This document shows positions 1 to 64,000 of a stretch of 64,000 nucleotides of DNA, one piece after another. Source of the stretch: Octopus sinensis (taxonomy: Eukaryota); assembly GCF_006345805.1 (NCBI RefSeq), contig NC_043018.1, positions 16,740,001 through 16,804,000 of the forward strand, in the 5' to 3' direction. A program made the translations under genes and the position numbers. The notes below the pieces were generated by a model that was given only the letters and a program-made list of their open reading frames with translations, searched no databases and was not told the origin of the DNA. Position 1 is the first letter of the stretch. Every line of letters starts with the position of its first letter.

Positions 1-493
1 ATGGCATGGTTGGATTGCAAAAATATCATAGTTCAGCGCTACAGTGGCTAGAAGGGTTTGCTGAATCTTGTCTTCTTAATTTGGTTCAGCTAATGGAAGG
101 AAGTAGATCTTTGCTCAGACAAAGGAGGAGATGCCAAATTGGAAGGGATTCCGAAATGGAGGAGTTCTATATGAAAAGCATCCCTGAACATAGAAATTTG
201 GGGATGAGGTTAATCAGTTATATCAAATCCTGTACTTGAGGAATGAAAGGGGCAGTTGCCCCTGGAGGGATTTGAACTCAGGAATTCATGGTATTTCTTC
301 AGGCTCTTTGTGTTCTTAACATATTTAGCAGAGTTCCAGAATATCAGTTATATAACTTGGCAGTATTGATCTCAGGGGATGATTGCAACCTCAAAGGTCA
401 CACACCTCTGTCTCCTGTAGGGAGTGGAGAGATGAGTCAATGAGAAAGTATTTCTTTGTATCCAATGTTTTCTCTCTTCAAGATTGGTAATTA

Positions 494-728
494 TACCTAT
501 TTATTTACTACCCACAAGGGGCTAAACACAGCGAGAACAAACAAGGACAGCCAAACGGATTAAGTCGATTATATCGACCCCAGTGCATAACTGGTACTTA
601 TTTAATCGACCTCGAAAGGATGAAAGGCAAAGTCAACCTTGATGGAATTTGAACTCGGAACGCAGCGGTGGACGAAATATGACTACACATTTCGCCCGGC
701 GTGCTAACGATTCTGCCAGCTCGCCGCC
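494..728 (-). mobile_element. tRNA-derived SINE family A
   Basis: A-box TGGCAGAATCGT and B-box GAGTTCAAATTCC; central GAGGTCGACTTTGCCTTTCATCCTTTCGGGGTCGAT-type domain (possibly Meta/MESC-type, from recall). Confidence 0.85.
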
Positions 729-1092
729 CTAATTATACCAACAGGTACATGACACAGGGGATCCACCACTATGTCACATGGCAACATGCATCTTTTTGAT
801 GTAGGAAAAGATGGCATAGCCAAATGTGGAGCAACTTTGGTCATAAGTTTGCCCAACAAGAGGAGGACGAGGGGGAGGGAATAGATGAAGAAGTAGAGGA
901 CGAGGAAAGAGAATAAGAAAAGACCACTATTGTGTGGTAGAGACCAATTGGTAGAGTGAAGCGAATTGAAGTGGACTTTGAAAGAATTACTTGTTAATAA
1001 TAAATGCCTGATTCTGTGACTTAGTCCAAACCGTATTCCTGATAGAATCACAGAGATTGGAAATGAACAAAAAATTAAAAAAATAGACATAT

Positions 1093-1278
1093 AGGCACAG
1101 GAGTGGCTGTGTGGTAAGTAGCTTGCTAACCAACCACATGGTTCCGGGTTCAGTCCCACTGCGTGGCATCTTGGGCAAGTGTCTTCTGCTATAGCCCCGG
1201 GCCGACCAATGCCTTGTGAGTGGATTTGGTGGACGGAAACTGAAAGAAGCCTGTCGTATATATGTATATACATGTGTG

Positions 1279-1309
<31 letters not shown>

Positions 1310-1504
1310 TTGTCCCCCTAGCTTTGCTTGACAACCGATGCTGGTGTGTTTACGTCCCTGTCACTTAGCGGTTCGGCAAAAGAGACCGATAGAATAAGTA
1401 CTGGGCTTACAAAGAATAAGTCCCGGGGTTGATTTGTTCGACTAAAGGCGGTGCTCCAGCATGGCCGCAGTCAAATGACTGAAACAAGTGAAAGAGTGAA
1501 AGAG
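1093..1504 (+). mobile_element. tRNA-derived SINE family B (CORE-like) with internal (TG)n
   Basis: A-box TGGCTGTGTGGT, B-box GGTTCAGTCC, TTGGGCAAGTGTCTTC, tail GACTGAAACAAG. Confidence 0.9.
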
Positions 1505-1622
1505 TATACAAAATGAAATATTATGAAGTTTTCTATGTGGTGAACAGACTTGCTAGAAATACCAGGCAAATGTCCTTCAAATTGTTATCTAGGAAAGGGA
1601 GAGAACTCTTAGTCTTAAGATA

Positions 1623-1823
1623 ATACTTTCTAATATAGGCACAAGGCCTGAAATTTTGGCATAAGGGAACTAGTTGATTACATCGATCCAGTATTTCACT
1701 GGTACTTAATCTATCAACCCTGAAAGGATGAAAGGCAAAGTCAACCTCAGAGGAATTTCAACTCAGAACGTAGTGACAGACGGAACACAGCTAAGCATTT
1801 TGCTAAAAATTCTGTCAGCTTGC
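1623..1823 (-). mobile_element. SINE family A, alternative-tail subfamily, diverged
   Basis: Same central domain; tail contains AGGCCTTGTGCC. A more decayed copy follows at about 1831-2008. Confidence 0.65.
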
Positions 1824-2509
1824 CAATAAATAATGGTTTCAAATTTTGGCCCAAGATCAGCAATTTTAGAGGAAGGGAGTTAATTGATTGCATTGGCCCT
1901 AGAAGAATAGAAACAGAGTCAACTTTGGCAGCATTTGAACTCAATACATAAGAGAACTTGAAGAAATGCAGGCAAGCATTTTTGTCCAAGAATTCTGTCA
2001 GCTGCCTTCCTAACATACAAAACTAAAAAGGTAAAAATGCCATGGTTAAGGCTGCAAAGCCATCATCTTAAGTGTGCTGGATGAGAGCAGTTATACAACT
2101 CTACACACAAAAATGGAACACACTGTTGTATCTAACATCGTCATCATACATTTAGTTTTCCATGCTTGTATGGGTTAGAACGAATTTATTGAGGTTGATT
2201 TTCTGTGATAGGAGAGGCCCTTCCACACCCCTTTCGAAGCAAGGTAATAGTTTTCATGGCCAGAAATGTTTTTTCAAAGAAGGCCAGAAATGATCAACAT
2301 TCCTTATATGACACTGATTCAGTATCATGACCATTACGTGATGCCAAGACAAGACTCCTCACAAGAGATACACACACACATACATAGGACAGGTTTTCAT
2401 CCACTTCCAAGCACAAGACTTTGGTTTGCCCCAGTCTATAATAGAGGACACTTCCCCAAGATCTAACCTATATATATATACACATCTTTGTCTATATATC
2501 TACCTTCTC

Positions 2510-2783
2510 TATAATGTTGCCACTTGATATGAAAATTTTTGTATTAATGGAAAACCTCTATAATTAGCTGATGAGTGCTCAACATCTTAAATCTGTTGTA
2601 ATACTTACAACATTTAATAAAATGATGTAGTACGAAATGATCGTACCAAATTACCGGAGTCATTCTTGTTGCTTATTTTGATTATAATCACCCCACGGAT
2701 TTTTATGGATAACACCATATAGAATTTTGGTGCATCTAAATTAAGTACCAGATTCATTTGAATCTAAATTTTTGCTGAACTGA
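2510..2783 (+). mobile_element. (TA)n-flanked element carrying a decayed hammerhead
   Basis: Hammerhead motif at 2561-2653; TA tracts near both ends; boundaries approximate. Confidence 0.4.
2561..2653 (+). ncRNA. Decayed type I hammerhead ribozyme motif
   Basis: TAATTAG-CTGATGA-GTGCT...AGTAC-GAAAT-GATC-GTA-CCAAATTA. Stem II 5 bp; stem III would be the palindrome ACGATCGT with one C>T change; stem I imperfect. Confidence 0.5.
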
Positions 2784-3769
2784 TATATATATATATGCGT
2801 GTCTGTGTGTGTGTGTGAAGAAAAAAGAAGTCCTAAGGATTTCATGCTTTTATTTCATAAAGCATGAAATAAAGAACTATTTATCTTGGGCTTTTGTCCC
2901 TTTGAAGGATTCAACATTATTCATGATGAATCCCTGAAGGGGATTAAAGCACCTAAATAAACAATTTTTATATAAATCCTGGCTATCTCCTTTTACATAA
3001 TATATAAAATCTGTAAACCACTTCAAACAATCCATACACACACATGTATGTATGCATGCATGCATGTACAGACAGACATGGATACATATGTATGTGTGTA
3101 GGCATGTATGCATGCATGCATGCATGTATGTATGTACGCAGAGCTATACACATGTACAAAAGAAAAAGAAAGAAAGAAAGACTGAGTGAGGAAAAATAAT
3201 TGGCTTCTGGAAAACTCAATGAGAAGGTTCTTATTAGGGACCCATTGACCCTAAATTGAGTTGGATCAGGTCTGATAGACAAACAACAGCCAGTCATCAA
3301 ATGCCACAAATTGGATTCCTTTATTACAACCAGAAATGCTTTTATCCTAACAACAAAGGCAAGGCAAAGCAGCATCCATGACACATTATATAACAGGAGA
3401 GTTTCTAGAGAACAGAAAGACCAGATGGATTGTATCAGATTGAAAATGGCAAAACGAAGAACGCAAGAACTGTAGAGTACAGAGTCGCTGAGCATCCAGT
3501 GATTACGAGACATAGGAATATAGTTTTCAAATATACAGTGTGAATATTACAAAATTAAATTAATTTGATCGGTAATGGATACATTAGTATTAATGATGAT
3601 TAATAAAATTAATAACAATAATTATGGTAATAACAGTAATGAAATCACATTCATATTAATAATAATAATAACTGATTGCAATTAAACATACAGGAATACA
3701 ACAGCTGAATAACAATGGTTCTTTAGAATTTATTGATGTTTCTATGCGTGTAGTTGTGTGTATGAATGT

Positions 3770-4665
3770 GTGTGTGTGTGTGTGTACATGCATGGATGTC
3801 TATGTGTGTGCATATCTACAAATGTGTGGAAAACCTAAAAAATACACATACACATATCTATGCATGCATATATATATATATATATATAAATACACTAACA
3901 CACTTATATATGCAAGCATATATATATATATATATGCATACATATATATATATATATATATATACATATACATATCTATACATACATATACATATATATA
4001 TACATACATATACATATATATATACATACATATATACATATATATACATACATATACATATTATACATACATATACTATATAATACATATACATATATAT
4101 AATACATATATATATATATATATATACATACATATACATATATATACATACATATATATATATACATATATATACATATATATATACATATATATATACA
4201 TACATATATATATATACACATATATATATATAAACATATATATATAAACATATATATATCTATACACATATATATATAAACATATATATATCTATACACA
4301 TATATATATACATATATGCAAATATATATATATGTATATATATATATATGTATATATATACACATACATACATATATAAATGTAGATTACATATATAATA
4401 TATATACACACATATATATATATATACACATATATATATATAAACATATATATATAAACATATATATATCTATACACATATATATATAAACATATATATA
4501 TCTATACACATATATATATACATATATGCAAATATATATATATGTATATATATATATATGTATATATATACACATACATACATATATATATATTATATAT
4601 ATATATATATACATATACATATCTATACATACATATATATACATATATATGTATATATAGAAGCA
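3770..4665. repeat. Long (TA)/(TACA) compound microsatellite
   Basis: Direct reading; internal ~210-216-bp higher-order repeats. Confidence 0.95.
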
Positions 4666-4709
4666 GTAAGAGAGAGGCAAACATCTACTGTCACACACAC
4701 ACACATATA

Positions 4710-4872
4710 TTTTCCTTGTTTCAGTCGATGGCCATGTTAGAGCACTGCCTAAAAGAATTTAGTCAGATAAATTCATCCCTAGTACTTATATTCTTTTGGG
4801 TAAACTGCCAAATCATGGGGATGTAAACACACCAACACCAGTTGTCATGCAGTTGTGGTGGAGAAACACAGA
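4710..4872 (-). mobile_element. SINE family B 3' half, diverged
   Basis: GTTTCAGTC..GGCCATG..GTAAACACACCAACACC. Confidence 0.55.
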
Positions 4873-5402
4873 CTCAAAGATGCATACAGAATGTACAAAT
4901 ATATATATACATACATACATATATATACACAACTTATAAACAATGGCAGAAGAAAATTATTTCTATGCCAATATGCTAATAACAGGCTTCTAAATTGTCA
5001 ATTTCCACATATTATATACCCACTACAGTAATACGTATATATGAAGATTCATACATATATAAATATAAAGATATATGTATACATATATTCATATATATAT
5101 ATACATACTTATATATAAACACATACATATATATACACATACATATATATACACATACATATAAATACACATACATATATATATATACACACACACATAT
5201 GATTTTGATTTTTCCAGTTTCAGCTAATGAGCTGTGGCCATGCTGGGGCACCGCCATTTACAGAAATATATCTATACACATATATATATGTATACATATA
5301 TATATATATACATATATATACATATATATACATATATACACAAACATATATATATATACATATATACTTATATATAGATATACATATACATATATATATA
5401 AT

Positions 5403-5560
5403 AGGAATTTACAAAAAAACAAAAGACTAAGACAGGTGTGTAAACAACAAACAGGTGTATTAGTTTAATGCTCGGGAAGGTGAGAAAGTGTTTCATGTTT
5501 CGAGCCTAAGCTCTTCAACAGAATTGAACGCAAGAAAATAAACAGAGAGAGAATAAAATA
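5403..5560 (-). mobile_element. Diverged relative of family H in (TA)n
   Basis: Shares ACAAAC..TGTATTAG and GTTTCGAGCCT-A-GCTCTTC-ACAG with family H; TA tracts on both sides. Confidence 0.5.
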
Positions 5561-5561
5561 C

Positions 5562-5597
<36 letters not shown>

Positions 5598-6204
5598 ATA
5601 CATAGACATATATACACACACATGTATATATATGCAGATATATATACACATATATATACATACACACATATATATATGGATATATATACATATATATGTA
5701 TGTATATATATACATATATATATATATACACATTTATATATATATACATGTATATAGATATACATACATGTGTGTATATATATATATAAGATATATATAT
5801 ATATATATATATAAGATATATATATCTATACATATATTTATATATATATTTACATACATGCATATATATATGTACATATACGTATAAATATATGTATATG
5901 CATATATATATATGTATATATACGTATATATATATATATGTACATATATATTTGTTTCACAAACACATTCCCTGCTGTGTGACACCTTGAGCAAGTGTCT
6001 TTAATTATATGTATATACATACATATATATATATTTTGTATATTATATTAATTAGTTTTATTTTTATGTTTTAGTTTATGTTTTTCGCTGTTTGATTTGC
6101 CTAATGGTTGTTTCATCTATAATTTAATCTATATATATATATATGTATACATACATATATATATATATATATATACACATACATACATATATATATGTAT
6201 GTAT

Positions 6205-6603
6205 ATTCTTTTATTCTTTTACTTGTTTCAGTCATTTTACTGCGGCCATGCTGGAGCACCACCTTTAATCGAGTAAATTGACCCCGGAACTTATTTTTTG
6301 TAAGCCCAGTACTTATTCTATCAGTCTCTTTTGCTGCACCGCTAAGTAACAGGGACATAAACACACCAGCATCGGTTGACAAGCAATGCTAGTGGGACAA
6401 ACACAGACACACAAACACACAACACACACATACATACATATATACGACGGGCTTCTTCCAGTTTCTGTCTACCAAATCCACTCACAAGGCTTTGGTCGGC
6501 CCAAGGCTATAGTAGAAGACACTTGCCCCATGTGCCACGCAGTGGGACTGAACCCGGAACCATGTGGTTGGTAAACAACCTACTTACCACACAGCCACTT
6601 CTA
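6205..6603 (-). mobile_element. SINE family B
   Basis: Full-length reverse copy. Confidence 0.9.
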
Positions 6604-6803
6604 TGTGTGTGTGTGTATATTTGTTTTTTTGGTTGTGCAAGGCATTTTTGCATGATTGACAAATACATACACATATATACTTGTACATAAGCATATATTA
6701 ATAATTGTGTCATATATAAATATATATGTATATGTATGTCTGCATATGAATACATGTGAGTATATGCATGTGTTTGTATTGTACATATATGTATATTATA
6801 TAT

Positions 6804-7029
6804 GTTTTCTACTGCTGGATGCCCTTCCTAACGCCAACCACTCTGAGAGTGTAGTGGGTGCTTTTTAAGTGCCACTGGCATAGGGGCCAGTCGGGCAATA
6901 CTGGCAATGACCTCGCTCGAATCTTCTTACACATGCCACCAGCACAGGTGCCAGTAAGTTGACGTTGGTAACGATCACGCTCGAATGGTGCCCTTTTATG
7001 TGCCACTGGCATGGAAGCCAGTTAGCTGC
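6804..7029 (-). mobile_element. SINE-like repeat family D (GGGCATCCAGC motif)
   Basis: GCTGGATGCCCTTCCTAACGCCAACCAC is shared with the copies at 8485 and 8978. Confidence 0.55.
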
Positions 7030-7032
7030 TCC

Positions 7033-7063
<31 letters not shown>

Positions 7064-7338
7064 ATTATAACAATAAGGGTCTTTGCAACAAGTTGCTTGA
7101 CCACATACCAAAAATTTTAGAAATAGCAGCCAGAAGACTGCTATTTCCTTTTACTACAAAAATATGTCCCCACAGACAACAGTATTTGTTACAAATATTG
7201 TCAAGCAACTTGTTGCAAAGACCCTTTTGTTATAATTATATAAACTTTTACCGAATATGGTCCTTTTCCATACCGAAGTGCTACTAGGTGAAATTTGTTG
7301 ATTTTATTAAATTAATTATAATTCACCCTTTATCTGTA

Positions 7339-7376
<38 letters not shown>

Positions 7377-7792
7377 GTATGTATACACACACACTTCTAT
7401 CAGTAAGCTGACATACAAATATACTATGTAGAAACACACACTGTTTTCTTTTTAGATATATTCCTATAGCTCTAGTTATACAGAGATCCTTCAAAATCTC
7501 CCACCATGAAAATTATATACTCAAATTCTCATTTATACATACATCTATAAATATAAACTTCTCAACATCTGTTTTTGCATGCATGTTGTTATATATATAT
7601 ATATATATATGCTTACATGTATATATACACATTATGTATACATCTTTATATAAATATATAAGTATCCATACAGGTGGCTATAATCCAATATGTATAGACA
7701 GTTGTATTTAAAATAACATTTAAAGATCCATCTATACATAAATGCATACTTACATATATATATATATAAATAAATAGATAAATATATATATA

Positions 7793-7957
7793 TTTCTTCA
7801 GTAAAATCACACACACACATATGCATATAAAAAACATTCATGTTCCTGCAGGCTATGTCCTTTCATATATATATATATATATATGAAAGGACATAGCCTG
7901 CAGGAAACATGAATGTTTTTTATATGCATATGTGTGTGTGTGATTTTACTGAAGAAA
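7793..7957. repeat. 165-bp spacerless palindrome centred on (AT)10
   Basis: Arms 7793-7874 and 7875-7957 are complementary except for a 1-nt indel. Confidence 0.95.
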
Positions 7958-8484
7958 ACAAGTCTTGCTCCATTAGACCAGCACTAGTCTCTTTTGAGTC
8001 TAGTTTACTCACACACACACAGGTGTGTGTGTATATGTAGACAAGTATATTGCCCAGCATTCTTGTGTGAACATTCAGCTAAAATATTTGGGCTTCTTTT
8101 TGCATATCGCTGTTTATCCTCCTTTTATGCTGGCTCCTGATGGATCAGATATATCTTTGAGGTGAGGATTTGGCACCAGGGCCCAAAACACATGCAGCTC
8201 CTGCAACCTATACCATCCAAACCCTTCAAAATTTCATAAAAAAAACAGCTAATGACTAAGGCTTCAACTAAGGATTTCAAAGAATGAGGAACAATGTTGG
8301 CTGCTGTGTGGTTAGAATTGAGGACCCTCACAGGTGGAGCATACACCACAAGGCATGCTATCCTGTATTCCAATCACTCTAGCAATGCAATAACATTCTC
8401 TCTTAATCTCTTCAGGCATGTAAAGATAGATATATATGTGTGTGTGTGTATATACGTATATACACAAACACACACACACATATA

Positions 8485-8612
8485 TGGCGGGTGTTAAGAA
8501 GGGCATCCAGCTGTAAAAGTCTACCTAAAACACACACAGTATTCTGGGGTAGTCTTCTACCTGGCTCACTCCTGTCAAACTGTCCAACCTATGCATGGAA
8601 GATCGATGTTAA

Positions 8613-8614
<2 letters not shown>
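8485..8614 (+). mobile_element. Family D 3' fragment
   Basis: AAGAAGGGCATCCAGCTGTAAAA..GTCCAACC-ATGCATGGAA..GTTAAAC. Confidence 0.55.
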
Positions 8615-8647
<33 letters not shown>

Positions 8648-8858
8648 CATATATATATACAAATATATATACGTATATACACATATATATATATATATAC
8701 ATATACATATACGTATATACACATATATATATATATACATATACACATATATACATATATATATACACATATATATACACATACATATGCACATACATAC
8801 ATACATATATATACACATACATATGCACATACATACATACATATACACATACATATGC

Positions 8859-8889
<31 letters not shown>

Positions 8890-8977
8890 TATATACATAC
8901 ATATACACAGACACACACACACATATATATATATACATATATTTATACATATATACATACACACACTCACACATTTG

Positions 8978-9156
8978 TCATCATTATTTAAAGTTCGTTG
9001 TCCATACTGGCATGAGTTTGTCTGCGTTAGCATGCCAGAAGGATGCACCACACTCCAGTTTGATCTGGCATGGTTATCTATGGCTGGATGCCTTTCCTAA
9101 TGCTGACCACTCGGAGACTGTAATAAATGCTTTTAACTGCCATTTGCATGACACCA
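8978..9156 (-). mobile_element. Family D fragment
   Basis: GCTGGATGCCTTTCCTAATGCTGACCAC. Confidence 0.5.
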
Positions 9157-9331
9157 GGCACATACACACACCTATACATATATATGTGTATATATGTACA
9201 TATAAATATGTGTGTATATATATATATATACATATGTATTGTATATATGTATGTATATATGTGTGTGTGTATATCTATGTACATACATATATGTATACAT
9301 GCCTGTATGTATACATATATGTATGTTTGTG

Positions 9332-9362
<31 letters not shown>

Positions 9363-9520
9363 TTCAGTATATATACAGATATATATGTCTATGTGTATAT
9401 ATATATATATGCCTATATATGTATATATATATATACATATTTATATATGTATACACATATGTATATATATATATATATATACACACATATATGTTGGTAT
9501 ATATATATATATATATATAT

Positions 9521-9668
9521 AGGTAAACAGTAAAAATAATTACAGACATGGACAAGAACATGAAACACCACAGAGACGACACAAGAACCACAGGACGGGA
9601 CATTCGAAGCCCTCAGTCATCAGTCAAGAACCAGATCATCTTAGCAATTTCGGCTGATTAATCTTGAT
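9521..9668. mobile_element. Short non-repetitive insert in (TA)n, probable PLE-type fragment
   Basis: Complex sequence with TA-rich tracts on both sides; no complete ribozyme visible. Confidence 0.35.
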
Positions 9669-10376
9669 ATACATATCTATATATACATACATATATGTTT
9701 ATCTCTCTATCTGTCTATATATGAATATATATATATATATATAATATATATATATGCATATGCTGGGTTATTGTTGGTCAGGCAGGGCAACCAGAGGTAA
9801 AACACATGCCTTGAGTCAGAGAAGAGTGCTGTCAAACTATCCAACATGGAAGGTGGGCATTAAATGAACAAAATGATGAATGTTTTAATTACAAAGCCAG
9901 GAACACACACTTATAACTTGTAAAATATACATAACACACAAGATGAGGCAAAGAAAAAGACGTGTGTGTGTGTGTGTGCAGAGATAAAAATATTTGTAGA
10001 TGCATAAATTCCTGTAAACTGGTTTGTAAAGACTTGGCTGTTTTTGTTTTCATACACACACACAACACAAAATCAATATATTTATATGCAATCATTTTTA
10101 GAAGAAAATAGGAAATTTTGTCAAAGAGTCACATAACATAGCCAAAAGAACAGGAAGAATTGAAACCAGATCCTCAAAACAAACAGCAGCACATAGAAGC
10201 AAGAAATATTTAGAAAGGTGATAGAAATTGTTTTCAAAATACTGAAGTGGGCAGAGCAAATAATAATTGGGGTGCACTAGGAGTCTCTGGGTTAATAAGT
10301 GGTTCACTAGGAGCCTCTGGACTGATAATTTGGGCTTTTCATCTCAGTCGGAAGGAACGGAATATTTTACATGCAT

Positions 10377-10411
<35 letters not shown>

Positions 10412-10417
10412 CATATA

Positions 10418-10600
10418 CTTTACTTAAAGCAGCAGAAAATTCAACAAAACCTGTTACTCTGAGTTTCACGTTTCCGTTCGTCGGACAGAGTAACAGGTTT
10501 TGTTGAATTTTCTGCTGCTTTAAATAAAGCATATTACTCTACCACTGGTATTTGAGTACTCTTTTTTCCACCTTGTTTCACACTTATGTGTTTACTCCGG
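10418..10600. mobile_element. PLE pLTR-like fragment with 44-bp inverted arms, in (TA)n
   Basis: Arms 10418-10461 and 10486-10529 (1 mismatch) with a 24-bp spacer carrying a hammerhead-like core. AATAAA at about 10523. Confidence 0.55.
10451..10488 (-). ncRNA. Minimal hammerhead-like motif (U4C, A-U at base of stem II)
   Basis: Minus strand reads CTGT-CCGACGA-ACG-GAAA-CGT-GAAAC-TCAGA-GTA-ACAG. Confidence 0.45.
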
Positions 10601-10908
10601 TATATATATATATAAAAAATATCATCCACATATACAGTTGCAACTATTTCAAGTCTTAGATACTTCACAAACTCATTTGAGTGAATGTTGGCATTTATAC
10701 AATTAAATACACTGTTGGATATATATATATATGTATATATATTTATGCACACACATAGCTTAGCACCAAGATGACAATTCCATGCATATCTGCTAAGTTC
10801 TCCTTATCTAATACCTAAATAAATCTGCATGTAATTTTGACTGGTCTGTACTGAAAGGCAAAGCTAAACTAATGTAGGTGCTCTCTCTCTCTCATTCTAC
10901 ATACATAC

Positions 10909-10946
<38 letters not shown>

Positions 10947-11112
10947 CATACATGTATACACACATGCACACAAAGAAAAGGAGCTGAAAATGAGTTTACT
11001 GTCTTTAAGAAGATTTATTTACATTTGCTTCTTTATTTCACCACTTTCACAATTTCATGATTTAAGAAGTGCTGTCAGAAGGGGAACTTGGTTCTATACA
11101 ATATATTTCAAC

Positions 11113-11167
<55 letters not shown>

Positions 11168-12622
11168 TGTGTGTGTGTGTGTGTGTATACACATATATAT
11201 ATATATACACACATATATGTATGTATGTATATAAATATAGATATTGAGGCACACACACAAAAATATTTAAATATATGACACACATAGATAAATGTGCATA
11301 TATAGATGCATTTATGCACACATGCATATATACATCTCAGTGTATACTAAATTGCATAAAAAACATTCATCTAAACACACATACCTGTATGTGTGTGTGT
11401 ATGAGAGAGAGGGTAATAGTTTGGAGCAGATATGAACATATTTTAAATCATGGCAAACATTAGAATTGAAATATTCTATCCACTCTGGGCAGAGTAGATA
11501 GATATATTTATTGTACCAACATTTGGCTTTTAAGTGGTCATATTATATTGTGGTATTATTTTGATGGAAATTGCATCATGTGTATGTTTGTGGCCTGCTG
11601 ATCAGTGTGAGAATTAGGTGATTGGTAAATGTGCCAGAGAAATAGTCAAGAACTTCTGAACTAAGTCATTCAGCAGATGTCAACTTCCTGAAATAACTGG
11701 GCTTTTGGTGGCTTACACAGAGTGAAATAGATGTGGAAGGCTATCAAGAGTGTATGTGTGTGTGTGTGTACACACACACACATACATACATACATATATA
11801 CATTTATTATGTATATACAAATTGGTGAGAATCGTAGCAGCAACTAGTGTTTGCGTGCATGCAGCCCCAGTAGCATCAACTGCAGCAATAATGCATAACA
11901 ACAACAACAACAACAACAACAATAAGAAGGCATTGTTTTAAAAGAAGGTGCTTGTTTAGATACAGGTGTTATGGCTGTAGTGGCGTGTTGGACGTTGTGG
12001 AGCAGGGGGGAGTGTACCGCAGACCAGAAAAATAAGGGGCACTCTTGACTGCGATTGGAAAGGGGGAAAAATGATACATTTCAAAACAAAGCATAAAAAA
12101 ATACCTTTTGTAGAATTTAAATATTTCCTTTTAATATATTTTTTCCTTTTCTTTTCCTGTTTATCATTTTTTTTGTATTATTTTCATATTTTTTTCAATA
12201 TTTATCGTTTCATTTAACAACAATTCAAAACACAAAATAACAGAAATATAACAAATATTATATATATATATATATACTCTCTGTAACAGTAGTAGTTTTT
12301 TGTTATTTTCTATATATATGTAAATATATATACGTGGGTGTATATATATATTTGCTTTTTTATCTATTTTTGTTGTTTATATTTTTCCATTCTTAGCATG
12401 TATGTATGCGAGTGCATATATATATATATATATAATATATATATATATATACATATACATACATGTATACACACATGCACACAAAGAAAAGGAGCTGAAA
12501 ATGAGTTTACTGTCTTTAGAAGATTTATTTACATTTGCTTCTTTATTTCACCACTTTCACAATTTCATGATTTAAGAAGTGCTGTCAGAAGGGGAACTTG
12601 GTTCTATACAATATATTTCAAC

Positions 12623-12695
<73 letters not shown>

Positions 12696-13916
12696 CACAT
12701 ATATATATATATACACACTATATGTATGTATGTATATAAATATAGATATTGAGGCACACACACAAAAATATTTAAATATATGACACACATAGATAAATGT
12801 GCATATATAGATGCATTTATGCACACATGCATATATACATCTCAGTGTATACTAAATTGCATAAAAAACATTCATCTAAACACACATACCTGTATGTGTG
12901 TGTGTATGAGAGAGAGGGTAATAGTTTGGAGCAGATATGAACATATTTTAAATCATGGCAAACATTAGAATTGAAATATTCTATCCACTCTGGGCAGAGT
13001 AGATAGATATATTATTGTACCAACATTTGGCTTTTAAGTGGTCATATATATTGTGGTATTATTTTGATGGAAATTGCATCATGTGTATGTTGTGGCCTGC
13101 TGATCAGTGTGAGAATTAGGTGATTGGTAAATGTGCCAGAGAAATAGTCAAGAACTTCTGAACTAAGTCATTCAGCAGATGTCAACTTCCTGAAATAACT
13201 GGGCTTTTGGTGGCTTACACAGAGTGAAATAGATGTGGAAGGCTATCAAGAGTGTATGTGTGTGTGTGTGTACACACACACACATACATACATACATATA
13301 TACATTTATTATGTATATACAATTGGTGAGAATCGTAGCAGCAACTAGTGTTTGCGTGCATGCAGCCCCAGTAGCATCAACTGCAGCAATAATGCATAAC
13401 AACAACAACAACAACAACAACAACAATAAGAAGGCATTGTTTTAAAAGAAGGTGCTTGTTTAGATACAGGTGTTATGGCTGTAGTGGCGTGTTGGACGTT
13501 GTGGAGCAGGGGGGAGTGTACCGCAGACCAGAAAAATAAGGGGCACTCTTGACTGCGATTGGAAAGGGGGAAAAATGATACATTTCAAAACAAAGCATAA
13601 AAAAATACCTTTTGTAGAATTTAAATATTTCCTTTTAATATATTTTTTCCTTTTCTTTTCCTGTTTATCATTTTTTTTGTATTATTTTCATATTTTTTTT
13701 CAATATTTATCGTTTCATTTAACAACAATTCAAAACACAAAATAAACAGAAATATAACAAATATTATATATATATATATATACTCTCTGTAACAGTAGTA
13801 GTTTTTTGTTATTTTCTATATATATGTAAATATATATACGTGGGTGTATTATATATTTGCTTTTTTATCTATTTTTGTTGTTTATATTTTTCCATTCTTA
13901 GCATGTATGTATGCGA

Positions 13917-13947
<31 letters not shown>

Positions 13948-15361
13948 CTCACATATGCACACACACTGTGTATTAACTATTTCATGTGTGTATGTATGCA
14001 CATATATACGCATGCATATACACACGTTGTCGCTATATCACAATTTCACATTGAAGTTCATTCATGTTTTTTACACCTATATAGTGTGTGTACATAGAAT
14101 GTGTGTGTGTGTGTTGTGTGTGTGTGTGTATACACATATATATATATATACACACTATATGTATGTATGTATATAAATATAGATATTGAGGCACACACAC
14201 AAAAATATTTAAATATATGACACACATAGATAAATGTGCATATATAGATGCATTTATGCACACATGCATATATACATCTCAGTGTATACTAAATTGCATA
14301 AAAAACATTCATCTAAAACACATACCTGTATGTGTGTGTGTATGAGAGAGAGGGTAATAGTTTGGAGCAGATGCAGATATGAACATATTTTAAATCGTGG
14401 CAAACATTAGAATTGAAATATTCTATCCACTCTGGGCAGAGTAGATAGATATATTTATTGTACCAACATTGGCTTTTAAGTGGTCATATTATATTGTGGT
14501 ATTATTTTGATGGAAATTGCATCATGTGTATGTTTGTGGCCTGCTGATCAGTGTGAGAATTAGGTGATTGGTAAATGTGCCAGAGAAATAGTCAAGAACT
14601 TCTGAACTAAGTCATTCAGCAGATGTCAACTTCCTGAAATAACTGGGCTTTTGGTGGCTTACACAGAGTGAAATAGATGTGGAAGGCTATCAAGAGTGTA
14701 TGTGTGTGGTGTGTACACACACACACATACATACATACATATATACATTTATTATGTATATACAAATTGGTGAGAATCGTAGCAGCAACTAGTGTTTGCG
14801 TGCATGCAGCCCCAGTAGCATCAACTGCAGCAATAATGCATAACAACAACAACAACAACAACAACAACAATAAGAAGAAGGCATTGTTTTAAAAGAAGGT
14901 GCTGTTTAGATACAGGTGTTATGGCTGTAGTGGCGTGTTGGACGTTGTGGAGCAGGGGGGAGTGTACCGCAGACCAGAAAAATAAGGGGCACTCTTGACT
15001 GCGATTGGAAAGGGGGAAAAATGATACATTTCAAAACAAAGCATAAAAAAAACCTTTTGTAGAATTTAAATATTTCCTTTTAATATATTTTTTCCTTTTC
15101 TTTTCCTGTTTATCATTTTTTTGTATTATTTTCATATTTTTTTTCAATATTTATCGTTTCATTTAACAACAATTCAAAACACAAAATAAACAGAAATATA
15201 ACAAATATTATATATATATATATATACTCTCTGTAACAGTAGTAGTTTTTTGTTATTTTCTATATATATGTAAATATATATACGTGGGTGTATATATATA
15301 TTTGCTTTTTTATCTATTTTTGTTGTTTATATTTTTCCATTCTTAGCATGTATGTATGCGA

Positions 15362-15394
<33 letters not shown>

Positions 15395-15570
15395 CTCACA
15401 TATGCACACACACTGTGTATTAACTATTTCATGTGTGTATGTATGCACATATATACGCATGCATATACACACGTTGTCGCTATATCACAATTTCACATTG
15501 AAGTTCATTCATGTTTTTTACACCTATATAGTGTGTGTACATAGAATGTGTGTGTGTGTGTGTGTGTATG
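10909..15570. repeat. Tandem array of ~1.45-1.5-kb units (3 full plus a partial), 3' of the PKA-R gene
   Basis: Anchor GAGGCACACACAC at 11246, 12751 and 14188; anchor GGGTGTAT at 12336, 13842 and 15286. Confidence 0.95.
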
Positions 15571-15767
15571 CATGTAAATATTGTGTGCATATGGAAGCTT
15601 TTGGGTGTGTGAGGTGTTTGTGTGTGTGTGTAAAATGCTTTTATTAAATACATCACTTGAAATAATATATCACATAGACGGACGTGTGCATGTGTGTATG
15701 TGTTGTAAATATGTGCTCACAGACGCACAACTATACATAATTATATATATTGTATGTGTGTGTGTGC

Positions 15768-15832
<65 letters not shown>

Positions 15833-16010
15833 TCACATATAATTACATATATTGGAAAACTCACATGAAACATTGTATTGTGTACAGGTATGCAATCTAT
15901 ACATCGTGTTTGAGTGTGTGTGTGTGTGTGTATATATATATTTATATATACTTACATGTGTATAAATATATGCAATGCATGTGTGTGTGTGTATATATGA
16001 ATCGTACATA

Positions 16011-17129
16011 TCACTTCGTCTGTTCCGTGTACTGTTTATAAAGTTCGCTATTTCTTTTCATGATATCCAAACACGACCCTAACAACCGTTCAAAAGAGTC
16101 TCTTTGTAAAAATGCCACCTGTATGTCACCAACTGCGTATACGTTGGCTGACCGTGGTTTATTCTCTATAAGTGCCAGTTCTCCGAAATACGATCCCTTG
16201 CACAATCGACCCACCTCCTCCACTTCTCCTTCAGGGTCGTCTGGTTTATGGGAAATGGTGACCCTTATCTCACCCCTTTCCACAAAATACATACCGTCAG
16301 CTCCGTCCCCCTGCTTGATGATCTGGGTTTGGTCTGAGTAGTTTTGCGAGACCAGGGCATCGGCCAAACTCATTCTTTCGTACTGGTCGAGCGATTTCAA
16401 AATGGGTACATTTTCCAGGAATTCCTCGTACATTTTGCGTTTATTGCAGGCTCTTTTCAGAACGATTCGCCGAAATGAATTTCGGTCCATCGCCCATAAC
16501 GTGCCCTCATCCGACACAGCAGTAACGGTCGCCGAACGTGGCTTGTTATACAAAAGTGCTAACTCACCGAAGCTGCCCGTATCTACGAACTGGTGGACTT
16601 TCCTGGTAGTTCCGTTAGTTTCCACAAACACATCGTAAATTCCGCTGTCTATCACATAAAAATTATCTCCATCGTCTCCCTGGGTGATCACTTCTTCCCC
16701 AGCATTCACCTTTTTCCCGAACATCGCATCAAGAACTTCCTGCATTTGGTCAGAATCCAAAGATCGGAATATCAAAATGCCGCTAACGGCTTCTGTCAGA
16801 CGCCGACGTTGTTCGTCCGTTTTCGGGTGGACGACTTTCTCATCATCGTCATCTTCTTCAGGGTCATACTTTTCGCCTGAAATAGAAATCCGACGTTCGT
16901 AACGATTCGAGATGTTCGTTTTAGGCTTCATCGATGAAGGTTCTGGTTCTCCAGCTTCGCACTCATCCACCACGATGTACATGGGGACCGTTTTAGGTTT
17001 CCGATTTTCTCGCACCCTCGTGAAATAGTCTATTGCGAAGTCGTAGATGTCAGCCGGCCTCTCTCGTAGAACTGCTACAGTGAAATCTCTCAACATATCA
17101 CCAAGACCCTCCGGGATTTCAAAGCTCAT
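16011..17129 (-). CDS. PRKAR2: cAMP-dependent protein kinase (PKA) type II regulatory subunit, single exon, 372 aa
   Basis: RIIa-type dimerisation/docking domain (FEIPEGLGDMLRDFTVAVLRERPADIYDFAIDYF). Substrate-type inhibitor site RRIS (Ser82). Two cNMP-binding domains with phosphate-binding cassettes FGELALLYNKPRSAT and YFGELALIENKPRSAN. RII-like C-terminus FERLLGSCLDIMKRN. Uninterrupted ATG-to-TGA ORF. The symbol denotes the RII class, not 1:1 orthology. Confidence 0.95.
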   Translation of the reverse strand: MSFEIPEGLGDMLRDFTVAVLRERPADIYDFAIDYFTRVRENRKPKTVPMYIVVDECEAGEPEPSSMKPKTNISNRYERRISISGEKYDPEEDDDDEKVVHPKTDEQRRRLTEAVSGILIFRSLDSDQMQEVLDAMFGKKVNAGEEVITQGDDGDNFYVIDSGIYDVFVETNGTTRKVHQFVDTGSFGELALLYNKPRSATVTAVSDEGTLWAMDRNSFRRIVLKRACNKRKMYEEFLENVPILKSLDQYERMSLADALVSQNYSDQTQIIKQGDGADGMYFVERGEIRVTISHKPDDPEGEVEEVGRLCKGSYFGELALIENKPRSANVYAVGDIQVAFLQRDSFERLLGSCLDIMKRNSELYKQYTEQTK

Positions 17130-20100
17130 GACTTTTGTTTTGTGGTTGTTTTTTTTGTTGGAGGAAAAAATTTATTTTCTATCGAACAAAAAAATTATAT
17201 TTTTTATGTATTTGTGAAAGTGAGAACAGAACAAAAAAAAATGAATATTCTTCGAAATTTTTTTTTCTCTCAAAAAATACCCGATTCTCTATAATTATAA
17301 TTATAATAATTATGATAATCTTTTCGTTTTTGTTGTTGAATATTATGGATATTATAATAATGATATTTGTTGTTGGTGGTGGTGGTGGTGATTGCAGTAA
17401 TAATGGTAATAGTAGCACTAGTGGTAGTAGTAAATTGCAGTGGTGAAAATGGTTGGAATGATAATAGTGTTGGTGGTGGTTGTAAGATTTAGTGTAGTGT
17501 TTGATTGTAATAGTAGTAGTAGTTGTTGTTGTTGTTGTTATAGTCGTAGTGGATAGCAAGAAAATGTATTTTGTAGCTATGTTATATACTACTATTACTA
17601 ATAATAATAGTTTTCGTTGTTAATTTTAAGCTGATGTTGGTGATGATGATGATGATTGTAAAGTTGTGTAAGTTGTTAGGCTGTAATTAATTTGTGATTA
17701 ATCCAAAAAGTAAAGAGAACGTGCCTTGTATATTACTGGTATACATTTATACACCCATGTGTGTGTCGATGTATATAATATCAGTGCATAGAGTACTCCC
17801 GTGTTAGCATCTCCACAACTTTAAGGTAAGAACTTTTCCACAAAACGTTTCTAAAACTGTTTGGAAACGGAGCTTCCTCATCAGCCTCCTCCACTTTGGT
17901 TCGACTTCTTCGCCATATACAGTTATTGTTGGTTCCACTGTTTGTTTGTTTTTCCCTTTTTTTTTTTTTTGGTTCTTTTTGCTGGAGTTTCTGTTTTCTT
18001 TCCGCCAACCGAGTAATAATATATATTGCAACCGTAACAACAAAAATAAGTTTTCTTCCGAAAAGGTATATAATTAAATAATTAAGCAGAAAAAAAAAAA
18101 ACAGGAACAAAACGAAAAATGTAATAAACGAAAAAAAAAAATGAAGATAAGATAAACGGAAGAGGGGGGAGAAAAAGCCCCACGAACTTGTCTCTTCGAC
18201 AAACGTGTGTATTATATTAGAATAACGGTGGTTCCTGCTTGTCACCGCTGCTGCTGCTGCTGCCACTGCTGCTGCTGCTGTTGCTTGTCAGTATTGTTAT
18301 TGTTAGTAGTAGTAGTAGTAGTAGCAGTGGTAGTGGTTAAAGCAGTCGAAGTCACTGTAGTAGTCAATGTTGTTGTCGTCGTCACTGGAGGAATTATGTT
18401 CTTGCAGTTGTCGTCGTTGTTGTTGTTGATGTTGTTGGCATTTAACTGATTATTCCTGTTGTTGTTGTTGTTGCTGTTGTACTTTCTTCCACTCAACTTG
18501 TTCCTTCTAAAAGCAAAATTCCTTCTTTTCGTTTTAAAATCTCCTTCTTTTTTCCTTCCCTTCCTTTCTCATTCATCAAACTCTTCTTTTTTCCCTTCTT
18601 TCATTCCTAATTCATTCTATCGCTCTCCTTCTTTTCTCATTCTTTCTTCATTCCTTCCTCCTTTATCTTTTCTTATTCCTTTCCTGATTTTCTTTCCCCT
18701 TTCTTTCTCCAGTCACTCCGTGAAACATATTATTACATATAACATTTCTTAAAACTTGTTTCTCTCATATCCTCCTCTTTCGCGCACCTTGCCTTCTTTT
18801 TTATATGTGTGTATATATGTCACTCTTTTCTCCTCCTCCTCTAGTCCAACTTTCGCGTGTGTTTGTTTGTTGGACAAAAACTTAAATCCAAGCAATCAGA
18901 CTCCGCAGGATGGATCGATTCTAAGGGAATCCGACCAAATATTTCTCTCAAAACTCAGGTTTTTCCATGCTGTTTTTCCACCATTTAGTTTCGTCTCTTT
19001 TTTTCCCCCTTCTTTTTCTTCACATTCTACTCTCACTTTCTAGCTCTCCCTCTCACTTTCTAGCTCTTCCTCTCTCTCTCGTTCTCTCTCACTCGACAGC
19101 AGCTTGATTAAAATGTCTATTTATCTGCCGCGTGTGTATGAGATTAAACTGGGAAACTGTGAATGAAAGAGCGGCGGCGAACGACTATGAAAGAAAGTAT
19201 TACAATGAAGGAGAAAAAAGTGTGTGAAGAACTTCGATGTGTGTGTGTTCACATTCTCTCTCCCCCTCTCTTTTGCTCTCCACAAACACAAAGACAAACT
19301 GGTCTATACACCTACCTGGGGAAATGTGTGTTTAATTGGTACACGTCACATAACTATACACCCATGCACATAATACACATACAAAGCTGCAGTTAAAGGT
19401 GGAGTTTTTTTTCTTTTTCTGTGTTACTACCTTGACGACCACAGTTGTCCGTCATTTAAAGTTGTGCGATGTGAGAAGAAATTCAAATCCTTGCCTCGAA
19501 AAGTGCCAACGAGAGAGCAGTTTCTATATATGCAGATATACACACATTGCACACACACACATATATACGTATAAGGGTATAAGGTAAACATATATACATG
19601 TATACACATATATATTAAATATATGTCATATATATTTTATACATGTGTGTGTCGCTTTGCTCTACAACATGCGCGCGCTTCTCAGAGCTAAGCAGTCAAA
19701 CGGTCTCTCTCGTTCCGTTGCCATCCCTTGCTATTCATCCGCCTCTTTTCTGTGCTCTACACACCATCTGATATATATATACTGCTGGATGTATGGTGCT
19801 ATAATGGATATCGCTTATTATAATCATAGGTAATGCAATCAGCTATTGCTTATTGTTATCAAAATGAGTGGGTCCCAATACGCTTGCCTAATATATTGTT
19901 AATATCGTGTACTTAATGTTATCATCCGGTTATTGATGTAATAACGATATCAGACTAACTTTGCTGTTTGAAGAAGAGCAGAACGGATTACGGAAGTTTT
20001 CGACCCAGGAGGGGAATCATTATTATAACCTCTAAAAAGAAAATATACCAAATCACAGCAAAAACTTTCTGAATTTTCTAAATAACAGATTTTGCTGTTG

Positions 20101-20483
20101 TATGTCTATACGCATGTGTGTTTGTGGGTTTTAACGTACACATTTTTGTACATGCCTGTGTAGACTTATCTTCTCAACCTTTCGGGGTCGATAAAATAAA
20201 AGTTCCAGTTTTGTTGTCCCTGGAATGTAATCGACTTGCCCCTTTAAAGTTGCTGACCTTGTACCCTAGATTTAGAGATAACTATCTTTATTAGGCCGGG
20301 GAATTGATAAGAATCTAGAGAGATATTTTCCTTTCTGAGTTCAAATCCTGTCAAGTTTGCTTTCGTCATTCTGGGGAGGGTAGTCTTAAGGCATAAACAA
20401 ACAGGACATATGCCTTGGGTTGACACAGCACTAGGGGCTGGATCTATGTATTAAAAGACTGGGGCCCCCAGGGCATGGTTTGG

Positions 20484-20647
20484 TGAGTTCAAATTCCGCC
20501 GAGGTCGACTTTGCCTTTCATCCTTTCGGGGTCGATAAATTAAGTACCAGTTACGCACTGGGGTCGATGTAATCGACTTAATACCTATGTCTGCCCTTGT
20601 TTGTCCCCTCTGTGTTTAGCCCCTTGTGGGTAATAAAGAAATAGGTT
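20484..20647 (+). mobile_element. SINE family A, 5'-truncated
   Basis: Runs from the B-box to the GTGGGTAATAAAGAAATAGGT tail. Confidence 0.85.
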
Positions 20648-21108
20648 TATGATGTTGTTAAGACGGTTCTGTCTCTGGGGTCGATAAAACATCACCACCT
20701 GAAATTTCTGGTTTTGTACCTATATTAAACGTTATTATTAATGTACTAATTATAATGTTAATTAAAAAAAAACTAAAAGCTGAAGTGTTAGTAGCGTTAA
20801 AAGTGAGGAAGTGAAAAAGCGCGCGAGTGATGAGAGAAGGAAGAGGAGAAATGCAAGAGTGAAAGGTAGAGAGGAATAATGTGAGTGAGTGAGGAAATGA
20901 AGTGGAGGTTGTCTTTACTGAGTGCCAAGTGCTGAGAACAAGGAAAACCTTATTAACAGCATAGCAGCAGCTGTTATAGTTGTAATAATGGAAGTAGCAG
21001 TGGGAGTAGTTACAATAGTGAAGGTAGCTATAGTTATGGTAGGGGTCATGAGGTCGGTGTGAGAAATGTAGAGCGTTGTTGTTTAGCACCAGGTCAGCTG
21101 ATCAGGCG

Positions 21109-21607
21109 AGATCCAGTACAACTCACAACCACGCCAACCGTGACTCTCTCCTTTTGTTAAAATGCTAACTGAAACTAAAATTTATAGAACAGATTTTATA
21201 TGCTAGCGTTTTGCCTGCCAATCCCAGGTCAGATCCAGCCGTGACGATCACCTCTGATTTGGCTATCTACGAGCAGGCAGATCCAGTAGAACTCACAACC
21301 ACGCCAACCGTGACCCTCTCGTTTCGTTAACATGCTAACTGAAACTACATTTAGAGAACAGATTTTATATGCTAGCGTTTTGCCTGTCAATCCCAGGTCA
21401 GATCCAGCCGTGACGATCACCTCTGATTTGGCTATCTACGAGCAGGCAGATCCAGTAGAACTCACAACCACGCCAACCGTGACCCTCTCGTTTCGTTAAC
21501 ATGCTAACTGAAACTACATTTATAGAATAGATTTTATATGCTAACGTTTTGCCAATCCCAGGTCAGATCCAGCCGTGACGATCACCTCTGATTTGGCTAC
21601 CTACGAG
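21109..21607. repeat. ~170-bp tandem repeat, 3 copies
   Basis: ATCCAGTA(C/G)AACTCACAACC at 21111, 21281 and 21450. Confidence 0.95.
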
Positions 21608-21764
21608 ATTAACTGACGTGTCTTTTCTTTCCTTTTCTTTTTCTTTTTTTTTCTTTTCAACCCAGTGAGATAGTAGGATGTCGTTTCAAGAAGATTCGGC
21701 TATTGTTTCTAGCAGGTCGGACGACCATGTAGCACTCCCCTCAGTTGGCTCATGAAACTTCCTG

Positions 21765-21894
21765 GTAGTGGTAGTAGTAGTAGTAGTAGTAGTAATGGTA
21801 GTAGTAGTAGTAATAGTAGTAGTAGTAGTAATAGTAATAGTAGTAGTAGTAATGGTAGTAGTAGTAATTGTAGTAGTAATAGTAGTAGTAGTAA

Positions 21895-21929
<35 letters not shown>

Positions 21930-21960
21930 TAGTAGTTGTAGTAGTAGTAATTGTAGTGGT
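21765..21960. repeat. (TAG)n microsatellite
   Basis: Direct reading. Confidence 0.95.
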
Positions 21961-22480
21961 GGTGGTAATTTTCTTATGCGTGACGCCTCACAGTTTGCTG
22001 GCAAAATGCGTAACGAGAACAACAACAGCAAGAACAATAATCCATTTTTCTGTAGACAGAAAGGCCTGGAACTTTCGAGAGAGTGGGTGGTGAGTAGTTT
22101 TGCATCGACGCCGCCTAGGGGCCCAAAGTCGACTTTGGCGGAATTTGAACGTTTGAACGTTTTACCCCTTACGTGCAAAATACAAAAACGATTCTGCCAG
22201 CACCCCCCCCCCAACCCGCCCTAAAGAAAAAAAAAACAAAAAAGAAACATAAAAAAAAATAACACAAATAAACGGTTTGTTAGTATGTTCAATGTCCAAT
22301 GTACCCCACCACCGCCGCCGCCGCCGCCACCGCCACACCAACTAGCGCTGCTGTTATATGTATTGCCCTGTTGCTAATACGAAAAGCGCTGAAGGCGGCA
22401 GCAGCGGCCACAACGCTTACTCGTTTGTCATGTTTAACGCTTTGAATTTGTAGGGAAGACTGGCAACGTGCATATATCGT

Positions 22481-22710
22481 GCTGGCAGACTCGTTAGCGC
22501 GCCGGGCGAAATGGCTTAGCGGTATTTCGTCTGTCGTTACGTTCTGAATTCAAATTCCGCCGAGGTCGACTTTACCTTTCATCCTTTCGGGGTCGATAAA
22601 TAAAGTACCAGTTTCGCACTGGGTGGGGGGTCGATGTAATCGACTTAATCCCTTTGTCTGTCCTTGTTTGTCCCCTCTATGTTTAGCCCCTTGTGGGCAG
22701 TAAAGAAATA
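22481..22710 (+). mobile_element. SINE family A
   Basis: Near full-length match to the other copies. Confidence 0.85.
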
Positions 22711-22758
22711 TATATATATAATATATATAATATATATATATATATAATATATATATCT

Positions 22759-23153
22759 AGGCGCAGGAGTGGCTGTGTGGTAAGTAGCTTGTTTACCAAC
22801 CACATGGTTCCGGGTTCAGTCCCACTGCGTGGCACCTTGGGCAAGTGTCTTCTACTATAGCCTCGAGCCGACCAATGTCTTGTGAGTGGATTTGGTAGAC
22901 GGAAACTGAAAGAAGCCCGTCGTATATATGTATATACATATATATATGTGTGTGTCTGTGTCTGTGTTTGTCTCCTTAGCATTGCTTGACAACCGATGCT
23001 GGTGTGTTTACGTCCCCGTCACTTAGCGGTTCGGCAAGAAGAGACTGATAGAATAAGTACTGGGCTTACAAACAATAAGTCCCGGGGTCGATTTGCTCGA
23101 CTAAAGGCGGTGCTCCAGCATGGCCGCAGTCAAATGACTGAAACAAGTAAAAG
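22759..23153 (+). mobile_element. SINE family B
   Basis: Full length. Confidence 0.9.
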
Positions 23154-23192
23154 AAAAAAAAAGAAAAGAAAAAAAAATATATCTATATATCT

Positions 23193-23404
23193 AAAATGTG
23201 ACCGTGTGTGTACCGTTGGCGATTTTTTCCCTCTGACTTCCCTTCTCTGGATCTTTCCTTCTCCTATGTTTCCGACGAAGAGCTCCGCTCGAAACGTTAA
23301 ACTCTCCTTCTTCCCTTCTTTCCTGAGCATCCAATAATACTTTATTTGTTCCACGTCCTCGCGTTGCTGTGTTTTTTGTGTGTTTTCTTGTTTGGATTAA
23401 CTTT
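23193..23404 (+). mobile_element. (TA)n-embedded hammerhead-bearing element
   Basis: TA tracts at both ends; hammerhead-like motif at 23268-23302. Confidence 0.55.
23268..23302 (+). ncRNA. Minimal hammerhead-like motif (U4C core variant)
   Basis: GTTT-CCGACGA-A-GAGC-TCC-GCTC-GAAAC-GT-T-AAAC. Stems I and II pair perfectly; loopless ACGT stem III. Confidence 0.55.
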
Positions 23405-23622
23405 ATATATATACATATATAGTTAGAGAGAGAGAGAGAGAGAATTCAATTTGAAAACTCCACCGGAATGAACGAAAGCGCTAATGCATGATATATGATA
23501 TAAGTTATATGATGTATAAAAACATGTAATATACAAATAAATATCTGTAAATATAAAACCATCCGAATTTCTGAGTACCTCATTTCTTCTAATATAAAAT
23601 ACCTGTACATCATCTCCAAACC

Positions 23623-23661
<39 letters not shown>

Positions 23662-23667
<6 letters not shown>

Positions 23668-23845
23668 AATAAAAGAATGGAGTCCATTCTTTTATTCATT
23701 TTAAATATTACACAAATTACCACACAAGAACACGGAGTTTCTACCCTTGGCATGTAGCTTCAACCGTGTTTTCTGACGTGAATTTGCTACCCAGGTATCG
23801 GTTAACCGAATTATCAATACTAGGATAATTCATTCACCTACTTAA
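23662..23845 (+). mobile_element. 5'-truncated copy of the 56.4-kb element with an inverted tail, in (TA)n
   Basis: Homologous to the reverse complement of 56412-56580. Begins with ~20-bp inverted arms centred at 23682. Confidence 0.65.
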
Positions 23846-23857
23846 ATATATATATTA

Positions 23858-23973
<116 letters not shown>

Positions 23974-24560
23974 CATGTATACATACATGCAGGCAGGCAT
24001 ACATTCATGTGTACGTGCGTATTCATACACACGCGCATACACATTCCAGCATTGTAGAGATTTGTATGTATATGATGTGTACCTGTGGAATCTATATGCG
24101 GCAGATGAGAAGAGAGAATGAGAGAGTTAAATATAATTACCGCTCTCTATGCACGTACTGGTTCAGATCAATACAGATAATTGATTGACATTGCATCGAT
24201 CATACAAATCCTTCAACAGGTGATTAACCCTATTGATGGTCTGGGAGGGTGGTGGTAGAGCAGTCAGTTATTTTTGCATCCCATTCCGTCCCAATCTCTA
24301 AATTGTTACTTTATTTTATCGATCTGAGTAAGCGGGAAAGATAAAGTCGCCATTTGAGCTCAGAAAGTAAAGGGAGGTAATTAATTTCGGAGGGATTTTG
24401 TAAGGCGCCTTAAAGAGTCTGCCGACCCTGCTTCCATAAAGAAATATGCGGCATGATCCACAGAGACGTGCGAGGGCGATGGTGGGGGTGTAGACATAAA
24501 AAACCCCATAAATATGTACTTATGTAATACATATAAATTAGCTAAAATATATGAAGATTA

Positions 24561-24843
24561 GTGGAGGCGCAATGGCCCTGTGGTTAGGGCAGCGGACTCG
24601 CGGTCGTAGGATAGCGGTATCGATTCCCAGACCGGGTGTTGTGAGTGTTTATTGAGCGAAAACACCTAGATCCCCACGAGGCTCCGGCAGTGGGTGGTGG
24701 TGATCCCTGTTGTACTTTTTCGCCACAACTTTCTCTGTTAGCCAGCGGGGGTGGCGTCATTGAAGGCTAAAACAATACGAAGCGCATTGTGACCAGCGAT
24801 GTGTAACAACATCTGATGGCCTGGTCGGTCACGTGATCACGTG
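24561..24843 (+). mobile_element. tRNA-derived SINE family C with TSD
   Basis: A-box TGGCCCTGTGG, B-box-like GTATCGATTCC, CACGTGAT-repeat tail. 12-bp TSD ATATGAAGATTA at 24549-24560 and 24844-24855. Confidence 0.85.
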
Positions 24844-25092
24844 ATATGAAGATTAACAATTGCACAAATTTTATTAATCAAAATAATTCGTATATGTAAA
24901 ACCTTAGCCATATATCAACAGGTTTGAGTCGACAACTCTGAACTAATGGAGGTCTGGAATATGCAACATGAATTGCACGTTCTTTCTCTCCTGGAAATTT
25001 TTGTTTAGCGTTTTGTTTCGTTGCAAAATGGTGACTTTATTTCAAGACAAACACAGAAGCACCGACGCTTGTAAGTATAAATACACACATAC

Positions 25093-25133
<41 letters not shown>

Positions 25134-25283
25134 ATTTATACACTAACTCGCCCATTTTTCGTACATGTATGTAGGATGTATGTATCTACTTTATATATGG
25201 TTATATATGGATATACACATTAGCATTCCGCTAAATCAGCCATGAATTTATATGGTAAATATATATATATATATATAGATATA

Positions 25284-25331
<48 letters not shown>

Positions 25332-25335
<4 letters not shown>

Positions 25336-25534
25336 GGAAAGTTTAAGAAAATAAACAAAAGTCGAAGGCAGGTGGAGTACAAACAAACAAATGTATTAGT
25401 ATAGCGCTCAGGAATAGAAAAAGTCTTTTACGTTTCGAGCCTACGCTCTTCGACAAAAAGATACACAGAAAAAAACAAGTAGAGAAACAAGGAGAGGAAA
25501 AAAATGCGTGTAGGAGCTAACGATCTATCATGGC
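25332..25534 (-). mobile_element. (TA)n-anchored hammerhead-bearing element, family H, copy 1
   Basis: Highly similar to 33157-33347. Both copies stop at the same ATCATGGC and abut (TA)n at the other end. Confidence 0.65.
25424..25461 (-). ncRNA. Minimal hammerhead-like motif (A6U family; this copy also C3U)
   Basis: Minus strand reads TCTTT-TTGTCGA-A-GAGC-GTAG-GCTC-GAAAC-GT-A-AAAGA. Confidence 0.4.
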
Positions 25535-25573
25535 AGACCGATTTAGCCAAAACTATCGAGTGATCGAGTTGTT

Positions 25574-25615
25574 ACTACTGACGAGTATACGACTGATAGA
25601 CGAAACTAGTCGAGT
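25574..25615 (+). ncRNA. Type I hammerhead ribozyme motif, slightly decayed
   Basis: ACTA-CTGACGA-GTATACGACTGATAGAC-GAAAC-TA-GTC-GAGT. Canonical core, palindromic ACTAGT stem III; mismatches in stems I and II. Confidence 0.6.
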
Positions 25616-25778
25616 CCAGTGAACCTAGATTCGCTCATGTAACAGTCATTGCCTCTGTCCCTCTATACATATTATGCGCTTCATACAGCATTAAGAGCGT
25701 TGACTCTTATTTCTTGCATTACAGGTATTTCAGTACCCTCAGTCACAATTAGTGACTATTGCATTTTTCTTTTATGGA

Positions 25779-26056
25779 CGGTGGCGGATTAACCAGGTTG
25801 CTAGCTTGCCCGATGGCAAGTGGGGCTTTGCGCCATTAGAATCCATATATGGGGGTCCATATTAGCATCTAAAAGGCCCATCCCCTCAAGTTTGAGAATT
25901 TTTTAATGCATTATTTCAGCCTGGCTGCGTTTGTAGACTGTTGAAAAGAATGCTTTTAACAAAAAGAAAAAATTAAATGAGAGCAATGTAGTTGCGGGTG
26001 CCCCACCCCCGCCTAGTCTCCTAGCAACCAATATTTTTAGACCCAATCCACCACTG
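25779..26056. mobile_element. hAT-type MITE
   Basis: Imperfect 12-bp TIR (CGGTGGCGGATT / AATCCACCACTG) and perfect 8-bp TSD TTTATGGA at 25771-25778 and 26057-26064. Confidence 0.85.
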
Positions 26057-28110
26057 TTTATGGATATAGATTTGTGTGTGTGTGTATGTATGTGTGTGTG
26101 TGTGTGTGTGTTGTGTGTGTGTGTGTGTGTACGTACGTATGTTTGTGCGTTTATCCAAGTTTACATTAATAAACTTAAGTAAACAGTATAGAAAAGTTTT
26201 AATATATTGAGTTCACAATTGAGAGAAAATACAAGCGTAATTTGAATTTCAAATCTTTTACATAAATGTACTGTGGAATCACTGTATTAGAATATATCAG
26301 CGTCTATTTTATTGACAAATGTAAACATGCATTGGTAGAATTCAAACCTATGTTTACCACACACACACCCACACACACAACTAATTACAGGAAATACAAA
26401 ACACAGGAGTTCACAGCAGTTGATTTAGCTCCGTGGGAAATCAGAGAAGGCTTCTTTTAATGTTTGTAATTGCAGGTCCTTCATCAAAACAGGCAGCTTA
26501 GAAGTGTTTTTGCATTAGGATGATATTTAGTTTTTCGTGCAAAAGCAGAAATAACGAATCTTGTTTAGACTTAATCGCCGCAATTAAAAAAGCTTCAATT
26601 AAATTCCCCCTGTAAAATAAATGTAAAATTTAGTAAAAAGAACAGATAAGACATGTATGTAGGTGGGTTTTTTTTTACGTGTGTGTATGTATGCTGGCTT
26701 TCTTTTGTGAATGCATGCGGTATATTTCTTTGCCTGGTTAAGTGCTTGTGTAAATAATGACGTAAGTGTTCAAAATTTGATATTTTTGCAAGAGTTCGGA
26801 AGGTCGTATGTACTTTGTTTTTAACGAGTTTACAAATACAATCTGAGATGAAAATCTTTTTTAATTACTGTCAAACACTAACGAACCCAAAAATACAGAC
26901 ATTTTGATTTAAAAACACTTCATCAATAGACAAATAAACCTTTAAAGTGTGTTGGAGTAGTTTAGACTTTAGTCCTTGAGCCGAAAAAAAAGAATTTAAA
27001 ATTGTTTTGCAGACATGGATGTCCGAAGTAACAAAAGTTGAGTGAGGTTTCTTGGCAGACAAATCTGTACAGAGAAGGGAAATGGGAGAACTTTCTTCGT
27101 TATTTTCATGCTCTGTTTACACATATCTCAAAAGAACACAATCTGATATATGCACACCCAGAAAGACTCGTACCCATAAATCCTTCACCCATGATCTTTC
27201 TTGCAATAATTCTTTTTATTCTTCCTATTAAGAGCCTGAAAAAAAAGTAGAGTACAGTCCTTCGCTGAAATAGGGATGTGATGAAGCAAAATGAAAAGGA
27301 AGGTTATGAGTACCTTGGCATACAATGAAATCATGGTGAAGGTAACAAAAGAAGAGCCGAGGAAAGAATACGTCCGAAGGCTAATATTGGAGTGGCGCTC
27401 AATCCAAGCTAATACATGGGTGATAGCATCACTTCGGTATGGAACTGGAATCATAAACTGACAAAAGAAAGAACTGATAAGTATGAATACGAAGACAGGG
27501 AAACTATTGTGAGTGCATAGAACATTTCATCTCAACAGTGACACTGATTGGTTATACTTGTCCAGAAGAAAGGGTCAGGGTTAGGGTTTTGTTCAGTTGT
27601 CAGAACTGTGCTGAATCAGGGGAAAACATTTAAGACTGGTTTGTAAAAAATTCCATGGAACCATTGTTAATGCATGGGAAGAAGTCCGGCATCATAAGAA
27701 CTTAAAATTGTGCTAAGAGAAATTTAAAAAGGAAAAACATCCACACACACACACACACACAAAGAAAAAAATGGCATGGAAAGGGGGAAATGTACGGTCA
27801 GTTTGCAAGAGATACGTGTGCAACAACAGATAGAGAAGGTCGGTGGTTATGGATGTGTAGGAATGACCTGACGATAGAAACAGAAGCAGTTACATGCATA
27901 GCATAAGAACAAGCATTGAGGAGAAACAATATGAGCGAAAACTAAAAGCGAAAAATACAGAATCCGTGGTGAGAGGGGTGGGGCAGTGAAGCACATCGGA
28001 TGTCCGAAATTGACACAACGCGAATAGAAAAGATATGACCACGTGACAGGAATGATCGATTAGGCGCTTTATCAAAATTATGGCCTACAAAATCAAAGAG
28101 GCGGTATGAT

Positions 28111-28346
28111 AAGGCGGCAACTGGCAGAAACGTTAGCACGCTGGGCGAAATGCTCAGCGGTATTTCGTCTGCCCGTTACGTTGTGAGTTCAAATTCCGCC
28201 GAGGTCGACTTTGCCTTTCATCCTTTCGGGGTCGATAAATTAAGTACCAGTTACGCTCTGGGGTCGATGTAATCGACTTAATACCTATGTCTGTCCTTGT
28301 TTGTCCCCTCTATGTTTAGCTCCTTGTGGGTAATAATAAAAAAATA
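28111..28346 (+). mobile_element. SINE family A, tandem copy 1
   Basis: Full length; inserted in the decayed Dong element. Confidence 0.9.
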
Positions 28347-28354
28347 GGTATGAT

Positions 28355-28587
28355 AAGGCGGCGAGCTGGCAGAATCGTTAGCACGCCGGGCGAAATGCTT
28401 AGCGGTATTTCGTCTGCGTTACGTTGTGAGTTCAAATTCCGCCGAGGTCGACTTTGCCTTTCATCCTTTCGAGGTCGATTAAATAAGTACCAGTTACGCA
28501 CTGGGATCGATGTAGTCGACTTAATACCTATGTCTGTCCTTGTTTGTCCCCTCTATGTTTAGCCCCTTGTGGGTAATAACAAAAAAA
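28355..28587 (+). mobile_element. SINE family A, tandem copy 2
   Basis: Full length; head-to-tail with copy 1. Confidence 0.9.
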
Positions 28588-28977
28588 GGTATGATCAAAT
28601 CTCAGAAGGAGTTATTAAGGATGAGGTTTGCAAAATCCTGTGGGATGCCATTATTCGGTGTGACCATTAGATTAGATATCGGAAACCCGTCCGACATTAG
28701 GATGATGAAGAGAAAAGAAAAGAAAAACATTCCTGATAGAAAAAAACAGTGAGCAACTATGACAAATTGAAGTGGGAAATATGCAAGTCATGGGCAATGA
28801 AAAAAGTGGACGTAACAGCAATGGTTATTGGCGCGCCCGGAAGTATCAGCACTCAGCTACCAACATGGCTTAAAAGGATTGGTGCAAATGTACAGATAGA
28901 ACACTTTCCATCATACCCAGCAAAATAAGCTGGGAGTCTTCATGAAAAAACAACAGCAACAACAATAATAATAACCC

Positions 28978-29161
28978 TTTCTACTACAGGCACAAGGCCT
29001 GAAATTTGACGGGAAGGGACTAACCGATTACATCGACCCCAGTGTTTCATTGGTGCTTAATTTATCGACCCCAAAAAGGATGAAAGGCAAAGTCGACCTC
29101 GGCGGAATTTGAACTCAGAACGTAATGACAGACGAAATAACGCAAAGCATTTCGCCCGGTG
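28978..29161 (-). mobile_element. SINE family A, alternative-tail subfamily
   Basis: Central domain plus the TTCAGGCCTTGTGCC tail. Confidence 0.75.
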
Positions 29162-29739
29162 ATTTATACATACAGCTTGCTTCACTCTTAACCAGAGTTC
29201 ATCATAGAATTAACAGGGAAGTTGTGCTTATATAAGTAAATGTAGGAGATGGCAGGGAAGAAATAGAGAACCAATAGACCCATGTTCGGTGGGTGAGGTA
29301 GGGTGAGGGAAGAGCGGTTCTACGTCGTTATTTTCTGAATGTGCCTAATTTCAAAGAAAGAGGTAACTCCATAACTAGTCTGGTCCAGGAGAGGGGGCGG
29401 CGGAAAAACAGCGGTAAATAACGGTTAAGTGATTAGAAAACGATTGTAGTAGTTTGTGCGATGGCGAAATTAGAAATAATGAATGATTAAGTCGTAGAAT
29501 ACCGAAGAGGCCAGATTTTTGTGAGAGAAGTAAAGCGCTTTGTGGTTTTATATTTGCGACATTTTTAGCTATTTTGGTGATCCAGGAACCGTCAAATGTC
29601 TTTTGCGGATTATTTGTAGCTCTGCGGGTGAGCAATATAAAATATGTATTAGGGATGTGGAGGTATACTTTTTATTTATCATTTATTTATGCTATCAAAC
29701 GTTGAGTTTATATAACTATAATTTATATAAGTGCAATAT

Positions 29740-30113
29740 AGGCGCCGGAGTGGCTGTGTGGTAAGTAGCTTGCTAACCAGCCACATGGTTCCGGGTTCAG
29801 TCCCACTGCGTGGCATCTTGGGCAAGTGTCTTCTGCTATAGCCCCGGGCCGACCAATGCCTTGTGAGTGGATTTGGTAGACAGAAACTGTCGTATATATG
29901 TATATATATATATGTGTGTGTCTGTGTTTGTCCCCCTAGCATTGCTTGACAACCGATGCTGGTGTGTTTACGTCCCCGTCATTAGCGGTCCGATATAATA
30001 AGTACTGGGCTTACAAAAGAATAAGTCCCGGGGTTGAGTTGCTCGATTAAAGGCGGTGCTCCAGCATGGCCGCAGTCAAATGACTGAAACATCTAAAAGA
30101 GTAAAAAAGAGTA
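29740..30113 (+). mobile_element. SINE family B
   Basis: Full length with small internal deletions. Confidence 0.9.
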
Positions 30114-30495
30114 TAAGAAAAAGAAGGAAGAGGAGAAGGAGGGGGAGACGGTGGTAGAAGAATGACTGAAGGAGTGTGAGCAAATTGCTGGTATTACCTG
30201 ATATTTTAATTTTCCTATTTGTTTTCATTTCAAGATATGTCCCTTTATTAAAATCAGTCTACGAAAGCAATACTAAACAGATGTGAACTATTCTACATAT
30301 CCGGGTTTGTTTTATCGCGTCTTCCAGGCCACATTCCAAGACATCCTGGCACTTGAGACTTTGCTCCAGTCGTTAAAAACCCTCTTTTGACACTTGTTAT
30401 CATCTTTTATGCTTGTATGTATTTAATCGAGACTGCATTCGGACTTGCAGGTTTCCCCCGCTTATTTTTCACTGAGATTTTAGTCTTTATTACAG

Positions 30496-30892
30496 ACAAG
30501 CAGTATCGCCCGGCGTTGCTCGGGTTTGTAAGGGAAATAACTATATAAGCATTTTTAGAGATGTAAAGTATAATAGCCATCTCAATATGGCTAACCACAA
30601 AGGAGGGGTGTTACTGTAGCTTTTTACGTTCTGAGATTTAATAATAAATTTTTAGTGAGTTACTTCCCTTATATATGCCAAAAATGCATTAAAATGGGAA
30701 AAATTGATGGTAATTTTTTTTTTTAATCGTAGACTCATCGTAGACGCGCGCTAATACCCAGAAGGGCTCGATATGAATCACGACTATAAGATACCCGGTT
30801 TTGGTTAAACTGCACCACAGAATGTGGGAGTAGTTAGGAATCTAAATCGTAGGAGACAGACATCACACAACCTCACTTTCATATATAAAGAT
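30496..30892 (+). mobile_element. Non-autonomous Helitron/Helentron-type (HINE-like) element
   Basis: 5' subterminal GC hairpin CCCGGCGTTGCTCGGG; 3' end AGACAGACA..CTTTCATATATAAAGAT before TT; no TSD. Confidence 0.6.
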
Positions 30893-31523
30893 TTAAAGAG
30901 TTAATATTTGTTGTGGCGCTGGGCTACAGTTTGTAAAGAGACAGAGTTTCGTGGGTTTCGCTCATCAGATAAACTATTTCTGACTGTTAGCTTATCATGT
31001 TTGTTAGACACTAATAGAATTGTGCACTCTTTGACAAAACTGGATATAAAAAGGAAGCAAACGATATAGAAAAAATATATTTAAGAATAATTTATAAAAA
31101 TAATCTATACAAATTGATACGAACTTCATTGCGCGTGACGTGTGGCTTCCTGGTTTAGAGACTCATCCACCACACAGGATCAATCACACGGGATCTATGC
31201 TATTTTGGGTCACTTGCCTGCGGCGCAAGTTTGCTCCATTGTATAACACTTTTAGTTCTTTCTCGAAATATGAACTAAGAAGTATAACAATGAAAGTCAA
31301 AATTTTGGTTAAAGAATTATATTAACCTTATTCAGAATGAGAAGCGGTGAGAATAATTAACCTTTTTTGATCTTTAACTATTAAAGTTTCACAGTAAAGC
31401 ACTCTTCATGTTGGTTTGAGGTGTGATAGTTCTAATTAACCGCTTTGTTGTGGATGAAATCCTTTCCCTAAAGACGAAATCCGAACGAAATCCATCAAAT
31501 GTAAGGCGTTAGTCAGTTTCCTG

Positions 31524-31697
31524 ACGGATTAAGTCGATTATATCGATCCCAGTGAGTAACTGGTACTTATTTAATCGACCCCGAAAGGATGAAAGGCAAA
31601 GTCGACCTCGGCGGAATTTGAACTCAGAACGTAGCGGCAGACGAAATACAGCTACGCATTTCGGCCGGTGTGCTAACGTTTCTGCCAGCTCGCCGCC
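31524..31697 (-). mobile_element. SINE family A, tail-less
   Basis: Head plus central domain. Confidence 0.85.
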
Positions 31698-31699
31698 CT

Positions 31700-32040
31700 G
31701 GTCAAACCGTTTCGTAAACAATAGAGAGCGCTCAACCAACATTTTCTCTTCGGCCAAACCTTGATGAACTTCTTCAAGTTTCACGTAAGGGTAGAGAGGT
31801 AAGTGTTGTCTTCTAGTAGGTGTGCCGAAAGGTAGATGAAAGTGGCGAGAATGGTACGAGTGAACGGGCCTGCCTTGAGCTGGAATGAGGAAAGGAAACG
31901 AAAAAAAAAGCACCTGCCTCAAAAGCCAGGGTTTTTATGGGGTTTTTATAGGGTTTTTCCATGAGCAGCCCTCGAACGTCTCTTCCATATTGAGGATTAT
32001 GCATTGTTGACCTTATTATTTTTTTTATAATTCTATTAGT
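31700..32040 (+). mobile_element. 3' end of the same L1/Tx1-like family
   Basis: TTCAAGTTTCA..GTGGCGAGAATGGTACGAGTGAACGGG is shared with 39238-39330. Confidence 0.5.
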
Positions 32041-32183
32041 CTTGTTTACACGCAAAAGCCTCACAACTACACACACACAAACATTTTTTTTTTTGTTTTG
32101 TCCTGTGCTGTCCATAATGTTTTTCTTCATGTAAACCCGTGATTAATAAAGAAATTATTATTATTGTTATTATTATTATTATT

Positions 32184-32588
32184 CTATGTTTGACTTTTGC
32201 TTTATATTTGTACAAGTTGGCTCCAAGTCTCACCCAGAGACCTCAAGAGACAACAGGGTTGGAAGTTCATGTTGTTGTTATGCCTAGTGTCCATATATTT
32301 GGGGGGTGGGGATGTTGTACTAATGAATGTTTAAAAAAAAAAAAAAGTTTTTTTTTTTTTTTTTTTAAACCGAAAATTATGGTTGTTTAAAACCTTGAGG
32401 TTACATAGAGAGTATTTTGCGTAGGATATGAGCAGTTCCCATGAGCACTATCTTTTGAACTTCTGCCATTTTTGGGTTTCCTGGTATCTGAGTTAGGTAG
32501 CTATCAGCCCCTTTTGCTATCATTCCCAGGGCACCTATGACAACAGGTATTGTTTTAGTCTTCAGCTTCCACATTTTGCTGATTTCTA
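32184..32588 (-). mobile_element. Dong-A 3' fragment in (TAA)n
   Basis: Same 3' end (CTATGTTTGACTTTTGC on plus) and endonuclease tail as the 39597 copy; (ATT)n on both sides. Confidence 0.85.
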
Positions 32589-32606
32589 TTATTATTATTA
32601 TTATTA

Positions 32607-32647
<41 letters not shown>

Positions 32648-33103
32648 GGGTGATGACGACTTTAACCATACCATCGGATTGAAGTGGAAAATATCTTAAT
32701 AACCTGCCCAAGAACTGCACCAGACCCAGCCGACCCTTCAATACTTATGAGACTCCAACCGTGGACAATTCTTCATGAAAATTCAGTTGAGAATTCTTGG
32801 ATGCGAAGAGATATTCTACATTTTGGTATCCTGAAGAATTGTGCGTGGGCGGGAAGAGGCGACAAAAACCTGGAAATACAGATGCCTGCAGGCAGATATG
32901 GCAGATATATACATAATGTCTGACATATATACACAATAAAAGCTTGTATACTCTACATGTTTATATATATGTTGGCGTACATGTATATACATTCATGCAT
33001 ACATACATACATACATACATACATACATACATACATACATACATACATACATACATACATACACACACACATATATATACATACATATATACATAGATAC
33101 ATA

Positions 33104-33151
<48 letters not shown>

Positions 33152-33156
33152 TATAT

Positions 33157-33347
33157 AAGGGGAAAGTTTACGAAAATAAACAAAAGACGAAGGTAGGTGG
33201 AGTACAAACAAACAAATGTATTAGTATAGCGCCCAGGAATAGAAAAAGTCTTTTACGTTTCGAGCCTACGTTCTTCGACAGAAAGATACACAGAAAAAAA
33301 TAAGGAGAGAAAAAAAATGCGTGTAGGAGCTAACGATCTATCATGGC
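33157..33347 (-). mobile_element. (TA)n-anchored hammerhead-bearing element, family H, copy 2
   Basis: Homologous to 25332-25534. Confidence 0.65.
33249..33286 (-). ncRNA. Minimal hammerhead-like motif (A6U core variant)
   Basis: Minus strand reads TCTTT-CTGTCGA-A-GAAC-GTAG-GCTC-GAAAC-GT-A-AAAGA. Confidence 0.45.
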
Positions 33348-33720
33348 GTCCTGACCTCGGACAGTGGTCAGACGCGAGAGGGACAGTAGGGGAGATAACA
33401 GGGTCAAGTGACTTCCAATACGAAGGTGCCCCCAACACAAAGGTGCACTGTACTTTGGCCCTTAAAAATGTTTCTGGTACCCAACATATATATATAAATG
33501 TACGCTCTGGCGTACGGGTACTCTTGACTGAGCATGAGCCAAATAGCTCGAAACAGTTAGTCTCGCGATCCTTATACCTGAAAGAGGATGGTAGGGGTTT
33601 GGTGTCCTTGCCAACAATATATTGTGAATAAAGGGTGCAGAGTCGCACCGATAACCAGTTGGCGGAGAATATGCCTAGGGTTAAACAAGCAGTAACACGA
33701 AACAACCACTTTCATGTGGC
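33348..33720 (+). mobile_element. Second diverged copy of the putative ORF1-like segment
   Basis: Local similarity to 35700-35740. Confidence 0.3.
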
Positions 33721-33747
33721 GACTCACTTTACTTTTGTGTGTGTGTG

Positions 33748-33801
<54 letters not shown>

Positions 33802-33921
33802 ATATGTATGTATGTATGTATATATATGTATATAATGTCTAATAAACACACACACGCACTCACATCTGTAATAGAAGAAAATCTGTTATAGGCTCCCGGA
33901 AATTCTTCTATTTTCCTATAC

Positions 33922-33928
33922 CAGCAGC

Positions 33929-34005
<77 letters not shown>

Positions 34006-34065
34006 AAGTTGCAGTTGTCGTAGTAGATGATACAGAAGTAGAAGAAGAAGAAGAAGAAGAAGAAG

Positions 34066-34095
<30 letters not shown>
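33922..34095. repeat. Compound (CAG)n(TAG)n(GAA)n microsatellite
   Basis: Direct reading. Confidence 0.95.
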
Positions 34096-34097
<2 letters not shown>

Positions 34098-34443
34098 GAA
34101 AAAATGCGAAGGAAGAATGAAAAGAGGAAGAGGAAGGAGAGGAGGAGGAGGTGGGATGTATAAAAATGTTTGTGTGAGTTGCTTCATCAGTTGCTGCTGG
34201 TGTTGTTAGACTTTAAAAAAAAAGACGGTTTTATTGTATGTGTGAGAGTATTTAAGGTATTTCCTACATTTCAGAATTAGGAGCAGCCCATCATTTCTCT
34301 TCTCCTCAATTATAATGAGCATTCGCCTCCAACCCCACCTCCAATCCAACGCATATCTGGTGGTCCCACTCACACACCCCATGTCATTCTTAACTTGTCT
34401 GCACTCCAAACTCAAGTACAGACTGGAATTTTTGAATAACTTA

Positions 34444-34531
34444 CGTTATTATTACAATTATTATTATTACTATTATTATTATTACTATTATTATTATTAT
34501 TATTATTATTATTGTTATTATTATTATTATA

Positions 34532-34584
<53 letters not shown>

Positions 34585-34613
34585 CATTATTATTATTATC
34601 ATTATTATTATTA

Positions 34614-34668
<55 letters not shown>
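34444..34668. repeat. (ATT)n microsatellite
   Basis: Direct reading. Confidence 0.95.
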
Positions 34669-34846
34669 GTTTTTTCCTTCTTTCTTCAAATTTTCTTCCG
34701 TTTCTCGCCGAGAGTTTTCCATACACCTAGGGCAGAGAAGCACATTGTATGCATTCCCAGATTACAGACGCAAACTCACAGATAAAATATGTATTTAAAA
34801 ATTAATAAATAAATAAATTCATGGATGGATGTTGTTTTCACAGTGA

Positions 34847-34904
<58 letters not shown>

Positions 34905-34905
<1 letters not shown>

Positions 34906-35070
34906 TATGTTTGACTTTTGCTTTATATTTGTACAAGTTGGCTCCAAGTCTCACCTAGAGACCTCAAGAGCCAACAGGTTGGAAGTTCATGTTGTTGTTA
35001 TGCCTACTGTGCCATATATTTTTTTTTTGGGTGGGGGGAGTTTTTGGTGTTGTACTAATGAATGTCTAAA
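34905..35070 (-). mobile_element. Dong-A 3'UTR fragment in (TAA)n
   Basis: Same terminus as the 32184 and 39597 copies; (ATT)n on both sides. Confidence 0.85.
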
Positions 35071-35095
35071 AAAAAATTTTTTTTAATTAAAAAAA

Positions 35096-35157
<62 letters not shown>

Positions 35158-35384
35158 GCTATTGTTGTTGTTGTTGTTGTTTATGGCAAGGACGAGCGCT
35201 CCGTGAGTTATCCACTAGTTTCCATTGTTATAAGTCTATTTCTGTTGCCTGTTTGTTGAATAGTGTGTCGATATTTTGAGCAGACCATGAGGGTCTGTGC
35301 AAAAGTTAATAACATCTGTTCTAAAGGGAGATATTTCGAAAGGGAAGTTTTTTTTCTTTTCCAAAAGTTGTTTAAAATTTCACA

Positions 35385-35880
35385 ATGGCGGAGTCTTCTT
35401 CGTCAAACAAAGACGAGAGGTTGGTGAGAGGTAGATTTGAAGGCGAAATTGACTTTCCAATCAATCTTCAACAAACATACGAAAACGTAGTACCACCAAC
35501 ACTACCTCCACCAGCAGCGGATACACTGAGGATAAGGATAACTTATAAGATAATAGGAGTTAAAGGTCGTAGATTAGAACGAGTGACAAATCGAAAAATG
35601 TTTAAGTCTAGTGTGGGGACACCAAAACCTACGTTGCAAAAGAGACGAGATATGGCACTGTAGAGGTGAAAATTTCCTCAAAGGAAGAGGCAAAGAAGCA
35701 CTGTACTTTGGCCATAAAAAAATGTTTCTGGGACCCATATACCTGGAACGTAGAAGGGGGAAAATAAAAATTGCAGATATATCATAAGAAAGAGAGATCT
35801 GATGGTTGATGACAGCTGACATAGAGGACAAAACAGATATTCTACAGGTGAGGAAACTGCACGAACACACCTATTTGGAA
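35385..35880 (+). mobile_element. Decayed LINE ORF1-like segment
   Basis: CACTGTACTTTGGCC..AAAAATGTTTCTGG is shared with 33446-33485. ORF1 identity is inference only. Confidence 0.3.
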
Positions 35881-35999
35881 TAAAACCTTCTAATTTAGCT
35901 AATTTGTAATTAATTTGATTCGTTCGAAGAAATGAATAATCATCGCCGAATCCGACGATGATCCATTTTCATATATTTTTGCATCTGTTTCTCTACGAA

Positions 36000-36131
36000 A
36001 GAGAAAGGGAGGGAGAGAGAGGGGGAGAGAGAGAGGGAGAAAGAGGAGAGTAAGAGAGAGGGGGAGGGGTAAGAGAGAGAGGAGAGAGGTAAGAGAGAGA
36101 GAGGGGGAGAAGTAAGAGAGAGAAGGGAGAG

Positions 36132-36186
<55 letters not shown>
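36000..36186. repeat. (GA)n polypurine tract
   Basis: Direct reading. Confidence 0.95.
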
Positions 36187-36189
<3 letters not shown>

Positions 36190-36634
36190 AAGCGTGATAT
36201 ACAGTCCCTGCTCCCTCTCTATTCGTTTGAGTAGGTGTGTTTTGTAAATGTATTAAATTTAGCCTACATTTTTATAACCTCAATTTATCCCTTTCTTTAT
36301 CCACAATTTCTCAAGCCCCTCCATCCATCTTCCCTCTCTTCGTTGGTGTTATTATAGTAACAACACCAACAACAACCACCCTATTATAATTATTATCATT
36401 ACTGTTATATACTTTTACATAATAGACGTCTATTCTCGGTTTAGGCGTCTCGGAGGAATTTCACTCAAAGAAAAAAACGTGTGGAATAAAGAGAGGAATC
36501 TTGTTTGAAATAAAAAGCTATGTGTGTGTATGTATGTATGTTGTATGTATGTATGTATGTATGTATGTATGCATGTATGTATGTATGTATGTATGCATGT
36601 ATCTGTGTATGTATTATGTGTGCATTAAATAACG

Positions 36635-36862
36635 TGTGGTAACTACAGAGGTATTGCTCTTCTATCAGCTGCTGCAAGGTTCTGGCAAATATTCTTTTTG
36701 CCCGCCTGAATGGGTGTCTCTTAAATGATGTCCTGCCTGAATCTCAATGTGGCTTCAAGTCTGGTGGAGGGACAATGGATATGATTTTGAGAACAAGATA
36801 GTTGCAGGTGAAGTACTATGAGCAGAATATGAATCTTGTTCGGATATTCATTGATTTAACCT
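36635..36862 (+). mobile_element. RTE-clade reverse transcriptase fragment
   Basis: CGNYRGIALLS..KVLANILFARL..LPESQCGFKSGGGTMDMI..FIDLT, with a stop and a frameshift. Confidence 0.8.
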
Positions 36863-36885
36863 CTCTACATCTTGCAAATGATGTA

Positions 36886-37103
36886 TCGACCTCGGCAGAA
36901 TTTGAACTCAGAACGTAGCGGCAGAAATACTTATTTCTTTACTACCCAGAAGGAGCTAAACAGAGAGGACGAACAAGGACAGACAAACGGATTAAGTCGA
37001 TTACATCGACCCCAGTGCGCAACTGGTACTTAATTTAGCGGCAGACGAAATACTGCTAAGCAGTTCGCACGGCGTGCTGACGATTCTGCCAGCTCACCGC
37101 CTT
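36886..37103 (-). mobile_element. SINE family A, rearranged
   Basis: All modules recognisable, but the B-box segment is displaced. Confidence 0.7.
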
Positions 37104-38169
37104 AACAACAACAACAACAACAACAGCATTAATAACAACAAATAAATTTGTTGTCAAGTATAAACCGGCCGTTACTGACGATTGAGAATGGCTTGGGAAC
37201 ATGTACCGTCCTTTTGCTAATTGCTTTCGGTGCCCGTGTAATTACGATTGGATTAAGACACACATCGGAACATCGATGATATATCAGGTGGAAGAAAGAG
37301 CTGTGCAAACACTCATCTCCGGAACTCGTTACAGCTGAAGGGACATAAAAATCAATGTGAAGTGATGTGCCTGGCTCAAGTATATAATGCATCGGTGAAT
37401 TGAACTCGCGACCTTATGATCAACCACTCGCCTTTACGGTGCACTAATAGTAATACCATTAGTAACAAGTTTATTAATACGAGGAACGTCACCATCAATA
37501 TTTCCTTACAGCTTCATCATCATCATCATCATCATCATCACCAACAGTATCACAACCACAAACGACTACGACAATCACGGCAAAGCAATAAGATTAATTA
37601 AACGATATTTTTTCTCATCGTCTAATTGAACGACTTAAAAGGAATATTTCCAATGGAGCGTTATTAAATCAAGTCACACGCCTACACCCCCTCTCTCTCT
37701 TGCTTTCCACTGCAAACATCTATCACGCACATACCTCCCTTCACATAACACCACTACCACCAACACGATCCCGGCAACCATTACCACCATCACCTCCACC
37801 TCCACAACAACACCTCATAAATGACATCTCAATTCCAAGTAACCGCTTCAAACAATTCTACATTCTAATTTGTTAATTGTGACCTGCATTAAATACTCTC
37901 TGTAAAAGTTATAGACATTAGTGACCGCCAGATTTGCCGAATCCTTTGCCAAGACTGACAAAAGACCCTGACAAATTGTCTAACAGTGGCAGCAACGCAA
38001 TAAAAGAAGACATTTGTATTTGATGGTTGAATAAAATCAGTAAGTTTTGTATCGAATACCCCGATTTACCCTTCATTGTTCCCTCCCACCTCACCCTGGG
38101 AAAAAATTTTCTCATTAACATTTTTCATTCCTCATTCTTGTTTCCTATTTTTGTTATGATTTCATCTTC

Positions 38170-39345
38170 ATTTTGCTGGATGTGACAGGCAGCGAAAGAC
38201 ATACCTTCAGGCTAGTTACAGTCTATGCTCCGACAAGGGCAGGACCACCAGATTACTTCAGCCGTTTGGAAAACTTCCTGAAAACATCCAGCTCTCTAGT
38301 GTTAGTGACGGATTGGAATGGAGTTTTAGATATAAGGTGGGACTATGTAGGTTTGGCAGGTAGGAGAGGAGCGTGCAAAAGCCTCGCAAAACTGCTCAGA
38401 TGACTCCAACTCTCTGACAGGTATCGACTAGATTTCTCGGATGTGCCAGTGCGGACTTCTGTTGTCGTCAAAGTAAATGGTCAAAGTATCGGAATCGTTT
38501 AGCATCACACGTTCGGTCTGCAAAGGATGCCCACTCTCGCCCTTTCTGTACGTGCTGACTATCGACTCATTGCTAACGAAGTTGGATGATTTCAGGGGCG
38601 TCCCACGTAAATAGCAGTGACCGGCACTATCCTAAGGGAATAGGAATCGGTGACAGGAGCAAAGATTAAGTAAGGGCGAGGCACCTGACAGCTAGAGCGT
38701 CGTTAGGCGCTCACAGTCCTCTGTCAGTCGGGTAATGCGGTTGGTGGAAGTTTCACTTAGATATTCTATAGAGGTTTGGTGTCGGGCGTCGACGTTCTTG
38801 GAGAGGCTCTGGGCGTCGATGAGAATGAGCTGACAAGTCTGTGCCGGAGGACTTTCCAGCCAGTGTCCAGGGATAACTTCCAGAAATCCATGGTCTCGAG
38901 GAGTATTGCCGGTTCAGCATAAACTCAACAGGCATGGAGGTGCCGTCAGCCGGGCTTGCTAAAGGTGCGCGCAGAGTGACGAAAATGTTCAGCGCACTTC
39001 GTCCAGTGCCCGAGCATTGCTGAGTTGTAGGCTTATGTCGAACACTTGCTGTCGCGTGTAGGTCGGATCCGGCTATCGGCTGAGTCCATTCATAGTTCGC
39101 AACGTCGCCAATTTTTGGCCGTGAAGAGCAGGCAGTGTTTCTTTGTCTGTTGGCTTTAGCGAAAGAGGTTGAGTGGTGGACCTGGTTGAAATGGCTGAAG
39201 ATAGATGCTTTCCGCTTTGGCGAAACCCTCATCAACATTTTCAAGTTTCATTTGAAAAGGAAAGTGAAGTGAGAGAGGAAAGTGTTGCTGCTCAACAATT
39301 TTGTGGCAAGAATGGTCCGAGTGAACGGGTCGACTCTAAGCATGT
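38170..39345 (+). mobile_element. Decayed L1/Tx1-like LINE (APE endonuclease plus ORF2 C-terminus)
   Basis: FRLVTVYAP..DWNGVLD (APE-like); the 3' part matches 31760-31880. Confidence 0.55.
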
Positions 39346-39524
39346 GCCTTGTGGAAGCGCGTTGCTTAGTGGTTAGAATGTTAGACTCATGATCGTAAGA
39401 TTGTGGTTTCGATTCCTGCACTAGGAATCTGTTTTTACACGCTTCAATCCCATTCTATTTGCATTGTACTGTCCTGTGCCGTTTCCGGTCATTTACATGG
39501 ACCCCAGTGGTGAATAAAGAAAAG

Positions 39525-39575
<51 letters not shown>

Positions 39576-39596
39576 GCTATTATTATTATTATTATT

Positions 39597-41262
39597 CTAT
39601 GTTTGACTTTTGCTTTATGTTTGTACAAGTTGGCTCCAAGTCTCACCCAGAGACCTCAAGAGACAACAGGTTGGAAGTTCTGTGCCATATATTTGAAGTT
39701 TTTTTTTTTTTTTGGTGTTGTACTAGTGAATGTCTAATACATAAAATAAGATTTAAAAGAATTTAAAAAAAGAAAAAAAAATGTTTGTTTTAAACCTTGG
39801 GATTACATAGAGAGTATTTTGCGTAGGATATGAGCAGTTCTCATGAACACTATCTTTTGAATTTCTGCCATTTTGGGGTTTCCTGGTATCTGAGTTAGGT
39901 AGCAATCAGTCCCTTTCGCTATCATTCCCAGCGCACCTATGACAACAGGTATTGTTTTAGTCTTCAGCTTCCACATTTTGCTGATTTCTATTTCAAGATC
40001 TTTATATTTGCTCAGTTTTTGGTAGGTCTTGACAGATACGTTTACATCGATTGGGACAGTCATATCAATGAGGAGGCATGTTCTTTGTCTGAAGTCTTTC
40101 AATATGATGTCTGGCCTATTTGCATCTATCTTCCTGTCAGTTTGAATGGTGAAGTTCCAGAGGAGTGAGATGTGGTCATTTTCAAGCACTGGAGGTGGAT
40201 TGTGTTCCACCAGTTTTTTTCATGGGGCAAATCCAGGTTTTTGCAAATTACCCAGTGAATATATTGTGCAGCTCTATCATGCCTATTGAGGTACTCTGTA
40301 GGCGCTAGAAGACTGCATTTGGAGACAACATGGTCAATGGTTTCATTTTGTTGTCGGCATACACGACATGTTGGGCTACTGCCGTTCTTTAATATGTTGG
40401 CCTGGTAGTTTCTTGTTGGTAGGCATTGATCTTGAGCTGCTATGATAAACCCCTCTGTTTCAGATTTTAAGCCAGAGGCCATTAGCCATTGATGTGTCAG
40501 GGCTTTGTCAATATCTGCATTATTCGCTCTCTTTGGGTATTTGCCATAGAGAGGTTTTTCTTGCCATTTATCATTCAGAATATCTAAGGCCGCAGTTTTG
40601 GCACGGGTTTTCATGCGCCTAGCTTTTTCTGTGCTTGTTTCTTGTATGTCTATCTCTAATTCCGAAATTGGTTGTATTCGGAATTCACTTAGATATTCCT
40701 TTGCCTGTTTTGTGACTGAGTATGATGCTTTCTTGCTTTCATGTTTTGAGACAAGTTTTAACATCCAGTCCTCAGAGTTTTTCAGGTAGGTGTCTAGGCC
40801 AATTGTAGCAATCTTCATTGTTATTGCCAGTTGCAAAAGACCACGGCCTCCCTCTTTTCTTGGCAGGTAGAGTCGTTCTGTATCTGCCTTAGGGTGGTGC
40901 ATTCTATGCATTGTCAACAGTTTCCTTATTTTTCTGTCGAGCTGACATATTTCAGTAATTGACCAGTTAACAATATTGAAACTGTAAGTCACGACTGGTA
41001 TGGCTAATGCATTGATCGCTTCGATCCTGTTTCTCGCATTCAGCTCTGTCTTGAGTATTGCTCTCACTCTTCGATAGCATTCTCTCCTGATCCTTTCCTT
41101 CATCTCTGAATGCCTTATTCCGTTCCCTTCAATTACCCCTAGGTACTTGTAGTTCTCCGCTGGGTCTAGTTCTTTTATGACATTCTGCTGGTCAAGGTTA
41201 ACGTTAGATGTTTCTGTCATTTTTCCTTTGATAAAGGTAGCTTTTGCACATTTATCGAGGCC
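39597..41262 (-). mobile_element. 5'-truncated R4/Dong-clade LINE (RT C-terminus, CCHC, restriction-like endonuclease), family Dong-A
   Basis: GLDKC..YKYLG, RLYLPRKEGGRGL, CRVC..ETIDHVVSKC, RHD, RPDIIL..IDMTVP..KLSKYKDL, IPVVIGALG. One frameshift near 40210. (ATT)n on both sides. Confidence 0.9.
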
Positions 41263-41823
41263 GATTATTAATATTACTATTATTATTATTGTGTGTAAGT
41301 GTATGCGTGGGGGGAGTTGCGTGTGCGAGTGCGTTTATTCAGATGATACCGCTTAAAAGACTAACTGTATTTCGAATTTCGAAATAATCTTCAATCTGCC
41401 ATATCGAATGATTTACTTTAAATTTTGGCTCTCCCAGTTTTCTTTAGTCGGCGATCTACACGCACACGCGCGCACACACACACACAGACGTTTGTAATAC
41501 TGACATACACACATTACATATCATGTCTTCGCGTTGCCAGGCGTAATAGCTGAAGGATTTTCCTCATTATATCGCGGATATTAATCTATGACTGGAGAAC
41601 TTCTTAAAACCTCTCACATTATTTGCATTCTTCATACTATGGTAACGTGCTTCGAGCAAACAGCTTGTTGAGAAATTTCTTATTTTAAATTTAATATTAA
41701 TTTATGCTTATTGCACACACACATACACACACACAAACATACAGAAATGTACACACACACACACATACATACATACATTATATATATATGTATATATATA
41801 TAATATATATATATGCATATATG

Positions 41824-41865
<42 letters not shown>

Positions 41866-41914
41866 TATATGCATATATGTGTATATATATATATATGTAT
41901 ATATGCATATATGT

Positions 41915-41947
<33 letters not shown>

Positions 41948-42639
41948 GCATGTATTATATATATATATATGTATATATATAATATGTGTGTGTGTGTGTG
42001 TATATACAGGTACATACCCACAGTCACATATTCATGTATTCGTCTATGTATGTGTGTGTCTGTGTGTGTGTGGTTGAAGTATAACAAACGCAGCAAGCGT
42101 TCCACTTTCAGGAAGCCATAAGCTACACATTCCAGCTGGATGGCCAACAACTGACATCTTCATGAACTGTGCTTCTAATTCCTCTTCCGTAATTCAATGC
42201 AAATAAATATATGATTTTTCAGCAGGGTTAACAATCGTTATTTTTTTGGGTTGATATTTCCTCTTTCCGTTTCCTTTCGCTTTTTGCTTCTTTCAAAATT
42301 TATCTTTATTGCCCTGAAGTTTGCTCGTCTTAGACTTGTGTTTAGATGTTGTTTGTTGGAACAGATTTTGTTTGTTTCACTAACCTTGTTGCTGCTAATG
42401 TTGTTTAAATCGGAATTTTCATCTTTAGTCACGCCTAAAACCAGTTCATCTTCTCAAGAATACCGTTTCCAAAGTAATTAAAAAAACAAAGAAGCGCATC
42501 TGATGCTGCAAACTTCAAAGTCATAATTCTGCAAGAGAGAGAGAGAGAGAGAGGCTCTCAGTTCCATCCTGTCCTTCTGTCTTTTTGCCTCTCACCGTTT
42601 CTGTCTTCACGCATACACGCTTGCGCAAACACACACACA

Positions 42640-42687
<48 letters not shown>

Positions 42688-42803
42688 AGCAAACAAGCAA
42701 ACAGACAAATACACGCACAAGCATAGCTACATATACAAATAATACATAAAAAAAAACAAACAAGATGGTGTGTGAGAAACAAATCGAGAGATACCCTCAT
42801 AGC

Positions 42804-42841
<38 letters not shown>

Positions 42842-43686
42842 CGCATTCAGGAACTCACTCCTTTCTCTTTTTATCACAAGAATTTTACCATTCAGAGATG
42901 GTTTTGTCGTATGGTTGTCTTACAATACGAAAAGCTCCTATCATGCGAGTGATATACATACATACATGCATGCATGCATACACACATACAACATGCATGC
43001 ATACATACATACATACATACATACATACATACATACATACATACATACATACATACATACATACATGTCCAGGGCACTGGACATCCTACAGGTGTTACCG
43101 TTAGAATGAAAAGAGCCTCTGGAGACGACAGAAAATATCGAGTCCAAAATGAACTTTTTAGCCAATCCAATGTCCGGGTGGGCATTATATTTAATCGACT
43201 CCGGGAACATAAAATGCAAATTTCTCCTCGGCTGGAATTGAACTCAGAATGCAAGTTTTTTACATCTCGGCCATTTTGCTGCTTCAGTGTATCAGTAATA
43301 TAAGAGTGTTGATTCCCTATCGATCATTTAACTAAAGCAGCAGATTAAATCAGTGATGACGTCTAACATTTGAGGTAAAGATCGATATTTCAAATAACAA
43401 CGCTCAAGCCTTGCTGGATTATTAATCTTCATCTTTCTATTGTCATTCTCCCGCGTGGTTGAGCGTGTTAAGTGAAAGCTTCCAGCAGACACGAAGTAAA
43501 CAAACCCACTTTTAACACAGCAACCACCATCCATCACCTCAAGCAACACTCTCTTATTAAACATGTTGTTCAATTTGTTGTTCGGTTCCAGTCGTCTTTG
43601 TGACATAATTCACAAATTATCACATTATTTGCGTATTCACTTTAACTCTATCTCGCTCCGTACTCCGTAACCACGCGTGTATATAT

Positions 43687-43733
<47 letters not shown>

Positions 43734-43738
43734 TATAT

Positions 43739-43769
<31 letters not shown>

Positions 43770-43804
43770 GCATATATATATATATGTATGTATGTATATA
43801 TATA

Positions 43805-43843
<39 letters not shown>

Positions 43844-43898
43844 CTATGTATATATATATGCATATATATATACATATATATATATGTATGTATATATA

Positions 43899-43930
<32 letters not shown>

Positions 43931-44081
43931 CACATTTACGACCATACTTTAATAAATATATTTTAAAACTTACTTTTTCAACTTCTCTTCTCAGCCTCGT
44001 TTTCAAAAAAGAAATTTTCAAATATACTTCTTACTCGTAAGGTTGTAACAATTAACTATTTTATTACCAAACAAGCTTAGA

Positions 44082-44289
44082 GCAGCGTGCTGGTTGAATC
44101 GTTACCGCGCCGGACAAAATGCTTAGCGGAATTTCTTCTGGCATTACGTTCTTAGTTCCAATTCCGCCGAGGTCGACTTTACCCTTCATGCGTTTGGGGT
44201 CGATCAAATAAGTACCAGCTAAGCATTGGGGTCGATGTCATCGACTTTCCCCCTTCCCTAAATTTCTGGCCTTGTGCCAAATTTTGAAA
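44082..44289 (+). mobile_element. SINE family A, alternative-tail subfamily
   Basis: Head, central domain and TTTCTGGCCTTGTGCC tail. Confidence 0.75.
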
Positions 44290-44825
44290 CTAATATCAAA
44301 CATGCTTTGTTGCTTTTCCCCAATAATCAACCCCATGCACCCACCCACCGACCAACCTGCCTCCTAAACACATGACATGCAAAAGTCATCTTTATGAATG
44401 TAAACTGAACCGAGAATGTAGAAGGAGGTTGCAACTCTCTTGAAAATATTCAAAACCAATCATTTTTCATGAAGGATTTTTTTTTTACTAAACAAAAAGA
44501 CAATAAAAACATAAGCAACCACTCACATACACGGACACACTACATCGAAATATGTGTATATATAGCCAATTATATACGAATGTACCCAGGCACTAGTACA
44601 GGCTTAAGTGTGTGTGTGTGTTTATTATCCGTTATGTATTTCGATCAAAGGTCTAATAGTCTATGATATCGGAAAAGAGTGAATGCTTCAATACGACTTT
44701 TATTTAACAAGAGATGCTATAGAAATTCTACAGTGATTATTGTAAAACATTCTTCTATTTGTTCGAAGAGCAATGGTGAAGCCTCTTGAAAACTACAGCC
44801 GTACACTTGTAGAAGACATCACCTG

Positions 44826-44827
<2 letters not shown>

Positions 44828-44901
<74 letters not shown>

Positions 44902-44919
44902 GTAGTAGTACTAATAATG

Positions 44920-44973
<54 letters not shown>

Positions 44974-44981
44974 TAATAATA

Positions 44982-45036
<55 letters not shown>

Positions 45037-45044
45037 AATAATAA
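44828..45044. repeat. (AAT)n microsatellite
   Basis: Direct reading. Confidence 0.95.
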
Positions 45045-45583
45045 ATGCCCTGATGCAGTACCAGGCAGTGGCTCTCATGGCTTCTGATCTTAACTGATTG
45101 GAAGTGTTATCATGTACATTGTTTTGTCTTGGTATAAAAGATGGGCTACAGCAAATATTCTGCTCAATACCACAGATTTGCTTGTCAGTTGTTTGACCTT
45201 AACCAGTTGAGCATGTCCCTTAGTGGCTGACGATATGTGCATCTCTGATCACGAGCATCATAGCCATGTGTTGAGAGGGATTCTTTGGGGTTTGAATAGT
45301 TCACCTCTGGAAACATGGGTGGTTCTTTCAACATCCTTAAGCAACCCTTGTTCAGGGACCGTTTGAGCGGGATGGGCTACTCAACTTGAAGAAAATTCTA
45401 ACTGGGCCCCACCTGCAAGGTCATGTGCTGTTTATCTTGATATGAGATCACCATGTCGCGCCCATATGGTTGTGATGCATGTGCCTGGTATACCTTTATC
45501 AGACGGGTAGTCATGATGGGTATATTGGGCTTCGTATATTTTACCCCAGTGTCACTTTGATGGCATGAACTGCTCTCTCACTC
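45045..45583 (+). mobile_element. Non-coding ~540-bp element in (TAA)n, copy 1
   Basis: Homologous to 46290-46800; (AAT)n on both sides; no ORF or clear tRNA head. Confidence 0.75.
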
Positions 45584-45660
45584 AATAATAATAATAATAT
45601 AATAATAATAATAATAATATAATAATAATAATATAATAAAAAATAATAATTAAAAAAAAA

Positions 45661-46170
45661 AGATGGTATAGGCACACACCAGAAAAGGTCACAGAAAACG
45701 AGAAGGCAACCATATTCTGGAATATGCCGATACACACAGATAGAGAAATTAAGGCCAACAGACCAGATATAGTTGTCAGAGATCATGAAGAAAAAAAATG
45801 CTTTCTAATTGATGTATCAATACCGGCAGATGACAATGTGTCTCTAAAAGAAATGGAGAAACTTTCAAAATATAAAGACCTGGAAATGGAGGTAAACAGA
45901 ATGTGGAATCTAAAAACAGAAACAATCCCTATCATAGTAGGTGCATTAGGCATGATAAAAAATATTCAGACAAATACATAATAAAAACACCAGGACTTAC
46001 AAACACATATAACATACAGAAAATTGCACTACTAGGCACTGCACACATCCTACGCAGAACACTTTCCATACAATAACAATCAGAGCATCACAACAAATCA
46101 CAGCACATACCCAAGGCACATAGAGCTGCGCTCGGTAGTGAAGTGAAAGCACGCTATAAAAATGAAACTA

Positions 46171-46173
<3 letters not shown>
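45661..46173 (+). mobile_element. R4/Dong-clade 3' fragment, second family (Dong-B)
   Basis: WYRHTPEKV..WNMPIHTDREIKANRPDIVV..LIDVSIP..EKLSKYKDL..IPIIVGALG. Different 3'UTR from Dong-A; (AAT)n flanks. Confidence 0.85.
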
Positions 46174-46249
<76 letters not shown>

Positions 46250-46289
46250 CAACAACAACAACAATAATAATAATAATAATAATAATAAT

Positions 46290-46800
46290 ATGCCCCGAGG
46301 CAGTACCAAGCAGTGGCTCTCATGGCTCCTGATCTTAACTGAGTGGAAGTGTTATCATGTACACTGTTTTGTCTTGGCATAAAAGAAGGGCTACAGCAAA
46401 TATTCTGCTCAATACCACAGATTTGCTTGTCAGTTGTTTGACCGTAACCAGTTCACCACGTCCCTTAGTGGCTGACGATATGTGCATCTCTGATCACGAG
46501 CAGAAGTAGTGGGGAGCATCATAGCCATGTGTTGAGGGGATTCTTTGGGGTTTGGATAATTCATCTTTGAAAACATGGGTGTCTCGCTCAACATCCTTAA
46601 ACAATCCTTATTCAGGGACCATTTGAGTGGGTAGGTTTACTCGACCAGAAGAAAATTCTAACTGGGCCCCACTTGCAAGGTCGTGCGCTGTTTATCTTGA
46701 TATGAGATCACCATGTCACGCACATATGGTTGTGATGCATGTGCCTAGCGTACCCTTATCAGACGGGTAGTAATGGTCGGTATACTGGGCTTCGTATATA
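46290..46800 (+). mobile_element. Non-coding (TAA)n-associated element, copy 2
   Basis: Same start ATGCCC after (AAT)n; carries a segment between GAGCA repeats that copy 1 lacks. Confidence 0.75.
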
Positions 46801-47203
46801 TTCCTGTGTTTGAAAGGGTTTTCTGTAAATAAAACAGGTCATAATGACTCACCGCTCCGAATGTCAGATTTCAATTATTGACTCCATTATGAAAAGAATT
46901 GGTGTTAGACCAGTTGTGGAAAGTATTTTCTACTTTTGAGAATTCTTATTAAAGCTGTGATAAAGCTGCTATGCTGCTGGTTCTAATAAGATGCGCAGTT
47001 GCCCTCCAATGTGCCGAAACTTACTGTTGCACCACTGCTCATTCGTATACTGCAAGGTTTATCTGGCTACTCAGCAGATTTTGAGACATAATTTAAGTTT
47101 TTAAGAAGTCAGTAAGTGAGCATTTTGAAAAATTTGTTTTTCAGAATTTTAACACAATTATAACTAACACAATTTTAATTAACAAAATGCAATAAGCTTT
47201 TAA

Positions 47204-47424
47204 CCCTTTAGTGTTCAGATTACTCTGTTAAATGTAATGCTTTTTCACTCATATTGTTTTGAATTAATCATGCATTATCTTAGAGCTTTGAGGTTTCAAT
47301 GATGTGATTATTTATTTTCAGAATGGCATTGTAGGTTAGGTGTGAGAGGCTAGATATTGCCAGTTTGAATGTAAAACATGTAGAATATATTGGGCCGGAT
47401 TTGGCCAGTTTAAACACTAAAGGG
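47204..47424. mobile_element. piggyBac-type MITE
   Basis: 12-bp perfect TIR CCCTTTAGTGTT; TTAA on both sides. Confidence 0.85.
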
Positions 47425-48366
47425 TTAAATTAGATTTTAAAAGGTCTTCCATGCAGGTGGTGCCCCCTAATTCTTCATTTGGTCTTCAATGTTCGAGGAA
47501 GTGAAATAGATTGAAAGCTCTCTACTCGGCACTAGAAAGAGCAGAAAATCTCCCTCGAGATGGACAGAATGGAAAATGAAGGAAACGATTTTTCAAAAAC
47601 TATGTGATGATCACGATTGGAACGCATTTGACCAATAGTCTGCTCGATAAGAACTTAGGTTCTCCGCAACACCAAAAATGACGACCGGTACAACAAAAAC
47701 AACAACAAAACAAAAGAAAACGACAGTTGCGGGTATGGCGGGGTGGGGGGGGTGAGGTATTGGTTAACAATATATGTTTGGTAGTTTTAGGCAATTTGTC
47801 AGCAAATATCAGGAAGTCGGGATCCTTGCGGAAGGAAAAATGACTTAGAAAAGAAAGAATGCAATGATAAAAGCTTTTATATTTATTTCTTGAACAAAGA
47901 ACTATTTAGCTAAACTTACCATTGGACCCATTCATATAACTTCTGTCGGCGCCAAGAAGGAAGTCTCTAAGTGGAACCTTGTCTTGCTATATATAGAGAG
48001 TCAAATATCTTGTAAATTACAAACTCGTGTCTTACAAAACAACTATTCGACAATGCGGTCCCTGATATACAAAACTAAAGAAGAAAATATGGTGAAGCAG
48101 CTTTGGTAGTAATCTAGTGGGTTTTAGGAGTCATCTGGAGTTACAGATTTGCTATATTCTGTTCGCTTCTACTAAATGTTTCCAGTGGAAATTTCTATTT
48201 TGAATTTTTGAATCCACGTTGAATTTTATGAGGGTAGGCCACTGAGACCACTACGATGAGAGAAGACAATTACGACCGCTACAGAAAATACAGACCTCAT
48301 TGCGAATTACACTAAAGAAAGACCAGAAATTGGTGTCCAGTAAGAGAGGCCAGTAAATCAAAGACA

Positions 48367-48961
48367 GTGAAGAGAGGCCACTGTGTTGTGAAGAGAGGCG
48401 ACTGTGTTGTGAAGAGAGGCCACTGTGTTGTGAAGAGAGGCCACTGTGTTGTGAAGAGAGGCCACTGTGTTGTGAAGAGAAGCCACTGTGTTGTGAAGAG
48501 AGGCCACTGTGTTGTGAAGAGAGGCCACTGTGTTGTGAAGAGAGGCCACTGTGTTGTGAAGAGAAGCCACTGTGTTGTGAAGAGAGGCCACTGTGTTGTG
48601 AAGAGAGGCCACTGTGTTGTGAAGAGAGGCCACTGTGTTGTGAAGAGAAGCCACTGTGTTGTGAAGAGAGGCCACTGTGTTGTGAAGAGAGGCCACTGTG
48701 TTGTGAAGAGAAGCCACTGTGTTGTGAAGAGAGGCCACTGTGTTGTGAAGAGAGGCCACTGTGTTGTGAAGAGAGGCCACTGTGTTGTGAAGAGAAGCCA
48801 CTGTGTTGTGAAGAGAGGCCACTGTGTTGTGAAGAGAGGCCACTGTGTTGTGAAGAGAGGCCTCTGTGTTGTGAAGAGAAGCCACTGTGTTGTGAAGAGA
48901 GGCCACTGTGTTGTGAAGAGAGGCCACTGTGTTGTGAAGAGAGGCCACTGTTGTTGTGAAG
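48367..48961. repeat. 21-bp minisatellite (GTGAAGAGAGGCCACTGTGTT), ~28 units
   Basis: Direct reading; the AGAAGCC variant recurs mostly every 4th unit. Confidence 0.97.
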
Positions 48962-49084
48962 AGAGGCTGGCTGATACGCTACAGAGGATACAATGGCCAG
49001 TACATTAAAGAATTCAGCTATCTTCTCTAATACGATAGATATAGACCAGAGAGTGTGACAGAGTAGGAAGAGTGAACGAGAGAA

Positions 49085-49123
<39 letters not shown>

Positions 49124-49178
49124 AAGAGAGAGCATTGCAAACACTCTCTTATCTGTGTTTGCGAAATCACTTTCACAT

Positions 49179-49278
49179 NNNNNNNNNNNNNNNNNNNNNN
49201 NNNNNNNNNNNNNNNNNNNNNNNNNNNNNNNNNNNNNNNNNNNNNNNNNNNNNNNNNNNNNNNNNNNNNNNNNNNNNN
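49179..49278. other. Assembly gap (100 N)
   Basis: Run of exactly 100 N, typical of a scaffolding gap of unknown size. Confidence 0.99.
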
Positions 49279-49445
49279 GAAATATTTTTTCTCTGCCGCT
49301 TTTCTTTTTATTCTCCGATTTTCTTTCAATTCTTTCTGTCAAAGAGCGTATGTTCGAAACGCAAAAGACGTGTCCATTCTTCCCGAGTGTCAAACTAATA
49401 CACCTGCTTGTTGTTCTTACACCTGTCTTCGTCTTTTGTTTTCTG
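49279..49445 (+). mobile_element. Diverged relative of family H, starting at the gap edge
   Basis: TCTTT-CTGTCAA-A-GAGC-GTAT-GTTC-GAAAC-GC-A-AAAGA at 49331-49368; runs into (TA)n. Confidence 0.5.
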
Positions 49446-49466
49446 TATATATATATATATATATAT

Positions 49467-49866
49467 CAATAATAAATCTCTGAATGAGGTATAAACAGTA
49501 ACTGCACGACAATGTGAGGTATACTTGCCATCTCAATATGGCTAACCACTAAGGGTGGGTGTTACTGTAGCTTGTAACCCCAGAAGAACATCGTCTCTAG
49601 CTGGCTTTAGGCACACTTTCTGTGCTCTTATGGTATTTGCAAAGGGAGGTCACCCTTCCCTCGTCAACCTAAGTGATACGCACGGACTGCAGTTTCTAGG
49701 TTTTGACCTGGCATCAGTGTACGACAATCACCGGTTTTCGATGAAAAGGTGTTCCAATGCAAATCCTTATATCGTTTTTCTAGTAATTTTTCGTCACTGA
49801 TCTCGAAAAACTATGCAAGCAATAATAAATCTCTGAACGAGGTATAAACAGTAACTGCACGATAAT
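49467..49866. mobile_element. 353-bp unit with 47-bp terminal direct repeats, in (TA)n
   Basis: Repeats at 49467-49513 and 49820-49866 (2 mismatches). 49527-49573 matches 30576-30622. Confidence 0.6.
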
Positions 49867-52331
49867 TATATATATATATATATATATACAATTACTGTTA
49901 ATCACAAACGAGTATGACCTAGTATCACGTACGAAGCTTTCGCTTATTGTGTGAGTGTGTATGTGTGTGCATGTGTGTATATGTGCGTATATGACTGTAT
50001 GTGTGTTTGGGTATACAATATTTATGTATTTATGTATACAATACATAAATACATATATGTGTATATATCACGATTAGAAACCCGTTTCTGTTAGCTTAGA
50101 GTTCCCAAGTGTCTTTCAGTGTTCGTTATTATTTATACAATCTGGTTTGTTTTGGTAAGAAGCGACCAGTGTTCATTATATATTTATTACATTATGTATG
50201 TCCCTGGCTAAATCTACATCACATTGTAAGCCATATCATGTATGTATACATTCTCATAAATATATTCATGCAATTTTATCGTGGAAAAAATTGTCGAGTA
50301 ACCTTAGTCGCATATGTCTCGCACATATTTAGTCGTATGCCTCGAGAAATACTCCAAATAATCTCTGCTAGAGTTTCTCTCTTAAACGGAAGCTTAACTG
50401 CAATAAAGATGGCTGAAACAATCTTATCAAAAGCTGGTGCGGTAGTGTTGTTACCATCTAAGTCTGTCTTCATTCACCAGACCTGTAATCAAATGCATTC
50501 CTGCTGTGGCTGTCTCGTCCGCTTTTTCAGGCAGAGCGTGATTAGATTTACACTTTCTATTGTGGTCTTGTTTTGTAAGAATAAATAAAGAAATACACCA
50601 CAGGAGATTTCCCAATTATTTCCAGCAGAATGAGTGATCACAAACATTCTCCATGTTGGACTTGTGGTTGGTGTTTATGTTAATGAGAAAGATTGAGCAA
50701 AATCGAATCATCATGGGGGTTGGAGTCGCACATCGTCGATTGGCAAAACATTTAGACACAGGCTGACAATCTGCCATTCATTTTAAGTGAGCCCGGTTTA
50801 TACAGGGAAATATCGTTTATCCGAAATTCGAATACCCAACAAAATTCGAAATCTTTTAGAGAGAGAAACACGCTACGAATGTAAAAATTCCCGATGGCAT
50901 TCAGAAAAGTTTTCAAAAGCCTTTCTGATGAGATATAGCAGTTATTAAGAAGACAACATTTAATACATGATTGACTTGTTCGAATATAGCAATGTCCAGT
51001 GTGTTGCAGTTACTCAGACCAGGTCTCTAATTTGAAGACACCCCATGAATGATGGTTTCATTATTCCTCACATACCACCTCACACCCAACACTCTCAGAA
51101 GCCCAAAGCACTGACTTCCTTCTTTGAATAAGCCACACAAATACAGGAAATATGAACTGCTTTTAGTGGTGGCTCGTGTATAGGAACTGCGGAAGTGCAG
51201 CGCCCTCTTTTAACTCGATATTAACATTCAATATAACGAATCCTTTTTTTCTTTAATTCTTTCTTTATACTCGTGCATTACATAATCCTTAAGCTTAATG
51301 TCATCAGCCATTCCCTAGTTTATGAAAAAAATACGAAAACAGTTCCAGCGACGCGGTATTTGGCTGTTGTGCGCATGCAAACATGTCCGAGATATGAAGC
51401 TTCACACTAGGGAGAAGAGAGAGCATTGCGTGAACGACAGTGCTGGGTGAAAGATAGTGTTTCTTTTTGAATCCGCGAGTGTTGTGCTTAAAAACGTGTT
51501 TATATTCTTGATTGCGATAAAGTGTAGAATTAGATCATTATCCTACTTCCAGCTTCAGTGTTGCTGCCAAGATCTGAAAAATAGGGTACATTTCCACTCC
51601 TTATTTTGTGAAATGGGGGTGTGTGGCTGAAAAGCAAGGGGGAATTCGCGGCGGTGTTCAGCGAACAAATTAAATACATTACCCGGCAGTGGCCAAAACG
51701 CGAATATGTTTGTTTCCTTTTACATATTATTAAAATAATGGCTAAACATTTTCTGAAGCAGCTCCCCAACTAATTTTATCTACGAGCCGCCACTGAGTGT
51801 TTTAGAAACGAAGTCTTTCAAATATGGAATTGAAACCGCCTCGCGGAACATACCTTTTAATGACCATATAGGGAAAAACAACAACAGAAGCTTTCTCCAG
51901 TGAAAATATCGTTGTATCTGTGAGTGATCTCGAGATTTCTAACATCACTTTCTGTTTTCTCCTATCTTTTGATCTGAACACCATGGCAACCGGCAGCTTC
52001 AACTCTTTTGTTTCTCATTAGTTCAATCACCAATAAAGGAAATGAAAATGCAGCGAACACTTATAGCAACGCATGCACGTGCACGCGCACACACACAGAG
52101 TCAGATATACATACTCCCCCTCACAATCACATATATATGCCCACATACACACACATAATCACATGCATAGACTTATTAATAAGTAATCAGTAAATTTTAA
52201 AACTGTTTTGTAATAAAATAGAAATACTTATCCTGTTCTTGAGCACTTTTCTTCCATCTGGGCAAATATAATTATATACATTTCATATATATCTTATGTT
52301 AGATATTTAGTTAATTAGTTAGTTAGTTAGT

Positions 52332-52403
<72 letters not shown>

Positions 52404-52703
52404 AAAGTTTCTTTATTGGCCACACAGGGCTGCACACAGATGGGACAAGTTACAAGGTAGAGCTTTTCTTTTGGGGGATGAAAAAAACAAAAAACAAAAA
52501 AACAAAAGAAACAAAAAAGGTGGCGTAGGTTTTCGATCAAAAGGGATCGTAAAAGGGGAAAAAAGAACAAAAAAAAAAAAGGGAAGGGAACAAAAGAAAA
52601 GAGAAATGAAAAAAACAAGAAAAAAGGGGAAAAAAAGGGGAAGAGGAAAAGGGGAAGAGATAGATAGATAGGTAGATAGATAGATAGGTAGATAGATAAA
52701 TAA

Positions 52704-52764
<61 letters not shown>

Positions 52765-53507
52765 CAGATAAATGTGTGTGAATATGTGTGCAGGTGGTGT
52801 GTGAGAGATAGATAGTGAGAGAGTGAGAGAGAGAGAGAGAGCGAAAGAGAGAGAGAGAAATAATTTACCTGACATAAATACTCCTGATTCCCTGCTGTGT
52901 TACAATCTTTCAAAAGAAATCGCTGCCTTGTCTCGAGCATCTGTATTTCAGCATTTTAGGACTCTGCCATTGAAAGCTTTATCCACTTCCAGCTGCCCTG
53001 TGCCACCAACATTTCTAGACTGTTCATCATCGCAGCCACATTAAGGAATTCACAACCCACGTTTCAAGTGAAGTTACCTGCGCAATGGAGATTTCCAGTG
53101 ATTTGGGAATGGGGTGGAATGGAGGAATCAGCTCCTGTAGCCATGGAAACCTAAGACAATTGTTTGCTCCTTCAAACTCAAAGAAGTTGGGTGAGGCTCT
53201 TAACTTCTTTTCCATTCTTTTTCCAGTTTGTCTACCTTTTCTTTTGTCTTCCAAGAATTATCAACAAAACTGCAGACCACAGCCCATCCATCAGTTTGGA
53301 CTTGCCCATTACGCTTCGGTGAACCATTCCTTCTTCAAGATCACTTCACCCAGTGTCTTTGGAACTACAAAACTGAACGACTTAGCTCAGAAATCTTGTT
53401 AAAATGGAACCTGCCACCCGATGCAAAGGTTTCAATTTTTTCCCACTCTTTTCCACCAGATTGTCTGAAAGCAATTTCTTATATGTATAATACATATAAA
53501 GGTACAT

Positions 53508-53562
<55 letters not shown>

Positions 53563-53669
53563 TTATTATTTATATGTGTATGTGTGTGAGTGTGCGTGAG
53601 TGTGTGTGTGTATGTATATGTAAATATATATATGTATGTATGTATATATGTATGTATGTATGTATGTAA

Positions 53670-53925
<256 letters not shown>

Positions 53926-54562
53926 CTATAAAGCAAAGCTATGCCGATGTAGGCCATATCTCTCCATTAGTAACCCACTCCACTCTCCTGTTCTCTGTTA
54001 GTTTGTGTATTTTCAATAAAGTCATTATAGAAGAACGGAGAATGTTCTTACAGCATTATGGAGTAACATGTGTTTCCACATCTATACTGAGTTATTCTAT
54101 GTTTATTCCTCGTCCTGCTCTGTTAATAATGTGTTGGTAGCGAGGGAATTACTTTTCCTCAGAAGAATGTAATTAAATACAAAATATATATTTGTGCCTA
54201 AATATAAATGCAATGTTTTCTGTATTTGAATTTATGTAAAAATATATATTTAGATTTAAATAAGCATTAAGTGAATGCCTGAAAATACTGAATACAATGT
54301 TTTGTTCAGTTTTATAAAAAATATTCACGATTTAGCAAATATATACAATAAAAGACAAAATATATGAAAGAGTATTTTCTGAACTATCGTCAAGAATTTT
54401 TTATTGTTCAGCTTTATACTATCTCAGTACAGATTGTAGGGACAAGGCCGTTCCTTAGGGCAAGGATGTTTACCTTTGCAAAATAGCATTTCTGGAAGAG
54501 TGTGACAAAGGGATATGCGTATATATTCTTTTATGAAATTTATTGTTTAGAACGAAAGTGTA

Positions 54563-54693
54563 GGCAACTGTAGTTAAACCCGTGCCCGGCCGTGGGGTCA
54601 TCTGGAGTTCTCTCCCCTGGTCAAATCGTTAACAACGAGGTGGCGCTCGTGAAAAGGGCATCACAGCCGGGCACGGATTTAACTACGGTTGCC
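54563..54693. mobile_element. 131-bp MITE-like element with 28-bp TIR
   Basis: GGCAACTGTAGTTAAACCCGTGCCCGGC versus its inverted copy at 54666-54693 (2 mismatches); no clear TSD. Confidence 0.6.
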
Positions 54694-55033
54694 AACAAAA
54701 GTATGAACCATTAAAAAGAACATAATTTTATTAAGAACATCAAATCTTTTTAATCCTAAATATGTTCACTTGACCCTGAAGAGATGCTGACACACGGCCG
54801 TTGGTCACAATTTCAGCGACATTCTTGAGTGAATGTGGATTCAATTTTTTCTTTGGCAGTCAAGGGAAAATGAGGAAATGCCCTGAATTCTCAAGTGGTT
54901 CTTGTACACCACAATCAATGTGGAAGTCCTAAAATTTTAAAAGGTTATGAATGAGAACATTGTTAAACAACCACTTTTTTGAAACACTATAGAAAACACA
55001 CAACTTTATAGTAATAATATCAGTGATTTCAAC

Positions 55034-55447
55034 AGGCGTAGGAATGGCTGTGTGATAAGTAGCTTGCTTACGAACCACATGGCTCCGGATTCAGTCCCAC
55101 TGCGTGGCACCTTGGGACAGTGTTTTCTACTATAGCCCCGGGCCGACCAAATCCTTGTGAGTGGATTTGGAAGACGGAAACTGAAAGAAGCCCGTCGTAT
55201 ATGTGTGTGTATGTGTGTGTGTGTGTGTGTGTTTGTGTGTCAGTATTTGTCCCCCCCAACATCGCTTGACAACCGATGCTGGTGTGTTTACGTCCCCGTA
55301 ACCTAGCGGTTCGGCAAAAGATACCGATAGAATAAGTAGTAGGGTTACAAAGAATAAGTCCTGGGGTCGATTTGCTCGACTAAAGGCGGTGCTCCAGCAT
55401 GGCCACAGTCACATGACTGAAACAAAAATGTAAAAGAGTAAAAGAGC
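55034..55447 (+). mobile_element. SINE family B
   Basis: Full length. Confidence 0.9.
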
Positions 55448-56410
55448 TTTTTATCGAAGCTCTTTTACTCTTCGATAAAAAGCGCATAAGCCACACCCGA
55501 GAGAACCACTACACTAAGAATAACGAACGAGAAACTAAAATCTTTAGCTCTCATACTTAACCCGGGTAAGCATATAAAATATATACCCACAGATTAATAT
55601 ATCCACAGCCACCAATAAATATACTGATATCCCCTCCCTCTGTAATCTATGTTGGGGTGCACAAGAGGTGCAGAAGAAATGCAATTGTACCTGAGCGTGT
55701 TCGACTCGATCTCAAGAGATGCAACCGTCGCCTAAATCTAGAGAAAGAGGGACATCGTGTGAATAGTTGCGAGAGTTTATAATGGTCTCACTGTCACACT
55801 GCATTTTGGATATGTTGTAGTGTGCAGTTACCACCTCCCTGGACAGTTGCAAGCAGGGTTTAACTTAAGAGAGGAATCCATGTGCCGCACTTCAAGCATT
55901 CAGCCGACATCCTTCGTGTTACAGCATTTTTTGTTTTGAAATGTTCTGCCGTTACACAACGATATGAAAGCAAATAAATAATACTTCAACTACTCATCAA
56001 ATTTTTATTGTTATTATCATTATTTTCTTTATTTTTGTCTAACAAGAAAATCGCTATATTTAAGCATTATCAGTATAATATATTTAAATATTATGATAAT
56101 GTTGTTGAAAATCTGTTTTATTCATCTTACGCCTAATTGACAACAGCCTCAAATTAGATTTCCAGTGATCTCTTCCACGTTTGTCAATGGTAAAATCCAT
56201 CAAAATTCTTACCCATTCTATAAATCCCAATCCAACAGAGACTTCTATTTGCTATAACATTACCTCACTCAGATTAATGCCATATGTTTGGAAGTTCTCT
56301 GGTTAGAAAGAAGAAAAGGTATTTACTTCTCATTTTCCCGTATCCCTTGGCATCACTCTCGATTTCCTTTCATTTTTTTTTATCCTTCTACACTCATATA
56401 TATATATATA

Positions 56411-56779
56411 TTTAAGTAGGTGAATGAATTATCCTAGTATGGATACTTCGGTTAATCGATACCTGGGTAGCAAATTCACGTCAGAAAACACGGTTGAAGC
56501 AACATGCCAAGGGCAAAACCCCGTGTTCCTGTGTGGAAATTTGTGTGTTTTTTTATATGAATAAATGAAAAGAATGGAGTCGAACGAAGATTTTAACAAA
56601 ATTCCTTTACTTTCGACACATGTTTCGAAGACTGTATATTCTTAATTCCGAAGGAATAAAGTGTGCATTATGCCGTCTTCTCTTCAGGAAAGTCAAGGAG
56701 CCTCTATCAGTCTCACGACGAACAAAATCTTTTTGATGACTGCCTACATTGTGACCGCAGTGATAATGAGTGTTTTTAA

Positions 56780-56783
<4 letters not shown>
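56411..56783 (-). mobile_element. PLE pLTR-like element with hammerhead, flanked by (TA)n on both sides
   Basis: Contains the canonical hammerhead. 56412-56580 is the reverse complement of 23682-23845. Confidence 0.65.
56609..56693 (-). ncRNA. Type I hammerhead ribozyme, canonical core
   Basis: Minus strand reads ACTTTC-CTGAAGA-GAAGAC-(42 nt)-GTCTTC-GAAAC-ATGT-GTC-GAAAGT. Stem I 6 bp, stem II 6 bp, 2-bp stem III with palindromic ACATGT, GUC cleavage triplet. Confidence 0.8.
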
Positions 56784-56845
<62 letters not shown>

Positions 56846-57837
56846 CTAATTATATATATATACATATCTAAGTCTTTCAATATCCATCCATCTACTAATC
56901 CATCCATTCATAATTCCTTCCCTCCTTCTTTGATCGATTTCTTCCTTCCATCAATCCATCCATCCACCTACACTTCACCGGATATCCACACATAAATCCA
57001 TATATCTGTATAAAAACCTATATGTTTATTGATGAATATAAGTAACCATTCTTTCCCTCCTTCAACTTCCTTCAACAATACTCCTCAGCCTCTCACCCTC
57101 AATCTAAGTCTCTCTCTCTCATTAAACCCAGTCCCTCGTCTCTACAAAAGCCCTCTTCTTGCTCATCACTTCCGCATTCGTTCTTACAATGTCATGCGTT
57201 TCTCTTCGTTTCGTCCAACTTACACCATTCTTAAATTCATTAAACACTCATCTCTTCTCAGTCCTTCATTCTCTGTCAGTCTGTCTCTCTCTCCCCCTCT
57301 TCACACTTTATCACACAATTAACCCAGAGAGCAAAGACAACAACCAAACCAACAAACACAAACTTAAACGCCACACAACAAAACAAAAAAGCACAACGAC
57401 ATAAAAACAAACAAACAAACAAATAAACACGTAAAATATTTAAAACAAACACTGAAGTAATTTCATTTATTCTGGATTTGATTCAACAAAGTTATCCCCC
57501 CCTCCCCGCTTCTATTTTTCCTTACTGAAAGGCGGCGGCAGATGGCGCTTGTTGCTGATTGTATTTCTGATTATATTCAATTGAAAAAACAATTCAACCA
57601 CTCTTCTCTCATGATTAACCTATTTGTCGTTTGTTTCACTCGACCTACATGGCATACGGTAATTTTGTCAAAAAATGATTTTAATTTCCACCATGTGTTT
57701 TATTATTTGCCTGAGGTTGACAGGGGAGGAGGTGAAGAGAAGAATACCGGTTGCTTTTATGTTACATAAACGTATGTGTATGTGTATATTCATGTATATA
57801 TACGTGTGTGCATGCAGTTGTGTGTGTGTGTGTGTGA

Positions 57838-58310
<473 letters not shown>

Positions 58311-60520
58311 GTTATCTCCTCTTTTATATACACTTGTTGTATATACAATATATCTGATAAAAAATCCTCTTCTCGTGCATAAAATATCCTTAACAATATG
58401 TTCGATGGTTCAAAGCTTACCAGTGGCTAAACAATAACAACAACAAAAATATCTCCAACTGCAACCGTTATTTACAATTGCTGATTGGTCCCATGGTGGC
58501 GAGAAGGCTCTCCCCACCACGTCTCACCTTTGATCTAGTGGAACAACTGGAATGTTAGAAAAAGAGAACTTCGTCAGTCCTGGGCTGCTGCTTTCCTCAT
58601 CAAGCACGAAAGGATGGAAAATAAAAACAAAGTTTACCTCGGTGGGATTTGAACTCAGATCGCGGGGAGCGAAAATGCGGTAATGCATTTTATATGACAT
58701 TGTAATGACTCTGCCAATCGTACTCTAAGACATTTCGCTGCTTACTTCGAAGTCCGCCTAAAATTACGCAGGTAGTTAAATACTTTTATTTCTGTTCGGT
58801 AAACTGATAAATGTCTCCTGAGAGAGATCAACGACTTCAATCAAATAAACGACTTTCATTAGTTTAATTATAATTAATGACTTTGGTGGAGGCAGGATGG
58901 CGGATGCTCGATGGAGTCTGTATTGACCAGTTTGTGTTTGTGTCAACTGAAATATCTCTTCATTATATCTCTTCATACAAACGTTCAAAATAAACACTAA
59001 TGGTTGCTTGAGCACATCAAAAATGCCATACCACCGTATATGGAATTAATAGATTTATTTTAGATGTACAAATGAAAAATTTGTTTCATTTAGTCGTATT
59101 TTAATTCAGAAAATATTTTTTATTTTGAAAATAAATTACTGTTCATTATTTTGTTTGCACAAGCGTAATAAAATTTGAGAAATGTCAAAATGTAATTTTT
59201 GTACCTGTGTAACGGTTATCTGTGTACAATGCATTACTGATCACAGTCCAGCTAACAAAAGTTCAACGGTGCCGAGTTATATTAAACGTTAGGAAACGGA
59301 ATTAAAAACCAAACAGAACAACTCACAAGATTCAAAATGCTCACCATTGGGTTTTCTGGGGAAATATAAAAGAAAAATACTTGATGCATTTAATGTACGA
59401 AACAAGGAGTAACCTAGTGAAGGAAGAACGTTTCTGTTTAAAATAGCTGCTAAAATCTCTGTTGGGTTAACATATCGCCTTATAGTAAGGCGATGTGTTA
59501 GTTGAATTCATAAAAATAACACAGGATGACCCAAAATGTGCTTGGATCGGTATATCTTGCAGCTAAGCCACAATATCAAAAAACAAAAGAACAGGTAAGG
59601 GAGTGTTGTTAAAAACCCTGTTTCTCAGCCAAGTGGTTCAGGGTTTCATGGAAACCATCTTGCGTTATTTGTTCAGCCCGAGTTGCACAAACATCCTGGC
59701 TTTTTTGCCCATCAGAAATACAATAAATGAGCAATTGGCTTTTGGAAAACCTACAGCCAACGCTATTACTGCTTATTTACAATGATGTAAATAAATCAGC
59801 ACATCAAATCCGATACTATGCCATCCATACATGAATAAAGCCATTACAATAATAATTATAGATTTGATAGTAATGAAGTAGTTGCTAAGATGTTTAAATA
59901 TCTGTATTAATATTGCTCATTGGTGGTTGCTTGGTCACGTTAAAAATGTCACGCCACCTTCTGTGCAATGACTCAATATGTTCTATTCATAATTAATTAG
60001 GAGTAAAGCAATACATATTTATGAGGCTAGCACGAAGTTTGATTACTGAGCAAGGAAAGGAGGTCAGTGTTTCATCATGCGATTAATCACAGTCAGGATT
60101 AGGGACGTTAGACGGAAATTTATTGTCGTGTTGTTTGATAGACTCAGTTGTTGGTATCAGTTTGAATTATTTCAACGTTCGAAAATATACTGAAATGAAT
60201 TTGAAATTCTATGAGTTATTTCTTTTCTCTCTCTCCCTCCTTCTCTCCTTCCCTCCCTCAATTTGTCTGTCTGTCTGTCTGCTTCTCTCTCTCCCCCTCT
60301 CCTGTTTCTCTCAGTTTTAATAGTTTTTTTTCTTTCTTATCGCACTTGCCCCGGGATGAATAACTCCGTTTTCTCTCTAGCCACGCACTCACAAACACTC
60401 ACGTACTCTTGTATGTGGGGGTTTTGTGTGCGTTGTGTGTGTGTGTGTTGTGTGTGTGTGCGTATGTGTTGTGAGTGTGCGCGTGTGTTGTGTGTGTGCA
60501 TGTGCATCAGTGTATACACA

Positions 60521-60641
60521 AATGGGTCCAGGTTCAGTCCTACTGCGTGGAACCTTGGGCAAGTGTTTTCTACTATATCCTCAGGCCGACCAAAGCCTTG
60601 TGAGTGGATTTCGTAGAGGGAAACTGGAAGAAGCCCGTCGT
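60521..60641 (+). mobile_element. SINE family B, partial
   Basis: B-box and core only. Confidence 0.7.
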
Positions 60642-60849
60642 TTATGCGTAGCCCTTATAAAACTATTTTCACTGTCCTGTTTGTGTAACAGAAAACCCAC
60701 ACATACAAGAGTGCGCGGCTAGAGAGAAAACGGAGTTATTAATCCCAGGGCAAATGCGATAAGAAAGAAAAAACTATTAAAACTGAGAGAAGGAGGAGAG
60801 AGGAGAGAGATTCTGACCCTCCGCAAAATCCCAAATTTTATTTAATTTG

Positions 60850-61075
60850 CTTTGCAGGAGCAACAGTTTTATCGAAAGCGTATATTATTGTTGAATGCTC
60901 GATATACGAGACTAGTAAAAAAACAGCCAACAACCGATGAAGGGTCGCTCTTTACGTTGTTTGTCTTGTTTTCCATTTGTGTCTTTTGATGTTCAAAAAA
61001 AATAGTCCCATATTCCATGTACTCGTGCTTCCTATATTTTTGTTTGCACACGTTCATGACACGTCCTGTGTCCAT
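60850..61075. mobile_element. Probable PLE-type terminal fragment abutting (TA)n
   Basis: Complex segment running into (TA)n; contains CCGATGAAGGG but no complete ribozyme. Confidence 0.25.
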
Positions 61076-61102
61076 ATATGCATATATATATGCATATATA
61101 TA

Positions 61103-61167
<65 letters not shown>

Positions 61168-61185
61168 TAGTATGATATATATATA

Positions 61186-61225
<40 letters not shown>

Positions 61226-61270
61226 TATTATATTATATATATATATATATATAGGCATTATATATATATA

Positions 61271-61315
<45 letters not shown>

Positions 61316-61419
61316 TACGGGAGCAACTACGAACAAACAAAGAACTAATGATGTTGTCCAAGATTTCTATTTTGTGAAGACAGCTTTGAGGATAAACATA
61401 GCCTTTTCTCCTCCTCCTC

Positions 61420-61563
61420 CTCTACCACCAACCACCACCACCACCACCACCACCACCACCATCACCACCATCACCACCACCACCACCACCACCACCATCA
61501 CCACCACCCACCACCACCACCATACCACCACCACCACTACCACCACCACCACCACCACCACAA
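61420..61563. repeat. (CAC)n microsatellite
   Basis: Direct reading. Confidence 0.95.
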
Positions 61564-62477
61564 AATCGATACCCATCACCAACAACGAACCAATGAGAAC
61601 CCAAATGCTAAGTAAACGCTAACCCTGCAAGAAATAGCGACCAAATTCTCTCCAAACCACGACTAAGCAAACCAAAAGGGAAACGAAATCGGCGTTTAAG
61701 GTAACGTAGTCCTAGGTTGACTTCACCAAAAACAATACAAAAGATAAATGCGGTGGTCATGACAGGAATAGACGTCATGCGTGCAACAGATTTGACCTAG
61801 GGCTAAAAGAATCATTACCATCAATATTTGTGCTACTTTGGTATTGCTATGGAGACACATTCAAAGACTTTTTCTTGATCGCATTCGAAAGAAAACTGCG
61901 GAAAACGAAATCTAAAATATTTCAAATTAAACGCTTACATCTTCGAAACCCCACCTCAACCACCGCCACCGCCGCCACCACCGCTTCCACCGCTTCCACC
62001 GCTTCCACCGCTGCCGCCGCCGCCGTACTGCCACCACCACCACCACCGCCGCCCACGCTGCCGCCCTAGGCACTGGCAGTTCCAAAAAATACATTTTTTT
62101 CTGGATAATAAGAAAGATCTCGTCCAAAATTTTAATTTCCGACTCAAAATGAAAGTTCACCTTTGCTACAACATTTAATCTCAGAGAATCTTTTTGAAAA
62201 CATCAATAATTCTTCGCGAGGAATGACTACTTGGCGCAGAAAAGGAATTTATTTATGTAATCTTTATTTTCTCCCCGGGTCTGGGGCGACGGTGGAGGCA
62301 ACAGTAGCAAAGATCGCCTCTTTTCTGGAAAGTTCATTATAACACATAGCGGCTCCTCCGCACGGAACACACCACCATCCCTCATAACACATACATGTGG
62401 GACCACTTGCGCTTTTCGTCGCTTTTTGCTCTCCTTTCCTTTTTTTATACATTGACATCTCTCTCCTCTGTCTCTCC

Positions 62478-62723
62478 TGTAATATATATATATATATATA
62501 TCTATATATATATATATATAATATATAAATTTAATGTTATATATATATATAGTATATATATATATATGTATATAGTGTATGTATATATATACACATATAT
62601 TATACACATTACACATATATTTATATATAAATATGTGTGTGTTAGTGTGGATGCATATTAATATATAATATATATATTATATATGTATATATATGTATAT
62701 GTATATATATAAATATACAAACA

Positions 62724-62762
<39 letters not shown>

Positions 62763-62765
62763 ATT

Positions 62766-62801
<36 letters not shown>

Positions 62802-63040
62802 CATCTATATATCATATATATATATATATTATAATATATAGACATACTATATATGCCTAGTATATATATATATAGATAATACACACATATATGTGCTATA
62901 TATATATATATTCATATATATATATATATAATTATATATATATATATATAATATATATATATAGACATACATATATATGTATGTATATATTATATATATA
63001 TATATACACACATATATATGTATGTCTATATATATATCTA

Positions 63041-63076
<36 letters not shown>

Positions 63077-63182
63077 ATATATATATGTATATAGATATAT
63101 ATATATTATACCTATATATATATAATATATATATATATTATTTATATATGTATATATATATATATATATATACATATATATA
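62478..63182. repeat. (TA)-rich compound microsatellite
   Basis: Direct reading. Confidence 0.95.
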
Positions 63183-64000
63183 CTTCGCCAGTACCTTCTG
63201 TTTCAGCAATTTGTTAGGCTTTCAGCTCGTGTGACATTTTGATATGTTTCAGCGGGCGGGGGTCGGAGTGGGGGGTGAGGGTGGGATCGCAATGATATAT
63301 TCCTGCAAAAGTCAGGATTTTTCTTCAAAAAAATCTAACGATGCCGCCGCCGCCGCCGTCTTCCAGCTCCAACCTGCAGAACTCCTTTCTTGTTCGAATT
63401 TTTATCCTATTTACTTTCTTACGTTTCACTTTTTATATGTCTTTTGACAATGGTTTACATTCGAAATATTCTTGCGATTTATCCCTTGTAATCCTGGGTA
63501 ACAATTCCCAGAGATGAGGAAGAAAGAACAAGTGGATCGAATCAAATCAAAAAAAAAAAAAAAAAGAAGGAAAAATGAACACCAGCAGATATAGGATATT
63601 GAGACGTGTACTGGAAGCGTATTATGGTAGCATTGATGTTATTAATGTAAATTAGATATGACAGCTCTGTAATTCTTTAAATGGCTTGGTTTGGCATAGC
63701 GTGCTAGCACGTCGCTTCCTTTCGGTTTAGCTATTATTAAATATTCGTTTGCAATTAGCTATCAGGTGAATTATGCAGAAACCTTCCCTCTCACTCCTCA
63801 TCCCCCCACACACACACATGCATGCAACCTTTAAACTCACATACTTTGATATAGATCCCCAAAATACATTTAGCCATGTACGCATGCAGTTATGTAGGTA
63901 TGTATATATGTGTGTATGCATCTATGTATGTGTCTATTTACCAGTGTAAAACACACACTTTTGTTGTGTATATATTATATATATATATATAATATATATA

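What the first reader, a model, noticed from the sequence alone, without database searches (positions are those of the whole stretch)
16149..16535. PKA RII with PKG-like serine in both phosphate-binding cassettes
Seen: PBC-A is KPRSAT (Ser199, codon 16533-16535) and PBC-B is KPRSAN (Ser327, codon 16149-16151), with different codons (TCG, TCA). Established: PKA R subunits typically have PRAA here, whereas PKG and CNG channels have Thr/Ser that contacts the 2-amino group of cGMP. Ala-to-Thr swaps in mammalian RI raise cGMP affinity. Inference: a cGMP-sensitised or dual-specificity PKA holoenzyme, anchored through an RII-type D/D domain.
Basis: partly seen in the sequence, partly recalled or inferred. 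Interest (0 to 1): 0.7.

Follow-up and report, generated by a model that had tools for sequence, protein, structure and literature searches.

The report
Ancient intronless PKA RII paralogue, serine cassettes
The octopus gene is one member of an old, single-exon duplicate of the PKA type II regulatory subunit, shared by molluscs, annelids and a nemertean, that always carries a PKG-like hydroxyl residue in both cyclic-nucleotide pockets; it may therefore be a natural PKA that also listens to cGMP, but this has not been measured.

Summary
Window 16011..17129 (-) is one uninterrupted 372-aa ORF. It encodes an RII-type PKA regulatory subunit with a D/D domain, an RRIS inhibitor site and two CNB domains. 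The cassettes read KPRSAT (Ser199, TCG) and KPRSAN (Ser327, TCA).

It is not an octopus peculiarity. All 89 orthologue clusters from molluscs, annelids and a nemertean have Ser in cassette A and Ser or Thr in cassette B. All 115 canonical RII clusters have Ala/Ala, including one from Octopus sinensis and ones from the same bivalves, chiton, annelid and nemertean.

The Ser-type gene has a single coding exon in all six species whose genomic locus I examined. The canonical gene spans 70-122 kb with at least 11 coding exons. This points to an ancient retrogene-like paralogue under strong purifying selection (pN 0.046, pS 0.77).

The clade also has His instead of Gly at the beta5 position of CNB-A. 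That is the second position that engineers mutate to make RIalpha accept cGMP. Two residues on the AKAP-docking face are changed as well.

Relaxed cAMP/cGMP discrimination is a reasonable inference but untested. I found no paper describing this paralogue.

The parts
16011..17129 (-). Complete single-exon CDS (372 codons plus TGA at 16011..16013) of the Ser-type RII paralogue
   Evidence: ORF list and sequence. Pfam RIIa plus 2x cNMP_binding. PDB RIIbeta E=2.6e-109. 91% identical to the Argonauta hians protein, and in the same 90% cluster as O. bimaculoides XP_052831656. pN=0.046 and pS=0.77 against Argonauta.
17001..17108 (-). RIIa dimerisation/docking domain (residues 8-43). Clade-specific Gly10 (17100..17102) and Arg14 (17088..17090) replace canonical Thr10 and Gln14
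   Evidence: Pfam PF02197, residues 8-43. AF2 helices 9-23 and 28-42. G10 in 78/89 against T in 109/115; R14 in 84/89 against Q in 105/115. RIIalpha Thr10 and Gln14 lie on the AKAP-binding face (PMC11367651).
16884..16895 (-). Inhibitor / autophosphorylation site RRIS (residues 79-82), RII-type with a phosphorylatable Ser
   Evidence: R79, R80 and S82 are invariant in 89/89 Ser-type and 115/115 canonical proteins. The segment lies in the low-confidence linker 43-86.
16455..16832 (-). CNB-A domain (about residues 100-225)
   Evidence: Pfam cNMP_binding, 2 stretches. Aligns to RIIbeta and RIIalpha. AF2 beta-barrel and P-helix 189-194.
16593..16595 (-). His179 (CAC) on beta5 of CNB-A, 20 residues before Ser199. 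It is equivalent to RIalpha Thr190 (bovine) / Thr192 (human) and to PKG Ibeta Cys173 ('site 3')
   Evidence: H in 72/89 (Y 9, F 6) of the Ser-type clade against G in 113/115 canonical RII. The alignment to RIIbeta is ungapped over this stretch. PKG site-3 description in PMC3080414. T192R is the partner mutation of A212T in PMC4565163.
16527..16568 (-). Phosphate-binding cassette A, GELALLYNKPRSAT, with Ser199 (TCG, 16533..16535)
   Evidence: S in 89/89 against A in 115/115.
16032..16454 (-). CNB-B domain (about residues 226-366)
   Evidence: Pfam best stretch 262-350. AF2 barrel and P-helix 317-322.
16143..16184 (-). Phosphate-binding cassette B, GELALIENKPRSAN, with Ser327 (TCA, 16149..16151) and clade-specific Glu322 (16164..16166)
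   Evidence: Position 327 is S 71 / T 18 against A 115/115. Position 322 is E 78/89 against T 115/115.
16101..16103 (-). Arg343 (AGA) at the start of the CNB-B alphaB helix. It is clade-specific and changes together with Glu322
   Evidence: R in 84/89 against V in 108/115. Exceptions often occur in pairs, for example Patella_b with N322/T343. A salt bridge between the two is inference only.

Best explanation
The ORF is the octopus orthologue of a distinct, ancient paralogue of the PKA type II regulatory subunit, which I call 'RII-S'.

Origin (shown for the data, inferred for the mechanism): RII-S arose by retroposition, or by complete intron loss, of an RII gene no later than the common ancestor of molluscs, annelids and nemerteans. 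It has since been kept as a single coding exon alongside the multi-exon canonical RII.

Basic function (inferred from sequence): it retains everything needed to act as a PKA regulatory subunit. These are the D/D dimerisation domain, the RRxS inhibitor/substrate site that plugs the catalytic subunit, and two CNB domains with the Gly-Glu...Arg residues that hold the ribose and cyclic phosphate. It therefore most likely forms an R2C2 holoenzyme that a cyclic nucleotide releases.

What differs (shown): the base-recognition side of both pockets and the docking face. Every member has Ser in cassette A and Ser or Thr in cassette B, where all canonical R subunits have Ala. CNB-A also carries His (or Tyr/Phe) instead of Gly at the beta5 position facing the purine.

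Consequence (inferred, untested): by analogy with PKG Thr193/Thr317 and with engineered RIalpha, the hydroxyl can hydrogen-bond the 2-amino group of syn-cGMP and the equatorial phosphate oxygen. The holoenzyme should then discriminate much less between cAMP and cGMP than canonical RII. It would be a dual-input PKA rather than a fully cGMP-selective one, because CNB-B lacks the PKG beta5 Arg.

Anchoring (inferred): the conserved Gly10 and Arg14 on the docking face suggest a partner set different from that of canonical RII.
For: Identity and integrity.

Conservation of the motif: 89/89 against 0/115.

Clade structure: the clade is separate, with 80% NJ bootstrap for mollusc + annelid + nemertean. 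Its synapomorphies are G10, R14, V167, H179, F181, S199, E322, S/T327, F340, R343 and S/C345. These are absent from the rotifer, nematomorph, bug and fluke proteins that carry a Ser or Thr.

Coexisting canonical gene: a canonical PRAA/PRAA RII occurs in Octopus sinensis (P0220, 50% identical), Aplysia, chiton, Owenia, Lineus and bivalves.

Gene structure: the CDS is a single exon in the six genomic loci, from octopus, Argonauta, oyster, chiton, nemertean and annelid; a decapodiform Logan contig also carries an uninterrupted ORF. The canonical gene spans 70 kb with at least 11 coding exons in Owenia and 122 kb in Mercenaria.

Selection: pN=0.046 and pS=0.77. Ser codons drift at the third base. 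Within-clade identity is 67%, the same as for canonical lophotrochozoan RII.

Literature on mechanism: the PKG Thr193 hydroxyl bonds the 2-NH2 and OP1 of cGMP, and T193S costs only 4-fold (PMC3080414). Single mutants of RIalpha CNB-B lose selectivity, and the double mutant prefers cGMP (PMC3765617). T192R/A212T or G316R/A336T give holoenzymes activated equally by both nucleotides, and all four changes give a cGMP-selective enzyme (PMC4565163).
Against: There is no binding or activation measurement for any member of the clade.

Ser is a weaker cGMP determinant than Thr.

PKG Ibeta CNB-A, which has Thr, prefers cGMP only two-fold (PMC3080414). A hydroxyl alone therefore does not make a cGMP sensor.

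CNB-B position 307 (equivalent to PKG Arg297 and RIalpha Gly316) is Gly/Ala/Ser in the clade, not Arg.

His at beta5 has never been tested as a guanine contact.

The retrogene origin is inferred from intron absence only. No poly(A) tract or target-site duplication was seen, and none would be expected after more than 500 million years.

The NJ tree cannot say whether the duplication predates Lophotrochozoa.
Confidence: 0.5

Rival explanations
1. RII-S is still a cAMP-selective regulatory subunit. The Ser/Thr hydroxyl mainly bonds the equatorial phosphate oxygen and, together with H179, E322 and R343, tunes cAMP affinity, off-rate or domain cooperativity. The paralogue's real specialisation would then be where and when it is expressed and what it docks to (Gly10/Arg14).
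For: In PKG, the Thr193 hydroxyl also bonds OP1 of the phosphate, and PKG CNB-A with Thr binds cAMP nearly as well as cGMP (PMC3080414). CNB-B lacks the beta5 Arg. Docking-face changes are as diagnostic of the clade as the cassette changes.
Against: Every engineered or natural case examined in the literature read here links a hydroxyl at this position to better cGMP binding. Two independent domains fixed the same change and have held it for hundreds of millions of years. In CNB-A the second known selectivity position changed too.
Confidence: 0.35
2. The pockets are tuned to another ligand, such as cIMP, cXMP or a pyrimidine cyclic nucleotide, rather than to cGMP.
For: CNB domains can shift ligand class: trypanosomatid PKA binds nucleosides (PMC10959531). 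PKA R subunits bind cCMP (PMC3392273, title and abstract only).
Against: The Glu and Arg that hold the ribose 2'-OH and the cyclic phosphate are invariant, so the ligand is a 3',5'-cyclic nucleotide. Nothing in the sequence points specifically to a non-cAMP, non-cGMP base.
Confidence: 0.07
3. The serines are a cephalopod- or octopus-specific adaptive substitution in the ordinary RII gene. This is the implicit reading of the first stage.
For: None beyond the window sequence itself.
Against: The same residues occur in 89 clusters from chiton, bivalves, gastropods, cephalopods, annelids and a nemertean. The ordinary RII gene exists separately in Octopus (P0220).
Confidence: 0.01
4. It is a processed pseudogene, or a recently inserted retrocopy with no function.
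For: The CDS is intronless and sits in microsatellite-rich, gene-poor sequence.
Against: The frame is intact in seven species. pN/pS is about 0.06 with saturated synonymous sites. Only the CDS is conserved between octopus and Argonauta. Orthologues span three phyla.
Confidence: 0.01

Closest known systems
Canonical PKA type II regulatory subunit (vertebrate RIIalpha/RIIbeta; invertebrate RII such as the cloned Aplysia 'PKA type II regulatory subunit', P0168)
   Same: Same architecture: RIIa D/D domain, RRxS inhibitor site, two CNB domains. 50-56% identity. The cassette Gly, Glu and Arg are invariant. The best sequence and fold matches are RIIbeta and RIIalpha.
   Different: Ser, and Ser/Thr, replace Ala in both cassettes. 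His replaces Gly at CNB-A beta5. Glu322 and Arg343 replace Thr and Val in CNB-B. Gly10 and Arg14 replace Thr and Gln on the docking face. The CDS is a single exon rather than at least 11 coding exons. It forms a separate clade that coexists with canonical RII in the same genomes.
cGMP-dependent protein kinase (PKG I) CNB-A and CNB-B
   Same: A hydroxyl residue immediately after the cassette Arg. This is the residue that bonds the 2-NH2 of syn-cGMP (PMC3080414).
   Different: There is no fused kinase domain and no leucine zipper. The residue is Ser rather than Thr in most members. CNB-B lacks the beta5 Arg (Gly307 in the window protein). Sequence similarity to PKG is much lower (E about 1e-41 against 1e-109 for RII).
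Engineered RIalpha mutants T192R/A212T and G316R/A336T (Lorenz, Herberg, Kim and colleagues); earlier Ala-to-Thr mutants of Shabb and Corbin
   Same: The same two positions per domain are involved. In CNB-A of the natural protein both are changed (His179, Ser199), and in CNB-B the cassette position is changed (Ser/Thr327).
   Different: The natural residues are His and Ser, not Arg and Thr. The CNB-B beta5 position is unchanged. These are natural proteins conserved across phyla, not laboratory constructs, and their ligand preference is unmeasured.
Trypanosomatid PKA regulatory subunit (nucleoside-activated)
   Same: It is another natural PKA R subunit that departs from the consensus cassette at this very position (Val instead of Ala; PMC6440977, PMC10959531).
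   Different: Trypanosomatid R has also lost the cassette Arg and Glu and no longer binds cyclic nucleotides. RII-S keeps both.

Membership tests
PKA type II regulatory subunit (RII) | N-terminal RIIa-type dimerisation/docking domain | tested here: met
   Pfam PF02197 E=5.9e-10, residues 8-43. Two helices at 9-23 and 28-42 in the AF2 model.
PKA type II regulatory subunit (RII) | Inhibitor site RRxS with a phosphorylatable Ser (RI has RRxA/G) | tested here: met
   R79-R80-I81-S82. R, R and S are invariant in 89/89 clade members.
PKA type II regulatory subunit (RII) | Two tandem CNB domains with cassette Gly-Glu...Arg | tested here: met
   Pfam cNMP_binding, two stretches, E=5.5e-38. G188/E189/R198 and G316/E317/R326 are invariant.
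PKA type II regulatory subunit (RII) | Consensus cassette of cAMP-dependent PKAs: Ala directly after the Arg (PRAA) | tested here: not met
   Ser199 and Ser327. Canonical RII has Ala in 115/115 at both positions. The Ala is called part of the consensus in PMC10959531.
PKA type II regulatory subunit (RII) | Orthology to the multi-exon RII gene shared by cnidarians and bilaterians | tested here: not met
   Separate clade with 80% NJ bootstrap. A canonical orthologue exists in Octopus sinensis (P0220). Single coding exon against at least 11 coding exons. It is a paralogue within the RII family.
PKA type II regulatory subunit (RII) | Binds and inhibits the PKA catalytic subunit; released by cAMP | not testable with these tools
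   Needs protein biochemistry.
PKA type II regulatory subunit (RII) | AKAP docking through the conserved D/D surface (Ile3/Ile5, Thr10, Gln14, Arg22 and others) | tested here: inconclusive
   Ile5, Leu9, Leu13, Thr17, Val18, Leu21 and Arg22 are kept. Thr10 is replaced by Gly and Gln14 by Arg throughout the clade. The roles of Thr10 and Gln14 are taken from PMC11367651.
cGMP-dependent protein kinase (PKG) | Ser/Thr kinase domain fused C-terminal to the CNB domains | tested here: not met
   The ORF ends at residue 372, after CNB-B. There is no Pkinase hit.
cGMP-dependent protein kinase (PKG) | Hydroxyl residue (Thr) after the cassette Arg in both CNB domains | tested here: met
   Ser199 and Ser327 here. 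Across the clade the residues are Ser at A and Ser/Thr at B. The residue is Ser rather than Thr in the window protein.
cGMP-dependent protein kinase (PKG) | beta5 Arg (PKG Ibeta Arg297) in CNB-B that reads the guanine | tested here: not met
   The position 20 residues before Ser327 is Gly307. Across the clade it is G 46, A 23, S 11.
Processed retrogene | Intron-free coding sequence while the parental gene family has introns | tested here: met
   Gene range equals CDS length in octopus, Argonauta, oyster, chiton, Lineus and Owenia. Owenia canonical RII has at least 11 coding exons over 70 kb.
Processed retrogene | Poly(A) remnant and target-site duplications | tested here: inconclusive
   No A-tract follows the stop codon, where microsatellites begin at once. 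Flanks are not conserved even between octopus and Argonauta. These marks would be erased at this age.

The most novel reading that the evidence does not exclude
Molluscs, annelids and nemerteans possess a naturally dual-input (cAMP and cGMP) type II PKA. An ancient retrogene-derived R subunit has re-tuned both nucleotide pockets (Ser/Thr in the cassettes, His on beta5) and its docking surface. NO/cGMP signals could then switch on a separately anchored pool of PKA catalytic subunit. This would be the first metazoan PKA regulatory subunit that is not cAMP-selective.
Probability: 0.3. Interest if true: 0.8.

Novelty: new variant of a known kind. Interest (0 to 1): 0.6.

Why it matters
PKA is treated as synonymous with 'cAMP-dependent protein kinase', and the only accepted natural exception is the nucleoside-activated kinase of trypanosomatids.

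Which residues decide cAMP-versus-cGMP selectivity is still debated, and has been studied mainly by mutating mammalian RIalpha and PKG. Here evolution has made the same substitutions in both domains and kept them without exception in the 89 protein clusters sampled from three phyla, next to an unchanged paralogue that serves as a built-in control.

If the prediction holds, cGMP and cAMP pathways converge on PKA in the very animals used as models of synaptic plasticity and of sperm activation (Aplysia, Lymnaea, octopus, mussels, oysters). Published 'RII' biochemistry in these species, such as mussel Rmyt2, would then need assigning to one paralogue or the other. If it does not hold, the clade shows that a hydroxyl at this position is compatible with cAMP selectivity, which is informative too.

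The single-exon gene is easy to clone and express.

Tried and rejected
1. Octopus-private change: rejected by the homologue survey.

2. Pseudogene: rejected by pN/pS and the intact frames.

3. Wider distribution. The exhaustive representative search was dominated by multi-CNB giant proteins. It did turn up Ser- or Thr-bearing R-like proteins in a rotifer, a nematomorph, a bed bug and a fluke. These lack the clade's other synapomorphies and do not join it in the tree, so I treat them as convergent.

4. Rooting and dating. The NJ tree gives no usable support for the position of the clade relative to canonical RII. Mean identities are nearly the same to lophotrochozoan, deuterostome and arthropod RII. 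No maximum-likelihood program was available.

5. Expression evidence. Logan contigs of the decapodiform orthologue end in microsatellites on both sides. They cannot be told apart as RNA or DNA.

6. Flank conservation and regulatory elements. Only the CDS plus about 12 nt upstream and about 85 nt downstream aligns between octopus and Argonauta.

7. Literature. No paper in the library describes this paralogue. Lorenz 2017 (PMC5896744) and Huang 2014 (PMC4019043) are not held, so single-mutant numbers come only from the two meeting abstracts. My memory that mussel PKA isoforms were reported to be activated by cGMP and cIMP (Bardales et al. 2004) could not be checked and is not used.

8. Glu322-Arg343 salt bridge. 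The structure tool returns no coordinates, so the distance could not be measured.
Full report
**What is in the window**

The minus strand of window 16011..17129 carries one uninterrupted ORF of 372 codons. Pfam finds an RIIa dimerisation/docking domain (residues 8-43, E=5.9e-10) and two cNMP_binding domains (E=5.5e-38). The closest solved proteins are RIIbeta (6wjf, E=2.6e-109) and RIIalpha (3j4q, E=2.8e-107). RIalpha follows at about 1e-69 and PKG at about 1e-41.

An AlphaFold model (mean pLDDT 75.9) shows two D/D helices, a disordered linker holding the inhibitor site, and two CNB barrels. Its best Foldseek matches are RIIalpha and RIIbeta holoenzyme chains.

The inhibitor site is R79-R80-I81-S82, the RII type. 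Cassette A is GELALLYNKPRSAT with Ser199 = TCG at 16533..16535. Cassette B is GELALIENKPRSAN with Ser327 = TCA at 16149..16151.

**Whose genome and which gene**

The protein is 91% identical to an Argonauta hians protein. It sits in the same 90% cluster as Octopus bimaculoides XP_052831656, so the window is octopod DNA. The surroundings are AT-rich and full of microsatellites.

**The serines are a clade character, not an octopus character**

I sorted the full-length hits of two database searches by their cassettes.
- 89 non-redundant clusters have Ser in cassette A (89/89) and Ser (71) or Thr (18) in cassette B.
- 115 clusters have Ala at both positions (115/115).

The named members of the Ser-type set are a chiton, bivalves, gastropods, cephalopods, the annelids Dimorphilus, Paralvinella and Owenia, and the nemertean Lineus. 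The Ala-type set holds the canonical RII of cnidarians, deuterostomes and arthropods.

The Ala-type set also includes the same lophotrochozoans. It contains Octopus sinensis (P0220, PRAAT/PRAAT, 50% identical to the window protein), Liolophura, Patella, Owenia, Lineus, Mytilus, Mercenaria and the cloned Aplysia 'PKA type II regulatory subunit'. So these animals have two RII genes.

A neighbour-joining tree gives 80% bootstrap to the mollusc + annelid + nemertean Ser-type clade.

A profile built from 14 members found no named member from any other phylum. The exhaustive representative search did turn up R-like proteins with Ser or Thr at this position in a rotifer, a nematomorph, a bed bug and a fluke. 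These lack the other diagnostic residues of the clade and do not join it, so I read them as convergent.

**Gene structure**

The Ser-type gene occupies exactly its CDS length in each genome examined:

| Species | Gene length (bp) | Source |
|---|---|---|
| Octopus (window) | 1119 | |
| Argonauta | 1119 | |
| Crassostrea | 1110 | |
| Liolophura (chiton) | 1110 | |
| Lineus (nemertean) | 1086 | |
| Owenia (annelid) | 1092 | |

All of these, and a decapodiform contig, read as single open frames.

The canonical gene of Owenia spans 70 kb, with at least 11 coding pieces found by tblastn. That of Mercenaria spans 122 kb. The simplest reading is that the Ser-type gene began as a retrocopy (or lost all coding introns) before molluscs, annelids and nemerteans diverged. 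No poly(A) tract or target-site duplication is visible, and none would be expected at that age.

**Selection**

Between octopus and Argonauta, synonymous sites are saturated (pS = 0.77) while pN = 0.046. Only the CDS and a few flanking bases align.

Ser codons are always TCN, with a drifting third base. This fits a single GCN-to-TCN step followed by selection on the residue.

Mean identity within the clade (67%) equals that within canonical lophotrochozoan RII (67%). Its identity to lophotrochozoan, deuterostome and arthropod RII is 53-56%. That pattern suggests an early burst of change followed by constraint as tight as on the parent.

**What else distinguishes the clade**

The following positions are conserved within each set and differ between them:

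| Position | Ser-type clade | Canonical RII | Location |
|---|---|---|---|
| 10 | Gly | Thr | D/D docking face |
| 14 | Arg | Gln | D/D docking face |
| 167 | Val | Ile | CNB-A |
| 179 | His (72/89; Tyr 9, Phe 6) | Gly (113/115) | CNB-A beta5 |
| 181 | Phe | Tyr | CNB-A |
| 199 | Ser | Ala | cassette A |
| 322 | Glu | Thr (115/115) | cassette B |
| 327 | Ser/Thr | Ala | cassette B |
| 340 | Phe | Val | CNB-B |
| 343 | Arg | Val | CNB-B alphaB |
| 345 | Ser/Cys | Ala | CNB-B |

Position 179 lies 20 residues before Ser199, in a stretch that aligns to RIIbeta without gaps. It corresponds to bovine RIalpha Thr190 (human Thr192) and to PKG Ibeta Cys173. That is the beta5 'site 3' which faces the purine in PKG (PMC3080414). 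It is also the position mutated together with A212T to make RIalpha CNB-A accept cGMP (PMC4565163).

In CNB-B the equivalent position (307) is Gly/Ala/Ser, not the Arg of PKG.

Thr10 and Gln14 of RIIalpha lie on the AKAP-docking face, and Gln14 hydrogen-bonds AKAP18beta and MAP2c (PMC11367651). Their replacement by Gly and Arg throughout the clade suggests different docking partners. This is inference.

**Mechanism**

The following is shown by sequence: an intact RII-type regulatory subunit whose phosphate- and ribose-binding residues are unchanged, and whose base-facing residues are changed in both pockets.

The following is taken from the literature:
- The Thr193 hydroxyl of PKG bonds the 2-NH2 and the equatorial phosphate oxygen of syn-cGMP.
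- T193S raises the cGMP needed for activation only 4-fold, against 27-29-fold for Ala or Val (PMC3080414).
- Single mutants of RIalpha CNB-B lose cAMP selectivity, and the double mutant prefers cGMP (PMC3765617).
- RIalpha holoenzymes with T192R/A212T or G316R/A336T respond equally to both nucleotides. With all four changes the holoenzyme is cGMP-selective (PMC4565163).
- The Ala is part of the consensus cassette of cAMP-dependent PKAs (PMC10959531).

From these I infer that RII-S holoenzymes discriminate much less between cAMP and cGMP than the canonical paralogue. They are probably dual-responsive rather than cGMP-specific.

There are four cautions.
- PKG CNB-A, which has Thr, prefers cGMP only two-fold.
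- Ser is weaker than Thr as a cGMP determinant.
- CNB-B lacks the beta5 Arg.
- In cells, the CNB-B-only RIalpha mutant did not respond to a cGMP analogue (PMC4565163).

The main rival is that the hydroxyl tunes cAMP affinity or kinetics, and that the paralogue is specialised by expression and anchoring.

**Comparison with what is known, and novelty**

The protein is a member of the RII family by architecture. It fails two tests for being 'the' RII: it lacks the consensus PRAA cassette, and it is not orthologous to the multi-exon RII gene. It is not a PKG, since it has no kinase domain.

Databases label it 'type II regulatory subunit(-like)'. I found no paper that separates it from canonical RII or mentions its cassettes.
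- Recent surveys of metazoan R subunits and AKAPs do not mention it (PMC12608923; PMC12083921).
- Mussel work recognises only Rmyt1 (RI) and Rmyt2 (RII) (PMC13425070).
- A 2024 paper calls trypanosome PKA the first exception to cyclic-nucleotide dependence.

I therefore rate it a new variant of a known kind.

**Verdict**

The inference is chemically well founded and is strengthened by the beta5 His and by deep conservation, but it is untested.
- The change belongs to an old paralogue rather than to octopus.
- Interest 0.6.

Noticed in passing
window 16854..16971 (-), residues 53-92 of the RII-S protein: Nine of the 17 differences from O. bimaculoides fall in this 40-residue linker: V53, C57, I73, Y77, E78, I81, I83, G85 and E92. 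They include the P-2, P-1, P+1 and P+3 positions around the RRxS site. Argonauta, O. bimaculoides and the decapodiforms all read NFSNRAARRHSVSAE here, and Ala85 is in 87/89 of the clade. Several changes need two base substitutions. This could be a lineage-specific burst in the segment that docks into the catalytic cleft, or a local sequence problem.
   Followed up: partly
window 39803..41220 (-): A 364-aa ORF with a weak zf-RVT match (PF13966, E=1e-4, below the Pfam cut-off), plus an overlapping 135-aa ORF. It is probably the decayed tail of a non-LTR retrotransposon ORF2.
   Followed up: partly
window 48367..48967: A 21-bp minisatellite (GTGAAGAGAGGCCACTGTGTT) of 28.6 copies with 97% matches. 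It produces long false ORFs on both strands. An assembly gap (run of N) lies just beyond it, inside ORF 48251..49393.
   Followed up: partly
whole window, e.g. 3744..5863, 8440..9533, 21750..22214, 33729..34785, 57776..58357: Dense (TA)n, (CA)n, (TAT)n and CTAT-type microsatellites produce most of the long 'ORFs' ([18 protein letters not shown]). GC is 0.23-0.41 in the flanks against 0.45-0.48 in the RII-S coding sequence.
   Followed up: no
related proteins P0018/P0061 (Patella), P0019/P0036 (Haliotis), P0084 (Aplysia, 413 aa), P0083 (Elysia crispata, 498 aa): Gastropods carry two or more Ser-type copies, one PRSA/PRTA and one PRSA/PRSA. Heterobranchs have a longer, more divergent extra copy.
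   Followed up: partly
related protein P0074 (Helobdella robusta), and unnamed P0240 and P0261: These proteins have Ala in cassette A and Thr in cassette B. They group weakly (39% bootstrap) with the Ser-type clade and share F340, R343 and S345. This may be a reversion of cassette A in leeches and their relatives.
   Followed up: partly
proteins P0292 (Adineta ricciae), P0327 (Gordionus), P0272 (Cimex lectularius), P0260 (Calicophoron daubneyi): RII-like proteins outside the clade that independently carry Ser or Thr after the cassette Arg, in one or both domains. The position is therefore not absolutely fixed as Ala in other protostomes.
   Followed up: partly
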